Source: an uncultured Solirubrobacteraceae bacterium (lineage in GTDB: Bacteria; Actinomycetota; Thermoleophilia; Solirubrobacterales; Solirubrobacteraceae). From it: a stretch of DNA of 64,000 bases. This document shows positions 1 to 64,000 of the stretch, piece after piece (positions within the stretch are counted from its first letter, which is position 1; each line of letters begins with the position of its first letter). The stretch is from positions 137,791-201,790 of the forward strand of contig CAVRZB010000008.1 in assembly GCA_963725515.1 (NCBI GenBank). Reading direction: 5' to 3'. The notes below the pieces were generated by a model. The model did no database searches. It saw only the letters and a program-made list of their open reading frames with translations, and was not told where the DNA came from. The position numbers and the translations under genes were made by a program.

Positions 1-995
1 ACGGTTGTCTTGCCGTCTCCGGCGTCGGCGCTCGTGATCATGATGGCGGGGGATTCCTGGCGCGTGCCGAGCTGCGCCCGCAGCAGACGGAACTGCTCGA
101 ACACCGCCGGCGGGAGCGAGTCGGGCGATGGCGCGTTGCGCATCTGGCCGCGGCTCAGCTTCGGCACGCCGCTGAGAATCGGCGCCCGGATGAGGCTGGA
201 GACCTCGTTCTCGTCCCTGACCAGGCCGCTGAAGCGCTCCACGAGCAGCGCCGCCACGGCGCCCAGGGCCGCCCCGCCGAGCAGCGAGAGCAGGACGATC
301 AGCGCTGCCGACGCGCCCGTCGGGCTCGTCGGCGTCTGGGCCCGCGCGGCCAGTGCGAGCGTGGGATCACGGTTGGCGGCCTGAATCGACTCGAGCGCGT
401 TGATGCGCGTCGCGAGGTCCTGCCCCACCGCGCCGTTGGGAGAGGTCAGGGCGGCCTGGCGCGCCTTGAGCTGCGTGAGCTCCGAGCTCACGTTGCCCTG
501 CACGATCGCGTTGCGGTCGGCGAGCGACGCTGCGGCGAAGGCGTTGGCCAGCTTGGCCGATTCCCCCGGACTGGGCGCCGTGGCGGTCACGCCGACCACG
601 TTGCTCTGCCCGACCGGGGCCACGCTGACCCCGGACTGCACGCGACCCTGCGACCAGCCCCGGCCCATGCTCTGGGCCGCTCCGAGGGCGGCGCTCGGCG
701 AATCGATCAGGGCCGCAGCGGTCTCGACGTTGCGCGCGGGATCGCCGGAGTCCGTGACACCCCCGAGCCCGATCAGGTCCGAGTTGGACTCGTTGATCGG
801 GCTGACCAGGATCGACGAGGTCGCCTGATAGCTGTGCCCCCGGCGCTTGACGGTGACCACGCCCACGGCCGTGGCCACCAGAGCGATGACCACGACCAGC
901 TTCCAGTGGCGCGTAACGGCACGGAGGTACGGGTTGGCCGCTTCCTCGACAACTATCGGCGGTCCCGACGAGGAGGACTCGGCGTCAAAGCTCAT
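1..995 (-). CDS. Polysaccharide co-polymerase / tyrosine autokinase (Wzz-Wzc/CpsCD-like), 3' end runs off the window
   Basis: Not in the ORF track; my minus-strand translation from ATG 995 reads MSFDAESSSSGPPIVVEEAANPYLRAVTRHWKLVVVIALVAT (TM1)...LIVLLSLLGGAALGAVAALLVE (TM2)...IMITSADAGDGKTT (Walker A) at the window edge. Confidence 0.8.
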   Translation of the reverse strand, partial: MSFDAESSSSGPPIVVEEAANPYLRAVTRHWKLVVVIALVATAVGVVTVKRRGHSYQATSSILVSPINESNSDLIGLGGVTDSGDPARNVETAAALIDSPSAALGAAQSMGRGWSQGRVQSGVSVAPVGQSNVVGVTATAPSPGESAKLANAFAAASLADRNAIVQGNVSSELTQLKARQAALTSPNGAVGQDLATRINALESIQAANRDPTLALAARAQTPTSPTGASAALIVLLSLLGGAALGAVAALLVERFSGLVRDENEVSSLIRAPILSGVPKLSRGQMRNAPSPDSLPPAVFEQFRLLRAQLGTRQESPAIMITSADAGDGKTT

Positions 996-1143
996 GCGTG
1001 CTCACAATCATAGTTTTGAGTCTGGACCGCTAGTCGGTGCGATCACGTCTGTATCGGCGGGTGTCCGAGTCACCCTTAGCGCGTATGCCCCATGCCACGC
1101 GCCGTTGCGGGCTTCGCGCCGCTGGATCCGTGAGAATCATCGC

Positions 1144-2346
1144 ATGGAAGGTGGCCAGACGCGCAAGACTCATGTTGTCACGCTCACTGACACGATCGGG
1201 GTCGGCGGGGCCGAGCAGATCGTGCTGACGCTCAACCAGTCGCTTGATCCCGGGCAGTTCCGGCGCACCGTATGCATCACCAGGGACCCGGCGTTCTCCG
1301 ACCCGGACGAGGAATTCGACTCCCGCAAGCGCCTCGAGCTGCTCAAGGCCGGTGGAATCGAGGTGCTGGTGCTCAAGCGCCGCTCGAGCCGCGACCTGCG
1401 AGCCTGGCTGCGCCTGATCCGCTTCATCCGCGATGAGCAGGTCGACATCCTCCACGCCCACAAGTTCGGCTCCAACGTCTGGGGCGCGGTGATCGCCAAG
1501 CTGGCGCGCGTTCCGGTGATGTTCGCCCACGAACACACGTGGTCGTTCGAGGGGCAGCCGGTGCGGCGCTTCATCGACCGCTGGGTCGTCGGGCGCCTGG
1601 CCGATGCGGTGATCGCCGTCTCGGCCGCCGACGAGCGCCGGATGGCCGAGATCGTCGGGATCCCGAGCGAGAAGATCGTGCTCGTCCCCAACGGAATCGC
1701 TCCGCTGCCGCCCGGGGACGGCAGCGCCGTGCGCCGCGAGACCGGCGTGCCCGCCGACGCCAGCGTGCTGGTGGCCGTGGCCAATCTCCGCCCCCAGAAG
1801 GCCATCGACGTGATGATCCGGGCGCTGGCGCTGATCGTGCCCGACTACCCTGAGGTTCGCCTGCTGATCGCCGGCGGTGGCGAGCGCTCGGAGCTCGAGG
1901 ACCTGGCGGCCGCGCTGGGCGTCGCCGGCAACGTCACCTTCCTCGGCGCGCGCGCCGACGTGGCCGACGTGCTTTCGGCGGCCAACGTCGCCGTGTCCTC
2001 GTCGGATTTCGAGGGCAGCCCCCTGGCCGGCATGGAGTACCTGGCCGCCGGACTGCCGATCGTGGCCACGGACGTCGGCGGCATGCCCGACCTCGTGCGC
2101 GAAGGCGACAATGGTCTGCTCGTCCCGCGGCAGGACCCCGAGGCGATGGCCGCCGCGGTGGCGCAGCTTCTCGCCGAGCCGGCGCGGGCGCGCGCCATGG
2201 GCGAGCGGGGGCGGGCGCTCCAGGAGCGGGAGTTCTCGCTCGAGGCCATGGTCCGCCGCGTGGAGGCGCTCTACAGCGAGCGCCTGGCCAGGAAGCGCGC
2301 GACCCGGCGCGCTTCAGCCTCGAGCGTCCGCTCGGCCACGTTCTGA
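1144..2346 (+). CDS. Glycosyltransferase family 4 (GT-B)
   Basis: GGAEQ N-terminal motif, DILHAH, VPNGI, EGSPLAGMEYLAAGLPIVATDVGG. Start moved from 847 to ATG 1144 because the 847 extension overlaps the divergent gene. Confidence 0.88.
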   Translation: MEGGQTRKTHVVTLTDTIGVGGAEQIVLTLNQSLDPGQFRRTVCITRDPAFSDPDEEFDSRKRLELLKAGGIEVLVLKRRSSRDLRAWLRLIRFIRDEQVDILHAHKFGSNVWGAVIAKLARVPVMFAHEHTWSFEGQPVRRFIDRWVVGRLADAVIAVSAADERRMAEIVGIPSEKIVLVPNGIAPLPPGDGSAVRRETGVPADASVLVAVANLRPQKAIDVMIRALALIVPDYPEVRLLIAGGGERSELEDLAAALGVAGNVTFLGARADVADVLSAANVAVSSSDFEGSPLAGMEYLAAGLPIVATDVGGMPDLVREGDNGLLVPRQDPEAMAAAVAQLLAEPARARAMGERGRALQEREFSLEAMVRRVEALYSERLARKRATRRASASSVRSATF

Positions 2347-3422
2347 GCCCCGGCCTCGGTCAGCCGGGCGCGAAGCTCCGGCTCGACGCGGATCCTCTCG
2401 AGCGCGTCGACGGCCGCCTCGGCGTGGCCGGCCTGGATCATCAGCGCGCATTCACCGGCGGCGGCCCGTACGCCCCCGACGTCGGTGGCCACGATCGGCA
2501 GCCGGGCGGCGAAGGCCTCGAAGAGCACCTGGGGCAGCCCCTCGGTCCACGACACGTGCAGCAGGGCGTGGCTCGAGCGGTAGATGTCCTGCAACCCCTG
2601 GTCGTGGGGGACGTATCCGAGCAGCTCGGCGTGGGCCTCGACACCCAGTTCGGCGAGGCGCCGGCGAAGCGCCTCCTCCAGCGGCCCCTCGCCGCAGATG
2701 AGCAGGCGCCATTGGTCGCTACGGCGACGCAATGCGGCCAGGATGTCGGCCAGCAACAGTGGGTTCTTCTCCTCCTCCAGCCGGCCGACGCTGAGCACGC
2801 GCAGCTCACCGGCGTCATAGGAGCGGGTGGTGGCGAGCGATGCGGGGACGATGTCCTGTTCGCGCACGAGTGAGACGGAGAGCACGAGTGTCCGCGCGGG
2901 GCGATACCCCTGGGCCAGCGCGGGTCCGACCACAACGACGGGAACGAAGCGGCCCATCAGGCGCCAGGCGCCCTCGAGCAGGTCGGCGATCCCGTGCGTC
3001 CAGCGACGGTCGGGGTTACGCGCCCGCACATAGCGCGGGAAGTCCTGGCGCACCCCGAGCGCCACGCTCCGGCCACGCGCGAAGGCCAGCAGCGCGAAGG
3101 CGACACCCAGTGGGTGGGGCCCCATCAGCCAGACTCCGTCCACCTCGCCGAGCACGCGCCAGAAGGTGGCCAGCGAGCGAGCCATGCCGCGAAGTGCCTC
3201 GGACGGGCGCGTCAGGCTGCGGTAGTAGGGCAGCGCGACGAAGCCGGTCGTCTCGGGCAGGGCGTAGCGGGCCGGACCGGGGTCCGGGTCAACCTTGCCG
3301 AGGATCACCACCCGCTCGAGCTCGTCGCCGAGCTTGGCCAGGAAGAGCGCAAAGGCCCGTTCGGCGTATATCCGCCCCGCCACTCGTCGGTAGGTGTAGT
3401 CGGTGTAGACGGCGAGCCGCAT
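2271..3422 (-). CDS. Glycosyltransferase family 4 (GT-B)
   Basis: VLSVGRLEEEKNP, TEGLPQVLFEAFAARLPIVATDVGG. Start MRLAVYTD lies 2 nt after the stop of the upstream GT2. Confidence 0.85.
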   Translation of the reverse strand: MRLAVYTDYTYRRVAGRIYAERAFALFLAKLGDELERVVILGKVDPDPGPARYALPETTGFVALPYYRSLTRPSEALRGMARSLATFWRVLGEVDGVWLMGPHPLGVAFALLAFARGRSVALGVRQDFPRYVRARNPDRRWTHGIADLLEGAWRLMGRFVPVVVVGPALAQGYRPARTLVLSVSLVREQDIVPASLATTRSYDAGELRVLSVGRLEEEKNPLLLADILAALRRRSDQWRLLICGEGPLEEALRRRLAELGVEAHAELLGYVPHDQGLQDIYRSSHALLHVSWTEGLPQVLFEAFAARLPIVATDVGGVRAAAGECALMIQAGHAEAAVDALERIRVEPELRARLTEAGAQNVAERTLEAEARRVARFLARRSL

Positions 3423-3424
3423 GG

Positions 3425-4471
3425 TCAGCTCGCGTCCGCGCCGCCGCGGCGCCGCAGGCCGCGGCCGAGATGTGCCAGCCCGGCGAGCGGCGGACCGAAG
3501 CGCGCGCAGCCGATCAGGAACCCAACTCCGTAGCTCAGGTGCATCGTCGAGAAGACGAGCGGCAGCGCTGCGGCGTCCGCGCCGGCGCCCTCGCCCGCCG
3601 CGCGCGCACTCGCGGTGAGCAGGGTGACCGCGTACGCCGCGACCCCGGCGCGCGCTGTGCGGCGCAGCCCCCGGGACGGCGCCAGCACCGCGGCGGCGGC
3701 GCTCAGTGCCAGCGCGGGCGGCAAGACCTGCGAGCGGCGCAGGCTCTCGGGATGGCGCCCTGCCGTCTTGACCCGGTAGGTCCCGTAGCGCAGGTACTGG
3801 CGCGCGAGCGCCCCCAGGGTGTCGCGCGGGATATAGCTGGCCGCCATCTCGGGCAGGCACACGATCCGGCCGCCTTCGGCCCTGATGCGGGCGGCGAGCT
3901 CCATGTCCTGGTCGTTGACGAACTCCTCGTCCCAGCCGCCGTGGCGCTCGAGGAGGGAGCGCCGCCAGATGCCTGTGAAGCCGGTGTCGATCTCGTGCTC
4001 GCGCTCGAGCTCCCGCCGGAACCCGGCTCCCCCGGTACCGAACGAGGTGCTCAGCGCGAGCGCGACGCGACGCGACCCGGGACTCGCGCCGACGGCGATC
4101 TGGGCCCCGCTCACCGAGGCCACACCGCCGCGCCGGAGGCGCTGCACGCCGGCCGCGAGATAGCGCGACGGGTACACGGTGTGGGCATCCATGCGGGCCA
4201 CGAACTCCCCACGCGCCTCGGCCAGCCCGATATTCAGGGCATGTGGAGTCCGGCGCTGTGGGTTCTCGAACACCCGCACGCGCGGGTCATCGGCGGCAAG
4301 CTCGGCGAGGATCTGCGGGGTGGCGTCGGTCGATCCACCGTCCATGAACAGGAACTCGAGCGTGCCGTCGAACTCCTGGGCGAGCATCGCGTGCGCAGCC
4401 TCGCGCAGGTGCCGCTCCTCGTTGAGGACCGGGATCAGCACGCTCACGTCGACTCGGGTCAAGGTCCCCAT
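3425..4471 (-). CDS. Glycosyltransferase family 2 (ExoA-like)
   Basis: VSVLIPVLNEE, MDGGSTDAT, ARMDAH (DxH), WDEEFVNDQDMELAARIR, C-terminal TMs. Confidence 0.88.
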   Translation of the reverse strand: MGTLTRVDVSVLIPVLNEERHLREAAHAMLAQEFDGTLEFLFMDGGSTDATPQILAELAADDPRVRVFENPQRRTPHALNIGLAEARGEFVARMDAHTVYPSRYLAAGVQRLRRGGVASVSGAQIAVGASPGSRRVALALSTSFGTGGAGFRRELEREHEIDTGFTGIWRRSLLERHGGWDEEFVNDQDMELAARIRAEGGRIVCLPEMAASYIPRDTLGALARQYLRYGTYRVKTAGRHPESLRRSQVLPPALALSAAAAVLAPSRGLRRTARAGVAAYAVTLLTASARAAGEGAGADAAALPLVFSTMHLSYGVGFLIGCARFGPPLAGLAHLGRGLRRRGGADAS

Positions 4472-6535
4472 CTACCTGATGTTCTGCTTCTTGAAGAGTG
4501 AGGCATTCGCGCCCTGCGTCAGGAGCTGATTGAACTTGACCGGGTCGATGGGCTGATGGCGCTTGATGAGCGTCCGGGCCTGGCCGATCAGCGGGTCGTC
4601 GACGTCGAGCTTCGCCGCTCGGTCGAGCTCGCTGAGCGCGAGCGTGTAGTGGCCGCTCCCCGCGTCGAGCAGGGCGAGCTGGAGCCAGGAATACCAGTCC
4701 TGCTCCTTGCCCAGCGCGCGCACGAACGCGGCCCGGGCGCGCGTCGAGTCGCCGAGCCCCTCGGCGGCGGCGCCCTCGGTGATCGCCGGGTCGGCGCTGA
4801 GCGGATCGAGTGAGGTTGCCCGCGAGAGGTCATGGTACGCCCCACTCGGTCGCTGCCCGTAGGTCTTGAGTGCGCGGTTGACGTAGCGGTCGGCTATGTA
4901 CGGGCCGTACATCCCGTAAGCCGCCCCGGCCAGCCCGAGGGCCAGCAGCATCGCACCGGCGAACGCCAGTCCGCCTCCGCGCCAGCGGGAGGCCCGCGGC
5001 GCGGCCGCGACCGCACCGTCGCCCGGCGGGGGCTCCGGGTCGCGCATCTCGATCGCCGCCAAGGCCATCGAGAACGCCGGCGCTGCCAGCGCCGGGAACT
5101 CGTCGAGCCAGTCCAGCGACGCGTGAACGAGGAAGTAGGTGGCGACCATGAACGCGGCCGTGGCGCACGCGCGCCCAAGGCCTCCGAGTCTTCGGGCGGT
5201 GAGCGCGAGGCCGGCCGTTAGGGCGAGGACGACGGTGGCGAACAGCGCGAAGCCGACGATCCCGGTCTCGCTGAGCGTCCGCAGGGTGATGTCGTGCACG
5301 TACTGGGAATGCTTGGCGAACCGCTTCAGACCGTCATATCGGCGGCCGAAATCGGCCGCCCCGACGCCGAGCACGGGGGCACCGGAGAACAGGTGCAGCG
5401 CGACCCGGATGTAGTCGAAGCGCTCCTCCGGCGTGACGGAGAAGATGCGACTCGGCCCGGTGCTGGCGTCGACCTTGCCGCTGTGGTAGATCTTGTTGGC
5501 CAGCCGGCTGATCTGCGGCGCGGCGGCGACCGAGGCGCCGGCCACCACCACCACGGCGAACATGGCCAGCGCGATCCGGCCGCTGCGCCGGTTGAGTGCG
5601 CGCCGGGCCTCCGCGAGCGGCCGGGGGAGCGGCACCCGGTCCTCGACCAATGCGATCACGAGCCCGAGAGCAAACGCCACCAGGCTCGTGATGAGCATCG
5701 TGGTGGCCGCCCGGGAGAGCAGCGGGCCGACCACCTTGCCGGCGTTGATGGCGTCGTCTACCTTGACCGTGCGCGAGAGCGAGAAGGCGAGGCCACCGCC
5801 GAGCACGGCGTAGCGCACGAGCAGCCGCAAGCGACCCGGCGTGATGAGGACGGCGATCACCGCGGTCACGGTCAAGCCGACCAGGCCGCCGCGGCTCTGC
5901 GGCAGCAGGGCGAACTCGCACAGGAACACCGAGATCGCCAGCCCCAGCGCCCTGAGCGGCGGCCACAGCTCGCTCCGCGTGGAGAGAATCAGCGCTGGCC
6001 AGAGGCCCATCACGGCGATCGCGGCCGTCGCATTCGGGTAATCGAGCGGCGTCGCGTAGCGCAGCTGGACGAAGAACGGGTCGAGGCTGTGGGCTGAGGT
6101 GGCCTGGAGGAGACCGATCGCGCAGAACGCGGCCACCCCCACGGACCAGGAGGCGAGCAGCAGGGTGACCGCGCGCGGCGTCCATGGCGTCACGGAGAAG
6201 ATCCAGGCGATCACCAGGTAGAGCAGCAGCTTGTCCGCCGACACGAGCGCGGCGCCCTTGGATCCCGACCAGATGATCGAGAGGTAGTTGAGCGCGGTCA
6301 GCGCGGCGAAGGCCAGTAGGGCGACGCGCGCCGCCCGCTGGCGCGGAAGCCATTGCCGGTGCCAGAGCAGCGTGACCAGGAGGAGCGCCACCGCGCCGAA
6401 GGCACTCGGGTACCACAGGTCCTCGAAGTAGCCGCCGCTCTCGCCGATCCAGACCATCCACAGCACCGCGAGCGCGGCGGCGGGTAGAAAGGGCGCGAGC
6501 TGGACGGTGCGGATCTTCGCCGCGGCTCCGGTCAC
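4472..6535 (-). CDS. O-antigen ligase/Wzy_C family membrane protein with C-terminal TPR-like region
   Basis: Many TMs, YPNA, LPQSRGG, PVLGVGAADF...HDITLRTLSETGIVG. GTG 6535 overlaps the upstream TGA (GTGA). Confidence 0.8.
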   Translation of the reverse strand: MTGAAAKIRTVQLAPFLPAAALAVLWMVWIGESGGYFEDLWYPSAFGAVALLLVTLLWHRQWLPRQRAARVALLAFAALTALNYLSIIWSGSKGAALVSADKLLLYLVIAWIFSVTPWTPRAVTLLLASWSVGVAAFCAIGLLQATSAHSLDPFFVQLRYATPLDYPNATAAIAVMGLWPALILSTRSELWPPLRALGLAISVFLCEFALLPQSRGGLVGLTVTAVIAVLITPGRLRLLVRYAVLGGGLAFSLSRTVKVDDAINAGKVVGPLLSRAATTMLITSLVAFALGLVIALVEDRVPLPRPLAEARRALNRRSGRIALAMFAVVVVAGASVAAAPQISRLANKIYHSGKVDASTGPSRIFSVTPEERFDYIRVALHLFSGAPVLGVGAADFGRRYDGLKRFAKHSQYVHDITLRTLSETGIVGFALFATVVLALTAGLALTARRLGGLGRACATAAFMVATYFLVHASLDWLDEFPALAAPAFSMALAAIEMRDPEPPPGDGAVAAAPRASRWRGGGLAFAGAMLLALGLAGAAYGMYGPYIADRYVNRALKTYGQRPSGAYHDLSRATSLDPLSADPAITEGAAAEGLGDSTRARAAFVRALGKEQDWYSWLQLALLDAGSGHYTLALSELDRAAKLDVDDPLIGQARTLIKRHQPIDPVKFNQLLTQGANASLFKKQNIR

Positions 6536-7257
6536 CGATCCGCCGCGGGCTTCCGGTACCACCACAGGCGGTGACTTCGCAGAGGTCCAATCCGCGCCAG
6601 CGCCGGATAGAGCCGCGGCGCGCGAGGGCCAAGCCGGCGAGCGATCTGGGGCAACAGCGTGATCGTGCGGGACTCGACGGGCAGCGCGATGTCGCGCCGG
6701 TGGATCGACCGCGTCGAGCGGTTGAACGGGTTCGGGATGCGCGGGTCGTAGATCAGCAGCATCCCGCCGGGGGCCAGCACGCGGTCGCATTCGGCCACGA
6801 CCCGATCCGAATCCGGCCCGGCCGGCAGGTCGCCGAGCACGGTGAACAGCAGGATCAGAGCGAAACGGCCGTCCTCGAAGGGCAGCTCGCGGGCATCGGC
6901 GTGGACGTAGTTTGCGCCCGGCACGTTGCGCTTGGCGTGCTCGAGGCGGCTCGGCAGCAGATCGGCCCCGTACAGACGGCCCGGATCGACGTCGGCGCTC
7001 AGGTCGTGCAGCCAGCCGCCGGTGCCACAGCCCACGTCGAGAATCGCCCCCTCGCCGGCGAGCTGGGCGGCGGCGAGCGACCGTACGGCGGCGGCGAGCT
7101 CGAGATGGCTGGCCCGATTGCCGGGGTTCGCCGAGTCCCAGGCGCGCCGCTTGCGCTCACTGGCGTGGTAGCCCGAATAGGCCGCCTCTATCCGCTCGTC
7201 GATCGCGGGCACCTCGGGCTCCGGGGCGCGGCTCGGTTGCTCGGGCTCGGGCGTCAC
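6532..7257 (-). CDS. Class I SAM-dependent methyltransferase
   Basis: ILDVGCGTG, ADARELPFEDGRFALI, RVLAPGG. Start position uncertain. Confidence 0.82.
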   Translation of the reverse strand: MTPEPEQPSRAPEPEVPAIDERIEAAYSGYHASERKRRAWDSANPGNRASHLELAAAVRSLAAAQLAGEGAILDVGCGTGGWLHDLSADVDPGRLYGADLLPSRLEHAKRNVPGANYVHADARELPFEDGRFALILLFTVLGDLPAGPDSDRVVAECDRVLAPGGMLLIYDPRIPNPFNRSTRSIHRRDIALPVESRTITLLPQIARRLGPRAPRLYPALARIGPLRSHRLWWYRKPAADR

Positions 7258-7403
7258 CGTGGCCGCGATCGTACACGCGCCGCCGGTGCGAACCGGGCGC
7301 CTGCGCCCAGCCGACCGCCGCGAGCCGGTGGTGTGAACCGCGGACGACCGCGGAGGCCCCGGCGCGCCGTGCCTCGTTCCAGGTGACTCGATAGGGTCGG
7401 GGC

Positions 7404-8543
7404 ATGGCCTCATGGAAAGTCCCGCTCTCCGACGTGACCATCACCGAGCAGGAGATCGCGACTGTGGCCGACGTCTACCGGTCGGGTTGGCTCAGCCTCG
7501 GTCCGCGTACGGCCGCCTTCGAGGAGGACCTAGCCGCCTACACGGGCGCGGAGCACGCCGTCGCGGTGGCCAACGGTACGGCCGCGCTTCACCTCATCTG
7601 CATGGCGGCCGGGCTCGGTCCCGGCGACGAGGTGATCGTCCCATCGATGACGTTCGTGGCCACCGTCAACGCGATCGCCTACACCGGCGCGCGTCCGGTG
7701 TTCGCCGACATCGTCTCGGTGCTCGAGCCGTGGCTCGACCCGGCGGAGGTGCAGCAGCTCATCACGCCCCGCACGAAGGCGGTCATGATGATGACCTACG
7801 GCGGTCACTGCGGCGAGACCGAGCGCCTCGTGGAGATCTGTGCCGCGAACGGGCTGATGCTGCTCGAGGACGCCGCCCACGGCCTCGGCTCGCGCCTGCA
7901 CGGCCGTCAGCTCGGCACGTTCGGCACGGCCGGCGCCTACAGCTTCTTCTCCAACAAGAATCTCGCCGTCGGCGAGGGGGGCGCCGCCGTGACCTCAGAT
8001 CCGGAGATCGCCGAGCGTCTGCGGTTGCTGCGCTCGCACGGCATGACCTCGCTCAGCTGGGACCGCCACAAGGGTCACGCCACCGGATACGACGTGGTCG
8101 CCCTGGGTTACAACTACCGCATCGACGAGCCCCGCGCGGCGCTGGCCAGCGCGCGCCTCAGGGACCTCGATGACCAGGACCTTCGGCGCGGTGCGATCGT
8201 CGCCGCCTACCGCTCGGCGCTGGAACACCTCGGACTGCAGGTGCCACTGGCTCCGCGCGCGGGGCTCGATTCCGCCCATCACCTCGCCTGTCTGCTGCTC
8301 GATCCCGAGGTCGACCGCGCCCGGTTCAGGGAGGCCCTGGCGGGCGCGGGGGTGCAGACGAGCATGCACTACCCGCCCGTGCACCACTTCTCGATCTATG
8401 AACCCGGCGCGCCCGAGCTTCCGGTGACCGACGCCTACGCGGCCCGCACCGTCACGCTACCGCTGTTCGCGCACATGACGACCGAGCAACTCGACGTCGT
8501 CCTCGGGGCAGTCGACTCCGCGCTGGCGCGCACGCGCGCCTGA
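7404..8543 (+). CDS. DegT/DnrJ/EryC1/StrS family NDP-sugar aminotransferase
   Basis: VANGTAALHL, LLEDAAH, YSFFSNKNLAVGEGG (PLP Lys), GYNYR. Confidence 0.92.
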   Translation: MASWKVPLSDVTITEQEIATVADVYRSGWLSLGPRTAAFEEDLAAYTGAEHAVAVANGTAALHLICMAAGLGPGDEVIVPSMTFVATVNAIAYTGARPVFADIVSVLEPWLDPAEVQQLITPRTKAVMMMTYGGHCGETERLVEICAANGLMLLEDAAHGLGSRLHGRQLGTFGTAGAYSFFSNKNLAVGEGGAAVTSDPEIAERLRLLRSHGMTSLSWDRHKGHATGYDVVALGYNYRIDEPRAALASARLRDLDDQDLRRGAIVAAYRSALEHLGLQVPLAPRAGLDSAHHLACLLLDPEVDRARFREALAGAGVQTSMHYPPVHHFSIYEPGAPELPVTDAYAARTVTLPLFAHMTTEQLDVVLGAVDSALARTRA

Positions 8544-8585
8544 ACAGAGCAGAGCCGACTGCCGCGGCCGCGCGAATGGCGACTT

Positions 8586-8828
8586 CTAGTCTGAGAGACG
8601 GGTCCGAGTGCGGTGGCGCACGACGAAGCCGGCCGCCAGCAGCAACAGCCCGATCACGGCGACCGCTCCGACGTTGATGCCCGTGAAGGGCAGCGTCGAA
8701 CCCGAGCCGTGGAACTGCGAGAACTTGTTGTACGCGTTTTGTGCGGGATCTTCCGCCCAGGCAGGCGCGGCTACAGCGAGCATGACAAGGCACGTAAGAC
8801 CAAGGAAGACCGTCCTCTTGAATCTCAT
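8586..8828 (-). CDS. 80-aa protein with signal peptide and LPFTG (LPxTG-type) cell-wall sorting signal
   Basis: MRFKR-hydrophobic-APAWA signal, 24-aa core ending TLPFT, then G-hydrophobic helix-RHRTRTR basic tail. Confidence 0.65.
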   Translation of the reverse strand: MRFKRTVFLGLTCLVMLAVAAPAWAEDPAQNAYNKFSQFHGSGSTLPFTGINVGAVAVIGLLLLAAGFVVRHRTRTRLSD

Positions 8829-9139
8829 TTCAACCCCCAGGGTTAAGCAGCTAGCGGTGGATTCCACCAATCCGTGCGGATCCTACCAGCAGCGTTTGAC
8901 GGTATGAACGGCGTCTGGAGCGCCGTTTCGCACCGAATGTAACCAGCCCGATCACTAAATGTACAAGTTCTCGCCTGCAAGCACGATATGATGCAACGCA
9001 CATCGGTGCACCGCGCGCCATCGGTCGAGGACGAGTGGCGCGCACAGGCGGGTGCATCAACTTAGGTGGGCTCGGGACCATTGAAGGATTCCTGGGTCTT
9101 GTGACGCCATTGTGGGCAACAAATAAGAGGGCAACCATC

Positions 9140-9958
9140 GTGACTTCGCCAATCGCCGTGAAGGCAATACGCCGACACGCATTCGCACTTGTTCGTTCCG
9201 TTTCGGTTTTGTCGGCCGAGACATCCGTCGTCGCCACCAGGAGCTGGCGGCTGATCAAGCGTTCGCTCGACGTGCTGCTCGCCGCATCGCTGCTGCTGGC
9301 CACGCTCCCCGTGCTGATCCTGATCGCCGTGGCGATCAAGCTGGATTCGAGCGGGCCCGTGCTGTTCCGCGTTCATCGTGTCGGTTACCGGGGACGCCCG
9401 CTGATGATGCTGAAGTTCCGCAAGATGCATCACGACGCCTCGGGCGGTCCGCTGACCACCGGCGGCGACCCGCGCCTGACCCGCGTCGGAGGTGTGCTCA
9501 CGCGCACGCGTCTGGACGAGCTACCCCAGCTCTGGGACGTCCTGCGCGGACGCATGAGCATCATCGGACCGCGGCCCGAGGACCCGCGCTTCGTCGCGCT
9601 GCACCCCGAGCACTACGAGGACATCCTGCGCGTACGACCTGGGATCACCGGCGTCTCGCAGCTGGCCTTCGCCAAGGAGAGCGTGATCCTCGACGGCGCC
9701 GACCCGGTCGGTCACTACGTGAGCCGCATCCTGCCGCAGAAGGTCTCACTCGACACGCTCTACGCCCGGCGTAGTTCGCTGCGCATGGACTTCTCGATCA
9801 TCTTCTGGACGCTCGTGGCCGTGATCGTCGGCCTGCCGGTGGCCGTGCACCGCTCGAGCGGCCGCATGAACGTCCGCCGGCGACACCAGCCCGCGCCCGC
9901 GCCCGCTGCCGAGTCCGGTTCAGCCGAACCGGCTCTCGCGTCGGCCGCGGTCAGCTAA
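9140..9958 (+). CDS. Bacterial sugar transferase (priming phosphoglycosyl transferase), copy 1
   Basis: IKRSLDVLL, KLDSSGPVLF, KFRKM, DPRLTRVG, LDELPQLWDVLRGRMSIIGPRPE. AAGAGG SD upstream of GTG 9140. Confidence 0.9.
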   Translation: MTSPIAVKAIRRHAFALVRSVSVLSAETSVVATRSWRLIKRSLDVLLAASLLLATLPVLILIAVAIKLDSSGPVLFRVHRVGYRGRPLMMLKFRKMHHDASGGPLTTGGDPRLTRVGGVLTRTRLDELPQLWDVLRGRMSIIGPRPEDPRFVALHPEHYEDILRVRPGITGVSQLAFAKESVILDGADPVGHYVSRILPQKVSLDTLYARRSSLRMDFSIIFWTLVAVIVGLPVAVHRSSGRMNVRRRHQPAPAPAAESGSAEPALASAAVS

Positions 9959-9982
9959 GAGCAACTCAGGGACCTCGGCCCA

Positions 9983-10009
9983 GGCGGGGCGGCTTTCGGC
10001 CACCCCGCC
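9983..10009 (+). terminator. GC hairpin downstream of sugar transferase 1
   Basis: ggcgggg...ccccgcc stem with inner ggc/gcc pairs; no strong U tract. Confidence 0.35.
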
Positions 10010-10080
10010 GGCCTTTCGGACGCGCGCGGCGCGCGCGTCTGCGACCGTGCCTGGGCGTCCGGGCACAGCCACCGGCGGCG

Positions 10081-10160
10081 TCTGCGCCTGACCCGTACGG
10101 GCGGGTCCGGGTGACCTGCACGGGCATCTGCGCCTGACCCGTACGGGCGGGTCCGCGTGA
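10081..10160. repeat. Two 34-bp direct repeats with internal palindrome (REP-like)
   Basis: tctgcgcctgacccgtacgggcgggtccg(g/c)gtga at 10081 and 10127; gacccg/cgggtc inverted arms; degenerate copy at 11701-11721. Confidence 0.7.
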
Positions 10161-10310
10161 CGCGGCATCGCCGGCCGGCGGGGATCGCCCCATTATCCGG
10201 AGAGAGCCCCTCACGGGCACTGGACGTTTGTCCTAGAAGCACGCTGGACGTTCGTTGGACGAAGCCGCGGCCCTAGTCGTGACGGGCGCCATGGGGTCGA
10301 TGACCAACCC

Positions 10311-11642
10311 ATGAGAAAGGTCGCCGCCCTCGCTATCGCCACCGCCGTCCTCGTCCCCGCTTCACCGGCGCTGGCCCGGGCCAAGCACCATCCCAAGGCC
10401 CGCACCCACTGCACCGTCGTCAGGCGCGCGCACCACAAGCACGGCGTCCGCGTCTGCAAGCCCATCAAGACCCACCGCCGCACCGTGCGGGCCCACACCG
10501 CGGTCGTGCGCAAGCCGCGCCACACCGCGCCGGCCACTTCCTCGACCGGCCACTCGACGACGCCGACCGTCCACGCGACTACCCCCACCGCCCCGGCGAC
10601 TACCCCCACCGCCCCCAGCCCGCACATCCTCCCGCCCGCCGGCCCCGTCCACTGCGATTTGTACGCCGCACCCTCGGGCTCCGACAGCCAGGGCGACGGA
10701 AGCCTCGCCAAGCCCTTCGCCACGGTCCGGAAGCTCGATCAGGCTCTCTCCCCCGGGCTGACCGGTTGCCTGCGCGGCGGAACCTACGGCGACACGGGCA
10801 CGTGGCACGACCTCGCCACCAATGGCACCGCGTCGGCGCGCATCACGATCACCGCCTACCCGGGTGAGTCTCCGCTCGTCAAGGGCTGGGTCCAGCTCAC
10901 CGCGTCCTACACGACGCTGTCACATCTGCAGATCGACGGATCGAACACCTTCTACACCAACCAGCGTTCCGGCACGAGTTGCCCGTATCCGGTCTCTCAG
11001 GGCCTCTCGATTGAAGGTGCGAATGACATCCTCGAGTACGACAACTACTACCAGTCAGTGGCCAGCTTGCGCGGCAACGGAATCGGTATCGGCTGGGGCG
11101 GGACGCCCGACAACACGATCATTCGGTTCAGCAAGATCCATGATGTAGGCCTCTGCCAGGACTACGACCACATCATCTATCTCGCGCACGGAAACAACGT
11201 CCAGATCTACGACAACTGGATGTGGAACGACCATCATGGCTGGGGCGTGCAGCTCTATCCCGGGCCGACCAATGCCCGGGTCTGGGGCAACGTGATCGAC
11301 AACGCCGGCGCCGGGTTCGTGATCGGCGATGAGCCGGGCTACAACGTCACCGGCAACCAGGTGTTCAACAACGTCGTCATGAACTCCGTCGGCCTGCCGA
11401 GCGGCGGCATCGGCGCCGTGGCGATCTCCGACTACTGGGGCGGCGCCAAGGGCTCGGGCAACACGTTCACCGACAACGTGTCCTACAACAACTCGGGCGG
11501 CGTCGCGCATGTGTCCAACGTGAGCGTCTCGGGCACCATCACGGCGGACCCGGGCTTCGTCGACCCGTTCAGCCACAACTACACGCTGCAGTCCGGCAGC
11601 CCGCTCTCCGGCTGGAGCATGTGGTCGGGCAACACCGCCTGA
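10311..11642 (+). CDS. Secreted right-handed beta-helix (pectin-lyase-like) protein
   Basis: Signal peptide, Pro/Thr linker, YAAPSGSDSQGDGSLAKPFATV, Asn/Gly-rich IYDN/VWGNVI/VFNNVV repeats. Confidence 0.75.
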   Translation: MRKVAALAIATAVLVPASPALARAKHHPKARTHCTVVRRAHHKHGVRVCKPIKTHRRTVRAHTAVVRKPRHTAPATSSTGHSTTPTVHATTPTAPATTPTAPSPHILPPAGPVHCDLYAAPSGSDSQGDGSLAKPFATVRKLDQALSPGLTGCLRGGTYGDTGTWHDLATNGTASARITITAYPGESPLVKGWVQLTASYTTLSHLQIDGSNTFYTNQRSGTSCPYPVSQGLSIEGANDILEYDNYYQSVASLRGNGIGIGWGGTPDNTIIRFSKIHDVGLCQDYDHIIYLAHGNNVQIYDNWMWNDHHGWGVQLYPGPTNARVWGNVIDNAGAGFVIGDEPGYNVTGNQVFNNVVMNSVGLPSGGIGAVAISDYWGGAKGSGNTFTDNVSYNNSGGVAHVSNVSVSGTITADPGFVDPFSHNYTLQSGSPLSGWSMWSGNTA

Positions 11643-12837
11643 GCCCTGTCTGCGGGTTCAGCGCCCGATAAGTCTGCATGCCGACGTCGGCGCTACGGCT
11701 CTGACCCGTTCGGGCCGATCCACTCATACACATGTCCAAGGCCGCTTCACGCGGTTCCTCTCGGGCTTTTGAACGCCGACCTTAGGCACGTGGAGCCGTA
11801 CTCGACAGACCCTCCCAGCGTGGACGATCCAGACCCCCTCATCGCGCCCGTCCCTGACCAGGCCGCTGCCAACGGCAGTGGCAGCGGCGCCGCGGGCGCC
11901 CACGGCAGTGGCCACGGCGCCGCGAGGACCGCCGGCAACGGCGCCAACGGGAACGGCAACGGCGCCGCGGCCGCCAACGGGAACGGCAACGGCACGCGCA
12001 CCAAACTTGCCCCGGCCCGAGCCCCCGTGGCCGATGCAGCCACACCGTCCGCACATGGGACGCGGGCGGTGTGGCCGTTCTTCAAGCGCGTCTTCGACAT
12101 CGTGCTCGCAGTCAGCCTGCTGATCGCCGCGCTGCCGCTGCTGATGGCGATCGCGATCGCCATCAAGCTTGACTCCTCCGGTCCGGTCTTCTTCCGCGTG
12201 CACCGCGTCGGTCACCGCGGGCGGCGACTGATGATGCTCAAGTTCCGCAAGATGCACGACGACGCGGCCGGTGGTCCGCTGACCACGGGCGGCGACCCGC
12301 GCCTCACGCGCGTCGGCAAGGTCCTCACCCACGCTCGACTCGATGAGCTCCCGCAGCTCTGGGACGTGCTATGCGGACGCATGAGCATCGTCGGGCCGCG
12401 ACCCGAGGACCCCTCGTTCGTCGCGCTTCACCCCGACGAGTACGCGCTCATCCTCACCGTCCGGCCGGGCATCACCGGCCTCTCTCAGATGGCCTACGCG
12501 GGCGAGCACGAGATCCTCGACGCCGACTCGCCGGTGGACGACTACGTCGACCGCATCCTGCCCCAGAAGCTGGGTATGGATCAGCTCTATGCTCGCCGCT
12601 CGAGCCTACGGCTCGATCTCGCCGTGCTGTATTGGACCGTGGTCACCGTGATCATGCGGCGTCCGGTTGCCGTGCACCGTGAGACCGCCAGGATGAACAT
12701 CCGCCGTCGCCGCGCCCCGCGCGCCGTGCCGGCCACCGAGGGCCTTGCCGTGGCCGGCTCCCCCGCCGTCGCCGCCCCGACTACGGCGCCCGCAACACCG
12801 GGTTCGGTCGCCGCCGGCGTGGCGACACAGGCGACGG

Positions 12838-14270
<1,433 letters not shown>

Positions 14271-14274
<4 letters not shown>

Positions 14275-15704
14275 CCCGCCCCACCTCGCCGCGGCGCGCG
14301 CCCGTCGAAGCCGATCGCTCGCTCGAGCGCGTAGGCGGCGTTCAGCAGACGATTCTCACTGAACGCCGGTCCGGCCAGCTGAAAGCCGACCGGTAGACCG
14401 TCGCTGAGCCCGGAGGGGATAGAGATCGCCGGGATGCCGGCCAGCGGCATCGGCACCGTGCAGAAGTCGTTCAGGTACATGGCCAGCGGATCATCGGTCT
14501 TGGCCCCGAGCTCGAAGGCCGTCCATGGGCTGGTCGGCGTGACGACGAAGTCGAAGCGCTCGAAGGCGGCCCGGAAGTCCTCGGCGATCTTGGTCCGCAC
14601 GCGCTGCGCGGTCCCGTAGTAGGCGTCGTAGTAGCCCGAGGACAGCGCGTACGTGCCGAGCATGATGCGGCGCTTGACCTCATCGCCGAATCCCGCCGCC
14701 CGCGTCTTTGAATACATCTCCTCGAGGCTCAGGCCGCCGTCGACCCGGAGTCCGTAGCGTACGCCGTCAAAGCGCGCGAGGTTGGCCGATGCCTCGGCCG
14801 GGGCGATCAGGTAGTAGGCCGAGAGGGCGTGGGGAGCGTGCGGCAGGCGGCACGGCTCGACCTCGGCGCCCAGCTCGAGCGCCACGGCCAGCGCTTCCTC
14901 GAAGCTCGCGCGGACGCCCGGCTCGATGCCATCGCCGGCGAGCTCCTCCGGCACCCCGAATCGCACCCCCTTCAGATGCTCGAGCGTCGGCGTCTCGATC
15001 GGTTCGGGGAACGGCACCGAGGTCGAGTCGCGGCGGTCGTGTCCCACCATGTACCTGAGCAGCAGGGCGGCGTCGCTGACATCCCGGGTGAGCGGCCCGG
15101 CCTGATCGAGTGAGGAGGCGAACGCGATCATGCCGAACCGTGAGCAGGCACCGTAAGTTGGCTTCAGGCCGACGACGCCGCAGAGCGCCGCGGGCTGGCG
15201 GATCGAGCCTCCGGTGTCGGTCCCGATGGCCCACGGAGCGAGCCCGGCGGCCACGGCGGCGGCGCTCCCGCCGGACGAGCCACCGGGCACCCGCGAGCGG
15301 TCCCAGGGGTTGAGCACCGGACCGTAACCCGAGTTCTCGTTCGAGGAGCCCATGGCGAATTCGTCCTGGTTCGTCTTGGCCAGCAGTGGTGCCCCGGCCT
15401 GCCCGAGCCGCTCGACAACACCGGCGGTGTAGGGCGGCCGGTAGCCCTCGAGGATCCGCGATCCGGCCTGGCTGGGGACGCCCTGGGTGCAGAACAGGTC
15501 CTTGACGGCCAGGGGCACCCCGCCGAGCGGCGCGTCGCGGGCGGGCGCGTCGGGTGGCGCTCCGTCGGCGACCCAGAGCACGGCATTCAGCTCATCGGCG
15601 CCGGCGCGAGCCCGGTAGGCCTCGAACAGTTCGGCTGGGTCAAGCTCGCCGCTCCGGACGGCGGCGGCCGCGGCCGCCGCCGTCAGCTCGATCAGCTCGC
15701 TCAT
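14271..15704 (-). CDS. gatA: Amidotransferase subunit A
   Basis: [49 protein letters not shown]. Confidence 0.97.
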
Positions 15705-15997
15705 GACTCGGCCGACGGACCGGGACTCGGCACGCCGAAGCCACCCTCGACCGGCTCCGGAGCCGAGGCCAGGGCGACGTCGCGGTCCAGCGAGGGCACG
15801 GGCTCGTCGGGCCGCAGCGCGTTGACGACATCCAGAACATGCGTCGTCGGCGGCACGTCCGCGAGGTCGAGCTCGCGGATCTTGTCGATGTGGTCGAGCA
15901 CCTTGGACAGCTCGCTGGCCATCTTCTCGAGCTCCGGCTCCGTGAGCTCGAGCCTGGCCAGGCGGGCCACGTGCAGTACCTGGTCGCGGTCGAGCAT
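15701..15997 (-). CDS. gatC: Amidotransferase subunit C
   Basis: [24 protein letters not shown] overlap with gatA. Confidence 0.95.
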
Positions 15998-16036
15998 CGT
16001 GCGGCTGATTCTAGGAAGGGTGGCGAGGAAGGGTCG

Positions 16037-16537
16037 TCAGGAAGGATCGGACGGAACTTCACGTCCGCCCGGTCCGTCCCCGATGACGACCGTTTCGATC
16101 TGTGTCCTGGCGTCCGTGGACGAGAGTCCCTCGGCGCGCATCGACAGGTAGCCGCCGTAGACGATGCCGACCGCGCACAGCAGCCCCAGATACGCGCCCG
16201 CCTTCTGCCCGACGACGTCATCCGGGCCGGGCTCGTTGATCAGCACGCGGTAGATGAGCATCAGCACGAGCAGCACCGCCGCCGTCGTGACCAGCACGCT
16301 GAAGGTGACGGGCCACGCCGGCGAACGGCGGCTGACCTGCAGGTAGGCCAGCGCGAACGCGAGCAGGATCGTCGCCAGCATCACCCAGCGCAGAATGCTC
16401 AGCGCATGCCAGGCGTTGACTGCGGCCACGCCATCCGCGCCGTACCACTTCAACAGAAACATGACGGCCAGCAGCGCCAGGGCGCTGCTGGCCGCGATCA
16501 ACTCACCACGGCGAAGCCGCGAGAAGTCGAGATCCAT
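16037..16537 (-). CDS. Uncharacterised 4-TM membrane protein
   Basis: Hydrophobic segments, FLLKWY...NAW...GAYLG. Confidence 0.7.
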   Translation of the reverse strand: MDLDFSRLRRGELIAASSALALLAVMFLLKWYGADGVAAVNAWHALSILRWVMLATILLAFALAYLQVSRRSPAWPVTFSVLVTTAAVLLVLMLIYRVLINEPGPDDVVGQKAGAYLGLLCAVGIVYGGYLSMRAEGLSSTDARTQIETVVIGDGPGGREVPSDPS

Positions 16538-16543
16538 CCTCGC

Positions 16544-16996
16544 TCAGGCGAGCGGGGCGGGCGTGTTGAGCGCCGGGGCCGTACGCAGCCGGGCGGCGAA
16601 CACGACCAGGGCTGCGGCCAGGATGATCCCGAGCCAGAAGCCGATACCGAACAGGTCGAAGTGGATGTGGAAGAGGAACTTCAGCGCCACGAACCCTGCG
16701 GCGGCCGCCGAGAGAATGAAGCGCGTTTGCCCCCGGCTGCCGCCGATGGCCGGAACCTGGGTCTGGGGCGAGAATCGCTCGATGCCTAGGTCGACGATCA
16801 CGGCGATGGCAGCCAGCGCGGCGAGGATGCCGAGCCAGCCATCAGGGGTGTCCGTTGCCGGGAAGGTGGCCGAGGCCGAGAACGCCCCAGCGCTCACGGT
16901 TATGTCGAACCACGGCAGGAAGAACAGGTCGATCACCAGCAGCAGCGCGATCCCACCAAGGATCCAATCGTCCCGCGATACGTTGTCTACGTTCAT
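16544..16996 (-). CDS. Uncharacterised 4-TM membrane protein (related to 16037-16537)
   Basis: GGAG-like SD upstream, FFLPWF...GFWLG. Confidence 0.7.
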   Translation of the reverse strand: MNVDNVSRDDWILGGIALLLVIDLFFLPWFDITVSAGAFSASATFPATDTPDGWLGILAALAAIAVIVDLGIERFSPQTQVPAIGGSRGQTRFILSAAAAGFVALKFLFHIHFDLFGIGFWLGIILAAALVVFAARLRTAPALNTPAPLA

Positions 16997-17168
16997 TTAG
17001 CCCCTCCGCTAATAGTGACAGGCCGTTGCTGGTACTCGGGCCTAGCGCAACCTTATTCGATCGCGCCGACACCAGCCGGGTACCACCTCGGTTTCTCGAC
17101 CTTTGTACGACAAATCGGCGGTATTTCCTTGTTTTGAGCCGTTCTGGCTGGACGTGCGACCGATGTGG

Positions 17169-18029
17169 CTACGCGGCCCGCTCCGCCTGCCGGGCGGCCG
17201 CAGTCAGCGTGTTGCGCAGCAACATGGCGATCGTCATCGGCCCGACCCCACCCGGAACGGGCGTGATCAGCCGGGCGCGCCGCGCGGCGGCATCGAAATC
17301 GACGTCGCCGAGCAGACCATCGTTGGTGCGGTTCATGCCCACGTCGATCACCACTGCGCCCTCCTTGACGTGGCCCGGCCCGATGAGCTGCGGAACGCCG
17401 ACGGCGGCGATCAGCACGTCGCCCTCGGCACACACGCTCTCCAGATGGCGGGTCCGGGAATGACAGATGGTCACGGTGGAATTGCGCTGGAGCAGCAGCG
17501 CGGCCACCGGCTTGCCGACCAGATCCGAGCGGCCCACCACGACCGCTCGGGCCCCCTCGAGCTCGACCTCGTAGGAGTCGAGCAGCTCGATGACCCCGAG
17601 CGGCGTGCACGGCCGGAGCCCCGGCGACCCCTGCACGAGCAGGCCGGCGCTGATCGGCGTCAGGCCGTCGACGTCCTTGGCCGGCGCGATCTGCGCCGTC
17701 AGAGCTGCCCCGTCAAGTCCGCGCGGGACGGGTAGCTGGAGCAGGATTCCGCTGACCTCGGGGTCGTGGTTGGCCTCATCGATGGCCGCGGATACCTGCT
17801 CGAAGGAGGCGCGCTCTTCCAGATGGCGGTGACGGTCGGCGATCCCGACTTCCGCGCACGCCTTGCGCTTGTTGGCCACGTAGATTGCCGACGCGGGGTC
17901 GTCCCCCACGAGGATCGTGGCCAACCCGGGTGAGCGCCCCGTGCTGGCCTCCAATTCGCTCACCTCGCGCGCGACGCCGGCGCGCACGCGGTTGGCCACT
18001 TCGCGACCGTCGATGATCTGAGCCGTCAT
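17169..18029 (-). CDS. folD: Methylenetetrahydrofolate dehydrogenase/cyclohydrolase
   Basis: LATILVGDDPASAIYV, KDVDGL, PCTPLG, VGRSDLVGKP, TPVPGGVGPMTIAML. Confidence 0.97.
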   Translation of the reverse strand: MTAQIIDGREVANRVRAGVAREVSELEASTGRSPGLATILVGDDPASAIYVANKRKACAEVGIADRHRHLEERASFEQVSAAIDEANHDPEVSGILLQLPVPRGLDGAALTAQIAPAKDVDGLTPISAGLLVQGSPGLRPCTPLGVIELLDSYEVELEGARAVVVGRSDLVGKPVAALLLQRNSTVTICHSRTRHLESVCAEGDVLIAAVGVPQLIGPGHVKEGAVVIDVGMNRTNDGLLGDVDFDAAARRARLITPVPGGVGPMTIAMLLRNTLTAAARQAERAA

Positions 18030-18106
18030 GCCCCGGGACGCTAGATCATCGTGCTTCCCAAGTGCGGGCCGGCCCCCGCCTCCGGCGCTTGGCCTACGCT
18101 CTGGCC

Positions 18107-18865
18107 GTGGATCTCAACTACGTCAGGGAAGGCGCCGGAGACCCACTGCTGCTCGTGCACCCGCTCGGCGGCACACTGACCCTGTGGCGCCCGGTGATCC
18201 CGCTGCTGGCCCGGCACCGCGACGTCATCGCCGTCGACATGCCCGGCTTCGGCGGCTCCGAGCCGCTGCGCAACGGCGTCCCCCCCAGTCCGGCCGGCCT
18301 CGCGGCCACCCTAGCCGCGTTCTGCGCCGATCTCGGCATCGAGCGTCCGCACGTGGCCGGCAACTCGCTCGGCGGCTGGGTCGCGCTCGAGATGGCCAAG
18401 GCCAGGGCTGCACGGTCGGTGACGGGCATCTCGCCCGCCGGGCTGTGGCGCAACCCGCTGGGCCCACGGCGCCGCGACAGCCACGAGCTCGGCCGCCGTC
18501 TGCGCTCCGTCGTGCACGGTCTCATGCGCACGCGCCACGGTCGGCAGATGGTTCTCGGCGGCGTCTTCGCCCAGCCCGGGCTGATCCCGGCCCCAGAGGC
18601 GCGGGGCATCGTCGATGGGTATCTCGACTCCGCGGGCTACGCCGAGGCCAACTGTGAGATGCGGGCCGCCGTGTTCGAAGACGAGGGGCGGCTCACGGTG
18701 CCCGTGACGATCGCCTGGGGACAGCGCGACCGTGTCGTCGGGCGTCCTAGCCGCTCCCGGCTGCCGCCGGGTGCGCGCTACGTCGAGATGCCCACGTGGG
18801 GTCACGTCCCGATGTGGGACGACCCGGCGGGCGTGACCCGCCTGCTGCTCGAGAGCTCCGCCTAG
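18107..18865 (+). CDS. Alpha/beta hydrolase
   Basis: AVDMPGFG, VAGNSLGG nucleophile elbow, GHVPMWDDP. GTG 18107 is 6 nt after a TACGCT -10. Confidence 0.85.
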   Translation: MDLNYVREGAGDPLLLVHPLGGTLTLWRPVIPLLARHRDVIAVDMPGFGGSEPLRNGVPPSPAGLAATLAAFCADLGIERPHVAGNSLGGWVALEMAKARAARSVTGISPAGLWRNPLGPRRRDSHELGRRLRSVVHGLMRTRHGRQMVLGGVFAQPGLIPAPEARGIVDGYLDSAGYAEANCEMRAAVFEDEGRLTVPVTIAWGQRDRVVGRPSRSRLPPGARYVEMPTWGHVPMWDDPAGVTRLLLESSA

Positions 18866-19575
18866 ACGACTTCGAGGCCGAACTCGGTCGGCCGGAGCTC
18901 GAGGGCCTGCATGGCCCGCTCGTACTCCTGGAAGGTCCCGATGTCGTACCACTCCGCCTCGGTGCGGAAGGCCGCGACTCGCTGGCCGGCTTCGATCAGT
19001 CTCAGCACGAGATCGGGGAACTGGCACGGTCCGTCGGGAAGATAGGCGAGGACCTCGGGCTCATAGACGTAGATGCCCATGCTGACCTCGTAGTTCAGCG
19101 ACGGCTTCTCGAGATAGCCCGTGATGAACCCACCCTCACTCTCGATCACGCCGAGGTCGATGTCGACGCGCTTGCGGTGCATCGCCACGGTCAGCACGGC
19201 GTCCTGGGCGCGGTGGTAATCGACGAGCTCGCGGTAGTCGAGCGTGGTCAACACGTCGCCGTTCATGGCGATGAAGGTGCTGTCGAGGCCGGTCACCGTG
19301 CGCAGCGCACCGGCTGTACCCAGCGGCTCGTTCTCCCAGTGCCACTTGAGCTGCAGGTTGCCGGGGAGCTTGCCGTCCTGGGAGAAGTAGAGGCGGATCA
19401 GCTCCCCGAGGTGGCCGACACAGATATCGGCCGTCTCGACGCCGCAGCTCGCGAGGCGGACCAGGATGTGCTCGAGAATCGGCCGATCGCCCACCGGCAC
19501 GAGTGGCTTGGGCAGGATCGTCGTGTAGGGCCGCAGGCGCATTCCGAGGCCTCCGGCGAGGATCACAGCTCTCAT
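18862..19575 (-). CDS. Sugar-phosphate nucleotidyltransferase
   Basis: AVILAGGLGMRLRPYT..PKPL, EPLGTAGAL, MNGD, WYDIGT. Confidence 0.92.
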   Translation of the reverse strand: MRAVILAGGLGMRLRPYTTILPKPLVPVGDRPILEHILVRLASCGVETADICVGHLGELIRLYFSQDGKLPGNLQLKWHWENEPLGTAGALRTVTGLDSTFIAMNGDVLTTLDYRELVDYHRAQDAVLTVAMHRKRVDIDLGVIESEGGFITGYLEKPSLNYEVSMGIYVYEPEVLAYLPDGPCQFPDLVLRLIEAGQRVAAFRTEAEWYDIGTFQEYERAMQALELRPTEFGLEVV

Positions 19576-20564
19576 ATGACGTACTCCTCAGTCCGGTAGC
19601 GGTGGGCGTTGTCCTGTATCCACTCGACCGTCCGCTCGAGGCCCTCGCGCAGGCTCACAGACGGAGTCCACCCGAGCAGGGTGCGGGCGAGCTCGGGCTC
19701 GGAGAGGAGCAGCTGGACCTCGCTGCGCTCGGGGCGCACGCGGGCCTCATCGAGCTCGGTGTGCAACTCCTTGCCCAGGATCTCCCCGATCATCGCGACT
19801 ATCTCGCCCACGGACACGGCGTGGCCGGTGCCGAGCTGGATTGTCCGTCCGACGGCCTCCGGCGTCACGGCGGCGGCCACCATCCCGGCCACCGTGTCGC
19901 CCACGTAGGTCAGGTCGCGGCGCGGATGCAGCGAGCCCAGCCGCAGCGTGTCCCCCTTCAGCGCCTGGCTGATGATCGTCGGGGTTATGGCACGCGCCGA
20001 TTGGCGCGGGCCGTAGGTGTTGAAGGGTCGCAGAACGGTCACGGGCAGTTCGAAGGAGCGGTGCCAGCTGTCCATCAGCTTGTCCGCGGCCAGTTTGCTG
20101 GCCGCATACGGCGATTGGGGCTCGAGAGGGTGCGTTTCAGTTATCGGCACGGTCTGCGCGCTTCCATAGACCTCACTGGTCGAGGTGTGCACGACGCGCT
20201 CGACGCCGGCGCCGAGCGCGGCCTGCGCCACGTTGAGCGTCCCGAGCACATTGACCTCGAAGAAGTCGCGCGGATTGACGTACGAGTACGGAATTGCGAT
20301 CTGTGCCCCGAGATGCAGCACGAACTCGGTTCCCGAGACCGCGCGCGACACCGATTCGATATCGCGCAGCTCGCCGAGCACCACCTCGACCTCGGCCGCG
20401 ATCTCCGGTTCGATCCAGTCGAGCGTGCCCCGCTGATTGCGCGAGTTGTAACGAACGAGGCCCCGCACACGCGCGCCGTCCGTGACGAGCCGAGATACGA
20501 GGTGCCCCCCAATGAAACCGCCGGCGCCGGTGACGAGGACCGATCGCCCTTGAAGTGATGCCAT
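19572..20564 (-). CDS. NAD-dependent NDP-sugar epimerase/4,6-dehydratase
   Basis: VTGAGGFIG, TSTSEVYG, SPYAASK, RPFNTYGPRQ. Confidence 0.92.
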   Translation of the reverse strand: MASLQGRSVLVTGAGGFIGGHLVSRLVTDGARVRGLVRYNSRNQRGTLDWIEPEIAAEVEVVLGELRDIESVSRAVSGTEFVLHLGAQIAIPYSYVNPRDFFEVNVLGTLNVAQAALGAGVERVVHTSTSEVYGSAQTVPITETHPLEPQSPYAASKLAADKLMDSWHRSFELPVTVLRPFNTYGPRQSARAITPTIISQALKGDTLRLGSLHPRRDLTYVGDTVAGMVAAAVTPEAVGRTIQLGTGHAVSVGEIVAMIGEILGKELHTELDEARVRPERSEVQLLLSEPELARTLLGWTPSVSLREGLERTVEWIQDNAHRYRTEEYVI

Positions 20565-20664
20565 CTGCGATAAGTATCGCGGCTGCGCCTGTCGGATGAC
20601 GCGCCGGCGACTGCAGGCAGACCTGCGTCCCCGAGCGTGCCCGCGCGTTAACCTACATCTGGGC

Positions 20665-21495
20665 ATGTTGGGCACCGGAATCCTGCACTCGTTTCACACC
20701 AACGGTGGCGCTCCGCCCAGCGGCCTCACGCCCGAGCAGGCGCAGGCGCGCGCCTCAGAGGCGGCTTGGAGCTCGGGCGAGCATGTGGCTACCTACGCCA
20801 ATCGCGAGCTTCGCCCCGCCGAGGTCATGCTGCTGGTTCGGTATCGCGACGCGCTGGGCGGCCGCGTGCTCGAGGTCGGGTGCGGCGCCGGGCGGGTCAC
20901 GGGCTATCTGGTGGCGCTCGGCGGCGAAGTTCACGGCCTCGACGTGTCCTCCACGATGGTCGAGCACTGCGCCGCGACCTACCCGGCCGGCACGTTCAGC
21001 CAGGGCGACATGCGGGATCTGTCGGCCTTCGAACCCGGCTTCTTCGATGTGGTCGTGGCGGCCTACGCCGTTCTCGACGTCGTCAACGATGCCGAGCGCC
21101 GCCAGGCCCTCGGCGAAATCCATCGCGTGCTCGCCCCCGACGGGCTGCTGATCATGTCCTCCCACAACCGCGCCTTCAAGATCAGCGGCCCGGTCGGCAC
21201 GGGTCGTGGCCTGATCGGCACCGCGCTCGATCTTCGCCGCGCGCCCAGGCGGCTGCACAATCGGCGCTCCCTGCGCCGCTACGAGCTGCAGCGTCCCGGC
21301 TACGCGATCCTCAACGACAGCGCGCACGACTACTCGGTGCTCCACTACTACATCACGCGCGACGCCGAGCAGCGCCAGCTCGCCGAGCTCGGGTTTGAGC
21401 TGATCGAGTGCACCGACCTCGACGGGCGACCGGTGGCCTCAGGCGAAAGCGCGCCCGAGCATCCCGAGTTGCACTACGTCGCCCGGCGACGCTGA
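20665..21495 (+). CDS. Class I SAM-dependent methyltransferase
   Basis: VLEVGCGAGR, GLDVSSTM, GDMRDL, RVLAPDG. Start uncertain. Confidence 0.82.
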   Translation: MLGTGILHSFHTNGGAPPSGLTPEQAQARASEAAWSSGEHVATYANRELRPAEVMLLVRYRDALGGRVLEVGCGAGRVTGYLVALGGEVHGLDVSSTMVEHCAATYPAGTFSQGDMRDLSAFEPGFFDVVVAAYAVLDVVNDAERRQALGEIHRVLAPDGLLIMSSHNRAFKISGPVGTGRGLIGTALDLRRAPRRLHNRRSLRRYELQRPGYAILNDSAHDYSVLHYYITRDAEQRQLAELGFELIECTDLDGRPVASGESAPEHPELHYVARRR

Positions 21496-21502
21496 GACCG
21501 AC

Positions 21503-23713
21503 TCAGCGCTTGGAGATCGGGGCCAGGTCGGCCACCAGCTTGCGCTCCGAGCGGTCGCGACTGAAGCGGATGACGACGATCCCGCCGGGCTCGACGCCGG
21601 TCACGACGCCCTCGCCGAAGGACGGATGCGTGACATCGTCGCCCAGCCGATAGGCGATCGGCGCGTCCGCCTCGCGGGTGAACGGTGTGTTCTCGTTCGC
21701 GGAGGAGTCAGACCACGAGGTGAGACGGGCGCGGAAGCCACCCAGGCTGCGCCGTGGCTGCTCCTCATGATCGGTCAGCGCGGCGGGTATCTCGCCGATG
21801 AAGCGGCTCGCGGCGCCATAGGTGCGCGCCCCGAACACGTTGCGCGTGCGGGCGCTGGTCAGATAGAGGTCACGCTCAGTCCGCGTGATGCCGACATAGG
21901 CCAGGCGCCGCTCCTCCTCGAGCCCGCCCTCGTCGAGCGCCCGCGAGTGTGGGAAGACCCCCTCCTCCAGCCCGATCATGAAGACGATCGGGTACTCCAG
22001 CCCCTTGGCGTTGTGGAGGGTCATGAGGGTGACCAGCCCCGAGTCGTCGCTGCGGTCATCGGCATCCGAGACGAGCGCTACCTGCTGCAGAAACTCGGCC
22101 AGCGAGGGCTCCTCGGAGTTGCTCGCGTCGTACTCGGCGGCCACGTTGACCAGCTCCTCTAGGTTCTCGAGCCGGCCCTGGGCCTCGATCGTGCGCTCCG
22201 CCTCGAGCGCCTCCAGATAGCCCGTCTCGCGCAGCATCTCCTGCATCAGCTCGGCGATCGGGGTGCGGCTCTGCGCCCGCTCACGGAGCACCTGCATGGT
22301 GCCCATGAAGCGTCGCAGCGCCTTCACCGCGGGGGTCCCGAGGCCGGGCACCTGCTCGGGCTCCGCCGCCGCCTCCCAGACCGTCGTGCCCATCGTGTTG
22401 GCGAAGGCGAGCACGCGTGAGACCGAGGTCGAGCCGATCCCCCGCCGCGGCGCGTTGACGATCCGCGTGAAGGCCCCCACGTCCTGGGGGTTCACGAGCG
22501 AGGTCAAGTAGGCGATCGCGTCCTTGATCTCGGCGCGCTCGTAGAACTTCGTGCCCCCGATCACCTGGTAGGCGATCTCCGCCCTGACCAGCGTGTCCTC
22601 GAGTACCCGTGACTGGGCGTTTGTCCGGTAGAAGACGGCGATCTCGGCCCGCGAGACGCCTTCGTCGACGAGCCGCTGGATCTCGCCCGTCACGAAACGG
22701 GCCTCCGCGTGCTCGTCATCGAGCTCGCGAACCTTGATCGGGTCGCCCTGGCCGAGCTCGGTCCACAACGACTTCGGCTTCTGCCCCCGGTTGTTGCGGA
22801 TCACGGCGTTGGCGGCGTCGAGGATCGTCTGGGTCGAGCGATAGTTCTGCTCGAGCTTGATCACCTTCGCGTCGGGAAACGTGTCCTCGAACTCGAGGAT
22901 GTTGCTGATGTCGGCGCCACGGAAGCCGTAGATCGACTGCGCATCATCGCCGACCACCATCAGGTTGCGGTGCTCGCCCGCGAGCAGCTGGAGCCAGCGG
23001 TACTGGGCGTGGTTGGTGTCCTGGTACTCGTCCACCATCACGTGGCGGAAACCGGCGGCGTAGCGTTCCCGGACCTCGGGGAACAGCTCGAGCACATTGA
23101 CGGCGCGCACCAGCAGGTCGTCGAAGTCCATTGCGTTCATGCGGTGAAGCTCGCGCTCGTAGACGCGATACACGTCGGCGACCGTCTGCTCGAAGAACGA
23201 GCCCACCATCTGGCCATAGGCGTCGGCGTCGCGGAGCTTGTTCTTGGCGTCGGAGATCTGGGCGTGGATCGCTCCCGGTGTGAAGCGCTTGGGATCGACC
23301 CCGAGCTCGTCGAGCGAGCGCTTGATCAGCCGCCGGGCGTCGGCCTGGTCGTAGATCGTGAACTGGCGCGTATAGCCGAGCCGGTGGGCATCGGCCCGCA
23401 GGATTCGGGCGCAGGCGGCATGGAAGGTCATCACCCACATGGCGCGGACCTGACGGCCGACCAGCACGCCGGCGCGGTCGCGCATCTCCCCGGCCGCCTT
23501 GTTGGTGAACGTGATGGCCAGGATCTCGTCCGGGCGCGCGACGTCCGTGGCCACCAGGTAGGCGATCCGGTGGGTCAGCACGCGCGTCTTGCCCGAACCG
23601 GCCCCGGCCAGGATCAGCAGCGGTCCCTCGCCGTGCGTGACGGCCTTGCGCTGAGGATCGTTGAGCCCCGAGAGCAGGGCATCCAGATCGTCGCTGAGCT
23701 CGGCCATGGACAA
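21503..23713 (-). CDS. pcrA: ATP-dependent DNA helicase PcrA/UvrD
   Basis: AGAGSGKT, VDEYQDTN, VGDDAQSIYGFRGA, LEQNYRS, HNAKGLEY, EERRLAYVGITR. Confidence 0.96.
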   Translation of the reverse strand: MSMAELSDDLDALLSGLNDPQRKAVTHGEGPLLILAGAGSGKTRVLTHRIAYLVATDVARPDEILAITFTNKAAGEMRDRAGVLVGRQVRAMWVMTFHAACARILRADAHRLGYTRQFTIYDQADARRLIKRSLDELGVDPKRFTPGAIHAQISDAKNKLRDADAYGQMVGSFFEQTVADVYRVYERELHRMNAMDFDDLLVRAVNVLELFPEVRERYAAGFRHVMVDEYQDTNHAQYRWLQLLAGEHRNLMVVGDDAQSIYGFRGADISNILEFEDTFPDAKVIKLEQNYRSTQTILDAANAVIRNNRGQKPKSLWTELGQGDPIKVRELDDEHAEARFVTGEIQRLVDEGVSRAEIAVFYRTNAQSRVLEDTLVRAEIAYQVIGGTKFYERAEIKDAIAYLTSLVNPQDVGAFTRIVNAPRRGIGSTSVSRVLAFANTMGTTVWEAAAEPEQVPGLGTPAVKALRRFMGTMQVLRERAQSRTPIAELMQEMLRETGYLEALEAERTIEAQGRLENLEELVNVAAEYDASNSEEPSLAEFLQQVALVSDADDRSDDSGLVTLMTLHNAKGLEYPIVFMIGLEEGVFPHSRALDEGGLEEERRLAYVGITRTERDLYLTSARTRNVFGARTYGAASRFIGEIPAALTDHEEQPRRSLGGFRARLTSWSDSSANENTPFTREADAPIAYRLGDDVTHPSFGEGVVTGVEPGGIVVIRFSRDRSERKLVADLAPISKR

Positions 23714-23771
23714 GACATCAACGGTAGCGATGGCGGCGGCGGGTCAGCGGGCTTTGGGGGATCCTTGAGCG

Positions 23772-24695
23772 GTGACCGACCTCCTCGCCGACCTGCGAAG
23801 CGCATGCCGCCAAGTGGCCGCGATGTCTCAGCATGTGAGCATTGTCTCGGCTGCGATCCCGCGCTACGCGAGGAGTCTCCCGGCGGCGGTCGCGGCGACC
23901 CCAGACGCCTCGACCGCCCTGCTCGACGCCGACCACGAGACGCTCGCGGCGTTCTGGCTTACGCTCGACGCGATCAACTTCGGATCGGGATGGTTTCCGA
24001 CGCTCCGCAAGCGCGACGGCCGATCGGGGTACTTCACGATCGCCGGCGGGGTCCGCGAGCGGTTCGCGACGCGCGGCGCCTGGAGCGCCACGGAACTCCG
24101 CCGGATCGCCCCGGGCGAGATCGCCGGAACCCTCGGCCAGGACCCCGGTCATGAGCTGATGGGTCTGTTCGCGCGCTCTCTGAACGATCTCGGCGCGCAC
24201 GTGGCGGGTGAGCACCGCGGCCGCTTCCTCGGCGTCGTGCACGACGCCGACGGCTCGGCGGCCCGGCTGGTCTCGGACCTGGCCGCGTGGCGGAGTTTCG
24301 AGGACGTCTCGCTCTACGGTGAGCTCGAGGTTCCCTTCCTCAAGCGCGCCCAGATCGCCGCGGCGGACCTGAGCCGGGCCTGTCTCGGGGACTTCGATGA
24401 TCTCGGGCGGCTGACGATGTTCGCGGACAACCTGGTCCCCCACGTTCTGCGCCTCGATGGCGTGCTCGCTTATGAGCCGGCGTTGCGCGCGCGCATCGAG
24501 CGCGGCGAGTTGATCGACCACGGCTCACACGAGGAAATCGAGATCCGGGCCTGCGCGCTGCACGCCGTCGAGCTCATCGTGGCCGAGCTGGGCGATGTCG
24601 ACGCCGCGCAGATCGATCAGATCCTTTGGCATCGCGGCCAGCGCGCTCGCTACAAGGCGGCGCCGAGACATCGTTCGCGCTGCACGGCGTATTGA
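23772..24695 (+). CDS. Queuosine-nucleotide N-glycosylase/salvage protein (DUF2419/Qng1-like)
   Basis: LDAINFGSGW, FLKRAQI, FADNLVPHVL, EIEIRA, which I recall as DUF2419/QNG1 motifs. Confidence 0.8.
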   Translation: MTDLLADLRSACRQVAAMSQHVSIVSAAIPRYARSLPAAVAATPDASTALLDADHETLAAFWLTLDAINFGSGWFPTLRKRDGRSGYFTIAGGVRERFATRGAWSATELRRIAPGEIAGTLGQDPGHELMGLFARSLNDLGAHVAGEHRGRFLGVVHDADGSAARLVSDLAAWRSFEDVSLYGELEVPFLKRAQIAAADLSRACLGDFDDLGRLTMFADNLVPHVLRLDGVLAYEPALRARIERGELIDHGSHEEIEIRACALHAVELIVAELGDVDAAQIDQILWHRGQRARYKAAPRHRSRCTAY

Positions 24696-24732
24696 CGGTA
24701 CCCCGGCGCCTGCGCGATCCTTGCGCCAGCCC

Positions 24733-25119
24733 GTGTCCGGCTACGAGCGTGTCGGCGTCACTGCCGCCCCTCCGGCGGTTCTGGCGGCGCTGCGCGAGGT
24801 GCTGGTCGAACGCGGCCTGATCGAGTACGTGGTTGTCGATCACGGTCACGACATGGCCGCAGCGGGCGCACCGGGGTTCGTAGCCTGGACGGTCATTTTC
24901 GGCAACCCGGCCGCCGGCGCCAAGCTGCTCGCCCGCGACCTCGCCGCCGCGGCCGACATCCCTCTGCGCCTGGCCGTTGTGCAGGCCGCCTACGGCACCG
25001 AAATCGTGCTGCGGGACATGCGGACGCTGCTCGACGCCGAGCTGACGGAGATAGCCGACGCCTTCACCGGGGTGCTGCGGTCGATCGCGGCGCAGGCTCG
25101 TGTACGGGCCACGGGCTGA
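24733..25119 (+). CDS. DUF302 domain protein
   Basis: VDHGHDM...IFGNP..GAKLL....AADIPLRLAV. Start chosen to avoid overlap with the upstream gene. Confidence 0.7.
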   Translation: MSGYERVGVTAAPPAVLAALREVLVERGLIEYVVVDHGHDMAAAGAPGFVAWTVIFGNPAAGAKLLARDLAAAADIPLRLAVVQAAYGTEIVLRDMRTLLDAELTEIADAFTGVLRSIAAQARVRATG

Positions 25120-25148
25120 GGTCTCCCCGCCCGCAGCGCCGCCCGCCG

Positions 25149-26468
25149 CTACTTCGCGGCGGCCTTCACGCGCGCCGAGGCCAGCGCCTTGGCGCCCTTC
25201 TCCCCCACGAGCAGCTCGGCGCGTGCCGTGCGGCTGAGGACGGGATCCAGGGCCGGGAAGCTCCCCGCGGTGGCCCGCGCCGGATCGAGCGCGACGACCG
25301 TCGTCTCCCCGCCGAGCGGCTTACTCGCCGTGGCGATCACCGTCAGCGAGCCGCCGTCCACGATGTTGCGGGCGGCCGCAAGCGCCTTGCGCGCCGCCGC
25401 GGGCGGCAGACCATCGAGGGTGTCGATCAGCACGACCGCATCGGCGCCCCGCGCGGCGATCCGGCGGGCCTGCTCGATCACGCGGTCCACGGCCAGCGCC
25501 TGAGCATCGGCCGAAGCGGCAAAGCTGACTCCTCCGGCGAGCTCGCCCGACCCGCGTGCCCAGTCGGAGATCTCCTCCGGCCGCACGCCGGCCAACACGA
25601 CCGACAGCTCGAGCGCCTCGACCCCGGACAGCGCCGACGCGAGTGCGCGCACGATCTCGGTCTTGCCCGTCCAGGCCGGCCCGGCGATCGTGACACGCGA
25701 GCCCTTGCCGAACGGCGCCAGGCCGATGATCGCGTCGATCGTGGCGTTCCCGGTCTCGAGCCCGAGCCCTTCGCTCGGGAAGGTCGCGGGCAGGTCCTCG
25801 AAACGCGCACCCTCGGAGACCTCGTCGGCCGGCCGGCCGTTGATCGAGTCGATCCGGATCATCGACGGGAAGCGCTCCGAGCGACGCGGGGCGCGACGCG
25901 GGCCGGCGACCTTGTCGCCGGATACGAGCTCGCAGCGCTTGACCTGCGCCGCCGAGATGTAGACGTCGTCGTCCGAGGTCTCGGGCGGAGCCACGCGCAC
26001 GAACCCGGAGCCGTTGGGCAGCAGCTCGACGACGCCGTCGACGACCTGCTCCTCCTGGTCTCGGGGTGGGCGCTCGTCGGCTTTGGCCGCCCGCTCGGCC
26101 GGCTTGGCACCCCGGCCCGAGGACCTGGGCGCGCGCACGGGCCGCTCCTCGTCGCCGTCGGCGCGGCGCGTGCGACGCCTCGGCTTGGCCTCGGTCTCCG
26201 GCTCGGTCTCGGCCTCCGCGCGCTCGTCGTCGGACCCGGCGGTCCGCCCGCGACCACCACGGCGCCCACGCCGGCGGCGTGTTGAGCTGTCGTCCTCGCT
26301 GTCCTCGGAATCGTTCTCGGTTGCGGCGGCGGGCTGCTCGCCGAGGATCGCGTCGATCAGATCGGCGCGCCGCAGCCGGCGGTAGCCGTCGATCGACAGC
26401 TCCGAAGCAATGGTGTGCAGGTCCGCGAGTGGGCTCTCGTCGAGCGCGGACCGGTCGAGTACTGACAT
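25149..26468 (-). CDS. Rho-like protein: Rho N-terminal and RNA-binding domains plus degenerate ATPase domain
   Basis: LHTIASEL...LIDAIL, GVVELLPNGSGFVR, DDVYIS, APFGKGSR...GKT, AARNIVDGGSLTVIATA. Confidence 0.85.
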   Translation of the reverse strand: MSVLDRSALDESPLADLHTIASELSIDGYRRLRRADLIDAILGEQPAAATENDSEDSEDDSSTRRRRGRRGGRGRTAGSDDERAEAETEPETEAKPRRRTRRADGDEERPVRAPRSSGRGAKPAERAAKADERPPRDQEEQVVDGVVELLPNGSGFVRVAPPETSDDDVYISAAQVKRCELVSGDKVAGPRRAPRRSERFPSMIRIDSINGRPADEVSEGARFEDLPATFPSEGLGLETGNATIDAIIGLAPFGKGSRVTIAGPAWTGKTEIVRALASALSGVEALELSVVLAGVRPEEISDWARGSGELAGGVSFAASADAQALAVDRVIEQARRIAARGADAVVLIDTLDGLPPAAARKALAAARNIVDGGSLTVIATASKPLGGETTVVALDPARATAGSFPALDPVLSRTARAELLVGEKGAKALASARVKAAAK

Positions 26469-26554
26469 GTGGGCCTCCTGAGGCGTTGATCGGTTGGCTC
26501 CGGTCGCGTTGAGCCAGCGACCGGCGATGCGCTTAGCCTAGCGGGAGGCGCGGA

Positions 26555-27742
26555 TCAGCGCGCGAAGAGTGCGAAGAAGTCGCGGTCGTCCGGGGTCAGA
26601 TAACGCGTGTTGGGGCGGATCATGTCGGGCAGCAGATTCGCTGGATGCCGCGCGAAGTGGTGCGCGTAGGTGATGAAGCTCGTCCAGTACTCGTTGATGT
26701 CGAGCTCGAGCGCCCGCACCGCGCCGGCCCGCAGGAGACTGTCGGCCAGGGTGCGGACGGTCTGCTCGGGAGCGGCGACGTAGATCAGGTTGCCGCGCCG
26801 GTCGACGCCCAGGCCCGAGCGCCAGACGCGAATCGCGTTGCCGACCGTGGCGCCCCATTCCGGACCGTCGCTGAGATTCGGATTGAGCCTGCCGTGGTTG
26901 ATGATCAGGGGCAGGTTCTGCCGCGCTACCAGGACGTCCGGGCCTGCGGTCGGCCCGCCGTTCCAGGAGATCACGTCGACGTGCCCGTCGCGATATTGCA
27001 CGAGCGTGCCGATTCCCTTGAGCATCGGGGTCCACGTCCGCCCCTGGTAGGCGTAGCCCTCGCCGGCGTCGTGGAGCTTGAAGCCGCCGTTGAAGACGGC
27101 GACCAGGCCGCGGCGAAGCGAGGGCGGAATCTCCTCCGGGCCGCGCACGATCGGCACAGGCGGCTCGAGCGCACCCGGGAAGTAGCGGAACCTCGTCGCA
27201 CCCTTGTCGATCCACGCCACGCCGGTGACGATCCGCGGGTAGGCCGCCTCACTGCGGAAGGTGGTGATGAGCACCGGCGGCCGCGGGCCGGCGTTGGCCA
27301 GCGCCGAGCGCCACACGCCCTCGAAGGGCAACGCCGGGTGAATCACCGGGGCTATGCGGTGGGGCCGGTAGTAAGTGATGCGCGCGTGGCGGGCGGGCCG
27401 CGTGGTCTGGGCGAATCCAACCTGCGGCAGCGCGTGCAGCGCCGGACCGCCCTTGGCCGGCGCGGTCAGCGAGTAGTACCAGTCCTCAACCTGCGAGACC
27501 AGACCCGATGCCCCGTGGTCACGCAGCCACTCGACGCTGCGGATCCCGAGGCTGCTGTTGGAGGAACTGGTCAGCACCCGGACGTAGGACACCGCGACAG
27601 GGACGAGCGCGATCGTCACCGCGATCAGCAGAATTCGGCGAAGTCGCCGCCAGAGGGACGGCGACCGGGGAGACGGTCTCGCCCTCGTCGGCTGCGGGCC
27701 TGCGGGCGTGTGTCTAGAGGGTGGCGGCGCGAGGGTCGACAT
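26555..27742 (-). CDS. Membrane-anchored phosphodiester glycosidase (NAGPA-like) family protein
   Basis: N-terminal TM, AVFNGGF, RQNLPLII, RSGLG, LELDIN. Confidence 0.6.
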   Translation of the reverse strand: MSTLAPPPSRHTPAGPQPTRARPSPRSPSLWRRLRRILLIAVTIALVPVAVSYVRVLTSSSNSSLGIRSVEWLRDHGASGLVSQVEDWYYSLTAPAKGGPALHALPQVGFAQTTRPARHARITYYRPHRIAPVIHPALPFEGVWRSALANAGPRPPVLITTFRSEAAYPRIVTGVAWIDKGATRFRYFPGALEPPVPIVRGPEEIPPSLRRGLVAVFNGGFKLHDAGEGYAYQGRTWTPMLKGIGTLVQYRDGHVDVISWNGGPTAGPDVLVARQNLPLIINHGRLNPNLSDGPEWGATVGNAIRVWRSGLGVDRRGNLIYVAAPEQTVRTLADSLLRAGAVRALELDINEYWTSFITYAHHFARHPANLLPDMIRPNTRYLTPDDRDFFALFAR

Positions 27743-27843
27743 CCGATCTCGGGACTATGCCCTCCGGTGGCTCAAGGTCAACTAAAGATGAGAAAACTCT
27801 ATTCCCCCACCCAGTCCCGCGCGCGCCTTCTATTCTCCGTGAC

Positions 27844-28098
27844 GTGAGTGACGTGGCCCAGGAGTTCGCACCCCGCCCGCGCCGTCCCAGCCCCGCGCGC
27901 CGCGAGCGTCGTCGGTTGGCGGTGGATGTCGCGCTGGGCGCGGTCGTGGCCGCGCTCTTTTTGTCGTTCGCCGCGGGCGTGGGCGTGGTGGCCTGGTTCG
28001 CCCTGCCGGTTCTCCTCATCCTGCTGCTCAGCTTCGCCGTGGAGCGGCTCGTGATCCGTCGCCGCGCCCGCCGCGGACCTCGTCGCGACCAGCTCTGA
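27844..28098 (+). CDS. Small 2-TM membrane protein
   Basis: Basic N-terminus, two hydrophobic helices, basic tail. Start uncertain. Confidence 0.5.
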   Translation: MSDVAQEFAPRPRRPSPARRERRRLAVDVALGAVVAALFLSFAAGVGVVAWFALPVLLILLLSFAVERLVIRRRARRGPRRDQL

Positions 28099-28114
28099 CC
28101 GGTGCCCCGTCGCG

Positions 28115-29242
28115 CTAGGGCCGCGCGATCAGCCGCGCGATGCCCGGCGAGTTGCCGGCCTCGGCCAGGCGGCGGTGTGAGCCCGCGCGGCGCTTGAGAT
28201 ACAGGTCGAGGAACGCCGTGGTGACCCGCTCCACGATCCCGAGCTGGGGCTGCTGGCCGGAATAGGGCGGTAGGTGGCCGGCGCCGAGTAGGTCGAGCAG
28301 ATACTTGGGCCGCGGCGCGATATCGAAGAAGGCGCTGGTGAAGCTCGGCGGGTTGATCGTGTCCGCCGTGCCCTGCGTGGCCAGCAGCGGAGGGCTTCCG
28401 GCGGGGAAGGTGAAGCCGCCCACACCCGGGATCTCGGCGCCGGAGAGGATCACGGCGGCGCGCACGCGGTGGTCGAGGAAGAACCGGTCGTAGGCCACGG
28501 CGAGTGCCGTCTCGCCGCCGTCGGACTGCCCGGAGACGGCTACGAGACCCGGGTTCAGCGCCCCGGACAGCGCGCCGGGACGTCCATTGGCGCGCAGCAG
28601 CTGACTGATCAGGAAGCTCATATCGGCGGGTTGGTTGACCAGGTCGGCCTCGTTCGGACCGCCGGGCGCATTGGCGTTCTCCAGCGGGAACACCGGCGCT
28701 GCGACGACGTACCCCGCGCGGGCCCAGCTCTGGAGCAGGCGCGCATACGGGGCTGGAGTGACCGTGAACCCGTGTCCGAAGATGAGCAGCGGGAACGGTC
28801 CGCCGACCCGTGCCAGCGGCGCGTTGCGCCGATCGGTTGCGCTCAGCGGTCCGGCGGCGGGGTAGCGCACGTAGGTCACCAGCGTGCGCGGCACGCGCCT
28901 CCCGTCGGGCAGCCTGATCGTTCGGCTCCGATCGGCGAGCCGCAGGACGCGCAGCCCGACGGCAAAACGGGTCGGCACGCTCGCCTTGGCCGGGGGCGGG
29001 TGCGGCCTCGGAGCCGATGTCGTGCCGCTGCTCATCGTCGAGCTGAACGTGACATTCGAGCCGGTGCGGAGCTGAGCCGGTCGGGCGGGCACCGGTCCCG
29101 CGGCCCGGCGCCGGTGGGCCGGAGCGAGGGCGAGCGCGACTCCAACTCCGATCAGCGAGACGAGGGCGACGGCCAGCGCGAAGCGCAGGTAGCGCCGCGG
29201 CGGACGCCTGCGGCGCTCCAATTCAGGCTCTGGTCTGGGCAT
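28115..29242 (-). CDS. Membrane-anchored/secreted alpha/beta hydrolase
   Basis: N-terminal TM, IFGHGF, GYVVAAP, VSGQSDGG (GxSxG), QGTADTI, AGHLPP. Confidence 0.78.
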   Translation of the reverse strand: MPRPEPELERRRRPPRRYLRFALAVALVSLIGVGVALALAPAHRRRAAGPVPARPAQLRTGSNVTFSSTMSSGTTSAPRPHPPPAKASVPTRFAVGLRVLRLADRSRTIRLPDGRRVPRTLVTYVRYPAAGPLSATDRRNAPLARVGGPFPLLIFGHGFTVTPAPYARLLQSWARAGYVVAAPVFPLENANAPGGPNEADLVNQPADMSFLISQLLRANGRPGALSGALNPGLVAVSGQSDGGETALAVAYDRFFLDHRVRAAVILSGAEIPGVGGFTFPAGSPPLLATQGTADTINPPSFTSAFFDIAPRPKYLLDLLGAGHLPPYSGQQPQLGIVERVTTAFLDLYLKRRAGSHRRLAEAGNSPGIARLIARP

Positions 29243-29328
29243 CGGTTCTCACGCCTCTCCTGCTGACATTCTCGCGCGCCGTCGCCTGGCGGCGACCGCG
29301 TGGCCAGGTGCCTAGCATCGGAGAGGGA

Positions 29329-30003
29329 ATGCAACGGCTCGAGGTCAGACCTGTCCCGGTGCGGCAGACCAGGGCGCTGCGGGAGGCGGTTCTGCGTCCG
29401 CACGAGTCGGTCGAGCAGGTGGCGTCGCACGAGCCCGACGGGGCGTTCGCGGTTGGCGCCTTCGAGGCCCGCGAGCTCGTGTCGGTGGGACTCGTGGGAC
29501 CCGACGGCGAACCCGGGTCCTGGCGTGTCCGAGGCATGGCCACCGCGCCGCACGCGCGCGGCCGCGGTGCGGGGACGGCGGTGCTGACGGCGCTGTGCGC
29601 GTACGCGGGGGCGCGCGGCGGCCACCGGGTGTGGTGCAACGCGCGGCTGCGCGCTCGCTCGCTGTACGAACGCGCCGGCTTCGCGCCGGCCTCGGACATC
29701 TTCCAGCTGCCGGACATCGGTCCCCATGTGGTCATGGAGCGCACGGCCGTGCCCGGGCGCAACCTGCCTGGTCAGTCTCCCGGGGGAGCGACTGAGCCGC
29801 TCGTCGTCCAGCCGACCGGTGGCTCCGGCGACTCCGCCTCCCCCCAGCTCGGCAGCGGCGGCGGTGTCCACTGCGGCTCGTCATCTGCTCCCGCTCCGAG
29901 CAGACCGGTGGCCACCACGAGCGCTCCACTCGCCACGGCCAGCCACGCACCCCAGGCGGGGTGCAGCAGCGAGCTCGGTCCGGGCGGGACGAACGTCCGG
30001 TAG
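29329..30003 (+). CDS. GNAT family N-acetyltransferase (C-terminal tail overlaps opposite gene)
   Basis: LREAVLRP, RVRGMAT...RGRGAG, WCNAR...LYERAGF, GPHVVM. GGAGAGGG SD. Confidence 0.8.
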   Translation: MQRLEVRPVPVRQTRALREAVLRPHESVEQVASHEPDGAFAVGAFEARELVSVGLVGPDGEPGSWRVRGMATAPHARGRGAGTAVLTALCAYAGARGGHRVWCNARLRARSLYERAGFAPASDIFQLPDIGPHVVMERTAVPGRNLPGQSPGGATEPLVVQPTGGSGDSASPQLGSGGGVHCGSSSAPAPSRPVATTSAPLATASHAPQAGCSSELGPGGTNVR

Positions 30004-30365
30004 CCCGCGACGAGGAGACCCACACCGCCGGCGGTGGCGATCAGCCGTCCGTCGCCGATCGCCCGCCCGCTGATCACCAACAGCGCGAGACAGCCCGCGA
30101 CTGCGGCCGCGATGGCGATGAAGATGTCGGCCTGGTGCATGACCTGCCAGGCCGACACGTGCTGCGGTCCCAGGCTGCGGGCGATCTCCGCCGCCTGGCG
30201 GATCAGCGGCCCGAGGGCCCCGTACTGCTGTCCGATCTGCTCGGCCTGGTTGATCGCGGCGGCCGGGATCCGGAACGTGTACCAGGGCAGCCAGAGGCTC
30301 GCGAGCAGGCCGCCGGAGCCGAGCGCGGCCAGACTGTACGCCCACATCCTGCGTCCCATAGGCAT
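29772..30365 (-). CDS. Uncharacterised 4-TM membrane protein
   Basis: LWLPWY...SAW...GAWL, similar to the 16-kb pair. Confidence 0.65.
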   Translation of the reverse strand: MPMGRRMWAYSLAALGSGGLLASLWLPWYTFRIPAAAINQAEQIGQQYGALGPLIRQAAEIARSLGPQHVSAWQVMHQADIFIAIAAAVAGCLALLVISGRAIGDGRLIATAGGVGLLVAGYRTFVPPGPSSLLHPAWGAWLAVASGALVVATGLLGAGADDEPQWTPPPLPSWGEAESPEPPVGWTTSGSVAPPGD

Positions 30366-30420
30366 GGTGCAAGCCTCATCGACCCGAGCACGCGCTCCCT
30401 TGAGCCGCGGCTCGCCGGTC

Positions 30421-31341
30421 TCAGCGTCCGGAGGGGCCGGCCCCCTGGTCCCAGCGCAGGTCGTCCACGAGCCGCAGCCCGGAATCGATCTCCCTGTCTG
30501 ACTCCAGCGCCTCCAGCACGGTCAGGAACTCGGCCGTCTCCGTGACGTCATGGACACGCAGGATGTGCACGCCGCAGCGGACCCCGTGGGCGACGGCGGC
30601 CAGCGTGCCGGACAGCCGCTCGCGGGGCGGGCGGCCGGTGAGCGCCCCGACGAAGTCCTTGCGCGAGACGGCCAGCAGGAGCGGCCGTCCGAAGGCATGC
30701 AGGCGGTCCAGGTCACGCAGCGACTCGATCGTCTGCGCCGGCGTCTTGGAGAAGTCCGGGCCGGGATCGAGGATCAGCTGTTCGAACGCAACACCGTGCT
30801 GCTGCGCAAACTCGATCCGTTGCGCCAGGAAGGCCTCCACGTCCGCGGCCGTGCGACCGTCGAGCGCGGGGTCGAGCAGCTTCTGCTTCGGGGCGGCGCG
30901 GGTGTGCATCAGCACGAGCGCGGCGCCCGTCTCGGCGCAGACGTCGGCGAGCTCGGGATCTCGCAGCCCACTCACGTCGTTGACGAGCGCTGCGCCCACG
31001 GCAATCGCCGCCCGCGCGACGGCGGGCTTGTAGGTGTCGACGGAGACAGTGGCACCGAGCTCTCCGCTCACACGCTCGATCAGCGGCACGACTCGCTCGA
31101 TCTCCTCCTGCGGCGTGACCGCGGGGCGGTTCGTGACGCCGGACTCGCCGCCAATGTCGATGATCGCGGCGCCGGCCTCGAGCAGTCCGGCGGCCCGCGC
31201 GGTGCGGGCCTCGAGCGTCTGCTCGAGACCGCCGTCGGAGAACGAATCGGGGGTTGCGTTGACGATGCCCATCAGCAGCGGGCGGCCGCCAAGCTCCAGC
31301 GCGCCCCGCGCTGTGAACAACGTCCGCCGGGGGACGTTCAT
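30421..31341 (-). CDS. folP: Dihydropteroate synthase
   Basis: MGIVNATPDSFSDG, IDIGGES, SVDTYKP, NDVSG, LDPG..F.K, SRKDF, ILRVHDV. ATGA overlap with the upstream gene. Confidence 0.95.
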   Translation of the reverse strand: MNVPRRTLFTARGALELGGRPLLMGIVNATPDSFSDGGLEQTLEARTARAAGLLEAGAAIIDIGGESGVTNRPAVTPQEEIERVVPLIERVSGELGATVSVDTYKPAVARAAIAVGAALVNDVSGLRDPELADVCAETGAALVLMHTRAAPKQKLLDPALDGRTAADVEAFLAQRIEFAQQHGVAFEQLILDPGPDFSKTPAQTIESLRDLDRLHAFGRPLLLAVSRKDFVGALTGRPPRERLSGTLAAVAHGVRCGVHILRVHDVTETAEFLTVLEALESDREIDSGLRLVDDLRWDQGAGPSGR

Positions 31342-32081
31342 CGCCGAGCGTCGGCGGCCAGCGCGGACCGGAAGCGGCTCCAGAGGGCCGGCTTGGGCCC
31401 CTCGGGGCGATCGCCTTCGCGGTCGAGGCCCTCTCCTCGGGCGTCCCACGGGCGCTGATCCCTGAGCATCGGCTCGAGCCCGTCGGCGTCGGGAATCGCG
31501 TCCACCCGCCGGGCCCGGTAACAGACCGACGCCTCGAGCATCGCGGCGTGCATGCGGCGGCAGGGCGGGCAATCACCGAGGTGATCGCTCAGCCACTCGT
31601 GTTCCTCGGGCGCGACCGGCTCGCCGTCCTGCCGCCGGGCGAGCGACCGCAGAGACCGGTCGCCCTCTGCGCAGGGCACACGCTCCGACAGATCCGAGCC
31701 GCGCAGCTCGGCGCGCAGGCGCAGGCGGGCGCGGGCCAACAGCGGACCGACCGCCGCGACGTCGATCCGGGCCACCTCGGCCAGATCTGCATACGACAGG
31801 CCGATCGCTTCGCGCAGAGCGAGCGCCTCCCGCTGACGCTCGGGAAGGCGCGCGGTCGCCACCGCGAGCTCGCGGGCCACGGCGCCGTCGAGCCCGCCGT
31901 CCTCGCCCGGTGCATGAGGCAGGGCGACGTCGAGCGCGATGTGCGCACGGCAGGCGCGGCTGGCCGCCGCAAGCCGCTGCAGGCGGTCGGGCGGCGCGGT
32001 GTCCATCGCGGTGCGGGCGGCCTCCTGCGCAGCCCCCGTGGAGCGAAGAACCCGCCGGCAGAACTCGAGTGTCTCCTCCAT
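31338..32081 (-). CDS. ECF sigma region-4 protein fused to a zf-HC2 (ZAS) zinc finger; sigma region 2 degenerate
   Basis: LPERQREALALREAIGLSYADLAEV...LARARLRLR, then C...HLGDCPPCR (HxxxCxxC). Confidence 0.7.
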   Translation of the reverse strand: MEETLEFCRRVLRSTGAAQEAARTAMDTAPPDRLQRLAAASRACRAHIALDVALPHAPGEDGGLDGAVARELAVATARLPERQREALALREAIGLSYADLAEVARIDVAAVGPLLARARLRLRAELRGSDLSERVPCAEGDRSLRSLARRQDGEPVAPEEHEWLSDHLGDCPPCRRMHAAMLEASVCYRARRVDAIPDADGLEPMLRDQRPWDARGEGLDREGDRPEGPKPALWSRFRSALAADARR

Positions 32082-32127
32082 GCCCGGAGACTATCTGGAG
32101 ATGGAGACGAGCCTCAGCCGGTGAGCC

Positions 32128-34002
32128 TCACGCTGAGCCGATCCTCAAAAGGCGCGTGAGCCTGGCCGCGTTGCCCGCGCGGTCGGTCACGGTGAGCGTG
32201 AGCCGGTAGGTCCCGGGCCGCGAGTAGGCGTGCCGGGCACCGTGCGCGATCCGCGTGGAATGCCCGTCGCCCCAGCGCACGAGAATGCTACTCACCCCGG
32301 AGCCGATCTCGCCGGGGACCGGCGCGTCGGTCGTGCGCACGACGAGACGCAGGCTGGAGCCCCCCCGCTGGCGGCCGGTGAGCGTGAAGCGCGCGCTGGG
32401 CGCCACGGTATCGACCTGCACGGTGGCGGCCCGAGCCGGCGTGCCGATCCCAGCCTGGTTGACCGCAGTCACCTGCCAGGAGTGAGAGCCATCGACCAGC
32501 GGCTGGGGTACGCGGATCGACGTGCGGGCGGTCTGCGCGACCTGCACGCCGTCGATCGCCAGCCGGTAGGTCACCGGACCCCACTGCTCGCGCGCCGAGG
32601 ACCAGGACAGCACGGGGGTGGACCGCGTGGAGTACTTGGGCGCGTTCTGCGGGCCGAAGGACCCCGGCGGGTAGTAGAGCAGCGCGCCCGAGAGCTGTGT
32701 CTGCGTGCCGCCGCCCTGAACCCACACGATGGCGATGTTCCCGGTGATGTCGCCACTGGCCCAGAGACCTGCGGACGCGTCCGTTGGGCCGCCCGCTGGA
32801 GAGGAGATGAGAACGTCGGGCCCGTAGGTCGAGCCGTCGTAGAAGCGGGCGCGAATCTCGGGCGGGAAGAGGCCGCCGGGGCTGCGCTGCCAAGCCACGA
32901 GCCCGGAGTAGAACCCCGCTGTGGTGGCCGTCGGGTGGGGCGCAGCCGTGCTGCCCAACGTGTCGGTGCGTGATGTGCCGACGACCAGGCCACCGTCGCC
33001 GAGCGCGGCCGTATAGACCTGGCTCGAGGTCAGGCGCGAGCTGCTCAGCAGCCCGTGCGTCTGACCGGACTCGGCGATCTGCGGGCCGGAGGCGCTATCG
33101 GGACCACCGGCCGGCAGTCCGTCGGCCGCCACCGCGGTTTCGTAGAGCGAACCGCGAAGCCGGCGTTCCAGCACGCGTGACACCTGGCCCTGGGCGCCGG
33201 ATACCCGCTCGGTGAAGGCCACGTCGGCGAACGAGGAGTCGTCGCCCGTACCGATCACCGGCGAGTCGGCGGACACCTCCGAGGAACCCGAGAAGCCGGC
33301 AACGTCCGCCTGCTCGAATACGACGCTCGGTGAGGTTGCCCACACGCGCCGCGAGTAGACATGCCCGGCCTCCCCCCAGACGACGATCCCCACCCCGTCA
33401 CCGGCGGCCGCCACCTGCGGGCGGCCCGCGCCGACGCCGGCATCGTTGGCCGGCGATGCGTCGAGCGGCGCAGACTCGACGGCCCAGAACCCGTCCACGT
33501 AGTAGGCGGCGCGCACGTCGTGGCCGCCGCTTCCCGCCATCGTGAAGGCGAGGTAGCCCTTGCCATGGATGCTGAGCGCGAGCGCCGGATTCTGGGCTCC
33601 GGCGGCCAGCGCCTGCGGAGCGCCGTAGCCGGAGCTCGCACTGGCCCGGCTCACTACGTACAGCTTTCCGGCGTTGATGAAGGCGATCAGCAGCATGCCG
33701 TTCGGCCCGGCGGCGATCACCGGCTGCGAGGATGCCGAGCTCAGGCCGGCGTCGACCTGCTCGGGCGGGACAAAGCTGCCCGACAGCAGGCGGGCGACGA
33801 AGACGTGCTGGACCCCTCCTGAGGCCTTCAGGTAGACCGCCCCGCCGGCACCGTCGCGCGCGAGCGACAGCCCGGTCAGCGCCGTCACACCGCCGGACGG
33901 GCGGTCGATCACCACGCTGGGCTGGGGAACCGGTTGAGCAGCGGCGACCGCGGCCGCGCTCAGCACCAGCAGCAGCACGAGCGCCGCGATCAGGCGCCGC
34001 AT
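32128..34002 (-). CDS. Large secreted protein with repeated beta motifs and C-terminal PKD-like domain
   Basis: Signal MRRLIAALVLLLVLSAAAVAAA, C-terminal WGDG...HAYSRPGTYRLTLTVTDRAGN. Confidence 0.75.
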   Translation of the reverse strand: MRRLIAALVLLLVLSAAAVAAAQPVPQPSVVIDRPSGGVTALTGLSLARDGAGGAVYLKASGGVQHVFVARLLSGSFVPPEQVDAGLSSASSQPVIAAGPNGMLLIAFINAGKLYVVSRASASSGYGAPQALAAGAQNPALALSIHGKGYLAFTMAGSGGHDVRAAYYVDGFWAVESAPLDASPANDAGVGAGRPQVAAAGDGVGIVVWGEAGHVYSRRVWATSPSVVFEQADVAGFSGSSEVSADSPVIGTGDDSSFADVAFTERVSGAQGQVSRVLERRLRGSLYETAVAADGLPAGGPDSASGPQIAESGQTHGLLSSSRLTSSQVYTAALGDGGLVVGTSRTDTLGSTAAPHPTATTAGFYSGLVAWQRSPGGLFPPEIRARFYDGSTYGPDVLISSPAGGPTDASAGLWASGDITGNIAIVWVQGGGTQTQLSGALLYYPPGSFGPQNAPKYSTRSTPVLSWSSAREQWGPVTYRLAIDGVQVAQTARTSIRVPQPLVDGSHSWQVTAVNQAGIGTPARAATVQVDTVAPSARFTLTGRQRGGSSLRLVVRTTDAPVPGEIGSGVSSILVRWGDGHSTRIAHGARHAYSRPGTYRLTLTVTDRAGNAARLTRLLRIGSA

Positions 34003-35702
34003 CAGCGGGTCACCGCGATGCCCTCGGCGTCGGCCTCGGCCTGGAAGCGATCGATCTCCTCCTCGATCCGCTGCTCGCCCCATCCGAGCTCTCCCGCCAT
34101 CGCGCGGGCCACACGGGCCGGAACTTGGCTGTCGGCGGCGGCCAGCTCGCGCCCGGCCAGGAGACCCAGCCGGGTGCGGCGGAGCAACACGTCGCCGACC
34201 GTTCGGGCCTGCTCGTTGCGCGCGGCGAAGGGAGCCTCGGCCAGCAGGTCCGGGAGCCCGGGGACGATCTCCTGGGCCAGCTCGCCGCGCTCCGCGGCGG
34301 TCTTCAGCACGCCGTCGGCGGCGTGCCCGTAGCGTGCCGCCAGAGCTCGGCGCGAGTCGTCGCTCACGCCCTCGACGGCGGGCAGGACCTGCGGGTCGAC
34401 CGGCTGGCCGAGCGGGACCTCGTGCGTCCGGCACGGGGCCTGGCGACCCTCGCGCTCGACCAGGCGGTCGACGGCCATCTTGGCCATTCGGCGCCATGTG
34501 GTCAGCTTGCCGCCGGTGATGGTGATCATGCCGCTCGAGGTTTCGTAGAGCTCGGCCTTGCGCGAGATGTCGACCGACTTGCGCGAGTCGCCACTCGAGA
34601 TGAGCGGCCGGACGCCGGCGTAGGCACCGGTCAGCTGGCCGACACCGAGGCTGGTGGCGAAGAAGGTATTGGTGGCATCGAGCAGGTAGCCGATGTCCTC
34701 ATCGGACGGACGCACGTGATCGATGTCGCCGTCGTAGTTGTTGTCCGTCGTGCCGATCAGGCTGCGGCCCAGCCAGGGCAGCGCGAAGATCGAGCGCCCA
34801 TCGCCAACCGGCACGATCGCGCCGGCGCTCAGGGGAAGGTCGGCCTGGGCAATCGTGATGTGAGTGCCCCGACTCGGCCGGATCGTCGGCACCTCGGCCT
34901 CCCGGTGGAGTTCCTCCGGTCGGATGCGGTCGGCCCACACGCCGGTCGCGTTGACCACGTTGTCTGCCTGCACGGTGAACTCACTGCCCGTCTCAGCGTC
35001 GAGCACCTTCACGCCGGCCGCGTGGCCGTGTTCCTGCACGAGCTCGGTGACCTCCAGCCGGTTGGCGCAGATCGCGCCGAACCGCTCGGCCTCTCCGAGC
35101 ACGGTCAGCACGAGGCGCGCATCGTCGGTCTGACAGTCGTAGAACAGGTAGCCGCCGGTCGGGTTGCGCGAATGCAGCGCTGGAACGAGCTCCATGACCT
35201 CCTCGCCCGAGATCACGCGGTGGCGCTCGGGGCTCCAATCGGCTTCGGCGGCGTCTGCGGAGCTCGTGTCGCCGCGCCCGCCGGCCCCCGCTGCGCGCCG
35301 CGCGCTGCGACGACCCCGAAGCCCCGGCGTCGCCATGACGTCGTACATGTTGAGCCCGATTCCGACCAGCCGGTCCGGTCGTGCCCCGTCAAAGGCGGGC
35401 ACGACCATCTTCAGGGGCCGCACCAGGTGGGGAGCGAGCCTGACCATCAGCTGGCGCTCGAGCAACGCCTCACGCACCAGGCCGAGGTCGAAGTTCTGCA
35501 GGTAGCGCAGGCCGCCATGGACGAGCTTCGAGGAGCGGCTGCTGGTTCCGGCCGCGTAGTCGGCCTTCTCCACGAGCGCCACGCTGTAGCCGCGCGTGGC
35601 CGCGTCCAGCGCGACTCCGGCGCCCGTGATCCCGCCGCCGATCACGACGACGTCGAAGCGCTCGCCGGCGAGCGCCTCCAGCGCCTGCTGACGCGCGAGC
35701 AC
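34002..35702 (-). CDS. glpD: FAD-dependent glycerol-3-phosphate dehydrogenase/oxidase
   Basis: VVIGGGITGAGVALDAATRG, GTSSRSSKLVHGGLRYL, DDARL, YAGVRPL, GGKLTTWR. Confidence 0.88.
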   Translation of the reverse strand: MLARQQALEALAGERFDVVVIGGGITGAGVALDAATRGYSVALVEKADYAAGTSSRSSKLVHGGLRYLQNFDLGLVREALLERQLMVRLAPHLVRPLKMVVPAFDGARPDRLVGIGLNMYDVMATPGLRGRRSARRAAGAGGRGDTSSADAAEADWSPERHRVISGEEVMELVPALHSRNPTGGYLFYDCQTDDARLVLTVLGEAERFGAICANRLEVTELVQEHGHAAGVKVLDAETGSEFTVQADNVVNATGVWADRIRPEELHREAEVPTIRPSRGTHITIAQADLPLSAGAIVPVGDGRSIFALPWLGRSLIGTTDNNYDGDIDHVRPSDEDIGYLLDATNTFFATSLGVGQLTGAYAGVRPLISSGDSRKSVDISRKAELYETSSGMITITGGKLTTWRRMAKMAVDRLVEREGRQAPCRTHEVPLGQPVDPQVLPAVEGVSDDSRRALAARYGHAADGVLKTAAERGELAQEIVPGLPDLLAEAPFAARNEQARTVGDVLLRRTRLGLLAGRELAAADSQVPARVARAMAGELGWGEQRIEEEIDRFQAEADAEGIAVTR

Positions 35703-35807
35703 TACCCGGTCCTCGTCGTAAGTTCTGTCGTCCTTGCGGCGGGGGCCACCGAGGCAGGGTACGCGACGCGCTGGTCGTGGTGACGCAGCGAGAGCCCGGC
35801 GGCGCCG

Positions 35808-36704
35808 TTAGTTGTGCTTCTTCTTGTACAGCGCGAGCACGATGTCGTACATCTCGCGCGAGGTCTCGCCCCCCGGGCAGCATGTGGGCCCGCCGGGATC
35901 GCTGATGCCGATCTCGATGTGCGGGCCCGAGGAGATCCCGACCTGCCCGCAGCCGACCTCGGCGATCGGCTGGCCCGCCGTGACGTGCGCTCCGACGCGC
36001 ACGAGCGCCGGCGCGGCATGGCCGTAATAGATGTAGCGGCCCGCGTACTTACCGCTTGAGACCTTGAGGATGGGCGCATAGGGCCCGAAACCGCTGATGC
36101 CCTCCTGGACGATCGTGCCCGAGGTGACGGCCACCTCGGTGACCCTGGAACCGCAGGCGTTGCCGACGGTGCCGATGTCGACACCCTGGTCAAGCGTCCA
36201 GTCGTTGGGCGCGAGGACGCGCGAGATCGGCTGCAGCGGGAAGACCCAGCTCGAGGAGCCGGTCGAGCCGCGGCCCACCGTGCCGCCCACGCCACCCAGG
36301 TTCGCTCCGCCCGATCCGGCCACCGCGGCGTGCGTGGCCACCGTCTCGACCGCCCGCCGGAGCGCCGCCGCCGTTCTGACGCCGACGATGCCGCTGGCCT
36401 GCAGCCGGTGGCCCCGCTGGAATGCCCGCACGGTGCTCGCCGTCTTGGGCCCGAAGGTCCCGCTGGCATGGATCCGGTAGCCGGTCTCGGTGAGCCAGGT
36501 CTGGAGCGTCTTCACGTCCTGGCCGACGGAACCGACCCGCAGCGTGCGTGAGAAGTTGGAGTAGGAGATGGCCGAGCTGTCGAAACCACTCGGCGCCTGA
36601 GGCGCCTTGACGCCCGCGCCGCCCGACCCCGCCGACGCGCTGGCCGGCAGCGCGATGAGCAGCGCGCTCGCCAGCACGGGGACCAGACGTCTGATGGAGA
36701 ACAT
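35808..36704 (-). CDS. Secreted peptidoglycan-binding-domain + M23/LytM-like protein
   Basis: Signal peptide, PG-binding [14 protein letters not shown]...FGPKT...FQ, YYGH...[17 protein letters not shown]...GPHIE. Confidence 0.8.
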
Positions 36705-36838
36705 CTGCGGTTTGACATCGGCCGCTCCCCGGCGAGCACCGCGGGTAGAAGCCGAAATGCACGTCGTTATGGCGCGAAAGCTGCTGTAAACGGGCAAGCG
36801 GAATGGCTCCGTGGGTCAGATCTTGCAAATCTGTGCCT

Positions 36839-36965
36839 GACGCCTACGGAGTTAGCTGACGGGCTCGCGCTCTGATCGAGCGCTTCCCGCGGACCACCGC
36901 GGGACTCGCCCCAAACGAATTGGGTTCCCCGTCCCCTGGGATGGCTCCCCAGGGGTTCGGCGCAC
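36839..36965 (-). ncRNA. Cyclic di-AMP (ydaO/yuaA) riboswitch
   Basis: Minus strand reads GCCGAACCCC...GGGGAACCCAA..TTTGGGGCGAGTCC...GAGCCCGTCAGCTAACTCCGTAGGCG, matching the ydaO consensus. Lies upstream of a cell-wall enzyme, as is typical in Actinobacteria. Confidence 0.9.
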
Positions 36966-37160
36966 GCCACCGTACCAGAGCGCGTGGTCGGGACTCATCC
37001 GCAAAAGTCCGCAATTTGCGCGAGAACTGGCGGCAATCCTCGTTGCGCGGGCAGGGTTCGACGGCCGTCGGCGGAGTGGCGGACGTTATCAACGGGTTTC
37101 TGGTGCGTCAGGGCCCGTGATCGATCTTCATGCCTATATGGGAAAAACCGATCACGCGGA

Positions 37161-37324
37161 CCGGCCCGCGCAGCGCGACCGGGCCCGGCCCGCGGCAGCG
37201 CGCCCAGGGGTCCGGCCCGCGGCAGCGCGCCCAGAGGTCCTGCCGCGCGGCCGGGGCGCCCGGGGTCCGGACCGCGCGGCCGGGGCGCCCGCGGGTCCGG
37301 ACCGCGCGGCAGCGCGCCCGCGGC
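37161..37324. repeat. About six degenerate 24-30 bp GC-rich tandem repeats
   Basis: Units ccggcccgcggcagcgcgcccag(g/a)ggt at 37185 and 37212, and ccggaccgcgcggc... at 37267 and 37297. Confidence 0.7.
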
Positions 37325-37334
37325 CCCGCCGCCC

Positions 37335-37745
37335 CTACTCCTCCGTGTGCGCCGGATCGGCGCCGCCGGCCTGGCGCCGCTCCTGGATGAGCTCTTCGAT
37401 CCGCTTCACGGTGTCGGCCGACATCCGCTTGACCTCCCAGTGCGTCAGCTTCAGCACGCGCATCGGAGACGTGGCGATCACCGAGGCGTTGCGGGGCTCG
37501 CGCGTGAGCAGGCCCATCTCGCCGATCACGTCGCCCTCCGCGAGTGAGGCGATCGTGTTGCCGTTGCGGATCACGTCGGCGGTGCCCTCCTCGATGCCGA
37601 TCAGCTCGGTCGAGTAATCGCCCTCCTTCATCAGGATCTGACCCTCCGCGACGCTTGTCTCGGTGGCGAAGGCGGCCAGACGCCGGGCCTCCTCATCGGA
37701 CAGCTGCGAGAACAGGTAGATCTCCTTCAGGCGATTCGGGTCCAT
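37335..37745 (-). CDS. Stand-alone cyclic-nucleotide-binding domain protein
   Basis: LFSQLS, ILMKEGD, GDVIGEMGLL..EPRNASVIA. Confidence 0.88.
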   Translation of the reverse strand: MDPNRLKEIYLFSQLSDEEARRLAAFATETSVAEGQILMKEGDYSTELIGIEEGTADVIRNGNTIASLAEGDVIGEMGLLTREPRNASVIATSPMRVLKLTHWEVKRMSADTVKRIEELIQERRQAGGADPAHTEE

Positions 37746-37803
37746 CGCTGCTCCATTCTCTTGACTCGGGCGGACTCTAACCGGCAGGCGGACGGCAGGG
37801 AAG

Positions 37804-37904
37804 CCGGGATTCAGCGCTCAGCCACCGGGATTCAGCGCTCAGCCACCGGGATTCAGCGCTCAGCCACCGGGATTCAGCGCTCAGCCGCCGGGATTCAGCG
37901 CTCA
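37804..37904. repeat. 21-bp tandem repeat, about 4.8 copies (VNTR)
   Basis: ccgggattcagcgctcagcca at 37804, 37825 and 37846, one variant at 37867, partial at 37888. Confidence 0.95.
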
Positions 37905-37922
37905 CGGTGCCGCCGCCCGAAC

Positions 37923-39346
<1,424 letters not shown>

Positions 39347-39350
<4 letters not shown>

Positions 39351-39667
39351 TTCTGTTCGCCCTCCTCGATCTGCTCCGGCACCGGTTCGGGTTTCTTCTT
39401 GAACATCCCGAGCATGCGGTCGGTGACCAGGAAACCGCCGACGACGTTGATCGTCCCGAACGTGATCGCGATCACCAGGATCAGGTGCTCGAGCACGCCC
39501 TGGGCCAGGTGCATGGTCAGAATCCCGCCGAGCACGACGATCCCGTGGATCGCGTTCGTGCCCGACATCAACGGGGTGTGCAGGGTGTTCGGGACCTTCG
39601 AGATCACCTCGAAGCCGACGAACGCCGCCAGCACGAGCACAGCAATATCGATCACGAGTCTGTCCAT
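39347..39667 (-). CDS. pntAB: NAD(P) transhydrogenase subunit alpha, part 2 (membrane)
   Basis: VPNTLHTPLMSGTNAIHG, NVVGGFLVTDRMLGMF. Confidence 0.95.
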
Positions 39668-39682
39668 CAGGTCTCCCGTCTC

Positions 39683-40810
39683 CTAGCCGGCGGCGGCGCT
39701 CTTGGCGCCCTCGTGCACGATCTCGCCGCCGCGGGTCACACAAGCGCCGGAGATGATCTCGTCCTCGAAGTCGAGCTTCAGCACGCCATCCTCGGAGATC
39801 ATCAGCTCGAGCAGCGACTGGATGTTGCGCGCATAGAGCTGCGAGGCGTGCTCGGCCATCGTCGATGGCACATTGAGCGGCGCCGTGATCTTCACGCCGT
39901 GACGGATCACCGTCTCGCCGGGCTCGGAGAGCTCACAGTTACCCCCGGCCTCACCCGCGAGGTCGACGATCACCGAGCCGGGCTTCATCTTCTCCACCGC
40001 GGCCGCCGTGACCAGGATCGGGGCGCGTCGGCCCGGGACGAGGGCCGTGGTGATGACCACGTCGACCTTGCCGATCGCCTCGGCCATCAGCTCCTGCTGG
40101 CGGGCCTGCTGCTCGGGTGTCAGCTCCTTGGCGTAGCCGCCCGAGCCCTCGAGGTCGCCACCCAGGTCGAACTCGAGAAACTTCGCGCCCAGTGACTCGA
40201 CCTGTTCCTTGACGGCGGCCCGCACATCGAAACCTTGCACCACCGCGCCGAGCCGGCGCGCCGTCGCGATGGCCTGGAGGCCGGCGACACCGGCGCCCAG
40301 AACCAGCACCGTCGCCGGGCGGATCGTGCCGGCCGCGGTCATCAGCATCGGGTAGAAGCGGCCCATCTCCTGCGCGCCGATCAGGGCCGCCCGATACCCG
40401 GCGATGTTGGCCTGCGAGGACAGCGCATCCATCGACTGCGCGCGGCTGATCCGGGGCACGGCCTCGAGCGCAAAGCTGGTTACGCCGGACTGGGCCAGGG
40501 CCCGCACGCCCTCGCCGTTGGTCAGCGGCGCGAGAAAGCCGATCAGGACCTGGTCAGCTCCGAGCCGGGCCGTCTCCTCGGCGCTCGGGGGCGCCACCTT
40601 GACCACGAGGTCAGCTCCCCAGACCGCCGTCGCGTCGGAGAGCGTGCCGCCCGCCTCGGCAAACGCCTCGTCGGGGATCAGTGCCCCCGCGCCGGCGCCG
40701 CGCTCGACGAGCACATCATGGCCCTGGCCGGTCAATTTCCGCACCACCTCGGGGACGAGCGCAACCCTGCGCTCGCCACCCGCGGTCTCAGTCGGGACGC
40801 CGATCTTCAT
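39683..40810 (-). CDS. pntAA: NAD(P) transhydrogenase subunit alpha, part 1 (dI)
   Basis: MKIGVPTE...ERRVALVP, RISRAQSMDALSSQ, GAGVAGLQA, DVVITTALVPGR. Confidence 0.96.
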   Translation of the reverse strand: MKIGVPTETAGGERRVALVPEVVRKLTGQGHDVLVERGAGAGALIPDEAFAEAGGTLSDATAVWGADLVVKVAPPSAEETARLGADQVLIGFLAPLTNGEGVRALAQSGVTSFALEAVPRISRAQSMDALSSQANIAGYRAALIGAQEMGRFYPMLMTAAGTIRPATVLVLGAGVAGLQAIATARRLGAVVQGFDVRAAVKEQVESLGAKFLEFDLGGDLEGSGGYAKELTPEQQARQQELMAEAIGKVDVVITTALVPGRRAPILVTAAAVEKMKPGSVIVDLAGEAGGNCELSEPGETVIRHGVKITAPLNVPSTMAEHASQLYARNIQSLLELMISEDGVLKLDFEDEIISGACVTRGGEIVHEGAKSAAAG

Positions 40811-40934
40811 GCGGCGCGGGAGGCTATCGCGTTAGGACGCCGCGGCGCATGCGGGCGCCCGTTGCCCGTGTTTCAGGTGCGTTTTGGCCCGCAAATGGGT
40901 AGGGGAGCGAAGTGCGGCGATACCCGAGCAACCG

Positions 40935-41996
40935 ATGAGCGCAGTGGGGCCGGAGCCGGTCAGCTTCGAGCTCGACCGGTTCGAGCTGGTCGGCGATGAT
41001 CGGCTCGAGATCACGGGACGCTGGTACGGCGTGCGCGGCCGGCGCTTCGTGCGCCCCAGCCTGACCGTCGCCGGCGGCGCCGGGCGCAGCCGCGCCCTGG
41101 CCCTGCTCGACGACAAACCCTGGGCGGCCGACGACGGCGCTCCGTGGATCGCCGCCTTCCCGTGGAACTCGCAGGACGCCGACCTGGCCGACGCCGAGCT
41201 GGCGGTCGCCCCCGACATCGCCATCGCCCTCCCCGGGCCGACCGCAGGTGGGCCCCCACCCGAGCGCCGCACCGCAGTCGGATCAAGGGCCGGCCGCAAG
41301 CGCCTGCCCCGCGTGGGCCCCGACCACGACACCGTGAAGGCGCGCTCTGACCGCGACGCCGCCCGCCGGGCTCAGCTGGAGGCCTTCACCGAGCGTGACG
41401 CGGCGATCTCGCAGCGCGATGGCGCGCGCCGGCGAGCGCGCGCGGCCGAGGGCGAACGGGACGACGCGCTGGCCCAGAGCGCCGCCGCCGAGGGCGAACG
41501 GGACGACGCGCTGGCCCAGAGCGCCGCCGCCGAGCTCGAGCGGGCCAAGGCGGGGGCCGAGCGCGAGCAGGCGCTCGTGGCGCGCGACGCCGCGACCATG
41601 GAGCTCGAGGCGGCCAACGCCGAGCGCCGTCAGCTCGAGCGAGAGCTCGACCAGGCGGTCGCCGCGAAGCGAGGCCTCGCGCAAGAGCTCAACCAGGCCC
41701 ACGCCGAGCTCGAGGCCACGCGCGTCGAACGCGACGGCCTCGGCACCGAGCTCGAGCGACTGACCACCGAGCTCGCGCGACCGAGCGCCGAGGGCGAACC
41801 ACCGGACGGGACTCGCGATGCCCTCCAGCCGTTGAGCCTGCCCGCGCCGCCGCCGCTCGCCCCCGACCCGGTGCCGATCACGCCGCCCGAGCGCGCTCTG
41901 ACGCAGGGCCGCCGCAGCGCCGGCTGGATCAGCCGGTCGGTCGCGCTGCTGGCGCTCTTGGCCATCGTGCTGGCGGTGCTCATAATCCTTCACTGA
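40935..41996 (+). CDS. Uncharacterised coiled-coil protein with N-terminal beta domain and C-terminal TM anchor
   Basis: FELDRFE...GRWYGVRGRRFVRP, long Ala/Glu/Arg heptad region, terminal hydrophobic helix. Confidence 0.65.
   Translation: MSAVGPEPVSFELDRFELVGDDRLEITGRWYGVRGRRFVRPSLTVAGGAGRSRALALLDDKPWAADDGAPWIAAFPWNSQDADLADAELAVAPDIAIALPGPTAGGPPPERRTAVGSRAGRKRLPRVGPDHDTVKARSDRDAARRAQLEAFTERDAAISQRDGARRRARAAEGERDDALAQSAAAEGERDDALAQSAAAELERAKAGAEREQALVARDAATMELEAANAERRQLERELDQAVAAKRGLAQELNQAHAELEATRVERDGLGTELERLTTELARPSAEGEPPDGTRDALQPLSLPAPPPLAPDPVPITPPERALTQGRRSAGWISRSVALLALLAIVLAVLIILH
41445..41528 (+). repeat. Exact 42-bp intragenic tandem duplication (AEGERDDALAQSAA x2)
   Basis: gccgagggcgaacgggacgacgcgctggcccagagcgccgcc at 41445 and 41487. 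Confidence 0.9.
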
Positions 41997-41998
41997 AC

Positions 41999-42427
41999 AT
42001 GGCCCGGCAGATGTCAGGCGACGAGTTGCGCGCATTCCTGATGTTCGGCACGCGCACGGGCAAGATCGGGACCGTGATGAAGAGCGGCGCCCCGCACGTG
42101 ATGCCGATCTGGTTCGTGCTCGATGGCGAGGACATCGTCTTCACGACCGGCCGTGACACGGTCAAGGGCCGCAACCTCCGCCGCGACCCACGTGTCTCGA
42201 TGGTGGTCGACGATCAACAGCCGCCGTACTCATTCGTGCACGTCCGCGGCGAGGCCCGGATCAGCGAGGACCCGGACGAGCTGTTGAGGTTCGCAATCGA
42301 GATCGGTCGCCGCTACATGGGCGCTGAGCTCGCCGAGGAGTTCGGACGCCGCAACGCTGTGCCCGGTGAGCTGCTGGTCCGGGTCGCCCCGATCCGCGTG
42401 ATCGCCGAGGCCGCCGTCTCGGAGTGA
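41999..42427 (+). CDS. PPOX-class F420-dependent oxidoreductase
   Basis: GAPHVMPIWF, KGRNLRRDPRVS. Confidence 0.88.
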   Translation: MARQMSGDELRAFLMFGTRTGKIGTVMKSGAPHVMPIWFVLDGEDIVFTTGRDTVKGRNLRRDPRVSMVVDDQQPPYSFVHVRGEARISEDPDELLRFAIEIGRRYMGAELAEEFGRRNAVPGELLVRVAPIRVIAEAAVSE

Positions 42428-42463
42428 CGGCCCGCCGCATGCGGTGACGGCCCGCCCACACGC

Positions 42464-43420
42464 TCAGCGGGCCGCAGTTGCCGGACCGACCTCGGGATCC
42501 TCGTCGACGGCCCGGCGCAGGGCTTCGTCGAAGGGCGTCGCCGGCACGTCGAAGAGCTCCGACCCCGACGGGTCGGTGACCACCGTCGGCACGGCCAGGC
42601 CCTCGACGAGCGGCCGGGCCACCCCGGCGTCGACCGGCGTGACGAGCCCGATCCAGTGCGAGGAGAGCCACGGGGTGATGAACGGCACGGGGATGCGCGG
42701 CCGGCGGCGAAGCCCGAGCACGAGCGCCATGCGGTCGAGCATCTCCCCGTAGGACAGCACGTCCGGGCCGCCGATCTGGATCTCACGGCCGGCCGAGGCC
42801 TCGATCGAGGGGGCCTGGACCAGATAGGCGAGCGCGTCGTCGATGGCAATCGGCTGGGTGTCGTTCTTCAGCCACGCCGGGGCGATCATGGCCGGCAGGC
42901 GCTGGACGAGGTAGCGCAGCGTGCGGTAGGACTCGCTCTTGGCGCCCACCACCATGCTCGCGCGGAAGTAGGTCAGCGGCGGGCCCGATTCCCGCAGCGC
43001 GAGCGCGGTCTCGTGACGACTGCGAAGGTGCTCGGATTGGGGGCGGTCCCCGAGACCTCCCAGGTACACAACGCGGGCGACCCCCTCGGCGCTGGCCATG
43101 GCGGCGAACGCCGTGGCCGCACGACGCTCGCGCGCGGCAAAATCGGCGCCGCCCCCGCGACCCATCGAGTGGATCAGGTAGTAGGCCACGTCGACGCCGT
43201 CCCCGGCACCGCGCAGCGTCTCGGGCTTCAGGACATCGCCCTCGTGGAGCTCGAAGCCGGCGGCGGCCAGCTCGCGGGCGCTCCGCCCGCGACCGTCGCG
43301 AACCATGGCGCGCACGTTCCAGCCGGCATCGGCCAGTTCGTGCGTGAGCTTGCCACCCACGAAGCCGGTGGCGCCGGTGACCAGCGCTCGCCCTCGCGCC
43401 GGGTTCTCTGGGGATGTCAC
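42464..43420 (-). CDS. Atypical SDR / NAD(P)H-binding protein
   Basis: LVTGATGFVG, AYYLIHSM, VYLGGL, SEHLRSR, QPIAIDD. GGAG SD before GTG 43420. Confidence 0.85.
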   Translation of the reverse strand: MTSPENPARGRALVTGATGFVGGKLTHELADAGWNVRAMVRDGRGRSARELAAAGFELHEGDVLKPETLRGAGDGVDVAYYLIHSMGRGGGADFAARERRAATAFAAMASAEGVARVVYLGGLGDRPQSEHLRSRHETALALRESGPPLTYFRASMVVGAKSESYRTLRYLVQRLPAMIAPAWLKNDTQPIAIDDALAYLVQAPSIEASAGREIQIGGPDVLSYGEMLDRMALVLGLRRRPRIPVPFITPWLSSHWIGLVTPVDAGVARPLVEGLAVPTVVTDPSGSELFDVPATPFDEALRRAVDEDPEVGPATAAR

Positions 43421-43509
43421 GGGGTCTCCACGCTGCTCGGCACCGCTCTGCACCCTTCCCCCTCTCCCGAGGGAGAAACCCGGATCGGCGCGCGCGTAAT
43501 GATCACACG

Positions 43510-45255
43510 TCAGCCGACACCGACCGGTGCCAGCAGCAGGGCGGTCACCGCACCGGCCTCGGAGGCAAGGCCGAGCAGCGGCGCGCCGCCACCCGAACGG
43601 CCCGCGGCCGGCTTGGCGGCCGACGTCCCCGCGCGCGTACGGCTGCGCGCGGAGGCCACGATGTGGGTCGAGCTCCGGCCCGCGTGGGCCGCCGCCGTCG
43701 CAGACCCCCCGGCAGATCCGCCGGCCGAGGCGGGGACCGCGGCCAGGGGAAGCACGCGGCCGGCGAGGGCCAGGGCGGCCTCGGCGGTCACCCAGACGGG
43801 CGTCTGGTCAGTCGAGGGCGAGTAGCGGACGTGACCGTCGGAGGCGGTCATCGAGCGCAGGAAGGAGAGCGGCGAGCGGGCCCCTCGGCGGAGTCCCGCC
43901 GGGTTGACTCCGGCGGCCAGCAGACCCTGCACGGCCCAGGCGGTCGACTGCGCGTTGGACTCGCCGCCGGCCTGGGATGGAAAGCCACCGTCCGCGTTCT
44001 GCTGCGTACGCAGGAAGCGAACCGCGCGGGGCGTGGTGCGGCCGGGACCGAGCGCCTCGAGCGCGCCGCCGGTGTCGTCTACGTCGCTCTGCCCGCCTGC
44101 CGTGGCAAAGGAGAAGCCGCCGTCAGAGTTCTGCTGGCGCCGCAGCCAGCCGATCGTATTCGAGGGCGGCGCGACGCCGGCGGCGCGCAGGGCCAGCACG
44201 GCGAAGGCCGTGAGGTTGACCTGCCTGGCCACCGAGCCGTCCGGACGCAGATGACGCATGAGCGCCCCGACCAGATCATGCCCGGCGAAGTTGCGCGCCG
44301 AGCCGCCGGCCGCCCCGACGACCAGGATCGTGCGCTCGAGCGACCCCACGTCGCCGATTGAGCCGACACCGCCGGCCACGTAGTCGAGCACGCTGGCCCC
44401 GCCGTGGCGCACGTCGGCCGGGCTCTGGCCGAAGGCGGCCAGGCCGAGCGCGCTCCAGCCGGCATAGAGCTGTACCGACGGGTCGCCGGGCGCGGCCCCG
44501 AAGCCGCCGTCGGCATTCTGGGCGCCGCGCAGGTACGTGCTCGGCGAGGCCGCGCGGGCGGGAGTGGCGGCGGCCAGGGCGAGCGCCTGCGGGGCGAGTA
44601 GGACGACGAGCAGCGCGGGCACCGCGCCGGCCGGCTTCCAGGTGACCTGCAGACGCGCCCCGAAGCGCCGCACCGAGCGCGCCAGAGCCGGTCCGAAGGC
44701 GAGCGCAAAGGCCAGGCAGCCGCCCGCGTGGACGAGATCGAAGCCGATCCCCTTGCCGAGGTAGACGCCGAGCTGGGCGCTCGAATGATCGCTGTAGGTG
44801 ACCCAGTCACCCACGTCCTGGAAGGCGGCGAAGCCGAACCCCACCACGGCGCAGATAACGGCGAGCGGCCAGCGTGATACCAGCAGCTGCTCGTCCCTGG
44901 CGCGGCGCCCCACCATGCCCAGCCCGGCGCCGAGCAGGCCGACGACGCCCCAGGCCGCCATCTGCCAGGGCGTCCAGGGACCCTGTCCGAAGAAGAAGTT
45001 CGAGGTCAGCCCGGCCAGCGCGCCGACCACGAAGCCCGGGGCGGCGCCAAGCGCAAAGCCGGAGATCAGGACGATGTCGGTCGTCGGCTTGACGTTCGGC
45101 AGGGCGGCGAAGGCGATCCGGCCCAGCGCGGCGAAGGCGGCCAGCGTGCCCACCATCGCGATGATCCGGGCGTCCGGCCGCCTGCGCTCGTACCAGGCGA
45201 ACCCGGCGCCGAGCGCCAGCGCCAGCACCGCGAAGGCCCCGACCTGCCAGCTCAC
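43510..45255 (-). CDS. ECF transporter S component (CbrT-like) fused to a prenyltransferase/squalene-oxidase-repeat barrel
   Basis: LGRIAFAALPNVKPTTDIVLISG...GQGPWTPWQMAAWG, then repeats YLRGAQNADGGF, WLRRQQNSDGGF, FLRTQQNADGGF. GTGA coupling to the ATPase. Confidence 0.8.
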   Translation of the reverse strand: MSWQVGAFAVLALALGAGFAWYERRRPDARIIAMVGTLAAFAALGRIAFAALPNVKPTTDIVLISGFALGAAPGFVVGALAGLTSNFFFGQGPWTPWQMAAWGVVGLLGAGLGMVGRRARDEQLLVSRWPLAVICAVVGFGFAAFQDVGDWVTYSDHSSAQLGVYLGKGIGFDLVHAGGCLAFALAFGPALARSVRRFGARLQVTWKPAGAVPALLVVLLAPQALALAAATPARAASPSTYLRGAQNADGGFGAAPGDPSVQLYAGWSALGLAAFGQSPADVRHGGASVLDYVAGGVGSIGDVGSLERTILVVGAAGGSARNFAGHDLVGALMRHLRPDGSVARQVNLTAFAVLALRAAGVAPPSNTIGWLRRQQNSDGGFSFATAGGQSDVDDTGGALEALGPGRTTPRAVRFLRTQQNADGGFPSQAGGESNAQSTAWAVQGLLAAGVNPAGLRRGARSPLSFLRSMTASDGHVRYSPSTDQTPVWVTAEAALALAGRVLPLAAVPASAGGSAGGSATAAAHAGRSSTHIVASARSRTRAGTSAAKPAAGRSGGGAPLLGLASEAGAVTALLLAPVGVG

Positions 45256-46862
45256 GCGGTCACCTCGATCCGCCGCCGCGCGCCGATCAGCTCGGCCCCA
45301 TCCTCGGGCGAGAGCGCTCCGCCGGCGCCGCCGAGGATCCGTGCCGTCTCGGTGGCGAAGTAGGTGCCACCGGCGAGCACCTCCGGGGTCGGCCCGTCGG
45401 CGATCGGCGCCCCGTCGGCCAGCAGCACGACGCGCTCGGCGAACGCAGCGGCGAACTCGGGATCGTGCGTGGCCACGAGCACCGCCGCATCCAGGGATCT
45501 CAGGGTCGCCGCGAGCTCGCCCTTCAGCGCCCGGTCCATGCCGCGCGTCGGCTCGTCCAGGCACACGACGGCCGCCGGGTCGCCGGGCGAGTCGAGCACG
45601 ATGGCCAGCGCCAGGCGCTGGCGCTCTCCGCCCGAGAGCTCGCGCGGGTGCCGGCCAGCGAACGACGGGTCCCCCAGGCCCATGCCCGCGAGCGCCGCCG
45701 CTCCGGCCTCCTCGGCGACGGTCTCGTGGATCAGATAGTCCGTCGGGTTCTGCAGCAGCAGGGCAACGCGGCCCGAGCTGTGCACGCGCCCGCGAGTGGG
45801 CCGCATGAGCCCGGCGCCATGGCGCAGCAGCGTCGATTTTCCCGCCCCGTTTCGCCCCATCAGGACCACACGCTCACCGGGGGCGAGCTCGAGCGACACG
45901 GAGCGCAAGATGGCAGGGCCGTCGGCCAGCTCGTGCCACACGCCGTCGAATCGCAACGCCGGCTCTGGGCTGCCCTTGCGCCGCCGGCGGCTCAGACGTG
46001 TACGCGGCGCCGTCGGCGCAACGGCGGCCTCGGGCAGCAACCCGTGCTGGCGCAGGGCCGCTCGGGCCCGGCGCACCCCGACCCGCGGCGGCCGCACACC
46101 GACGGCGCCGAGCAGGCGGGCGCCGGGGGTCTGAAGCTCGGGCGCGGCGAGCGCCGCCCATTCCAGGAACTCGCCCGGGGCCGCGTCGCAGCCCACATGA
46201 CCGTCGACCATGGCGATCACCCGATCGGCGAAGCCCAGGCAGCGTTCGAGGCGGTGCTCAGCCAGCACGATCGCGGTGTCGGAGTCCTCGTTGAGCCGGT
46301 GCAGGAGTGAGATCAGCTCATCGCCGGCGACTGGGTCGAGCTGCGAGGTGGGCTCGTCGAGCACGACCAGCGCCGGCCGACCGGCGAGCGCGGCGCCGAG
46401 CGCCACGCGCTGGAGCTCGCCGCCGGACAGCTCCGCGGTCGAGCGCTCGAGCAGGTGAGCGATCCCCAGCGCTAGCGCCGCCTCCTCCACCCCGCGCGCC
46501 ACGGCGGCCGTGCCCAGGCCGCGGTTCTCGAGCGGGAAGGCCAGCTCGGCCCGCACCGTCCCCATGATCACCTGGGTCTCAGGGTCCTGGAAGAGCGAGC
46601 CGACGACCGCCGAGAGGTCGCTCGGACCGTGGACGCGCGCGTCCATCTCCCCCACGACGACCTGCCCGGAGATCTCGCCCCCGTGAAAGTGCGGCACGAG
46701 GCCGCCCGCGGCGCGCAGCAAGGTCGACTTGCCCGATCCCGACGCTCCGGCGAGCACCACGAGTTCACCGGCCGAGATGTCCACGGACACGTCGCGCAGG
46801 GCGGGCCACGCGGCTCCTGGGTATGTGTAGGTCAGCCGCTGCACGCTGAGCACACTGGTCAT
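45252..46862 (-). CDS. Tandem-fused ECF ATPase (EcfAA')
   Basis: GASGSGKST/LSGGELQR/LDEPT and GRNGAGKST/LSGGERQR/LDEPT; FQDPETQ. Confidence 0.92.
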   Translation of the reverse strand: MTSVLSVQRLTYTYPGAAWPALRDVSVDISAGELVVLAGASGSGKSTLLRAAGGLVPHFHGGEISGQVVVGEMDARVHGPSDLSAVVGSLFQDPETQVIMGTVRAELAFPLENRGLGTAAVARGVEEAALALGIAHLLERSTAELSGGELQRVALGAALAGRPALVVLDEPTSQLDPVAGDELISLLHRLNEDSDTAIVLAEHRLERCLGFADRVIAMVDGHVGCDAAPGEFLEWAALAAPELQTPGARLLGAVGVRPPRVGVRRARAALRQHGLLPEAAVAPTAPRTRLSRRRRKGSPEPALRFDGVWHELADGPAILRSVSLELAPGERVVLMGRNGAGKSTLLRHGAGLMRPTRGRVHSSGRVALLLQNPTDYLIHETVAEEAGAAALAGMGLGDPSFAGRHPRELSGGERQRLALAIVLDSPGDPAAVVCLDEPTRGMDRALKGELAATLRSLDAAVLVATHDPEFAAAFAERVVLLADGAPIADGPTPEVLAGGTYFATETARILGGAGGALSPEDGAELIGARRRIEVTA

Positions 46863-47719
46863 CCGATCCCCCGGCGATCCGTGAAGGGCAGCAGCGCGAC
46901 GACCGCCAGCGCCACGGCCAGCAACAGCTCGCTGAGACCGAGCGGCACGTGCAGCGACGGGTAGGCGTGAAACGGCGCCAGGCCGCCCAGACGCCCCACG
47001 AGCGCGAGGCCTACGAGGGCCACGGCGGAGCCGCCGAAGGTCAGGTCGTGGCGCGAGTACGGGCGCTGGGCCCGCGGCGGCTTGGCCGAACCGCCAAATC
47101 CCCGCACCTCGAGCGCTGAAGCCACGTCCAGAGCGCGGTCGAGCGCCCCCGAGCTCGCGGCGCGTATCAGGGTCACACGCGACGGCGGCGGCCCGGGCCG
47201 ACAGCGCTGGGCGTCGGCCAGACGGCGGGAGTCGCGCATCAGGACCGGCACCATTCGGGTGGCCAGGGTCGCCGTCAGCGCCGAGCGGAAGGACACGCGC
47301 CGAAAGAGGCGCAGCACCTCGTCGGGATCGACGGCGGCTGTGTAGAGCGCGCCGCAGAGGATGAAGGCGACCGCCCGCAGACCGAGCATCGCGCCGTACG
47401 CGGTCGCTTCGAGGGTGATGTCGGTGTGGTCGAGGATCGGCAGCTGGCCGAGCCGCACGATCACGTGCAACCCGTCGCGGCTCACCAGGGCGTTGACGAG
47501 CATGATCAGGAGGGCCAGCGGGACGGCGAAACGTGCCGCGCGACGGAGCTCCGCACCAACGCCGGCCGCAGCTCCGGCACCGAGTGTGGCCAGCACGACG
47601 GCGCCCAGCTCGAGCGGGTGGTCGAGCAACAGTGCCGCGACCGCAAGCGCGAGACAGTACAGGCACCCGGCGCCCGCCCGGGCGGCGTGGAGCGGGCTGC
47701 GGCGGCGCCGGTAGCTCAC
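46859..47719 (-). CDS. ecfT: ECF transmembrane component T
   Basis: Several TMs, ALDVASALEVRGF (XRX motif). GTGA coupling. Confidence 0.85.
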   Translation of the reverse strand: MSYRRRRSPLHAARAGAGCLYCLALAVAALLLDHPLELGAVVLATLGAGAAAGVGAELRRAARFAVPLALLIMLVNALVSRDGLHVIVRLGQLPILDHTDITLEATAYGAMLGLRAVAFILCGALYTAAVDPDEVLRLFRRVSFRSALTATLATRMVPVLMRDSRRLADAQRCRPGPPPSRVTLIRAASSGALDRALDVASALEVRGFGGSAKPPRAQRPYSRHDLTFGGSAVALVGLALVGRLGGLAPFHAYPSLHVPLGLSELLLAVALAVVALLPFTDRRGIG

Positions 47720-48660
47720 GGTGTGCTCACCGGCAGCGGCCATACACGGTTCCCCTGTACGGCCAGCGCGAAGCGGTTGTGCAGCTGAGCCTGGTTGAAG
47801 GCCTTTGACGCGGCCAGCACCCCTGTGCTGTCGGTGCCGGTGACGAACCAGGTGGGCTCGGAGAGCTTGTCGCGGGTGGCGGCGATCAGTCCCGCCCCGG
47901 GGCCAAGCGTGGTCACGGCGCGGGCGCTCGGATCGAGCAGCGCGAGCGTGCTGCCGGTGCGTCCGCCGAAGCGTGCGTAGACGCCACTGGCCGAGGGGCC
48001 GTGGGCGATCAGACTGGCCGCCACCTCCGCGATGACCTCGCGCCACGGCGCCACCACGACACCGATCGTGTCCGACCCCGAGCCCGTTCCGATCAGCTGG
48101 CTGGCCAGCGGGACGTGAATGGCGCGAAGGGTGGCCGTGACGCGGTCGCAGGCCGCCTTGACGTCCGAGCCGCATTCGATCGTTACCGGCAGTCGCTTGC
48201 CGCCAACGCCGTGCACGAACGGCTCGGGAAACGATCCGACAACCGCTGGAATCGTGTCAGTCGCGGTCCAGTCGTGGAGGTCCCACCAGATCCGGTCGCC
48301 GCGGTGCACGGCCGTCGTGGCCGCGCCGGCCGCGGCCTCGACGCCGTTGACGTAGTAGAACCAGTCCAGGTGCGGCCCGCCTCCGGCGAGGCCACCGATC
48401 GACTCGACGAAGCCCCCGCCGTACCTGGTCTGGACCGGCAGGGAGCGCTCGAGCATCCGCATCACCGTCTCCGATCCCGGCACGTGGGATCGCGTGACCG
48501 ACCTCACGCTACGCGCGCCGAAGTCGCGCGTCACGTTGAGGTTGACCTCGCTGGTGCCGGCACCCGGTCCGAGCCCGCAGCCCCCAGCGCCGGCGGCCGC
48601 GAGGGCGACCGCCAGCGTTGCGAGGGCGATGCGCGCGGCTGGGGCCCGGCCGGCCATCAC
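47716..48660 (-). CDS. DUF4430 (transcobalamin-C-terminal-like) lipoprotein
   Basis: Lipobox AGGC, TRYGGGFVESIGG...DWFYYVNG......VHRGDRIWWD. Confidence 0.75.
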   Translation of the reverse strand: MMAGRAPAARIALATLAVALAAAGAGGCGLGPGAGTSEVNLNVTRDFGARSVRSVTRSHVPGSETVMRMLERSLPVQTRYGGGFVESIGGLAGGGPHLDWFYYVNGVEAAAGAATTAVHRGDRIWWDLHDWTATDTIPAVVGSFPEPFVHGVGGKRLPVTIECGSDVKAACDRVTATLRAIHVPLASQLIGTGSGSDTIGVVVAPWREVIAEVAASLIAHGPSASGVYARFGGRTGSTLALLDPSARAVTTLGPGAGLIAATRDKLSEPTWFVTGTDSTGVLAASKAFNQAQLHNRFALAVQGNRVWPLPVSTP

Positions 48661-49340
48661 TACGAGACGCGCACGGTCACCGGGACCGACCGGACATACC
48701 CGGTCTCGGTGGCGGCGTACTTCAGCCGCCCGGCGTGATGCGCGGTCAGGGTCACCGTCCCGTGCTTATTGGTGATCGCCCCGTCCACATGTGCGCCTGC
48801 GAGCGGCGTGGGGACCCCCGCCGGGCGCTTCGGTGTGGGCTTGTAATAGATGGCCTTGAGCTCAAACGGTCGCCCGACGCCGGCGCGCGCCGGTCCGCTG
48901 AGCACGATCGGGAACTGGCTGCCGTCGGTCACGGCGAACAGCAGTTGCTCACCCTTGCGGAGCTTGAGGCCGCAGACGCCCGCCTGGGCGGTGCGGTTGT
49001 CCACGAAGACCGTCCAATAGAAATTCCCGGCCGGCTTCACGCCGAAGATCGATGCCACGAAGATCCCGGGCGTCCCTGAGAAGATCTTGCCCTGCCAACG
49101 GCCGCGCGTGGCCGCATCCAACGCACCGGCGGCGGTGGAGGCCGGGCAGCTGCCCTTGGCCGCACCCCCCTTGGTGATCGACCCGGCATGGGTGTGCACA
49201 AGGGTCGGCGCAAGCAGCGTGCTTGTCCGGCCTTCGATACGCACGGACACGGCGGTCCCGGCCGCCGGCGCGGCCGACGCAGGAGCGAGCACGAGCGCAG
49301 TGCTCGCCCCGACTATGGCAACAGAACGTCTGACTGTCAT
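48660..49340 (-). CDS. Secreted DUF4430-like protein with C-terminal Ig-like segment
   Basis: Signal peptide, IFVASIFG...YWTVFVDN...AGVCGLKLRKGEQLLF. Confidence 0.6.
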   Translation of the reverse strand: MTVRRSVAIVGASTALVLAPASAAPAAGTAVSVRIEGRTSTLLAPTLVHTHAGSITKGGAAKGSCPASTAAGALDAATRGRWQGKIFSGTPGIFVASIFGVKPAGNFYWTVFVDNRTAQAGVCGLKLRKGEQLLFAVTDGSQFPIVLSGPARAGVGRPFELKAIYYKPTPKRPAGVPTPLAGAHVDGAITNKHGTVTLTAHHAGRLKYAATETGYVRSVPVTVRVS

Positions 49341-49377
49341 GAGAGCCACCCCTTTCCACGAGGGCGTATGGGCTTGG

Positions 49378-49528
49378 CGGTCGGAGGCTGGTCTCCTGGC
49401 TTACGGGCCTACCGGCCGCGCCTTCCCGGGCACTCGGCGTGCCCAGTGGCTCATTGCGGACGGCGTCCCCGATCACAGTGGCGGGTCCGCGCCGGATCCT
49501 CCCCGGCTTCCCATCTCCACCGACCTTG
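49378..49528 (-). ncRNA. Cobalamin riboswitch
   Basis: Minus strand reads GGGAAGCCGGGGAGGATCCGGCGCGGACCCGCCACTGTG...GCCACTGGG...GGGAAGG...AAGCCAGGAGACCAGCC (B12 box). TACGAT -10 at 49543-49538. Confidence 0.93.
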
Positions 49529-49581
49529 AACTGGAGGATCGTACCGCTTCACGTCAAGTCACACGTAGAATCTGTCCCCCC

Positions 49582-50139
49582 GTGACCGTCAATCTCACCC
49601 GCATCTACACGCGCCTCGGCGACGGCGGCGAGACCCACCTTGGCGACATGAGCCGGGTGCCCAAGACCCACCCGCGGATCGAGGCCTACGGCACGGTCGA
49701 CGAGCTCAATGCCCAGATCGGCGTCGCGCTCACCGTCGAGGGGCTGCCGCCGGCGTACGCCGAGTGGCTGGCGCGTATCCAGAACGACCTCTTCGACGTG
49801 GGCGCCGACATATCCGCGCCCCACGACCCCGATCGCGAGCGGCTCCGCGTGCTGCCCGAGCAGACCACGTGGCTCGAGGAGCGCTGTGACGAGGTCAACG
49901 ACACGCTCGAGCCGCTGCACTCGTTCGTGCTCCCAGGCGGCAGCGCCGCGGCCGCCCACCTCCATGTCTGCCGGACCGTATGCCGCCGGGCGGAGCGGCT
50001 GGTCATCGCCTGCGGTGAACAGGTCAACGCCGAGGTCGTGCGCTATCTGAACCGGCTGTCGGACCTGCTCTTCATCCTCAGCCGCGGCGCCAACCGCGGT
50101 CAGGAGCCGCTCTGGGAGCCCGGCCGGTACCGGCCGTGA
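49582..50139 (+). CDS. Cob(I)alamin adenosyltransferase, PduO type
   Basis: IYTRLGDGGET, RIEAYGTVDELN, IQNDLFDVGA, FVLPGG, RRAER, YLNRLSDLLF. Confidence 0.95.
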   Translation: MTVNLTRIYTRLGDGGETHLGDMSRVPKTHPRIEAYGTVDELNAQIGVALTVEGLPPAYAEWLARIQNDLFDVGADISAPHDPDRERLRVLPEQTTWLEERCDEVNDTLEPLHSFVLPGGSAAAAHLHVCRTVCRRAERLVIACGEQVNAEVVRYLNRLSDLLFILSRGANRGQEPLWEPGRYRP

Positions 50140-50997
50140 GAGCCCGTTGAGAGCAGGGTGATACCGGCCGCGAGCCCGATCGCGAGCGTCCCGATCACGG
50201 CCGCGCCAATGATGAACGCCGTATGGTCGCGGGCGTACGACGAGGACCTCGTGCGGGCGGGCGAGGGCGACCAGCCCGACCACGACCACGCCGCAGGTGA
50301 CGATCGCCACCGACGGCCACAACACGGATGCCAGCGACGGCGAGGCGATGGCTTCGCTGTCGCTCTCCTCGGCGCGCGGCCACCGGCGATCGTAGGCGAA
50401 CACGGCCGCCGCCCCCAGGAGCGTCCAGACCACCGCGAGGAGGAAGCCGCCGAGCACATCGCTCGGGTAGTGCCAGCCGAGCTCCAGGAACGAGTAGCTG
50501 ACCGCGATGGCGAAGGCGGCGCCGACGGCGGCCACCCGAGGGCGGTAGCGCGCCGGGGCCGCGAGCACCGCGCACAGGGCCAGCGCCATGGCCGCGGTGG
50601 CGTGGCCGCTGGGCCAGGACGCCGAGGAGACATGCGCGTTACCGGCGACCTGGGTGGTCAGGCGGGGCTCCGCGAGCAGGGGCTTGAGCAGTTGGGTGGT
50701 CAGATTGGCGCCGAGCAGGATGCCGAAGATCGCCACCGCCCGCTCGATGCGCCCGCGACACACGGCGACAATCACCGGTATCGCGGCCAGCACGACATAC
50801 GGCTTCGGGTTGCACAGCCCCGCGATCTGGTTGGTGATCGAGTCGATGCGCGGCCGGCTGATGCCGGAGAAGCCGCCGAGGATCTGGCCGTCGGCGCGCT
50901 CCAGGAAGCCGATATGGAACGCTGCGTACCAGGTCAGGAACAGCAGCAGGAGACCGGCAAGCGCACCGAGGAGTGCGGACGGGGCACGTCTGGGCAT
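50100..50997 (-). pseudogene. PAP2 family phosphatase with an apparent +1 frameshift near 50241
   Basis: LLKPLL..PR, SWPSGHATAA, LGWHYPSDVLGG. The final TM (YARDHTAFIIGAAVIGTLAIGL) is in another frame. Confidence 0.65.
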
Positions 50998-51051
50998 GAC
51001 CTCAGGGTAGCCAGCGCGTGTGCCCGGTCGCGCGCCTGCGGCGCGCAGCTC

Positions 51052-51633
51052 TCAGTGCGCCTGTTCGCGAACCCGGTCGGTGCGCTCGGCGCGTGTCACC
51101 CGAAACTCCGGCGCCGCGCCCGTGCGGTGCAGATGGGCGAAATGCTCGATGTCCTCGGGTGAGGCGACCTCGACGCTCACTCCGGGCTCGATCTCGAAGC
51201 CCGCCGATTCGTAGAGCAGCTCCTGGTAGCGGGGGGTGCCGTTGGCCCCTCGCGCGCCCGTGCGCTCGACGTCGATGTCGTGCCGGCCGCAGCGCAGCGT
51301 CCAACGCGTGCCGCGGGCGAGCTTCTCGGCCGTCAGCTTGAGAGCCGTCGTGTCACGCTCGCCGTCAAGTCGCATCCGGGCGTGCTCGGCCACGAGCGCG
51401 CGGGCCAGCCGATCGTAGTTGCGCCCATACGGAGCGGGCACGATCGCCACCGGACCAGATGTGTCCGTGCGCCCGCGGATCGCCTCAGCGGCGGCGCCGA
51501 TGAGCACGTGCTCGACCTTGTTGGCGTGAAGCCAGCGGAGCACCGCGACCCATTCGTCGCTCAGATGCTCGAGGCCCTTGGTGGGATTGCTGGGGCGGGA
51601 GTCGATCCCGGGAGAGCGGCGTTTGAGGAGCAT
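51052..51633 (-). CDS. Uncharacterised nucleotidyltransferase-like protein (degenerate)
   Basis: VEHVLIGAAA...RG, NYDRLARAL, DIDV, YQELL..S, VASPEDI. Start uncertain. Confidence 0.55.
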   Translation of the reverse strand: MLLKRRSPGIDSRPSNPTKGLEHLSDEWVAVLRWLHANKVEHVLIGAAAEAIRGRTDTSGPVAIVPAPYGRNYDRLARALVAEHARMRLDGERDTTALKLTAEKLARGTRWTLRCGRHDIDVERTGARGANGTPRYQELLYESAGFEIEPGVSVEVASPEDIEHFAHLHRTGAAPEFRVTRAERTDRVREQAH

Positions 51634-51702
51634 GCACAGCGTTTCGCCCCGGGCACGCGTTGTCCTTCCCGGTCGCACCCCGGGGACGAAGCCGGCCGGG
51701 TC

Positions 51703-53454
51703 TCAGGCGGGCAGGCTGTCCATGCGAGCCAGGTGGCGCAGCACTCCGGGGGCGAAGCACGCCAGCGCGTGGGCCAGCTTGGCCTCCGGCGTGACCACGG
51801 CGACGGCAGCATCGGTGGCGATCGCACGCATGATGTCGCGGGCCACCTGCTCGGGGGTGAAGTTCCGCCGCTCGTACATGCTGGTCACGCGTTGCTGCAG
51901 GCGGGCCTGATCGGCCTCCGGACGACCCACGAAGCGCGTCGAGCGTGTGATGTTCGTCGCCACCACCCCGGGGCACACCGCCGTGACGCCGATGCCGAAT
52001 GGGGCCAGCTCGGCGCGCATCGATTCCGAGAGCATCAGCACGGCGGCCTTGGACGCTCCGTACGCGGCCAGGTCCTTGACCGGCTGGAAGGCCGCCGCGG
52101 AGGCGGTGTTGACGATCTGGCCTCCCTCTCCGCGCTCGACCATGGCTCGGGCGAACAGGCGCGCGCCATGGACCACTCCCATCAGGTTGATGTCAAGCAC
52201 GCGGCGCCAGTCCTCCAGACCGGTGTCGAGGAATGAGCCGGCCACGCCGATGCCGGCGTTGTTGACCACCACGTCGGGCACGCCATGGGCCTCGATCACG
52301 GCCGCGGCCATGCGCTCCATCGCGCGGGCATCGCTGACGTCGCAGACCTCGGTGTGGGCGTCGCCCGGGACCATCTCGGCCGTGCGCGAGGCGGCGTCTA
52401 CGTCCCGGTCGACGATGATGACCCGGGCCCCCGCCGCGGCCAGGGCGCAGGCCGTCGCCCGGCCGATGCCGCTGCCCGCCCCGGTCACCAGCGCGAGTCG
52501 CCCCGCCAGCTGCTCGAGCCCTGCGCCCGGGATCCATGGCAGGGCATGGCGCGCCGTGGCGTGTGCGTCGTCGACGAACTCTGCGATCCAGCGGGCGATC
52601 AGCTCCGGGTGTCGCCGCGGTGCCCAGTGCGAGCCTCCGAGGACGCGGCGTCGCAGCCCGGGCGCATGGCGTTCGGCGACCTCGTAGTAGCTCGGCGAGA
52701 TGAAGTGGTCACCGCCCGGGACGATGAGCTGAACCGGCACGTGTGCGCGCGCGTCACGCCGTGGCCGGAGCATGCGCCGCGGAATGTTGCGGCGGTAGAG
52801 GTTCGATCCCCGCGCCCCGTCCCGCGCGACCGACGGCGCCGGGTGGGCAGCGCGCGGCGGCAGCCGCTCGCCGTTCTCGAGCAGCCAGCGCCACCGCCCG
52901 CGGGATAGCGGTCCCCGCCAGGCCAGCGTCGGCACCCCCGGCGTCAGCAGCCCGAGCACATACCAGGAACGCCGCACGCGGCCGAGAGCCTTGGCCAGGT
53001 TCCCCGGCGTCGGGCGCCGCATGAGGCCGCGCCCGCTCAGCGCGACCTGGTCGAGCGACGGGCCGGCGATCGCGGTGAATGACGCAAGCCGGCCGCTGAA
53101 GCGCTCGTCCGTGGCGAACTCCCAGCCCGCGATCGCACCCCAGTCGTGTCCCACGAGGTGCACCGGCGAGGCGGGCGAGGTGGCGGCGATCACCGCGGTC
53201 AGGTCGTCGCCCAGACATTTCAGGTCATAGGCGCGCGGTCCGCGGGGGGAGCTCGAGGCCCCGGCGCCGCGGACGTCATAGGCGACCACATGGAACCGGT
53301 CGCGCAGCAGCGGCAGGACGTCGACCCACATCTCCTTGGTGTCCGGATAACCGTGCACGAACACCAAGGTGGGACGGTTGGCATCGCCGGCCTCGACGAG
53401 CGCGAGCTGCACGCCGGCGCCGGTCACGGTCCGCTGAGAGACGGCCTCGTTCAC
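51703..53454 (-). CDS. Alpha/beta hydrolase-SDR fusion (EphD-like)
   Basis: FVHGYPD, VGHDWG, ALVTGAGSGIG, VVNNAGI, YGASK. Start GTG 53454; the ORF-track extension to 54441 is antisense to the next gene. Confidence 0.88.
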   Translation of the reverse strand: MNEAVSQRTVTGAGVQLALVEAGDANRPTLVFVHGYPDTKEMWVDVLPLLRDRFHVVAYDVRGAGASSSPRGPRAYDLKCLGDDLTAVIAATSPASPVHLVGHDWGAIAGWEFATDERFSGRLASFTAIAGPSLDQVALSGRGLMRRPTPGNLAKALGRVRRSWYVLGLLTPGVPTLAWRGPLSRGRWRWLLENGERLPPRAAHPAPSVARDGARGSNLYRRNIPRRMLRPRRDARAHVPVQLIVPGGDHFISPSYYEVAERHAPGLRRRVLGGSHWAPRRHPELIARWIAEFVDDAHATARHALPWIPGAGLEQLAGRLALVTGAGSGIGRATACALAAAGARVIIVDRDVDAASRTAEMVPGDAHTEVCDVSDARAMERMAAAVIEAHGVPDVVVNNAGIGVAGSFLDTGLEDWRRVLDINLMGVVHGARLFARAMVERGEGGQIVNTASAAAFQPVKDLAAYGASKAAVLMLSESMRAELAPFGIGVTAVCPGVVATNITRSTRFVGRPEADQARLQQRVTSMYERRNFTPEQVARDIMRAIATDAAVAVVTPEAKLAHALACFAPGVLRHLARMDSLPA

Positions 53455-53487
53455 CGCACGTGAATCTATCCGGATAGGCTCGCGGAC

Positions 53488-54393
53488 ATGAGCCTCACGC
53501 CACGCACCGCGGCTTGGGCCCGCTCCGGGGAGCGCGTGAGTGTGCTCGGTGGCCACGAGGTCTTCGTGACCACGCGCGAGGGAACGGCGCCGTGGCTCAT
53601 CCTGCTGCACGGTTTTCCCTCGAGCTCCTACGACTGGCGAGCACTGCTCGAGGAGCCCGCGCTCGATGGCCGCGGCGTGCTGGCCTTCGACTTCCTCGGC
53701 TTCGGCCTTTCCGACAAACCCGCCGGCCGGCCCTATTCGCTGATGCCCCAGGCCGACCTGGTCGAGGAGCTGGTCGCGCGCTACTGCGGTCCGGAGGTCT
53801 TCGTCGTCGCCCACGACATGGGCACCTCGGTGGCCAGCGAGCTCTTCGCGCGCGACGTCGAGGGTCGCGGGCGGATCGCGATCTCGCGCGCGCTGCTGTT
53901 CAACGGCAGCATGCTGCTGCATCTCGCCAACCCGACGATCGGCCAGCGTCTGCTGCGCAGCCCAGCCGGTCCGTTCCTGGCCCGCGTGAGCACGGAGCGG
54001 TTCTTTCGCCAGCAGCTCGGGTCCGTCTTCTCGCCCGGCCATCCGCTGAGCGCCGAGGAGGCCGCCGATCAGTGGTCGCTCGTCACCGAGCGGGGCGGCC
54101 ACCGGCGGGCGCACGAGCTGATCGCCTACATGGACGAGCGCATCAAGTACGCCGAGCGCTGGCACGGCGCGATCCGCGACTGGAACGGTGAGCTCTCGCT
54201 GATGTGGGGCCTGCTCGACCCGGTCGCGCGGGTGGAGGTGCTGCGCGGCCTGCAGGAGCTTCGCCCCGGGGTCTCGGTCACAGAGCTGCCCGACCTCGGT
54301 CACTACCCGCAGCTCGAGGACCCCGCCCGCGTGGCCCAGGTGGTGGCCTCGACCTTCCCGGCGGCCGGCGCGCGCGTACCCTCCACGCCATGA
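53488..54393 (+). CDS. Alpha/beta hydrolase (MEST-like)
   Basis: LLHGFPSSSYDW, DFLGFGLSDKP, VAHDMG, GHYPQLE. Confidence 0.88.
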   Translation: MSLTPRTAAWARSGERVSVLGGHEVFVTTREGTAPWLILLHGFPSSSYDWRALLEEPALDGRGVLAFDFLGFGLSDKPAGRPYSLMPQADLVEELVARYCGPEVFVVAHDMGTSVASELFARDVEGRGRIAISRALLFNGSMLLHLANPTIGQRLLRSPAGPFLARVSTERFFRQQLGSVFSPGHPLSAEEAADQWSLVTERGGHRRAHELIAYMDERIKYAERWHGAIRDWNGELSLMWGLLDPVARVEVLRGLQELRPGVSVTELPDLGHYPQLEDPARVAQVVASTFPAAGARVPSTP

Positions 54394-55819
54394 GCCCGCA
54401 AGCCTGGTCGGAGTTGCTGCGCGAGCAGCGCGACCGGCCATGGCTCGGACTGGCCGTAGCCGGCGTCGCGGTCGCGCTGGCCACCGCCCTCATCTACCCG
54501 CTCAAGCATGTGGCGCCCGTCGTCTCGCTGAGCGTCGTGTACCTGCCCGCCGTGCTGCTCGTCTCGGCTCTGTGGGGACTCATCGACGGGCTCGTGACCG
54601 CGCTGGCCAGCGCAGCAGCGTTCAATTTCTTTCACCTCCCGCCCGTCGGGCAGTTCACGATCGCCGACAGCCGCAACTGGGTCGCGCTGGGGGCCTTCGT
54701 CGCGGCGGCGGTGGTGGTCAGCGGCGTGGCCGAGCTGGCCCGCAGCGGCGCGGTGCAGGCCGACCGGCGGCGCGGTGAGGCCGACCTCACCGCCGCGCTG
54801 GCCCGCGAGCTGCTGTCCGGATCCGGGACGCGCGATGCGCTCGGGGCGACCGCGCGCCGCGTGGCCGAGGCCCTCGGCCTGGCCTCGGCGTCGATCGAGC
54901 TCGGGGCCGCCGCCGCGGACGAACGCCGGCGGGCCGTTCCGCTGCGAGACGCCGACGGCCGCCAGATCGCCACGCTGCTCGTGCCGCACGACCTTCGCGG
55001 CGATACCAGCGAGCGCCTGCGCACCCGGCTGGCGCCGGCGCTCGGGGCGCTCGTGGCGATCGCCCTGCGGCGCGACGCCCTGCAGGCCGAGGCCGTGGAG
55101 ACCGCGGCCCTGCGACGCAGCGACGATGTCAAGACCGCCCTGCTGCGGGCTGTCTCACACGATCTGCGCACCCCCCTGACGGCGATCGTGGCCGCAGGCC
55201 ACGCGCTCGGGACGCAGTCGCTCACCGCCACCGAGCGGGTGGAGCTCAGCGCCGGCGTGGTCGAGGAGGCCGAGCGCCTCTCGCGGCTCGTCGAGAAGCT
55301 GCTCGATCTCTCCGTGCTCCAGGCCGGCCGCGCGTCCCCGCATCGCGACTGGGTATCGATCGAGGATGTCGTGCTCGCGGCGCGCGAGGGCCTCAGCGAC
55401 CCCGCCGCCGACGTCCGCGTGTCGATCGATCCGGACCTTCCCCCGGTGCGGGCCGACGCCGCGCAGCTCGAGCGCGCGTTCGCCAACCTGCTCGAGAACG
55501 CCCGCAGCTACTCGGGCGGGCTGCCCGTGTCGGTCGTCGCGCACCGCAGCGGCCAACGCGTCGTCGTGCGGGTCGTCGATCAGGGCCCGGGAGTCAAGCC
55601 CGCCGAGCGCGCCCGGATCTTCGAGCCCTTCTATCGCGGTCCCCAGGAGGGCCGCGGGCCATGGACGGGCTCGGGTCTGGGTCTGGCCATCGTGCGCGGC
55701 TTCGTCGAGGCCAACGGCGGGACGATCGCCGTCGACTCGCTGCCGGGGCAGGGCACGAGCTTCGTCATCTCGCTACCAATCGAGGCTGTGCCGTCCGAGC
55801 CGTCCCCCGAGGTGCGCGC

Positions 55820-55823
<4 letters not shown>
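54390..55823 (+). CDS. kdpD: KdpD-type sensor kinase, membrane + kinase part only
   Basis: DUF4118-like 4 TMs (FNFFHLPP..FTI), VSHDLRTPL, NLLENA, VVDQGPG, FEPFYRG, GSGLGLAI. Confidence 0.82.
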
Positions 55824-56503
<680 letters not shown>

Positions 56504-56597
56504 CCCGCAGCCGAGCGAAACCGCCCGCTCCGGCGGCCGAGGCCTCGCTAGGATCCTCGGCGGTGAGCCGGGAAGCCTGGTCGGCACATCCTTCGAC

Positions 56598-57944
56598 GTG
56601 CGCGAGGCTGATTTGCTCAACCGACTACGCGAGGTAAGGCCGCTCTCGTCCTGGCGACGCGAGACGCTTCGCACCAACCTGTGGCTTGTACCGACCGTCG
56701 AGGTGCTGCTGGCCACAGCGCTGTTCGCCGCGACCTACGCGCTGGACCGTGCCGCCTACCGCGGCACGATCAGCTTTCCGAACTGGATCTACGGCGGCAC
56801 CGCCGACGGCAGCCGGCAGGTCCTCACGGGGCTCGCGGCCGCGGTGATCACGGTCATCGGGCTCGTGTTCTCGATCACGATCGTCACCCTGACGCTGGCC
56901 TCCACGCAGTTCGGCCCGCGCATGCTGCGCAACTTCATTCGCGACCGGGTGACCCAGCTGACGCTGGGTACGTTCGTCGCCACCTTCGCCTACGCCGTGC
57001 TGACCCTGATCTCCATCAGCCCGGGACCACATGGCGATTTCATACCGCACCTGTCGATCACGATCTCACTCGTGCTGGTCGCGGTGGACCTCGCGGTGCT
57101 GATCGTGTTCATCGATCACATCGCCAAGTCGATCCAGCTGCCGCAGGTGATCGCCAGCATCGCCGGCGACCTCTCGCGCGCCATCGACGACTCGAACTCG
57201 GCGCCCGACCCCGTCGAGCTGCGGGCCGGCCCATCGATCTCCGAGATGCTGGGACGCCTCGACGAGTCGGGCGACCTCGTGCGGGCCCGGGCCAGCGGAT
57301 ACCTGCAGTTCGTGCGGCTCGACACGCTGCTCGGGATCGCGTCCCGCACACACGCCGTGATTCGGCTTCTGCACCGCCCGGGGCACTTCGTCAGCGAAGG
57401 ACAGCCGCTGGCCATCGTCTGGCCTGCGCAGGCGGCGCCCAAGGTGGCCCAGGCGCTGGACCGCGCTCACGCCACCGGTCCGCACCGAACGCTCGCTCAG
57501 GACGTGTCGTTTGCCGTCGACCAACTCGTCGAGATCGCGATTCGCGCCCTGTCGCCGGCGGTCAACGACACCTTCACCGCGCTGACCTGCATCGACTGGC
57601 TGGGCGACGGGCTGGGCAAGGTCTTCGCCCAATGGGATCCGGTCACGGCACATCGCGACCGCCGCGGCAACCTGCTCGTGATCACGGTGGCGGTCAGCGA
57701 CCGGCGGCTGGTCGAACGGGCCTTCGAGAAGATCCGCCAGGCCTCGCACGGGATGCCGGCCGTGATGATCCGCCAGCTCGAAGCGCTGCGCATGGTTATG
57801 AGCTCCTGTACCAACGACGCCCAGCGCGACGTCCTGATGGAACAGGCCGCGATGATCCTGCACGCCAGCCAGGTCTCGGTTTCCGAGGATCGAGATCGCG
57901 CCGACATCCTGCGACGCTATGAGGCACTCGTGGCCGCGCGCTGA
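56598..57944 (+). CDS. DUF2254 family membrane protein
   Basis: LTLASTQFGPRMLRNF, SGYLQ, QDVSFAVDQLVEIAIRALSPAVNDTFTA. Confidence 0.85.
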   Translation: MREADLLNRLREVRPLSSWRRETLRTNLWLVPTVEVLLATALFAATYALDRAAYRGTISFPNWIYGGTADGSRQVLTGLAAAVITVIGLVFSITIVTLTLASTQFGPRMLRNFIRDRVTQLTLGTFVATFAYAVLTLISISPGPHGDFIPHLSITISLVLVAVDLAVLIVFIDHIAKSIQLPQVIASIAGDLSRAIDDSNSAPDPVELRAGPSISEMLGRLDESGDLVRARASGYLQFVRLDTLLGIASRTHAVIRLLHRPGHFVSEGQPLAIVWPAQAAPKVAQALDRAHATGPHRTLAQDVSFAVDQLVEIAIRALSPAVNDTFTALTCIDWLGDGLGKVFAQWDPVTAHRDRRGNLLVITVAVSDRRLVERAFEKIRQASHGMPAVMIRQLEALRMVMSSCTNDAQRDVLMEQAAMILHASQVSVSEDRDRADILRRYEALVAAR

Positions 57945-57968
57945 GGGTCTGGCTTCTCGGAGGCCGCC

Positions 57969-58033
57969 TTCACACGATCTTGACGGCGGACCGTCGAACC
58001 TTCACCGGCCCTTGACACCGGCGGACCTACGCT
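57969..58033 (+). promoter_or_regulatory. Promoter module 1: four direct-repeat half-sites plus -10
   Basis: TTCAC 57969, TTGAC 57980, TTCAC 58001, TTGAC 58012, TACGCT 58028. Confidence 0.7.
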
Positions 58034-58039
58034 CGGCTT

Positions 58040-58564
58040 GTGACGTGGCGCCTGCGTATGCGTGTTCGCCTCACCCGCGGAGTCCTCGACCGGCAGCTCG
58101 CCCGAGGCGTGAGCGCCGATCGTTCACCGGCATTGGCACTGCGGGCAGATCAGCTCAGAAGCCCCGAGGTTCGTAGGACGATCGCCCGGCTGCTCGGCAC
58201 GATCGTGCAAGCCGCCGAGGAACGGAACGCCGACCCGAGCTCGCCCCTGATCGTCAACCACCCGGCGGTGCGCGATGCCAGTGCGGAGATCCAGGCGCTG
58301 ATCGGCCGCCTGCGCAGCACCGCCACGCTCGATCCGTCCGGGATCGCGCTGGCGCGGCTGCTCGTCCGAGACTCGAGGAGCCCAATGTTCTCCGCCGCCT
58401 CGGACCGCCGGCTGCGCGACGCGCTGGCGGAGATCGCCGGGCAGCTTGCGCCAGTCCATCGCGCCGGCGCGCCATGGGATGCCTCCTCCCCGTCCTCTTC
58501 ACGGAATCTTGACGGCGGCGCCCGCTATCTGCACGTGGCCTTTACGGACCCGCGCCTACCGTGA
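58040..58564 (+). CDS. Uncharacterised protein, paralog A
   Basis: GTG 6 nt after the -10 (leaderless); aligns by eye with 58599-59120. Confidence 0.65.
   Translation: MTWRLRMRVRLTRGVLDRQLARGVSADRSPALALRADQLRSPEVRRTIARLLGTIVQAAEERNADPSSPLIVNHPAVRDASAEIQALIGRLRSTATLDPSGIALARLLVRDSRSPMFSAASDRRLRDALAEIAGQLAPVHRAGAPWDASSPSSSRNLDGGARYLHVAFTDPRLP
58498..58562 (+). promoter_or_regulatory. Promoter module 2
   Basis: TTCAC 58498, TTGAC 58509, TGCAC 58530, TTTAC 58541, TACCGT 58557. Confidence 0.7.
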
Positions 58565-58598
58565 GAACAGTCCGGAATGCCAGACAGGACCGGTCTCG

Positions 58599-59120
58599 AT
58601 GACGATCAAGCCCTTGACTGTTAAGACCCCGCGGCGCAGCTCGGATCGGACCGAGCTGAGCGTCCCGAAGCCGCGCCTGCGACTTCGCCTGCGCGTGGGG
58701 TTCTCCCGCTTCCGCCTCGACCGTGAGCTGGCCGCAGGTCAGCCCGCCGGCGCCTCGAAGGAGCTGGCCCTGCGGGCCAGGCAGCTGACCGAACTCCCGG
58801 CGCGGCGCAGGCTCGCGAGCTCATTGAGGCACACGGTCGCGGACGCACAGCGACCGAATCCACCCGGCTTCAGCTCGGCCGTGCCGATGCGGCGCGATGC
58901 CGTGCGGAGCTGCGGCGAGGCGATGCTCGGCCTGGCCGACCGCCTCGAGCAGGAGCCTCCGCTGAGCGCGAGCGCCGTGGCGCGCGTGCTCGTGCTCCTC
59001 AGCGACGGTACCGGTCCGCTGTACAACGCCGGTTGCCCGCGTTCGCTGGGCGACGCGGTCTGGGCGGTTGTGGACGCCGAGCAGGGGTCCCACGACGTCG
59101 CCGCTCGCGCCGCCGACTGA
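58599..59120 (+). CDS. Uncharacterised protein, paralog B
   Basis: LDRELAAG...LALRARQL...AVR...L.DG.GPLY, homologous to paralog A; AGGA SD. Confidence 0.65.
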   Translation: MTIKPLTVKTPRRSSDRTELSVPKPRLRLRLRVGFSRFRLDRELAAGQPAGASKELALRARQLTELPARRRLASSLRHTVADAQRPNPPGFSSAVPMRRDAVRSCGEAMLGLADRLEQEPPLSASAVARVLVLLSDGTGPLYNAGCPRSLGDAVWAVVDAEQGSHDVAARAAD

Positions 59121-59155
59121 CCGCCGTCGCCCTGCGCCTCGCCGAGATGCACCTC

Positions 59156-59220
59156 TTCACAACATCTTCATGCCGCGCGCCGCTTTCTGCACGCGGTCTT
59201 GACTGGACAGCGGCCAGGAT
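59156..59220 (+). promoter_or_regulatory. Promoter module 3 (kdp operon promoter)
   Basis: TTCAC 59156, TTCAT 59167, TGCAC 59188, TTGAC 59199, CAGGAT 59215. Confidence 0.7.
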
Positions 59221-59226
59221 GCCCTC

Positions 59227-59307
59227 ATGGACTTCGTAGCCGTACTACTCGCGCTGGTGACGTTCGCCGTGCTCATCGGCCTGATCTACGGGATCGATCG
59301 GATATGA
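59227..59307 (+). CDS. 26-aa hydrophobic peptide upstream of kdpF
   Basis: Own translation MDFVAVLLALVTFAVLIGLIYGIDRI. ATG 6 nt after the -10; ATGA-coupled to kdpF. Confidence 0.65.
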   Translation: MDFVAVLLALVTFAVLIGLIYGIDRI

Positions 59308-59414
59308 GCCTGGTGCTCGCCAGCATGAGCGGCGCCGACGTCTTCGGACTCGTGGCCTCCGTGATCGTGTGCATCTACTTGCTGTACGCGCTGTTGCGCG
59401 GGGAGAAGTTCTAG
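59304..59414 (+). CDS. kdpF: K+-transporting ATPase subunit F
   Basis: ...IYLLYALLRGEKF C-terminus. An internal ATG at 59325 would give 29 aa. Confidence 0.85.
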   Translation: MSLVLASMSGADVFGLVASVIVCIYLLYALLRGEKF

Positions 59415-59418
59415 CGCC

Positions 59419-61191
59419 ATGACCTTCCTCGGCTGGCTGACGATCTTCCTGTTCGCGGGCATCCTGACGGCGTTCGCGATCCCGCTCGGCTCCTACATGG
59501 CTGCCGTGTATACGGGCGAGCGCACGTTCCTGGATCCGCTGTTCCGCGGCCCGGAGCGGCTGCTCTACAGAGTCATGCGGGTCGATCCGGACAAGGGACA
59601 GGATTGGAAGGCCTACGCCAAGTGCGTGATCTTCTTCTCGCTCGCGGGCTGGCTGCTGCTGTATTTCATTCTGCGCACGCAGACGCTGTGGAACTGGACG
59701 GGACTGAACCCGCAGCACTTCCACTCGGCGCCGTGGAACGTGACGTTCAACACGACCTCGTCGTTCGTGACGAACACGAACTGGCAGTACTACGGCGGGG
59801 AGACGACGATGAGCTACTTCAGCCAGATGGCCGGGCTGACAGTGCAGAACTTCGTCTCCGCCGCGGTCGGGATCTCGGTGGCGATCGCGGTGATACGGGG
59901 GATCATCGGCCGCAGCGGCAAGAGCCTCGGCAACTTCTGGCAGGACCTCGTGCGCACCGTGCTGTGGGTTTTGTTGCCGATTTCGTTCTTGGTCGCCCTG
60001 GTACTCGTCTTCCAGGGCTCGATCCAGAACTTCTCGCACTACCTGAACGTCAACGGCCCGACGGGGCTCGCCAACCAGATCGCGCAGGGCCCCGTTGCCT
60101 CACAGGAGGCGATCAAAGAGCTCGGGACCAACGGCGGCGGCTTCTTCAACACGAACTCCGCTCATCCGTTCGAGAACCCGAGCGGGTTCACGAATCTTGT
60201 CGAGATGCTGGCGGTGCTGATCATCCCCGCAGCGCTCGTCTTCTGCTACGGGAAGATGGCTGGCAAGCGCCGCCAAGGCTACGCGATCTACGCGACGATG
60301 ATGATCATGTTCCTCGGCGCGGCGATCGTCGCCTTCATCGCCGAGGCGCACGGGTCCCCTGCGCAGCATGCCGCCGGCCTTCACACCGGCGTGATCTCCG
60401 GTTCTGGCGGGGGCAACATGGAGGGCAAGGAGCAGCGCTTCGGGATCGCCGGCTCAGCCCTGTTCGACGTCGTCACGACGGTCACCTCTTGTGGCGCGGT
60501 AAACAGCGCGATCGAATCGTTCACGGGGATCGGCGGCGCGATCCCGATGGCGAACCTGTCGGCCAGCGAGGTGATCTTCGGCGGCGTCGGCACGGGCCTG
60601 TACTCGATCCTCTTGTACGTGCTGCTGGCGGTCTTCCTCGGCGGCCTAATGGTCGGCCGCACCCCGGAGTACCTGGGTAAGAAGATCGAGGCGCGCGAGA
60701 TCAAGCTCGTCGTGCTCGGTCTCTTGATCACGCCGCTGGCGGCGCTGTTCGCGACTTCGTTGGCGACTGCAAGCAAGGCCGGGCGAGCTTCGATCTCCGC
60801 CGCGGCCAGCGGTAGTCCACAGGGCTTTTCTGAGACCATCTACGCTTACCTCTCCCAAGCGAACAACAACGGTTCTGCGTTCGCGGGCTACACGGGCTTC
60901 ATCCAGCCCAACGCCGGCAACGTCGGCTCGCACGGGATCACGTTCGCCGACCTGCTCGGCGGTTTGACGATGCTGTTCGCTCGCTTTGCGCCGATTCTGT
61001 TCGCGCTCGCGGTCGCCGGCGCACTGGCCGGCAAGCGCGTCAGTCCCGCCGGCCTCGGCACGATGCGTACGGACAACCCGACGTTCGTCGTGCTGCTGAT
61101 CGGCGTGATCGTGCTCGTCGGCGCGCTCACCTTCTTCCCCGCCCTGCTGCTCGGACCGATCGTCCAGGGCCTGACCGGACACCTCTACTGA
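59419..61191 (+). CDS. kdpA: K+-transporting ATPase subunit A
   Basis: SFVTNTNWQYYGGE, IKELGTNGGGFF, MEGKEQRFG, GLMVGRTPEYLGKKIE, ANNNGSAF. Confidence 0.97.
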   Translation: MTFLGWLTIFLFAGILTAFAIPLGSYMAAVYTGERTFLDPLFRGPERLLYRVMRVDPDKGQDWKAYAKCVIFFSLAGWLLLYFILRTQTLWNWTGLNPQHFHSAPWNVTFNTTSSFVTNTNWQYYGGETTMSYFSQMAGLTVQNFVSAAVGISVAIAVIRGIIGRSGKSLGNFWQDLVRTVLWVLLPISFLVALVLVFQGSIQNFSHYLNVNGPTGLANQIAQGPVASQEAIKELGTNGGGFFNTNSAHPFENPSGFTNLVEMLAVLIIPAALVFCYGKMAGKRRQGYAIYATMMIMFLGAAIVAFIAEAHGSPAQHAAGLHTGVISGSGGGNMEGKEQRFGIAGSALFDVVTTVTSCGAVNSAIESFTGIGGAIPMANLSASEVIFGGVGTGLYSILLYVLLAVFLGGLMVGRTPEYLGKKIEAREIKLVVLGLLITPLAALFATSLATASKAGRASISAAASGSPQGFSETIYAYLSQANNNGSAFAGYTGFIQPNAGNVGSHGITFADLLGGLTMLFARFAPILFALAVAGALAGKRVSPAGLGTMRTDNPTFVVLLIGVIVLVGALTFFPALLLGPIVQGLTGHLY

Positions 61192-61192
61192 C

Positions 61193-61851
61193 ATGAGACG
61201 CGACATCATCACCTCCGCGCTCGGCATCGTCGTGTTGACGCTGCTGCTCGGAATCTTCTACCCGCTCGTCATCACGGGCGTCAGCCAGGTCGCCTTCCCG
61301 GGCAACGCCAACGGCCAGCAGATCAAGCTGAACGGCAAGCTCGTGGGCTCCAAGATCATCGGCCAGAACTTCGCCGAGCAGGTGGTCAAGAACGGCAAGC
61401 CGCAGGTCGACAAGAGCGGCAACCCGGTGACCACGCCGGATCCTAGGTACTTCCAGAGCCGCCCGTCGGCGACCGTCCCCCCGAACAACGCCGCCGCAAC
61501 CACGTTCTCGAACCTCGGGCCCAACAACAAGGCGACCGAGCAGGCGATCGCGGCCAACATCCAGTCCTACATCGCGCTCGAGAAGCCCTACGTCCCTGGG
61601 CTCACCGCGGCGACCGTCCCGGTCGACGCCGCCGACACCTCGGCCTCGGGGATCGACCCAGATATCTCGCAGGCCAACGCCTGGATACAGGCCCACCGGA
61701 TCGCGGCCGTCCGGCGTCTGCCGTTGGCTCGGGTGAATCAGCTCATCGCGCAGTACACCCACGATCGCGGGATCGGATTCTCCGGTGAGCCCGGGGTCAA
61801 CGTGCTCCAGCTGAACCTCACCCTCGACCGCCTGAGCGCCGGAGGCCGCTG

Positions 61852-61852
<1 letters not shown>
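61193..61852 (+). CDS. kdpC: K+-transporting ATPase subunit C
   Basis: [47 protein letters not shown]. Confidence 0.95.
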
Positions 61853-63954
<2,102 letters not shown>

Positions 63955-64000
63955 TGGCGGCGAGCGGGTCGCGAGCGCGATCATGGCTGTGGTGACTGAC

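Follow-up and report, generated by a model that had tools for sequence, protein, structure and literature searches.

Rho is the textbook ring-shaped RNA translocase, and the Rho of Mycobacterium tuberculosis (PDB 7OQH, 'Type 2') has every motor motif and works, if weakly, as an ATP-dependent motor. The alpha subunit of F1-ATPase, a non-catalytic member of the PF00006 superfamily, is part of a ring in which its bound nucleotide is a structural ligand. According to Moreira et al. 2024 (PMC11347177), hydrolysis in Rho is coordinated by E211, R212 and R366, and the secondary RNA site, located in the central channel, is made up of the Q- and R-loops. How much of termination requires translocation, as opposed to allosteric action of RNAP-bound Rho, is still debated (PMC12360218). 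Moreira et al. mention in passing two cultured Solirubrobacterales as 'Rho-like', without functional Rho; the main text of that paper does not take up the RecA-like domain, the nucleotide pocket, the selection regime or the order-wide distribution, and beyond it a literature search found no further paper on this.

The DNA analyzed here (the window, 64,000 nucleotides from an uncultured Solirubrobacteraceae bacterium) encodes a protein of which canonical Rho (E. coli, PDB 1PV4 and 3ICE) is both the nearest structural neighbour and the evolutionary ortholog. The two share their domain order (Rho_N, OB-fold primary binding site (PBS), RecA-like) as well as the PBS residues, P-loop, Walker B Asp, Arg valve, AARN, GGSLT strand and FPAID motif, but the window protein lacks the catalytic Glu, the Q-loop, the R-loop and approximately 29 C-terminal residues, and its Arg-finger position is substituted. 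It resembles M. tuberculosis Rho in that Rho_N is separated from the OB fold by a disordered Arg/Asp/Glu/Gly-rich insertion (window protein residues 49-373 align to 7oqh 164-483 in phmmer), but unlike that enzyme it is without the motor motifs. Its RecA-like fold with an intact P-loop and no catalytic carboxylate recalls F1-ATPase alpha, as an analogy of mechanism only; F1 alpha sits in a hetero-hexamer with catalytic beta, whereas the window protein has no catalytic partner. The short-form Rho family NF041509 (paralog_Rho2) is likewise Rho-derived with an altered architecture, but shows the opposite pattern, having lost the N-terminal part and kept the motor, and the window protein falls short of its threshold (126.5 versus 628 bits). 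The 'Rho-like' proteins of Moreira et al. share with the window protein the pattern that Rho_N and Rho_RNA_bind are detected and the Rho ATPase domain is not, a match scored here with Pfam models where those authors used a custom Rho ATPase HMM; by order and detection pattern, they almost certainly belong to the same family.

Gene and domain organization

The open reading frame encodes 439 amino acids followed by a stop codon (Table 1), and its ATG start and Shine-Dalgarno sequence uphold an earlier note on this DNA, which had described an intact reading frame with a GGAGG ribosome-binding site. Rho_N (PF07498) and Rho_RNA_bind (PF07497) both exceed their Pfam gathering scores, and ATP-synt_ab, at residues 244-349, stays below its cutoff (22.7 versus 29.5 bits). 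Neither of two Rho equivalog thresholds is reached: TIGR00767 gives 163.5 versus 509.45 bits, with the match confined to model positions 4-267 of 415, and NF006886 gives 172.1 versus 315 bits. Annotation names for such proteins disagree: they are called 'transcription termination factor Rho' by JGI, but 'Rho termination factor N-terminal domain-containing protein' by NCBI.

Table 1. Features of the rho-like gene, in window coordinates, with residue numbers of the window protein.
Feature	Position	Strand	Evidence
Complete motor-less Rho homologue ORF	25149..26468	-	163.5 bits against TIGR00767 (NCBIfam rho; cutoff 509)
Shine-Dalgarno AGGAGG	26474..26479	-	5-nt spacer to ATG, read directly in sequence
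Rho_N helix-bundle domain, residues 9-45	26334..26444	-	Pfam PF07498, E 1.3e-8
Disordered Arg/Glu/Ala/Asp-rich insertion, residues 47-140, actinobacterial 'Type 2'	26049..26330	-	Composition; pLDDT below 50
RGG-type box RRRRGRRGGRGR, residues 64-75, within insertion	26244..26279	-	Conservation in 69-sequence alignment
OB-fold primary RNA-binding domain, residues 144-214	25827..26039	-	Pfam PF07497, E 6.3e-20
Degenerate RecA-like (former ATPase) domain, residues 244-420	25209..25739	-	pLDDT ~90; Foldseek; ML omega
Walker A P-loop GPAWTGKT, residues 263-270, kept	25659..25682	-	69/69 conservation
LAGVRPEE, residues 292-299, catalytic Glu site replaced	25572..25595	-	Alignments with E. coli Rho
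Walker B strand VVLID (D349), then Q-loop deletion site, residues 345-361	25386..25436	-	Alignments
R-loop deletion site SKPLGGETT, residues 382-390	25299..25325	-	Alignments; GGETT invariant in family
FPALD adenine-stacking motif and SRTARAELL, residues 404-420	25209..25259	-	69-sequence alignment

The resemblance to Rho is far beyond chance: phmmer against the PDB matches the Rho proteins of Thermotoga, E. coli, Thermus and M. tuberculosis (best 3l0o, E 2.3e-37), and in a Foldseek comparison with the PDB the best 50 matches are all Rho chains, with E values down to 5e-24. An AlphaFold2 monomer model built with a 69-sequence alignment places Rho_N helices at residues 6-10, 15-23 and 34-43, and has pLDDT of approximately 90 over residues 240-439, 75-83 over the OB fold and below 50 over the insertion. 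Because of this high pLDDT and of Foldseek matches that are all to Rho, the C-terminal part is, as modelled, no debris but a RecA-like domain that is trimmed and still folded. The predicted secondary structure is without the helix-loop that follows Walker B in Rho and the loop-helix that follows the GGSLTVIATA strand.

Motor elements lost from the RecA-like domain

The domain was compared residue by residue with the verified E. coli K-12 Rho, fetched from its record, and with Rho chains of the PDB. One alignment comprised the window protein, E. coli Rho, 29 orthologs of the same family, 11 sister-family orthologs and the canonical Rho of the class; the second set E. coli Rho against a 69-member family set drawn from the protein database. 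The nucleotide pocket is largely kept in this set. G268 and K269 of the P-loop are present in 69/69 and T/S270 in 69/69 (E. coli G183, K184 and T/S185), which accords with the statement of the earlier note that the Walker A GKT (residues 268-270) survives. The equivalents of the Walker B Asp (D265, in VVLID), of the Arg valve R212 and of E214/E215 are all found in 69/69, that of the adenine-stacking F355 in 68/69, and AARN and the GGSLT strand are also kept, in 69/69.

The hydrolytic and RNA-contacting elements are missing. D210/E211 of E. coli Rho correspond to G294/V295 in the window protein; across the family D210 is Gly in 69/69, and E211 is Val or Ile in 68/69 and Ala in the remaining one. 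From the Walker B Asp to AARN (D265 to A303) there are 15 residues versus 37 in E. coli, 22 fewer, with the motif DTLDGLPPAAARK, which the earlier note had quoted, at residues 349-361, and all 69 family sequences have gaps at the Q-loop columns K283 and T286; by this count the Q-loop is gone. Similarly, the distance from the GGSLTVIATA strand (A319) to FPALD (F355) is 22 residues versus 35 in E. coli, 13 fewer, so the R-loop region is gone as well; neither alignment has a Lys at the K326 position (the placement of the R-loop gap differs slightly between the two), and the EEFKGTGN stretch is absent in the phmmer alignments to PDB Rho, in which the interval from Walker B to AARN is likewise shorter. 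Loss of the catalytic Glu at LAGVRPEE, deletion of the Q-loop and absence of the R-loop had all been claimed in the earlier note, and each stands up against the E. coli sequence.

At the Arg-finger position (R366) the window protein has Ala and the family I, L or M, and the next residue is Arg in 68/69. The C-terminal tail is approximately 29 residues shorter than that of E. coli Rho. The Arg-finger change and the C-terminal shortening are two features absent from the earlier note. The window copy itself departs from its family at three near-invariant sites: W266 (R in the family), S403 (R in the family) and R413 (G in the family).

RNA-binding half and insertion

The RNA-binding half is kept, as had been noticed from the motifs GFVR and DVYIS: in addition to the two Pfam domains, the window protein has GSGFVRV at residues 153-159 and DDDVYISAA at residues 166-174, and the equivalents of the E. 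coli primary RNA-binding-site residues F64, R66, D78, Y80, E108 and R109 are invariant in 69/69 family members. Two changes in the OB pocket are also fixed in 69/69 (F62 to S and Y110 to F, E. coli numbering). The insertion is rich in charge and alanine (R 21, E 15, A 14 and D 10 among the 94 residues 47-140) and is fast-evolving within the window's family (32% mean identity, NG86 omega 0.60), except for the RRRRGRRGGRGR box, in which R65 to R75 are either fully invariant or conserved to 90% or more across the 69 sequences. Conservation of the PBS and of this RGG box argues for C-rich single-stranded RNA binding as the activity under selection.

Descent and mosaic loss of motor motifs

In a maximum-likelihood (ML) tree, the Rho-like proteins of the order form one clade (SH-aLRT 98, stem 0.89) that is sister to canonical Thermoleophilia Rho, and each family is recovered as its own clade; the window copy has a terminal branch of 0.56, versus a median of 0.28 among its relatives. 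The motifs that have been lost differ from family to family. The window's family and family f3 share the replacement of DE by G[VA] and both loop deletions, and f3 additionally lacks the P-loop Lys (GAGAT; K to A). Family f4 keeps DERPEE, has K to R in the P-loop and a Q-loop 18 residues shorter, and f2 keeps the length of the Q-loop but lacks K184 as well as E211. A complete motor is kept by none of the order's sampled members. Since different families lost different motifs, translocation appears no longer to have been selected from the base of the order: an end to this selection on the order's stem, followed by independent decay of the motifs, would be expected to leave such a pattern.

Gene neighbourhood, NusG and terminators

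Members of the window's family keep the gene order Big/PKD protein, folP, rho-like gene, (Q-salvage) and UvrD/PcrA, with folP upstream and UvrD/PcrA downstream; in the window, three extra genes (encoding a hydrolase, a GNAT protein and, next to folP in this listing's original order first, a NAGPA-like glycosidase) separate folP from the rho-like gene. A functional link to folP and UvrD was considered and set aside: because UvrD is not near the rho-like gene in another genus of the family, the arrangement is treated as synteny and not as an operon. None of 16 window neighbour proteins (0/16) is encoded within +/-9 kb of canonical rho in three class-level genomes. NusG is present. Canonical intrinsic terminators are not enriched in the 20 kb around the gene (5 versus 4.5 +/- 2.5 expected), and their enrichment, considered as a mark of Rho independence, gave no signal over this distance.

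Proposed role

The protein is best read, with a probability of about 0.75, as a non-translocating, ATP-binding and RNA-binding derivative of Rho, a reading that comes from sequence comparison and predicted structure. The RecA-like core is well conserved, which suggests that the domain would still self-assemble, probably into a Rho-like ring, from which the OB heads and the RGG box would bind C-rich single-stranded RNA. With the P-loop, the Walker B Asp and the adenine-stacking Phe conserved, nucleotide is probably still bound; by analogy with F1-ATPase alpha, ATP may be a structural ligand or a switch and be hydrolysed little or not at all. The catalytic Glu, the Q-loop, the R-loop and the canonical Arg finger are missing, so ATP turnover would not be coupled to RNA threading, and RNA presumably could be neither threaded nor pulled through the central pore. 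The earlier note had held that the protein probably cannot translocate RNA, and from the motor elements missing in the alignments this is very probably so. The near-invariant Arg beside the finger position and the conserved RPEE may nevertheless leave room for residual, non-canonical ATPase activity. The most likely role would be the binding of naked, untranslated nascent RNA, the 'loading' half of Rho action, after which the RNA-bound protein could act as a passive brake, an RNA chaperone, an R-loop guard or an RNA-protein scaffold. The earlier note had likewise suggested an RNA chaperone or an anti-terminator, and either may be the case.

Such a ring might also terminate transcription without a motor, by binding RNAP, NusG or NusA together with the nascent RNA and inactivating the polymerase allosterically in a 'stand-by' manner. 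Selection maintains the PBS, the nucleotide pocket and the domain that would form the ring, which agrees with this, as does the presence of NusG, and cryo-EM pre-termination complexes contain an open, catalytically inactive Rho prebound to RNAP (PMC12360218). This is a sub-case of the best explanation, however, and the later steps of the published model use the secondary RNA site and ring closure, elements of which are missing from the window protein; it is possible, though on the unlikely side.

Retention of an ATP-driven termination factor, with a divergent but working motor that uses non-canonical catalytic and RNA-contact residues, is improbable. It could account for the invariance of the P-loop K and T, the Walker B Asp, the Arg valve and E214/E215, for conservation of the adenine-stacking Phe and of the Arg one residue past the finger position (68/69 each), and for NusG; the lack of local enrichment of intrinsic terminators may mean that a factor-dependent route is needed, and M. 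tuberculosis Rho is described as a poor ATPase that is yet essential (PMC8828861, PMC5379054). A motor of this kind would, however, have to run with Val or Ile in 68/69 sequences, and Ala in 1/69, in place of the catalytic Glu, and with both pore RNA-contact loops physically deleted, not merely substituted; sister families lost the P-loop Lys and yet retain the gene, and the score against the Rho model is 163 bits versus an equivalog cutoff of 509.

Selection on the motor-less form

Selection was estimated by pairwise comparison within the family (NG86) and by a tree-based codon model (ML, GY+F3X4+G4). In the window's family NG86 omega is 0.15 for the N-terminal part, 0.15 for the OB domain and 0.25 for the RecA-like domain. 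The corresponding ML values are 0.074, 0.040 and 0.071, compared to 0.032, 0.006 and 0.010 in 14 canonical Rho genes of the class, and are approximate because the codon trees are long (total length 13-25). By comparison with canonical Rho of the class under the same ML model, constraint is approximately 7-fold relaxed yet strongly purifying in all folded domains, the former motor included. Families f3 and f4 have lost the P-loop Lys, and in a small sample their RecA-like domain has a higher NG86 omega, approximately 0.4, which is consistent with specific selection for the nucleotide pocket in the window's family. The motor-less form is thus kept by selection, and it is fixed across the order.

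These values bear directly on whether the gene is a neutrally decaying relic, a Rho that the lineage can now do without and that is on its way to becoming a pseudogene. Constraint some 7-fold weaker than on canonical Rho, the outright loss of Rho from three other families of the class, and split open reading frames in a few relatives (L025, L045 and L046) would fit such decay, which the earlier note had named as a finding that would tell against its reading. It is very improbable: ML omega of 0.04-0.07, with NG86 at 0.15-0.25, is far below 1 and rejects neutral decay of the orthologs, full-length open reading frames are found in nearly all genomes of the order-level clade, and dozens of columns of the 69-sequence alignment are invariant at approximately 60% overall identity. 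The split in L025 looks like an assembly error, since it falls within a G7 homopolymer and the UvrD of the same contig is also fragmented.

Copy number and distribution

The window's own assembly (18 contigs, 92.6% complete) was searched in six frames with the TIGR00767 HMM, and yielded the rho-like gene at 143.6 bits and two weak matches only, identified as atpD and atpA, but no canonical rho. As the genome is 92.6% complete, the statement that it holds no second rho rests partly on consistent absence in relatives. Among 41 genomes of the genus and order (24 of the same genus, 16 others of the same order, and its own), none has a protein above the Rho cutoff, and each has one Rho-like gene. 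A detached motor encoded as a separate gene was also considered and rejected, the weaker second matches being FliI in a few of the relatives and AtpD and AtpA in the window's own genome. The gene is therefore the only rho found in its own genome by the HMM search, a situation that the earlier note had also named, in conjunction with active termination by the protein, as contrary to its reading.

A class-wide sample of 121 Thermoleophilia genomes, each at least 85% complete, gives the same picture for the order: all 21 Solirubrobacterales genomes (21/21) have the Rho OB domain and no canonical Rho, which is absent from all of the approximately 60 Solirubrobacterales genomes sampled. Scores within the order are 125-160 bits in the window's family, approximately 180 in f3 and 200-266 in f4, and an f2 ortholog from the 40-relative sample (G038) scores 307 bits. 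Elsewhere in the class, families f8, f10 and f11 have canonical Rho (615-667 bits), and no Rho, not even the OB domain, was detected in f7, f9 and f12 in this sample. Homologs of the window protein number in the thousands in metagenomes.

By these comparisons, the gene is the one ortholog of rho in this member of Solirubrobacterales and has come down by vertical descent; the positional comparison with canonical rho being uninformative, it is the tree and the copy number that support orthology. The earlier note had taken the protein for a Rho paralog, possibly a Rho-poisoning subunit of a heterohexamer, and although an intact RNA-binding head with a dead motor is the anatomy expected of a dominant-negative subunit, the idea that it co-assembles with a canonical Rho from another locus of the genome, poisoning or regulating it, deserves almost no credence and is rejected, because its own genome, 40 relatives of its genus and order and 21 high-completeness genomes of the order contain no canonical Rho to poison, and the gene tree follows taxonomy as that of a single-copy ortholog.

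Implications for Rho in Solirubrobacterales

Under selection and present across its lineage, the window protein represents a genuine variant of a known protein family; evolution has removed from it the elements for hydrolysis and for pulling RNA while the loading head and the nucleotide pocket remain under purifying selection. In Solirubrobacterales, Rho appears to have a job that needs no motor. That an RNA- and ATP-binding, non-translocating Rho ring still terminates or silences transcription throughout the order by direct action on RNAP is unlikely; if true, the order would carry a natural separation-of-function mutant demonstrating that a motor-independent mode of Rho is sufficient in vivo, and it would be explained how transcripts end in a lineage that is very GC-rich and shows no enrichment of canonical intrinsic terminators.

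As the sole rho gene of an abundant soil order, this family offers a natural test case for motor-independent functions of Rho. It also corrects the bookkeeping for species that are currently scored simply as 'lacking functional Rho'. With canonical, motor-less and absent Rho side by side in one class, Thermoleophilia constitute a comparative system for how bacteria dispense with Rho.

Genomic neighbourhood of the rho-like gene

In the genus, a UvrD/PcrA-type helicase gene lies close downstream of the rho-like gene (Table), at a distance of only ~87 bp and on the same strand in the relative represented by locus L022. PcrA/UvrD is an RNAP-associated helicase, which makes the adjacency suggestive, though it may be plain synteny. 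In L068, which belongs to a different genus of this family, the surroundings of the rho-like gene lack such a helicase gene.

Three genes (positions 26555-30003 of the window) intervene between folP and the rho-like gene. This stretch looks like a local insertion in the window, because folP is directly upstream of the rho-like gene in most relatives. The DUF302 ORF, with the start listed here, shares ~100 nt with the 3' end of the Q-salvage gene, and its Pfam match starts only from residue 99; the real start probably lies further downstream. Elsewhere in the same genome (contig C10, locus L003), the ORF of the F1 ATP synthase alpha subunit has 609 aa versus the 503 positions of the profile, which it matches in two stretches, suggesting that the ORF either contains an inserted stretch of ~100 aa or was called too long.

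Coordinates of the rho-like gene's neighbours and of the ORF encoding the alpha subunit of F1 ATP synthase
Feature	Location	Strand
UvrD/PcrA-type helicase adjoining rho-like gene	window 21503-23713; L022:4001-7257	
Q-salvage gene	window 23772-24695	
DUF302 ORF (as listed)	window 24595-25119	
NAGPA-like phosphodiester glycosidase	window 26555-27742	-
Chlorophyllase- or dienelactone-hydrolase-like protein	window 28115-29242	-
GNAT acetyltransferase	window 29308-30003	+
folP	window 30421-31572	
F1 ATP synthase alpha subunit ORF	L003:1048-2877	

Variation of Rho among relatives

Tandem repeats make up the coding sequence of the Rho-like protein's disordered insertion in some relatives: a 15-nt unit, GCGGCGTCGGACTTC, in ~9 copies (L046, ~1900-2250), and an 18-nt unit resembling GGGGACCGCGACCGTGGC (L019, ~4140-4620). 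Thus, the insertion evolves through repeat expansion. The rho-like gene is broken into two or three frames in three relatives (L025, L045 and L046). The split in L025 is likely an assembly error, because the frame shifts within a G7 homopolymer and UvrD is fragmented too; the genes of L045 and L046 could be true pseudogenes.

In the class-wide survey, no Rho of any kind, an OB-domain relic included, was found in ~44 high-completeness genomes of families f7, f9 and f12 (G041-G087). Therefore, the class holds canonical, motor-less and Rho-free lineages.

Follow-up and report, generated by a model that had tools for sequence, protein, structure and literature searches.

ECF transporters are thought to operate without extracellular binding proteins. 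Experiments have established the CbrT protein of Lactobacillus delbrueckii (PDB 6FNP; Santos et al. 2018, PMC5997447), whose gene adjoins pduO, as a subunit of a B12 transporter. It has an affinity for B12 of about 9 nM and needs no accessory protein for transport, so helper proteins are not intrinsically required; hemin is no competitor of B12 in ECF-CbrT. From genomes, Burroughs et al. 2007 (PMC1796856) predicted that operons combining SLBB, toroid and CbiO/CbiQ components scavenge B12; for organisms that do not produce B12 they describe SLBB and toroid fused in nature, SLBB paralogues in pairs and neighbouring CbiO/CbiQ genes. Transcobalamin alpha-like and beta-like proteins are encoded separately in the ECF operon lsa1836-1840 of Latilactobacillus sakei (Verplaetse et al., bioRxiv 10.1101/864751), and after cleavage of intrinsic factor its fragments IF30 and IF20 jointly retain the binding of cobalamin (PMC6257451). 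The idea of a split transcobalamin on an ECF transporter, which a first-pass annotation raised for the locus presented here, is therefore not new, having precedents in Burroughs et al. 2007 and in lsa1836-1840. The fusion of a toroid to an S component was the sole element absent from the literature searched.

We analysed a stretch of 64,000 nucleotides (the window) from an uncultured Solirubrobacteraceae bacterium, with the following features:

49369..49563, reverse strand: aptamer of a cobalamin riboswitch, full length, B12 box included (RF00174, 95.4 bits, E 8.6e-25)
49340 to 48660, reverse strand: g1, secreted protein of 226 aa: signal peptide, divergent SLBB/DUF4430 domain, beta-rich domain at the C-terminus
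48657 to 47716, reverse strand: g2, probable lipoprotein of 313 aa (DUF4430, 50.2 bits)
47743 to 46859, reverse strand: g3, EcfT (CbiQ family) transmembrane coupling subunit (CbiQ 54.3 bits, TIGR02454 31 bits)
46862 to 45252, reverse strand: g4, EcfA-EcfA′ fusion ATPase (536 aa, two ABC domains)
45255 to 43510, reverse strand: g5, 581 aa, CbrT-like S component followed by a toroid and an anchor
44551..45255, reverse strand: g5 residues 1-235, S component of six helices plus a seventh helix (phmmer match to 6FNP_A, AF2 helices)
43720..44550, reverse strand: g5 residues 236-512, extracytoplasmic alpha/alpha toroid as predicted (AF2 pLDDT, Foldseek, profile against PDB, Pfam)
43510..43719, reverse strand: g5 residues 513-581, low-complexity stalk and hydrophobic anchor helix at 560-575 (AF2)
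49573..50139, forward strand: PduO-type ATP:cob(I)alamin adenosyltransferase, divergent neighbour (Pfam Cob_adeno_trans, 210 bits)

The riboswitch covered positions 1-189 of the 189 in the RF00174 model, scoring far above the gathering score of 31.5, and it was the only cobalamin riboswitch in the whole 4.25 Mb genome searched. The first-pass annotation had correctly placed it at the head of the operon, although the element runs 35 nt past the right-hand coordinate given there. Its 3′ end lies about 20 nt ahead of the g1 Shine-Dalgarno sequence GGAAAGGGG and ATG. Gene models and domain matches confirmed the operon of five genes that had been read from the sequence, namely a secreted DUF4430-like protein, a DUF4430 lipoprotein, EcfT, EcfAA′ and an S component with a barrel. 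As had also been noted, the genes are tightly coupled, because their junctions overlap or abut: g3/g4 share an ATGA and g4/g5 a GTGA, and the g1/g2 and g2/g3 junctions are overlaps or abutments of 0-28 nt. The adenosyltransferase gene is associated with the operon, yet it does not lie behind the riboswitch. A PAP2 phosphatase gene was observed upstream, and in one relative PAP2 was fused to the protein.

The energising module was readily recognised. The g3 product matched PF02361 with 54.3 bits (cut-off 25), while g4 matched ABC_tran with 149.5 bits across two stretches, indicating that both the A and A′ ATPase domains are present; its scores against ECF_ATPase_1 and ECF_ATPase_2 (TIGR04520 and TIGR04521) were about 249 bits, under the equivalog cut-offs of 315 and 330. 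Residues 32-200 of g5 aligned to residues 12-174 of the 182 in CbrT (6FNP_A; phmmer E 5.5e-11, 45.6 bits, 163 residues), and homology of the S component to characterised CbrT thus extends over its full length; the Pfam ECF S-component models gave only sub-cut-off matches of 20.3 and 17.3 bits. Where CbrT stands alone at about 180 aa and has no extracellular domains, the 581-aa g5 chain adds a seventh helix, then a toroid of 277 aa and finally an anchor at its C-terminus. In the AF2 model the seventh hydrophobic helix lies at about residues 212-226, a region that was sequence-variable among 52 homologues and usually ended in Ala-x-Ala. The helix may be an internal signal peptide, whose cleavage would yield S component and toroid in a 1:1 ratio, working as separate proteins. 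The linker behind the toroid is rich in Ala, Gly, Ser and Arg and disordered (pLDDT below 50 over residues 516-558), and a C-terminal hydrophobic segment was found in 54 of the 79 g5 orthologues.

Both accessory proteins belong to the SLBB/DUF4430 type. In g1 the domain lies at about residues 72-137 and scored 21.9 bits as a protein (Pfam cut-off 23.8) and 24.4 bits in a six-frame genome search; comparison of the g1 and g2 families with hhalign (probability 92%, E 5e-7) identified g1 as a paralogous SLBB protein. The g2 product carries a lipobox-like AGGC, with Cys27 and Gly28 invariant across 45 homologues, followed by an N-terminal DUF4430/SLBB domain and, at the C-terminus, one of alpha/beta type. 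Its AF2 model, of moderate confidence (mean pLDDT 67), matched rat, human and bovine transcobalamin in Foldseek with a probability of 1.0 at 19-20% identity over about 103 columns (E 1.5e-3 to 3e-2). The matches comprised 8ixt, 5no0, 5np4, 2v3n, 2bb6, 2bb5 and 3u7z, of which 5np4 is the isolated human transcobalamin beta domain with cyanocobalamin bound. The likeness of DUF4430 to the transcobalamin beta domain that the first-pass annotation had named thus held, and the modelled structure indicates that the g2 N-terminal domain really is of this (SLBB) fold; the literature concurs (PMC1796856, PMC4350170).

The toroid is predicted to be extracytoplasmic because it is placed after the seventh membrane helix, and both DUF4430 proteins are likewise predicted to lie outside the membrane. 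The toroid carries QNxDGGF repeats and was modelled with pLDDT mostly above 90, at residues close to those proposed earlier for the barrel (about 245-520). In both sequence and fold it comes closest to squalene-hopene cyclase, drimenyl diphosphate synthase and prenyltransferase beta subunits: hmmsearch of the toroid profile against the PDB gave E 2.6e-35 for squalene-hopene cyclase and E 5e-35 for drimenyl diphosphate synthase, terpene cyclases and prenyltransferase beta subunits were the best among the 50 Foldseek matches listed, and Pfam matched Prenyltrans, SQHop_cyclase_N/C and TED_complement at 23-31 bits. Those 50 Foldseek matches contained no entry for transcobalamin, intrinsic factor or haptocorrin, nor did the 60 profile matches listed. 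Pfam Cobalamin_bind (PF01122) gave no match to the window toroid even at E up to 10, and matched three of 24 relatives, at E 0.082 or worse. A specific resemblance of the barrel to the transcobalamin alpha domain was therefore not confirmed. With cyclases it shares the alpha/alpha toroid and cyclase-type repeats, as a single 277-aa toroid and not a beta-gamma didomain, which in those enzymes holds the active site between its domains and is cytoplasmic or membrane-monotopic. The N-termini of successive inner helices carry conserved polar residues, at what in cyclases is the cavity mouth. Among the 114 nearest toroid relatives, one was fused to DUF4430.

The operon is conserved. In related loci drawn from at least 595 Thermoleophilia-type genomes, the arrangement g2, T, AA′ and S fused to the toroid was present wherever there was enough flank, and each of 71 loci had a g1-like gene upstream of g2; the co-occurrence survey suggested earlier found the toroid and both DUF4430 genes together in every related locus whose flank sufficed. 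The riboswitch was found in all eight diverse related loci tested, and a PduO orthologue adjoined the operon in about 37 of 80. The host is B12-dependent and lacks the biosynthesis genes CbiC and CobS: it encodes MetH, methylmalonyl-CoA mutase and other B12-binding proteins, and neither CbiC nor CobS was found in the genome (92.6% complete).

Since the operon carries the sole B12 riboswitch of a genome with MetH and methylmalonyl-CoA mutase and without CbiC and CobS, it is very probably the host's corrinoid importer. Together with the CbrT homology and the PduO neighbour, these data support the ECF corrinoid importer proposed in the first-pass annotation, and from the sequence we regard the locus with high confidence as a riboswitch-controlled, dedicated importer of the ECF-CbrT type. 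A B12-sensing RNA switch would then run a five-gene importer in a B12-dependent soil actinobacterium, with surface parts that resemble both halves of transcobalamin. The best explanation for the whole, which we consider reasonably probable, is a corrinoid ECF importer with SLBB capture, docking at the toroid and a proposed hand-off to CbrT. We infer that the SLBB proteins and the toroid bind B12, dock on each other and pass the ligand on, as follows. When adenosylcobalamin is sufficient, the leader riboswitch would turn the operon off. Upon expression, three parts would face outwards: the secreted SLBB protein g1, the membrane-tethered SLBB lipoprotein g2 and the toroid, which the seventh membrane helix and the C-terminal anchor would keep directly above the S component. 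The SLBB domains would capture free corrinoid at very low outside concentrations, much as transcobalamin's beta domain in isolation and intrinsic factor's IF20 fragment are able to bind. A loaded SLBB protein would dock onto the toroid, and the ligand would therefore be sandwiched beside the S component and handed to CbrT, which would topple and release it inside upon ATP hydrolysis. The neighbouring adenosyltransferase would convert the imported corrinoid to AdoCbl. That toroid and SLBB form a putative transcobalamin-like clamp is a nearly even call that we put forward tentatively. More doubtful, but possible, is an importer that depends on ligand-induced assembly, in which soluble and lipid-anchored SLBB proteins dock on the tethered toroid and a transient sandwich loads CbrT. 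Such an assembly would be a hybrid of binding-protein-dependent ABC importers and ECF importers, and the system would be a near relation of animal transcobalamin's bacterial ancestor.

Other readings of the same parts were considered. Corrinoid import might proceed without a clamp, the SLBB proteins alone being high-affinity extracellular binders and the toroid having no contact with the ligand, its role being, for instance, to offer a platform for docking, to act as a spacer or as a scaffold across the cell envelope, or to cover the S component like a lid. We judge this unlikely, even though an isolated transcobalamin beta domain binds cyanocobalamin by itself (PDB 5np4), the toroid lacks specific similarity to the transcobalamin alpha domain and DUF4430 fusions are as rare among its nearest relatives as stated above. 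Against it speak the co-occurrence of toroid and SLBB in every related locus with enough flank, the polar residues at the N-termini of the inner helices and the toroid-SLBB fusions of Firmicutes and of animal transcobalamin (PMC1796856). The main substrate could also be another tetrapyrrole, e.g. heme, as proposed for L. sakei lsa1836-1840 by Verplaetse et al. (bioRxiv 10.1101/864751), who linked heme uptake to an ECF operon encoding transcobalamin alpha-like and beta-like proteins. This we hold to be highly improbable here, given the cobalamin riboswitch ahead of the operon and of its eight tested relatives, the cobalamin adenosyltransferase next door, a host that needs B12 but lacks CbiC and CobS, and the failure of hemin to compete with B12 in ECF-CbrT (PMC5997447).

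Very unlikely, if a little less so than heme, is that the toroid is an extracellular enzyme of the class II terpene-cyclase/prenyltransferase kind, acting on a lipid or corrinoid and merely co-expressed with the importer. The strong profile matches to squalene-hopene cyclase and drimenyl diphosphate synthase speak for an enzyme, as do a PAP2 phosphatase gene upstream, the PAP2 fusion in one relative and the SDVDDT at g5 residues 390-395, which aligned to the catalytic DxDD acid motif of squalene-hopene cyclase (DVDDT, residues 374-378). The profile matches listed also included cyclase-family chains of about 350-370 aa (MstE, 6sbf; a prenylcyclase, 6ij1; and 8pak), some of which we take to be single-domain class II cyclases. 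However, the full DxDD was present in just 32 of the 79 orthologous fusions, with variants that include GxDD, NxDV, DxDS, TxDG and ExDS; its central Asp was retained in every motif recognised by the search pattern, and D-x-D-x-T recurs in such toroids as a generic repeat feature. The aligned motif of the toroid goes part of the way towards the retained cyclase active site that the first-pass annotation had named as counting against a clamp. Moreover, the toroid is predicted outside the membrane, remote from prenyl diphosphate pools, and is strictly coupled to the B12 riboswitch and the SLBB genes. The corrinoid importer with SLBB capture and toroid docking remains our preferred reading.

Among known systems, class II terpene cyclases and prenyltransferase beta subunits (squalene-hopene cyclase 1gsz, drimenyl diphosphate synthase 7xq4 and FTase beta 1ft1) gave the best toroid matches and have the repeat motifs in common with it, with DVDDT aligned; the window toroid differs in being single, tethered to a vitamin transporter and predicted to be extracytoplasmic, in the incomplete conservation of DxDD among its orthologues and in its context, where no prenyl substrate link was found. 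Animal transcobalamin, intrinsic factor and haptocorrin (2bb5, 2bb6, 8ixt, 5np4) combine the same two folds, an alpha/alpha toroid and a beta-grasp SLBB, in one soluble chain that sandwiches a single cobalamin and has a PF01122 alpha domain, whereas here the domains are on separate polypeptides, and the toroid has no PF01122 match and retains QNxDGGF repeats of cyclase/prenyltransferase type.

ECF-CbrT of L. delbrueckii resembles the window system in its homologous S component, ECF-type energising module, PduO neighbour and B12-auxotroph host. Its CbrT, bare and about 182 aa long, shares a general ECF module and is active without accessory proteins, whereas the window operon encodes a dedicated module with A and A′ fused, two SLBB proteins, and an S component with an extra helix, a 277-aa external toroid and an anchor. 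The operons in the excerpt of Burroughs et al. share with ours the secreted SLBB, a second paralogous SLBB, the alpha/alpha toroid, CbiO/CbiQ-type genes and the lack of B12 synthesis, here seen as the missing CbiC and CobS. Their toroid is fused N- or C-terminally to SLBB, whereas ours is on the S component with SLBB separate; that excerpt mentions neither a riboswitch nor an S component, and it regards the transcobalamin-like SLBB clade as chiefly a Gram-positive innovation, while the lineage here is Thermoleophilia (Actinomycetota). The Lsa1836-1840 system of L. sakei, the sole experimentally studied look-alike and assigned to heme, is assembled from components of the same five types, namely S, a fusion of A and A′, T, a beta-like protein that is secreted and an alpha-like toroid. 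Its alpha-like protein is separate and secreted, and HHpred groups it with the transcobalamin alpha domain; in the window operon, by contrast, the toroid is within the S-component polypeptide, the beta-like proteins are two and control is by a cobalamin riboswitch.

The window carries a cobalamin riboswitch followed on the minus strand by five genes, g1 to g5. The first-pass annotation had described this riboswitch and operon, and the description proved accurate, with the riboswitch extending slightly beyond the right-hand end assigned to it. Domain calls on the operon proteins were made with Pfam and NCBIfam.

Riboswitch and genes of the operon, in order of transcription (positions within the window)
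49369-49563, minus strand: complete cobalamin riboswitch (Rfam 95.4 bits, model positions 1-189 of 189, B12 box intact)
49340 to 48660, minus strand: g1, 226 aa, signal peptide, weak DUF4430 match
48657 to 47716, minus strand: g2, 313 aa, invariant Cys in a lipobox-like AGGC, clear DUF4430 match (50 bits)
47743 to 46859, minus strand: g3, EcfT/CbiQ
46862 to 45252, minus strand: g4, fused EcfA-A' with two ABC domains
45255 to 43510, minus strand: g5, 581 aa, S-component fusion

The Shine-Dalgarno sequence GGAAAGGGG and the ATG of g1 lie about 20 nt downstream of the riboswitch, and an MFE fold of the leader and start revealed no clear helix sequestering the Shine-Dalgarno sequence (z = -1.3). 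The g3/g4 and g4/g5 junctions overlap in ATGA and GTGA, respectively. The DNA is high in GC, and close homologues of its proteins came from Solirubrobacteraceae and Solirubrobacterales MAGs. The genome to which the window belongs (4.25 Mb, 92.6% complete) contains exactly one cobalamin riboswitch and one DUF4430 locus, both those of the operon. Neither CbiC (corrin ring synthesis) nor CobS (nucleotide loop assembly) was matched in this 92.6% complete genome, which encodes a B12-dependent methionine synthase, a methylmalonyl-CoA mutase and several more proteins with B12-binding domains, indicating that the organism needs imported B12, for which the operon is the evident way in. Transcribed divergently, the gene next to the riboswitch encodes a cobalamin adenosyltransferase of the PduO type (210 bits). 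The N-terminal 200 residues of g5 align with essentially the whole of chain A of PDB 6FNP (E 5.5e-11), the structure of ECF-CbrT, an experimentally characterised importer of B12 and cobinamide from Lactobacillus delbrueckii, where CbrT also adjoins pduO (PMC5997447). We consider it close to certain that the operon encodes a riboswitch-controlled corrinoid importer of the ECF-CbrT type in a B12-dependent bacterium.

The operon is widespread. The fusion of the S component to an alpha/alpha toroid (g5 residues 236-512) was found in at least 595 species-representative genomes, and the best 80 of these were almost all Solirubrobacterales, Thermoleophilia or unclassified Actinomycetota, including Conexibacter arvalis DSM 23288, a culturable strain that may suit experiments. 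The order g2, EcfT, EcfAA' and S-toroid fusion was kept in every locus with enough upstream flank, a g1-like gene preceded g2 in 71 of 71 loci, and a cobalamin riboswitch headed the operon in all eight diverse loci tested, while PduO adjoined it in about 37 of the 80. Among 90%-identity protein clusters, the fused protein gave 6,765 matches out of 8,000 candidates scored, and g2 gave 5,110 matches in the same collection. Clustered at 50% identity, the entire toroid family comprised 3,898 clusters. Among the 114 nearest toroid relatives, Pfam recognised an ECF S domain in about 15 and fusions to DUF4430 and to PAP2 in one each; many of the other nearest toroids look stand-alone, with one N-terminal hydrophobic segment and often a C-terminal one too. 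In C. arvalis (locus L030, 2833-4347), the first gene behind the riboswitch encodes, in place of the 226-aa g1 type, a 504-aa protein that is SLBB-like in sequence at either terminus.

Genes flanking the operon (positions within the window)
40884-41996, plus strand: coiled-coil membrane protein without a Pfam hit
41999-42427, plus strand: PNPOx-like protein
42464-43453, minus strand: NmrA-like reductase
49549-50997, minus strand: PAP2-family phosphatase ORF (PF01569, 57 bits), upstream of the riboswitch
49573-50139, plus strand: PduO adenosyltransferase gene

The first three genes separate g5 from the PntAB transhydrogenase genes. PntA comes immediately after g5 in about 40 relatives, and the three genes look like a local insertion outside the operon; the downstream NmrA-like reductase, PNPOx-like protein and PntAB transhydrogenase were all rejected as operon members. 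No MotA/ExbB-type motor adjoins the operon in the window. On the other flank, the PAP2 ORF stays open as far as 49549; taken at face value, it covers the entire PduO gene in antisense and reaches 15 nt into the riboswitch. The ORF of relatives spans about 285-310 aa and stops short of the adenosyltransferase gene, and the long tail probably reflects loss of a stop codon, a frameshift in the assembly or a shadow frame in high-GC sequence. PAP2, PduO, riboswitch and operon occur in synteny in roughly 20 of the 80 related loci. One homologue of the S-toroid protein, P0305 (816 aa), carries a PAP2 domain fused at its C-terminus. Farther away, a c-di-AMP (ydaO-type) riboswitch (36826-36972, minus strand, 67.8 bits), syntenic in the related locus L013 (13203-13330), lies upstream of a secreted-protein ORF (35808-36797, minus strand), in which a repeat of the peptidoglycan-binding type and, at the C-terminus, an M23/LytM-like motif (GPHIEIG) were recognised by eye. 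A wall hydrolase under riboswitch control is a known actinobacterial arrangement.

The first-pass annotation had stated that DUF4430 resembles the beta domain of transcobalamin, and the predicted structure of g2 bore this out. In a model of moderate confidence (mean pLDDT 67), the N-terminal domain of about 100 residues matched rat, human and bovine transcobalamin in a fold search with a probability of 1.0, as well as the isolated human beta domain in its apo and cyanocobalamin-bound forms (8ixt, 5no0, 5np4, 2v3n, 2bb6 and 2bb5; identity 19-20% across about 103 columns). A further match was to 3u7z, a bacterial DUF4430 structure. For the C-terminal alpha/beta domain, all matches were weak, the partners being BcsB and glucuronidase accessory domains. 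This likeness was detected by fold search only, since sequence searches of PDB with g2, either as a single sequence or as a profile, found nothing. As judged by profile comparison, g1 is a paralogue of g2: the profile of g1 orthologues aligned with the SLBB (DUF4430) core of the g2 family (92% probability, E 5e-7), and an iterated search starting at g1 recovered 74 of 74 g2 genes.

An AlphaFold2 model of g5, built with 52 homologues as input (mean pLDDT 79), contained a helical membrane domain, an extra hydrophobic helix at about residues 212-226 (helix 7), an all-helical domain at 236-512 predicted with very high confidence (pLDDT mostly >90), a disordered region of Ala, Gly, Ser and Arg at 516-558 and a last hydrophobic helix at 560-575. 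Since an S component crosses the membrane six times and keeps both termini in the cytoplasm, helix 7 should place the toroid outside the cell, with its far end tethered by the last helix. Helix 7 was highly variable among the 52 homologues, while the domains flanking it were strongly conserved. Within the linker (residues ~200-236, window ~44550-44655), this helix varies like a signal-peptide core and comes after Arg-rich sequence, with an Ala-x-Ala-Ala in most cases immediately ahead of the toroid; moreover, stand-alone toroid homologues have their single N-terminal hydrophobic segment at the matching position. One might speculate from these features that the region resembles an internal cleavable signal peptide. 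An Ala-x-Ala precedes the toroid in 75 of 79 orthologues, a count that is not significant because it is expected by chance in proteins so rich in Ala.

The toroid shows closer kinship to cyclases and prenyltransferases than to the transcobalamin alpha domain. A Foldseek search of PDB returned drimenyl diphosphate synthase, squalene-hopene cyclases and the beta subunits of farnesyl- and geranylgeranyltransferases, with no transcobalamin, intrinsic factor or haptocorrin among the 50 matches listed. Similarly, a profile of 24 diverse family members searched against PDB sequences matched squalene-hopene cyclase (2.6e-35) and drimenyl diphosphate synthase (5e-35), followed by prenyltransferases and the thioester domains of complement and alpha-2-macroglobulin; B12 carriers were absent from the 60 matches listed. 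The Pfam eukaryotic Cobalamin_bind family (PF01122) did not match the window toroid at E values up to 10 and matched 3 of its 24 relatives at 0.082 or worse. Assignment of the toroid as a transcobalamin alpha domain was thus unsupported by all three approaches: the two have the general alpha/alpha-toroid fold in common, and family membership is not demonstrable. The alternative that the toroid is a working terpene cyclase deserved serious consideration on account of an aligned motif. The first-pass annotation had itself set a retained cyclase active site against its proposal, and for the window's own protein the motif is there, the conserved SDVDDT (g5 390-395) being aligned with residues 374-378 of squalene-hopene cyclase, the catalytic DVDDT of that enzyme. 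However, the full DxDD was kept in only 32 of 79 orthologous fusions from other species, with the operon unchanged; the others carry GxDD, NxDV, DxDS, TxDG, ExDS and so on, in which the central Asp persists. D-x-D-x-T also recurs in non-catalytic repeats of squalene-hopene cyclase, and the protein has a single toroid, predicted outside the cell. Given this decay among orthologues and the predicted extracytoplasmic location, we gave less weight to an enzymatic role, and the JGI labels 'prenyltransferase beta subunit' and 'Prenyltransferase and squalene oxidase repeat' on some fused proteins are probably misleading.

Whether the importer also has a capture device is a separate matter. Plausibly, one resembling transcobalamin would form from the tethered toroid together with both SLBB proteins, and we put the chances of this slightly below even. 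Such a clamp is favoured by strict co-occurrence, by the extracytoplasmic location predicted for all of its parts, by the architecture of transcobalamin and by fusions that occur naturally elsewhere, whereas the closer kinship of the toroid to cyclases and prenyltransferases, and the binding of B12 by CbrT alone at ~9 nM (PMC5997447), count against it. If the clamp were real, ECF transporters could employ extracellular capture proteins, the system would offer a bacterial model for the assembly of transcobalamin and intrinsic factor around B12, and the means by which auxotrophs compete for B12 at picomolar levels would be explained. B12 is a key nutrient shared in soil communities, where Thermoleophilia and Solirubrobacterales are abundant and mostly not cultivable. 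The operon is probably the sole B12 entry route of these bacteria.

The elements of this arrangement have precedents. The SLBB superfamily was defined by Burroughs, Balaji, Iyer and Aravind (2007), who showed secreted transcobalamin-like SLBB proteins in bacteria, often fused to an alpha/alpha toroid, often with a second SLBB paralogue, and encoded alongside CbiO-like ATPases and CbiQ-like membrane proteins in operons of organisms without B12 synthesis; they predicted B12 scavenging and proposed that animal transcobalamin was acquired from such bacteria (PMC1796856). Cleaved intrinsic factor, whose fragments IF30 and IF20 still bind cobalamin tightly as IF30-Cbl-IF20 (review PMC6257451), provides a precedent for B12 binding by two halves on separate polypeptides. 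Literature searches found no description of a toroid fused to an S component. The lsa1836-1840 genes of L. sakei, which encode an ECF S component, fused A-A', a T component and separate secreted transcobalamin beta-like and alpha-like proteins, were assigned to heme by Verplaetse et al. (bioRxiv 10.1101/864751). They constitute a 'split transcobalamin' on an ECF transporter. For the window operon, heme as the substrate was rejected on account of the riboswitch, the PduO neighbour and the B12 dependence of the host. Altogether, the concept dates back about 20 years, and the present operon matters as a prompt for biochemical work, not as a discovery; with its toroid on the S component, two SLBB paralogues and riboswitch control, it represents a variation on the kind of system predicted in 2007.

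Follow-up and report, generated by a model that had tools for sequence, protein, structure and literature searches.

A 64-kb window from an uncultured Solirubrobacteraceae bacterium (the whole stretch of DNA analysed, 64,000 nt) carries three copies of a promoter module, one ahead of a kdp operon and two ahead of genes upstream of it. This raises the question of which regulator the module serves, and whether that regulator reaches beyond the Kdp pump.

Sequence and geometry of the three modules

We searched the window with the pattern TKCAC-N6-TTNAY-N16-TKCAC-N6-TTNAY and found exactly three matches, at 57969, 58498 and 59156, all on the forward strand. The full four-half-site pattern occurs in 0 of 100 dinucleotide shuffles of the window. 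The search and a reading of the sequence bear out a preliminary description of this locus, which had reported a T(T/G)CAC-N6-TT(G/C/T)A(C/T) module present three times and repeated internally after 32 bp. The offsets it gave, 0/11/32/43, hold in all three modules, each with a -10-like hexamer at 59, and modules 1 and 3 have the start codons that it had placed at offset 71 (GTG at 58040 and ATG at 59227). Its layout is correct in spacing but not in the first base, as the conserved unit begins one base earlier. In register, the four half-sites read CTTCAC, CTT(G/C/T)A(C/T), CT(G/T)CA(C/T) and CTT(G/T)AC; written as TTCACR, TTGAYG, TKCAYG and TTGACG at 0/11/32/43, they all fit TTNAYR.

Module 1 (57968-58016, + strand) consists of CTTCAC (57968-73), CTTGAC (57979-84), CTTCAC (58000-05) and CTTGAC (58011-16), module 2 (58497-58545, +) of CTTCAC (58497-02), CTTGAC (58508-13), CTGCAC (58529-34) and CTTTAC (58540-45), and module 3 (59155-59203, +) of CTTCAC (59155-60), CTTCAT (59166-71), CTGCAC (59187-92) and CTTGAC (59198-03). 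With a 51-column position weight matrix trained on 114 modules, the three score 52, 60 and 67 bits, respectively, compared to -22 for the next-best site in the window and a maximum of 2.4 for shuffled sequence; module 3 is the closest of the three to the lineage consensus. The matrix finds no single-pair site above the shuffled maximum before the hydrolase-kinase-regulator operon or the DUF2254 gene of the window, and an autoregulation site before the former was dropped on this ground. An RNA element or riboswitch was also considered and dropped, since Rfam gives no relevant match over 54-64 kb.

The -10-like hexamers are TACGCT (58028-58033, +) in module 1, TACCGT (58557-58562, +) in module 2 and CAGGAT (59215-59220, +) in module 3. 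Transcription would start about 7 nt past the hexamer. In modules 1 and 3 the predicted start coincides with the start codon's first base (GTG 58040 and ATG 59227), and therefore their mRNAs would be leaderless. At offset 71 module 2 lacks a start codon; its predicted start lies near 58569 and the X2 ATG at 58599, so that its transcript probably begins with some 30 nt of leader, in which AGGA precedes the ATG. The second base of the hexamer (A) is kept in 100 of 114 modules and the sixth (T) in 97 of 114, and neither column was fixed by the search pattern. The other conserved columns outside the pattern are a purine after half-site 1 (114/114) and AT before half-site 2. A start codon that opens an ORF is found at pattern offset 71-75 in 82 of the 114 modules, and the GTG at the module 1 offset is conserved in the relatives L001-L004.

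Module 1 precedes X1 (58040-58564, +; 174 aa), a protein of unknown family whose final 22 codons or so overlap module 2, and module 2 precedes its paralogue X2 (58599-59120, +; 173 aa; 36% identity, E 2e-14). Neither protein has a Pfam or NCBIfam match, and only 19 relatives of X1 were found among 5.8 billion proteins. The predicted structure of X1 is all-helical and confident (pLDDT 85.7), and the model has no structural neighbour in the PDB. Module 3 lies directly 5' of a peptide-kdpFACB operon. Its first cistron, predicted to be leaderless, encodes a 26-aa hydrophobic peptide, MDFVAVLLALVTFAVLIGLIYGIDRI (59227-59307, +), and is joined by an ATGA overlap to kdpF (59304-59414, +; Pfam Potass_KdpF); kdpA (59419-61191, +; KdpA), kdpC (61193-61852, +; KdpC) and kdpB (61852-63954, +; E1-E2_ATPase) follow. 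The same peptide is found at offset 72-73 behind the module in 26 loci. Between kdpE and module 1 lies a gene for a DUF2254 membrane protein (56598-57944, +), and no module stands before it. This gene carries a TAGGAT of its own as well as a conserved leader motif; the leader folds no better than its shuffles.

The regulator, its kinase and known KdpE sites

The preliminary description had placed KdpE 1.5 kb upstream of the modules, and the gene found there, for a KdpE-like response regulator of the OmpR family (227 aa; 55820-56503, +), ends 1466 bp before module 1. KdpE is its best NCBIfam match, with 199 bits for the equivalog model, under the cut-off of 325. Of the named chains in the PDB, E. 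coli KdpE (4KNY) matches it best (E 6e-54, compared to 8e-45 for MtrA); an unnamed chain, 6lgq_D, aligns to the same regulator residues with E 4.9e-54. The recognition helix, VLRAHIANLRRK, retains the equivalents of R193, R200 and T215 and is near-invariant across 50 Solirubrobacterales loci; R193 of E. coli KdpE has been described as KdpE-specific (PMC3264566).

The histidine kinase gene (54390-55823, +) encodes DUF4118, HisKA and HATPase_c domains. Its start at 54390 was inferred from relatives of 477 aa, and the longest ORF begins at 54204. The window kinase has neither KdpD-N (PF02702) nor a Usp domain, and it corresponds to the C-terminal half of a split KdpD. The window ends at base 64000, just past kdpB, and in L033 (Conexibacter sp. 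DBS9H8) and L065, KdpD-N and Usp are encoded by separate genes after kdpB; L002 also has a PF02702 match after kdpB. With these domains encoded apart from the kinase and behind kdpB in relatives, the kinase-regulator pair upstream would constitute the kdp two-component system. In one relative, L068, a module-like site lies before the kinase gene.

Short KdpD proteins occur in cyanobacteria. In the split-KdpD kdp operon of D. radiodurans (PMC5716572), as here, the N-terminal sensor domain is separate from the kinase core and adjoins kdpB. Unlike in the D. radiodurans and cyanobacterial systems, Usp is also a separate gene here, the kinase and KdpE genes are upstream of kdp, and the module lies directly behind kdpE in many species.

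We compared the modules with the E. coli kdpFABC promoter, for whose KdpE operator structures are available (PDB 4KNY/4KFC). The published E. coli half-site is TTTA(T/C)A-N5-TTTA(T/C)A with the first two T invariant, represented by S1 TTTATA and S2 TTTACA, and the footprint extends from -72 to -50 (PMC3264566). We found that the E. coli promoter has TTTATA at 0, TTTACA at 11, TTTGCG at 32, TTTGCA at 43 and the -10 hexamer TACCCT at 59. It shares with the window modules the TTNAYR direct repeats with an 11-bp period, the offsets 0/11/32/43, the -10 at 59, the position upstream of kdpF, and a KdpE with R193, R200 and T215 or their equivalents. The half-sites here are GC-richer than those of E. 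coli (CTTCAC, CTTGAY), and the proximal pair is conserved equally with the distal pair, whereas the E. coli proximal pair lies outside the footprint. The transcripts are predicted to be leaderless, unlike that of E. coli with its leader of about 28 nt, and KdpD is split into separate genes. The locus also has at least three promoters and non-kdp targets, whereas E. coli KdpE has been described as a single-target regulator (PMC5934670).

The minimal KdpE site of M. smegmatis, from the same phylum, is the 22-bp CCGTAAAGAAACCATCAAGGCC in PkdpF, for which its authors reported no similarity to other KdpE motifs (PMC5401905). We found that its reverse complement contains CTTGAT-N5-CTTTAC, which has the same half-site and period as modules 1-3, and kdpF may run opposite to the strand as published. 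A single pair was mapped there, and the promoter differs in its 120-nt 5' UTR and proposed SigF type (PMC5401905). The modules also resemble the class II promoters of E. coli PhoB (pstS and others), in which tandem 11-bp direct repeats replace the -35, about 10 bp separate the last repeat from the -10, and several dimers can share one promoter. They differ from pho boxes in the half-site (TGTCAT there), in their targets (K+ uptake, not phosphate) and in having 10 extra bp between the two pairs, compared to the contiguous PhoB arrangement of 0/11/22/33.

Occurrence and conservation in other genomes

A scan of a genome collection returned 119 loci, mostly from Solirubrobacterales or allied Actinomycetota, which account for about 90 of them. 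The preliminary description had proposed looking for the module in relatives, and the scan indeed finds it before kdp in dozens of Solirubrobacterales species. In the high-GC loci, 98 of 116 modules precede kdp, Kup, APC-Usp or KimA-like permease, cation ATPase or X-family genes: 54 kdp operons, 15 Kup, 18 X-family, 7 APC-Usp permeases, one KimA-like permease and one cation ATPase. Two further modules, counted among the 98, stand before a small ORF of 91 aa, itself followed by kdpA in one locus. The classified targets in the lineage are, without exception, K+ or cation uptake genes or genes linked to kdp, and none is a phosphate-acquisition gene. In about 30 loci no more than 100 bp separate the end of a kdpE-like gene from the module downstream of it, and in further loci such a gene lies within 3 kb. 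In the Acidimicrobiia-type loci L075, L092, L119 and L120, the module is inverted upstream of kdp. The pattern also matches unrelated low-GC genomes (cyanobacteria, tandem repeats in Bacteroidota and others) without kdp context, and these matches were set aside as chance or as sites of other regulators.

The scan demanded the half-sites, and therefore their invariance in the scan set is partly built in. For column comparisons we used relatives found by protein homology rather than by the pattern. Among the module 1 orthologues L001-L004, 2 of 24 half-site columns vary, compared to 19 of 20 upstream columns and 12 of 15 columns in the spacer between the pairs. Across the three modules, 2-4 of 24 half-site columns vary in such relatives. 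Upstream, 19 of 20 columns vary ahead of modules 1 and 3, and 8 of 20 ahead of module 2, where the flank codes for X1. Module 2 is conserved in L001, L002 and L004 and is missing in L003, where X1 and X2 overlap. The prediction of a local regulon beyond kdpFABC is supported by this conservation of the modules before X-family genes, and by the Kup, APC-Usp and KimA-like genes that carry the module elsewhere. The prediction of a KdpE box for the lineage also finds support in the fit of the E. coli and M. smegmatis sites and in the recurrence of the module upstream of kdp.

A promoter model and its alternatives

Each module is probably an activator-dependent promoter of the K+-starvation (KdpD/KdpE) circuit, and its half-sites almost certainly serve KdpE, as judged from the sequence comparisons. 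What the analysis shows directly is the motif with its geometry and conservation, the genes around it and its agreement with experimental KdpE sites. From these we infer that KdpE binds and activates, that the promoters respond to K+ and where transcription starts, in the following form. The membrane kinase, as the C-terminal half of a split KdpD, would phosphorylate the KdpE-like regulator encoded 1.5 kb upstream, and two head-to-tail KdpE dimers would occupy the two direct-repeat pairs. If the first base of the start codon (A or G) is numbered 0, the half-sites of the distal pair begin at -72 and -61, those of the proximal pair at -40 and -29. Because the pairs are 32 bp apart, or about three helical turns, both dimers would lie on the same face of the DNA. 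The dimers would bring RNA polymerase to a promoter with a -10 hexamer (nAnnnT) and no -35 at the right spacing. The three promoters would drive X1, X2 and the peptide-kdpFACB operon, respectively, so that the local KdpE regulon would consist of the Kdp pump and two paralogous soluble helical proteins.

That KdpE also occupies the proximal pair is extrapolated, because the E. coli footprint covers the distal pair only. If that footprint (-72 to -50; PMC3264566) marks the full extent of binding, only the pair at 0 and 11 would be a KdpE site, and the pair at 32 and 43 would belong to the core promoter or be bound by a different factor. The E. coli hexamers TTTGCG and TTTGCA at 32 and 43 deviate from TTTAYA, and the fourth half-site here, CTTGAC, resembles TTGACA and might serve as a -35-like hexamer. 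However, only 10-11 bp separate the fourth hexamer from the -10, less than a -35/-10 pair of the sigma-70 type requires. The third hexamer, 11 bp before the fourth, is equally conserved, and CTTNAY followed by a purine is common to all four half-sites. We rejected the fourth half-site as a true -35 given its spacing of about 10 bp to the -10, and no conserved hexamer lies 17 bp downstream of it. Restriction of KdpE to the distal pair is accordingly improbable on these spacings, and two-pair binding is preferred.

[quoted passage not shown] The 11-bp period and a TTCAC-like core are widespread in the family, as in the PHO-box unit of Streptomyces PhoP, GTTCACC. M. tuberculosis PhoP recognizes 7-bp repeats with a 4-bp spacer (PMC4832192). 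Since the half-sites of the family are similar to one another, and since the pattern matches cyanobacterial and other low-GC genomes without kdp context, sequence alone does not name the regulator. Yet the geometry matches the KdpE-dependent promoter of E. coli exactly, the KdpE site of M. smegmatis shares the half-site (PMC5401905), the module lies directly behind a kdpE-like gene in about 30 species, and the K+- and kdp-linked targets in the lineage include no phosphate gene; this makes another regulator very unlikely. The three copies could instead be relics of a tandem duplication in which the promoter was copied along with its gene, and would then not be regulated in common at present, as X1 and X2 are paralogous, L003 lacks module 2, and modules 1 and 2 share the 13-nt stretch ATCTTGACGGCGG. 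Against such relics, the half-sites, the -10 and the distance to the start codon are retained while spacers and flanks have diverged, and the same module stands before unrelated genes (kdp, Kup, APC-Usp) in many species, which leaves this explanation hardly any probability. The preferred reading remains that of KdpE acting at all three modules: the system is the known KdpD/KdpE switch in a lineage-specific, multi-promoter form.

A broader proposal is tentative, and we hold it to be possible but doubtful: the 0/11/32/43 arrangement with a -10 at 59 may be an ancient, cross-phylum KdpE architecture, in which a second dimer replaces the -35. If this is true, the double box would have been overlooked in E. 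coli (TTTGCG, TTTGCA) and masked in M. smegmatis by the strand chosen for the motif. All K+ importers of the Solirubrobacterales (Kdp, Kup and APC-Usp) would belong to one regulon with the X family, and X1/X2 would be new players in K+ starvation that modulate, for example, the pump or the split KdpD.

The analysis provides a ready, well-supported predicted KdpE box and promoter model for the Solirubrobacterales, a large and mostly uncultured soil lineage, and it brings together two experimental KdpE sites that have been regarded as unrelated in the literature, the T-rich site of E. coli and the A-rich site of M. smegmatis. It predicts that KdpE of this lineage controls several K+ importers together with the X1/X2 family and a conserved 26-aa leaderless peptide. 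X1/X2 and the peptide are thus candidate new parts of K+ homeostasis, testable in cultured Conexibacter.

Three modules and their gene neighborhood

Reading of positions 57700-59500 and a pattern search confirmed the three identically spaced four-half-site elements of the preliminary description. On the plus strand, module 1 starts at 57969 (TTCACacgatcTTGAC-N16-TTCACcggcccTTGAC, with TACGCT at +59 and GTG at +71, position 58040), module 2 at 58498 (TTCAC..TTGAC-N16-TGCAC..TTTAC, with TACCGT at +59), and module 3 at 59156 (TTCAC..TTCAT-N16-TGCAC..TTGAC, with CAGGAT at +59 and ATG at +71, position 59227). The start codons claimed at offset 71 for modules 1 and 3 are therefore present; module 2 lacks one at +71, and the gene behind it begins with an in-frame ATG at 58599. 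Across 64 kb the degenerate pattern has no match besides these three modules, and 100 shuffles gave none; alignment of the three shows that the unit opens one base earlier, as CTTCAC / CTTNAY / CTKCAY / CTTNAC. With a weight matrix built from the modules of the genome scan described below, the window modules score 52-67 bits and the runner-up site in the window scores -22 bits, while no isolated half-site pair in the window exceeds the shuffled maximum, indicating that the regulon within the window consists of three promoters.

All genes of the region lie on the plus strand. A hydrolase gene (53488-54393) is followed by genes for a histidine kinase (~54390-55823; DUF4118, HisKA, and HATPase_c, with KdpD-N and Usp domains absent), an OmpR-family regulator (55820-56503) whose best NCBIfam match is KdpE (199 bits, below the cut-off of 325), and a DUF2254 membrane protein (56598-57944). 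Module 1 precedes X1 (58040-58564), and module 2 precedes X2 (58599-59120), which is 36% identical to X1 and matches no known family. The X1 reading frame contains module 2 and its -10 at its 3' end (58497-58564), and this overlap gives X1 a C-terminal tail of ~22 aa that other X family members lack. Module 3 precedes a 26-aa hydrophobic peptide (59227-59307), kdpF (59304-59414), kdpA (59419-61191), kdpC (61193-61852), and kdpB (61852-63954). In the window and nearly all fetched kdp loci kdpC lies between kdpA and kdpB; the order is kdpF-kdpA-kdpC-kdpB throughout this lineage, whereas it is F-A-B-C in E. coli. The peptide (consensus MD[IVF]VAV.LG..MFA.L..LI.GIDRI) forms the apparently leaderless first kdp cistron in at least 26 Solirubrobacterales loci (including L012, L015, L016, L020, L023, L025, L026, L033, and the window), and an alternative operon type carries a 34-41-aa peptide with SILDSLQDVSS in its place.

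All relatives conserve an element TAGGAT-N7-GGTGAGCCGGGAAGCCTGGTCGGCA directly 5' of the DUF2254 gene (window 56540-56590; L001 ~3780-3830; L003, L004, L005 ~3270-3320; L026), and in L005 and L006 the X gene is preceded by the similar GGTGCTCGGAAGCCTGGCAGCGGC. The element has no Rfam match and folds no better than shuffles; it may represent either a short leader element or a binding site for a protein. No relevant RNA family was found by Rfam in the 54-64 kb region.

Known KdpE sites and the two-component system

The E. coli KdpE site consists of direct 6-bp repeats, TTTATA and TTTACA, with 5 bp between them; its footprint spans -72 to -50, and the first two T of the half-site are invariant across genera (PMC3264566). 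In the kdpFABC promoter of MG1655 (L128, 728822-728950, minus strand), with the first T of S1 taken as zero, S2 lies at 11, TTTGCG at 32, TTTGCA at 43, and TACCCT at 59, and all five offsets are identical to those of the module. In the E. coli register, the module hexamers TTCACR, TTGAYG, TKCAYG, and TTGACG read as TTNAYR. At these offsets of 32 and 43, the E. coli TTTGCG/TTTGCA mirror the proximal pair of the module, and we know of no report that takes them for KdpE sites. The minimal M. smegmatis KdpE site, CCGTAAAGAAACCATCAAGGCC, was described as dissimilar to other KdpE motifs (PMC5401905), but on the opposite strand it reads GGCCTTGATGGTTTCTTTACGG, which contains CTTGAT-N5-CTTTAC and so matches the module in half-site and period.

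In Acidimicrobiia/Ilumatobacteraceae-type loci (L075 5280-5328, L092 926-974, L119 3593-3641, L120 5616-5664), the 0/11/32/43 layout is inverted as four GTGAAG and stands 85-170 bp before an operon of a small peptide, kdpF, and kdpA. This orientation may be that of the published M. smegmatis site. The inverted layout suggests that KdpE boxes could work either way round if sited further upstream.

The best named PDB match of the window regulator is E. coli KdpE (4KNY, E 6e-54; MtrA, 8e-45), and the unnamed chain 6lgq_D aligns over the same residues with E 4.9e-54. The alignment retains the equivalents of R193, R200, and T215, of which R193 is described as KdpE-specific (PMC3264566), and the recognition helix LRAHIANLRRK is nearly invariant across ~50 Solirubrobacterales loci. 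In Conexibacter (L033 5479-7119) and in L065 (5908-7655), kdpB is followed by stand-alone KdpD-N (PF02702) and stand-alone Usp proteins, and the close relative L002 has a PF02702 match after kdpB, past about 11800; the counterpart of this region in the window genome sits past base 64000. Because KdpD-N and Usp are separate genes in these relatives, KdpD appears to be split, which would make the kinase and regulator encoded upstream the kdp two-component system. The protein is divided among three genes: KdpD-N (a sensor domain of 374-390 aa), Usp, and the DUF4118-HisKA-HATPase kinase encoded with kdpE.

Conservation and distribution of the module

A search of 5.8 billion proteins yielded no more than 19 relatives of X1. 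The four closest (L001-L004; X1 identity 59-84%) were chosen by protein homology, not by motif, and a search of their contigs found the modules retained at orthologous positions, except for module 2 in L003, where X1 and X2 overlap. Among these relatives, half-site columns vary at 2/24, 2/24, and 4/24 positions for modules 1, 2, and 3, whereas upstream columns vary at 19/20 for modules 1 and 3 and at 8/20 for module 2, whose flank is X1 coding sequence; up to 12/15 columns of the inter-pair spacer vary. Nearly constant half-sites within divergent flanks are a clean phylogenetic footprint. A solo kdpA paralogue (577 aa, ~56% identity to the operon KdpA, without its own kdpB or kdpC) separates X2 from the kdp promoter in L001 (6400-8133), L003 (7046-8779), and L025 (3352-5040), and is absent from the window.

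The pattern CTTCAC-N5-CTTNAY-N15-CTKNAY-N5-CTTNAY matched at least 119 loci in 185,579 species genomes, and most of the matches listed belong to Solirubrobacterales, Solirubrobacteraceae, Conexibacter, or unclassified Actinomycetota, which makes Solirubrobacterales the very probable order of origin of the window. Targets were classified by tblastn with window proteins and by Pfam searches for the 116 modules in high-GC loci among the matches listed: a kdp operon follows 54, an X-family gene 18, Kup (PF02705 + PF22776) 15, an APC permease with a Usp domain seven, a small 91-aa ORF two (kdpA is next in one locus), and a KimA-like permease and a P-type cation ATPase one each; five modules are cut off at a contig end, and 13, mostly from other classes, are unclassified. 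The predicted regulon thus extends beyond kdpFABC, as first proposed. A kdpE-like gene ends <100 bp upstream of the module in ~30 loci among the matches listed.

Because the module repeatedly precedes X genes across diverse species (L030, L050, L054, L072, L094, L102, L105, L108, L125), we regard the X proteins as true members of the predicted regulon. The distant X homologues L005 and L006 have no module, though kdpA, DUF2254, or KdpD-N still adjoin. An alignment of 23 X family members gave a confident all-helical model (pLDDT 85.7, pTM 0.75), for which Foldseek found no PDB neighbor (best E 0.6).

In columns left free by the search pattern, across 114 modules among the matches listed, a purine follows half-site 1 in all 114, A and T precede half-site 2 in 98 and 104, and G follows half-sites 2, 3, and 4 in 97, 93, and 83; within the -10 hexamer, position 2 is A in 100 and position 6 is T in 97. 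Of these 114, 82 have a start codon at pattern offset 71-75, mostly at 72 or 73, that opens an ORF of 24 or more codons, a distance that fits predicted leaderless mRNAs beginning ~7 nt past the -10.

Variant modules escape the exact pattern in L068 (3123-3171), L011 (7124), L058 (5976), and L107 (7907). The second half-site is CTGTAT in the kdp promoters of the last three, and the L068 site precedes a kinase-regulator operon, where it may indicate autoregulation. Many species have the order kdpE - Kup1 - module - Kup2 - module - kdp, in which the second tandem Kup paralogue alone has a module (L011, L020, L029, L035, L058, L104, L107, L127). Outside Actinomycetota, the full four-site pattern adjoins kdp or kdpDE-like genes in L041 (Synergistaceae, 3406-3454), L009 (Bacilli, 264-312), and L027 (Gemmatimonadetes, 1814-1862), and in L041 and L009 a TATCAT or TATCCT hexamer occupies the matching offset (60).

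Predicted operation and alternative readings

Numbered from the first base of the start codon (0), the four hexamers begin at -72, -61, -40, and -29, and the distal pair falls where the E. coli footprint lies. The 32-bp shift to the proximal pair amounts to about three turns, so both pairs share one face of the DNA. The gap from the fourth hexamer to the -10 is 10-11 bp, which rules out CTTGAC as a normally spaced -35; the module resembles PhoB-type class II promoters, where repeats stand in for the -35. We infer that two KdpE~P dimers bind the module and recruit polymerase; X1 and the peptide-kdpFACB operon would then be transcribed without a leader, and X2 with one of ~30 nt.

That KdpE binds the distal pair only, as the restriction of the E. 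coli footprint to that pair would suggest, is unlikely. OmpR-family half-sites resemble one another and the pattern also matches low-GC genomes without kdp context, but the classified targets among the matches listed are all linked to K+/cation uptake or kdp and the module and kdpE are physical neighbors, making another OmpR-family regulator highly improbable. That the modules are inert remnants of duplication is scarcely credible, given the phylogenetic footprint of the half-sites and the recurrence of the module before unrelated genes. The proposal that the module is a KdpE box is instead supported by the match to the E. coli and M. smegmatis sites, the regulator residues, and the kdp context. 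On this sequence evidence, the module is predicted to be a lineage-specific member of the known kind of KdpE operator, with a conserved second pair, starts predicted to be leaderless, a K+-uptake regulon of several promoters, and KdpD split into separate genes.

Follow-up and report, generated by a model that had tools for sequence, protein, structure and literature searches.

Among bacterial K+ importers that are inducible or of high affinity, Kdp and Kup are the principal ones, and their post-transcriptional tuning is only partly understood. The pump genes are canonically arranged as kdpFABC. Cytoplasmic regulatory partners of K+ transporters include the RCK proteins TrkA/KtrA and the c-di-AMP receptors on KdpD, Kup and KimA. 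Additional kdp genes, kdpZ, kdpY and kdpX, are found in Clostridium acetobutylicum, and in work attributed to Treuner-Lange and colleagues (1997) and Behrens and colleagues (2001) the extra products reportedly co-purified with the pump. PhoB, a member of the OmpR family, recognizes Pho boxes, direct repeats of 11-bp period that stand in for the -35 element and lie about 10 nt upstream of the -10. In the KdpD/KdpE-kdpFABC systems of E. coli and Mycobacterium smegmatis (PMC5401905), the gene of an OmpR-family regulator adjoins the operon of the P-type K+ pump, which comprises kdpF and the pump genes; the footprinted KdpE site of M. smegmatis is the 22-bp sequence CCGTAAAGAAACCATCAAGGCC (PMC5401905).

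Here, we analysed a 64,000-nucleotide stretch (hereafter the window; 70% GC) of contig C8 of a 4.25-Mb actinobacterial genome, in which an earlier note had pointed to two paralogous proteins, A and B, as candidate new components of the K+ response. We found that A and B belong to a large family, which is probably an undescribed accessory part of bacterial K+ uptake; this claim is drawn wholly from comparative genomics.

Organization of the kdp locus

Similarly to the described kdpFABC systems, the window holds an OmpR-family regulator gene close to the operon of a P-type K+ pump, together with kdpF and the pump genes. Every gene around A and B, from 54390 to 63954, lies on the + strand:

54390..55823, +, short KdpD-type histidine kinase (477 aa; DUF4118-HisKA-HATPase by Pfam)
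55820..56503, +, KdpE-like OmpR-family response regulator (227 aa; Response_reg and Trans_reg_C by Pfam)
56598..57944, +, DUF2254 membrane protein (448 aa; PF10011, E 2.8e-112)
57968..58033, +, promoter module 1: boxes CTTCACACGATCTTGAC (57968-57984, distal) and CTTCACCGGCCCTTGAC (58000-58016, proximal), -10 TACGCT at 58028-58033
58040..58564, +, paralog A (174 aa; GTG start, TGA stop)
58497..58562, +, promoter module 2: boxes CTTCACGGAATCTTGAC (58497-58513) and CTGCACGTGGCCTTTAC (58529-58545), -10 TACCGT at 58557-58562
58586..58589, +, Shine-Dalgarno-like AGGA, 9 nt upstream of the ATG of B and conserved in L002
58599..59120, +, paralog B (173 aa; ATG start, TGA stop; predicted eight-helix domain)
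59155..59220, +, promoter module 3 (kdp operon promoter): boxes CTTCACAACATCTTCAT (59155-59171) and CTGCACGCGGTCTTGAC (59187-59203), -10-like CAGGAT at 59215-59220
59227..59307, +, 26-aa hydrophobic peptide MDFVAVLLALVTFAVLIGLIYGIDRI, predicted leaderless first cistron of the pump operon
59304..59414, +, kdpF
59419..61191, +, kdpA
61193..61852, +, kdpC
61852..63954, +, kdpB
C8:201833-202462 (just beyond the window end; locus L046 74-1250), KdpD N-terminal domain as a separate gene (PF02702, E 1.5e-92)

The locus differs from the kdpFABC systems in several respects: it has three copies of the promoter, every one with two pairs of repeats of which the proximal occupies the -35 position, leaderless transcripts are predicted, two extra protein genes and the gene of a 26-aa peptide form part of the unit, KdpD is split, and the pump genes follow the order kdpF-A-C-B. 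The same order, kdpF-kdpA-kdpC-kdpB, was observed in every related locus that we examined (L019-L036).

The short kinase, whose start at 54390 was chosen to agree with its 477-aa orthologues in L001 and L002, the two closest metagenome relatives, has neither the KdpD N-terminal domain nor the Usp domain, and its best NCBIfam match is the C-terminal part of KdpD. Since the upstream kinase is devoid of the N-terminal domain, which is instead encoded separately after kdpB, KdpD is split. This separate gene directly follows kdpB, the PF02702 domain is followed by a Usp-like part, and its reading frame seems to shift near position 1100 of L046; further downstream are an ORF with transmembrane and Usp-like parts and, on the opposite strand, an APC-type permease. 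The regulator gene, whose GTG start was confirmed and overlaps the kinase stop, has KdpE as its best NCBIfam match, at 199.9 bits and thus under the equivalog cut-off of 325 bits.

The DUF2254 gene occupies the same place in L001 and L002 and adjoins family genes in L004 and L013. We rejected the idea that DUF2254 is a general partner of the family, because only 10 of the 35 family-positive genomes have DUF2254 and the adjacency is limited to the clade of the window and a few assemblies. A literature search on DUF2254, kdpX and kdp in Thermoleophilia returned nothing relevant. L001 (8046-9779) and L002 (6400-8133) each carry an orphan extra kdpA paralog (577 aa), which is absent from the window and stands directly after B, before module 3 and the complete kdpF-A-C-B set.

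The gene of the 26-aa peptide is ATGA-coupled to kdpF, and homologues occupy the same position in L019-L026, L028, L030 and L037; in all kdp operons of the class that were read they are TGATG-coupled. The peptide may be an extra small subunit of the pump.

Promoter modules of the locus

As the earlier note had proposed, each paralog is preceded by its own kdp-type promoter: the promoter of the pump occurs in three copies with identical spacing, 32 nt from box start to box start and 28 nt from the start of the proximal box to the -10. The KdpE-type element is found before the pump genes as well, module 3 preceding peptide-kdpF-kdpA with the spacing of modules 1 and 2. The six 17-bp boxes fit CT[TG]CAC-N5-CTT[GTC]A[CT], with a TAnnnT-like -10. 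Five exact matches to the box pattern lie at the A/B locus, against 0.39 expected for the whole window; as the pattern was built from these very sites, the informative part of this count is the clustering. When both boxes were searched for with a strict pattern, the three modules were the only matches in the genome; this pattern is too strict, given that the promoter of a family-kup pair on contig C3 shares the architecture but has variant half-sites. On account of this shared architecture the regulon would comprise at least four promoters. Modules 1 and 3 are conserved in both L001 and L002, while module 2 is present in L002 and absent in L001.

The TTGAC of the proximal box lies only 10 nt from the -10, which is too close for a normal -35; the box itself ends 11 nt upstream of the -10. 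A scan of 56.4-59.5 kb for sigma-70 promoters and intrinsic terminators found none, which fits activator-dependent promoters; activator-dependent, pho-box-like promoters have the geometry seen in the modules. The modules resemble PhoB-dependent promoters in that the repeats take the place of the -35 and no sigma-70 -35/-10 pair was found, but differ from them in regulator, half-site sequence and signal. An Rfam scan of 54-64 kb gave no riboswitch or leader RNA and a single sub-threshold match, to ASdes.

The modules also resemble the KdpE site of M. smegmatis (PMC5401905), the reverse complement of which, CTTGAT-N5-CTTTAC, has the architecture of the module boxes (CTTNAY-N5-CTTNAC): both are direct repeats spaced by 11 bp, the window having CTTCAC-N5-CTTGAC. 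Judging from this likeness, the KdpE-like regulator would bind to the modules.

The start codon stands 6 nt past the -10 both in module 1 (GTG of A) and in module 3 (ATG of the 26-aa peptide), and leaderless mRNAs are therefore predicted. Module 2 would instead give B an mRNA with a leader of ~30 nt and the AGGA site. Module 2 (58497-58562) lies within the reading frame of A, in its 3' tail, precisely as had been noted earlier. Compared with L002, 69 of 72 nucleotides of the module-2 stretch are identical, 23 of 24 at each codon position, whereas the rest of A shares 392 of 453 nucleotides and third positions are the least conserved there. Given this equal conservation of codon positions, it is the DNA of the tail of A that is conserved, not the protein. 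The locus presents, as a clean example from nature, a response-regulator promoter in three exactly spaced copies, one of which is found within a coding, disordered tail.

The idea that gene and promoter had been duplicated as one cassette finds support in general, as a four-half-site promoter with a leaderless family gene also heads kup operons, and G229 shows an independent tandem duplication of promoter plus gene. Clearly, the promoter-plus-gene unit recurs before different operons. For the A/B pair itself, module 2 may have been duplicated along with the gene, or may have arisen or been lost afterwards: in L001, A and B are ATGA-coupled and module 2 is missing, and L002 has all three modules. 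In the family tree, A and B form separate, well-supported clades, both of which are retained in the window, L001 and L002. P0004, a more distant A-like protein, has kept the tail sequence that encodes module 2.

Paralogs A and B

A and B are real paralogous proteins. They share 36% identity over 127 aa (BLASTP, E 2e-14), and a single family profile (A1) matches both over the whole domain (A, E 5e-46; B, E 3e-59); LDRxLAxG, LALRA, R and LLxDGxxP are the nearly invariant residues that they have in common. The third-position GC content (GC3; 0.83 for the core of A and 0.87 for B) indicates that the frames are genuine genes, and a dN/dS of 0.30 between the A core and the L002 orthologue shows that the protein is under selection.

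The description of the proteins in the earlier note, namely soluble-looking, Arg-rich and helical with no recognizable motif, was accurate for A and B. Arginine amounts to 15.5% of A and 13.9% of B (pI 11.6 and 11.1, respectively), neither protein has a hydrophobic 19-mer above 1.04, and AlphaFold2 predicts all-helical domains with pLDDT of 87.0 (A) and 89.5 (B). The helical domain of A spans residues 1-140 (score at least 91), and the predicted disordered residues 141-174 are exactly the part that bears module 2. The sole Pfam match was HEAT at E 0.019 for A, with nothing for B; the NCBIfam scan returned no match, and no toxin, antitoxin or defence model of PADLOC was matched.

Two other identities were considered. 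Homology to KdpF, KdpA, KdpB or KdpC found no support in the Pfam and NCBIfam scans, in which A and B had no Kdp-family match although Pfam holds KdpA and KdpC models; the pump genes are present separately at 59304-63954. A toxin-antitoxin or defence system was rejected and is contradicted by the homology of A and B to each other and by the PADLOC and Pfam scans, which gave no match.

The protein family

A word-indexed search retrieved 19 relatives with A and 137 with B, all annotated as hypothetical and none with a Pfam domain; one relative is recorded publicly from a Solirubrobacteraceae MAG. The profile search that had been suggested as a check, covering 1.84 billion representatives, revealed a large family of 4,931 clusters at 50% identity (E <=1e-3), 3,276 of them at E <=1e-10. 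Residues remain conserved in the family at 30-36% identity; Leu and Ala dominate among them, joined by one Gly, two Asp, two Arg and one Pro, and they fall in the motifs LDRxLAxG, LALRAxQL and LLTDGxGPLY. The family is very basic throughout, with a median pI of 10.6 vs 6.3 for the small ORFs of this genome.

Structure prediction, also proposed previously, yielded confident single-chain folds for A and B (pLDDT 87-90), but no solved relative was matched: the best E was 0.041 in the profile search of the PDB, and at least 0.77 in Foldseek searches of PDB and BFVD.

While A and B have no hydrophobic segment, some relatives are membrane-anchored, so that a soluble appearance does not extend to the whole family. 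The members in L019, L025, L037, L055 and L059 begin with one or two hydrophobic segments followed by a positively charged stretch, an arrangement suggesting that the conserved domain is cytoplasmic and held at the membrane. The N-terminal extensions of 'long' members look like over-called starts and were not accepted as fused domains. One subclade (P0027, P0043, P0048, P0050, P0054, P0057 and P0141) has an extension rich in Cys and His at the C terminus (CPPHAWGCPVIMKLDPEHVAWTC.RCGAI...RP), perhaps a zinc-binding module, which is absent from A and B.

Tandem pairs or triples of family genes recur (the window, L001-L003, L013, L028 and L050), and in P0140 two family domains are fused within a single polypeptide. 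Both observations suggest that A and B work as a pair.

Linkage to K+ transporter genes

In a sample of 301 genomes of the class, 35 were family-positive, with 65 family genes, and we determined linkage from the coordinates of these genes relative to KdpA and Kup matches. The 65 genes were distributed as follows:

up to 1 kb upstream of kdpA, on its strand: 16
otherwise within 8 kb of kdpA, on its strand: 10
immediately upstream of kup, on its strand: 7
away from K+ genes: 32

Hence, 33 of the 65 family genes are linked on the same strand to a K+ transporter gene. The earlier note had named homologs unlinked to kdp or two-component loci as telling against its proposal, and this is not what we observed: 26 of 65 are within 8 kb of kdpA, against 0.36 expected by chance, and the order histidine kinase-response regulator-family gene occurs in about 17 loci. 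At least one K+-linked copy is present in 24 of the 35 family-positive genomes. Moreover, kdp was found in 27 of the family-positive genomes compared to 90 of the 266 others (odds ratio 6.6, p 1.4e-6). Since only 27 of the 117 kdp-positive genomes of the class have the family, it is an accessory, not a core part, and dispensable for Kdp function.

The arrangement of the family genes varies. In L019-L026 and L037 the kdp operon opens with a leaderless family gene, and TGATG couples this gene to that of the 26-aa peptide, which is followed by a further TGATG and by kdpF, kdpA, kdpC and kdpB (families f8 and f12). In these f8/f12 loci, the kinase and regulator genes are followed by a promoter with boxes of the CTTGAG/CTTTAAG type, which precedes the family gene. 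In L030 and L033 the family gene is the last cistron and begins 2-5 nt past the kdpB stop, and in L035, L036, L057 and L060 it comes after a second kinase-regulator pair.

Family copies linked to kup (L029, L047, L052, L058 and C3:552683-553117 of this genome) have the same four-half-site promoter and leaderless start, and in L052 and L058 the called family gene overlaps the kup start by 4 nt. The Kup proteins of L052 (6534-8663) and L058 (7331-9448) carry an N-terminal extension of ~90 aa with repeated (S/H)(F/L)(H/N)EA(A/T)HKL motifs. According to the family tree, kdp linkage occurs in several separate clades, and two clades are kup-linked. In forming lineage-specific extra kdp cistrons the family is similar to kdpZ, kdpY and kdpX of C. 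acetobutylicum; it differs in that its members are found at the head of kup operons, too, and at places far from kdp.

Possible roles of A and B

The linkage to kdp, kup and two-component genes, together with promoter boxes similar to the KdpE site, supports the earlier suggestion that A and B are candidate new components of the K+ response. We consider it quite probable that they are real proteins of a K+-uptake-associated family and members of a local KdpE-type regulon. A family of ~4,900 clusters with a confident but unmatched fold, coupled into kdp and kup operons behind KdpE-type promoters, is a concrete candidate for a missing component, accessory or regulatory, of K+ uptake in soil Actinomycetota.

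We propose the following scheme. Under K+ limitation, the short KdpD-type kinase would phosphorylate the KdpE-like regulator, and KdpE~P would bind the two pairs of 11-bp-spaced direct repeats at the -35 place, an arrangement present in three copies. Three transcripts would start from there: leaderless A, B with a ~30-nt leader and a Shine-Dalgarno sequence, and leaderless peptide-kdpF-kdpA-kdpC-kdpB. Working from the cytoplasmic side of the membrane, A and B, probably paired, would finally tune K+ uptake via the transporter (Kdp here, Kup elsewhere) or via the kinase. KdpE binding, induction, the pairing of A with B, the target and the direction of the effect are steps that we infer from sequence comparisons.

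As to what the family does, the chances seem to us evenly balanced that its members, strongly basic all-helical proteins of ~150 residues, are accessory or regulatory cytoplasmic partners of K+ uptake systems, with the transporters or the kinase as their target. We favour this reading because family genes are translationally coupled in the operons of two unrelated importers, because membrane-tethered variants exist, and because the position right after the kinase-regulator pair is conserved. By analogy only, such partners may be likened to TrkA/KtrA-type proteins, which are encoded together with K+ importers and, as soluble proteins or domains, gate the importers from the cytoplasm; unlike those, A and B show neither an RCK or USP fold nor any other known fold or motif. 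Motifs for ligand binding or interaction were not recognised in A and B. In a more specific and tentative version, which we hold to be possible rather than probable, the family would be a new type of cytoplasmic regulatory subunit common to Kdp (a P-type pump) and Kup (a symporter), whose basic helical domain, sometimes membrane-tethered and probably paired, docks on the transporters or on the split KdpD and sets uptake in response to an intracellular anionic signal or K+. If this were true, there would be a post-translational control layer for K+ uptake carried by a fold with no solved relative; to our knowledge, no such layer has been described for Kdp or Kup in any organism.

Several observations speak against accessory partners: 32 of the 65 family genes are away from K+ genes, seven loci have an ABATE/zf-CGNR neighbour in their place, G152 has kinase, regulator and family gene but no kdpA, most kdp-positive genomes of the class do without the family, and a pI near 11 is expected of a nucleic-acid binder. 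A and B could be polyanion binders (of DNA, RNA or the ribosome) within the KdpE regulon, which would either co-regulate K+ genes at the transcriptional or post-transcriptional level or stabilise nucleic acids or ribosomes when cytoplasmic K+ falls, rather than partners of the transporter or kinase. The family's median pI (10.6 vs 6.3) and the arginine content of A and B (14-15.5%) are in line with this, as are the first-cistron position, which is common for autoregulators, and the half of the family that is away from transporters. We nevertheless find it unlikely, as the Foldseek and PDB sequence searches gave no helix-turn-helix or other nucleic-acid-binding fold, N-terminal hydrophobic segments anchor several relatives in the membrane, and the genes are tightly coupled in translation to cistrons of membrane proteins.

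Partners of K+ uptake must also be weighed against a general stress effector with no specific K+ role, which different regulators (KdpE, zf-CGNR) would have recruited, so that the linkage to kdp and kup would reflect shared regulation. A divergent ABATE/zf-CGNR gene adjoins the family gene in seven loci (L014, L042-L045, L048 and L053), four of which belong to one genus outside the class; histidine kinase-response regulator-family gene triples are found with no pump (L057 and L060), and the contexts of the remaining copies are diverse. However, the translational coupling inside kdp and kup operons exceeds what co-regulation requires, and linkage to two unrelated K+ importers, which arose repeatedly and independently in the tree, points to K+ uptake itself, making a general effector improbable in our view. 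Finally, that the repeated promoters are functional and the A and B frames are by-products, chance-open spacer in a 70% GC genome, has a negligible probability: A does have a disordered tail in which DNA rather than protein is conserved, and long chance ORFs are plentiful in the window, but 4,931 clusters, the A-core dN/dS of 0.30, GC3 of 0.83-0.87, confident fold models and residue conservation at 30-36% identity contradict it.

Other family copies

In a sample of 401 genomes of the phylum, only one genus outside the class carries the family, and by eye the neighbouring genes in that genus look mycobacterial. In the genome studied here, the kup gene downstream of the third family copy (C3:550817-552186, - strand) shows PF02705 in three pieces in different frames, being either a pseudogene or affected by assembly frameshifts. 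The fourth copy (C3:833989-834429) is located in a region of lower GC3 (C3:825989-842429), where nearby ORFs resemble, by eye, HicA/HicB and recombinases of the tyrosine and serine types. At C1:33904-34857, the family is matched by two or three fragments in tandem.
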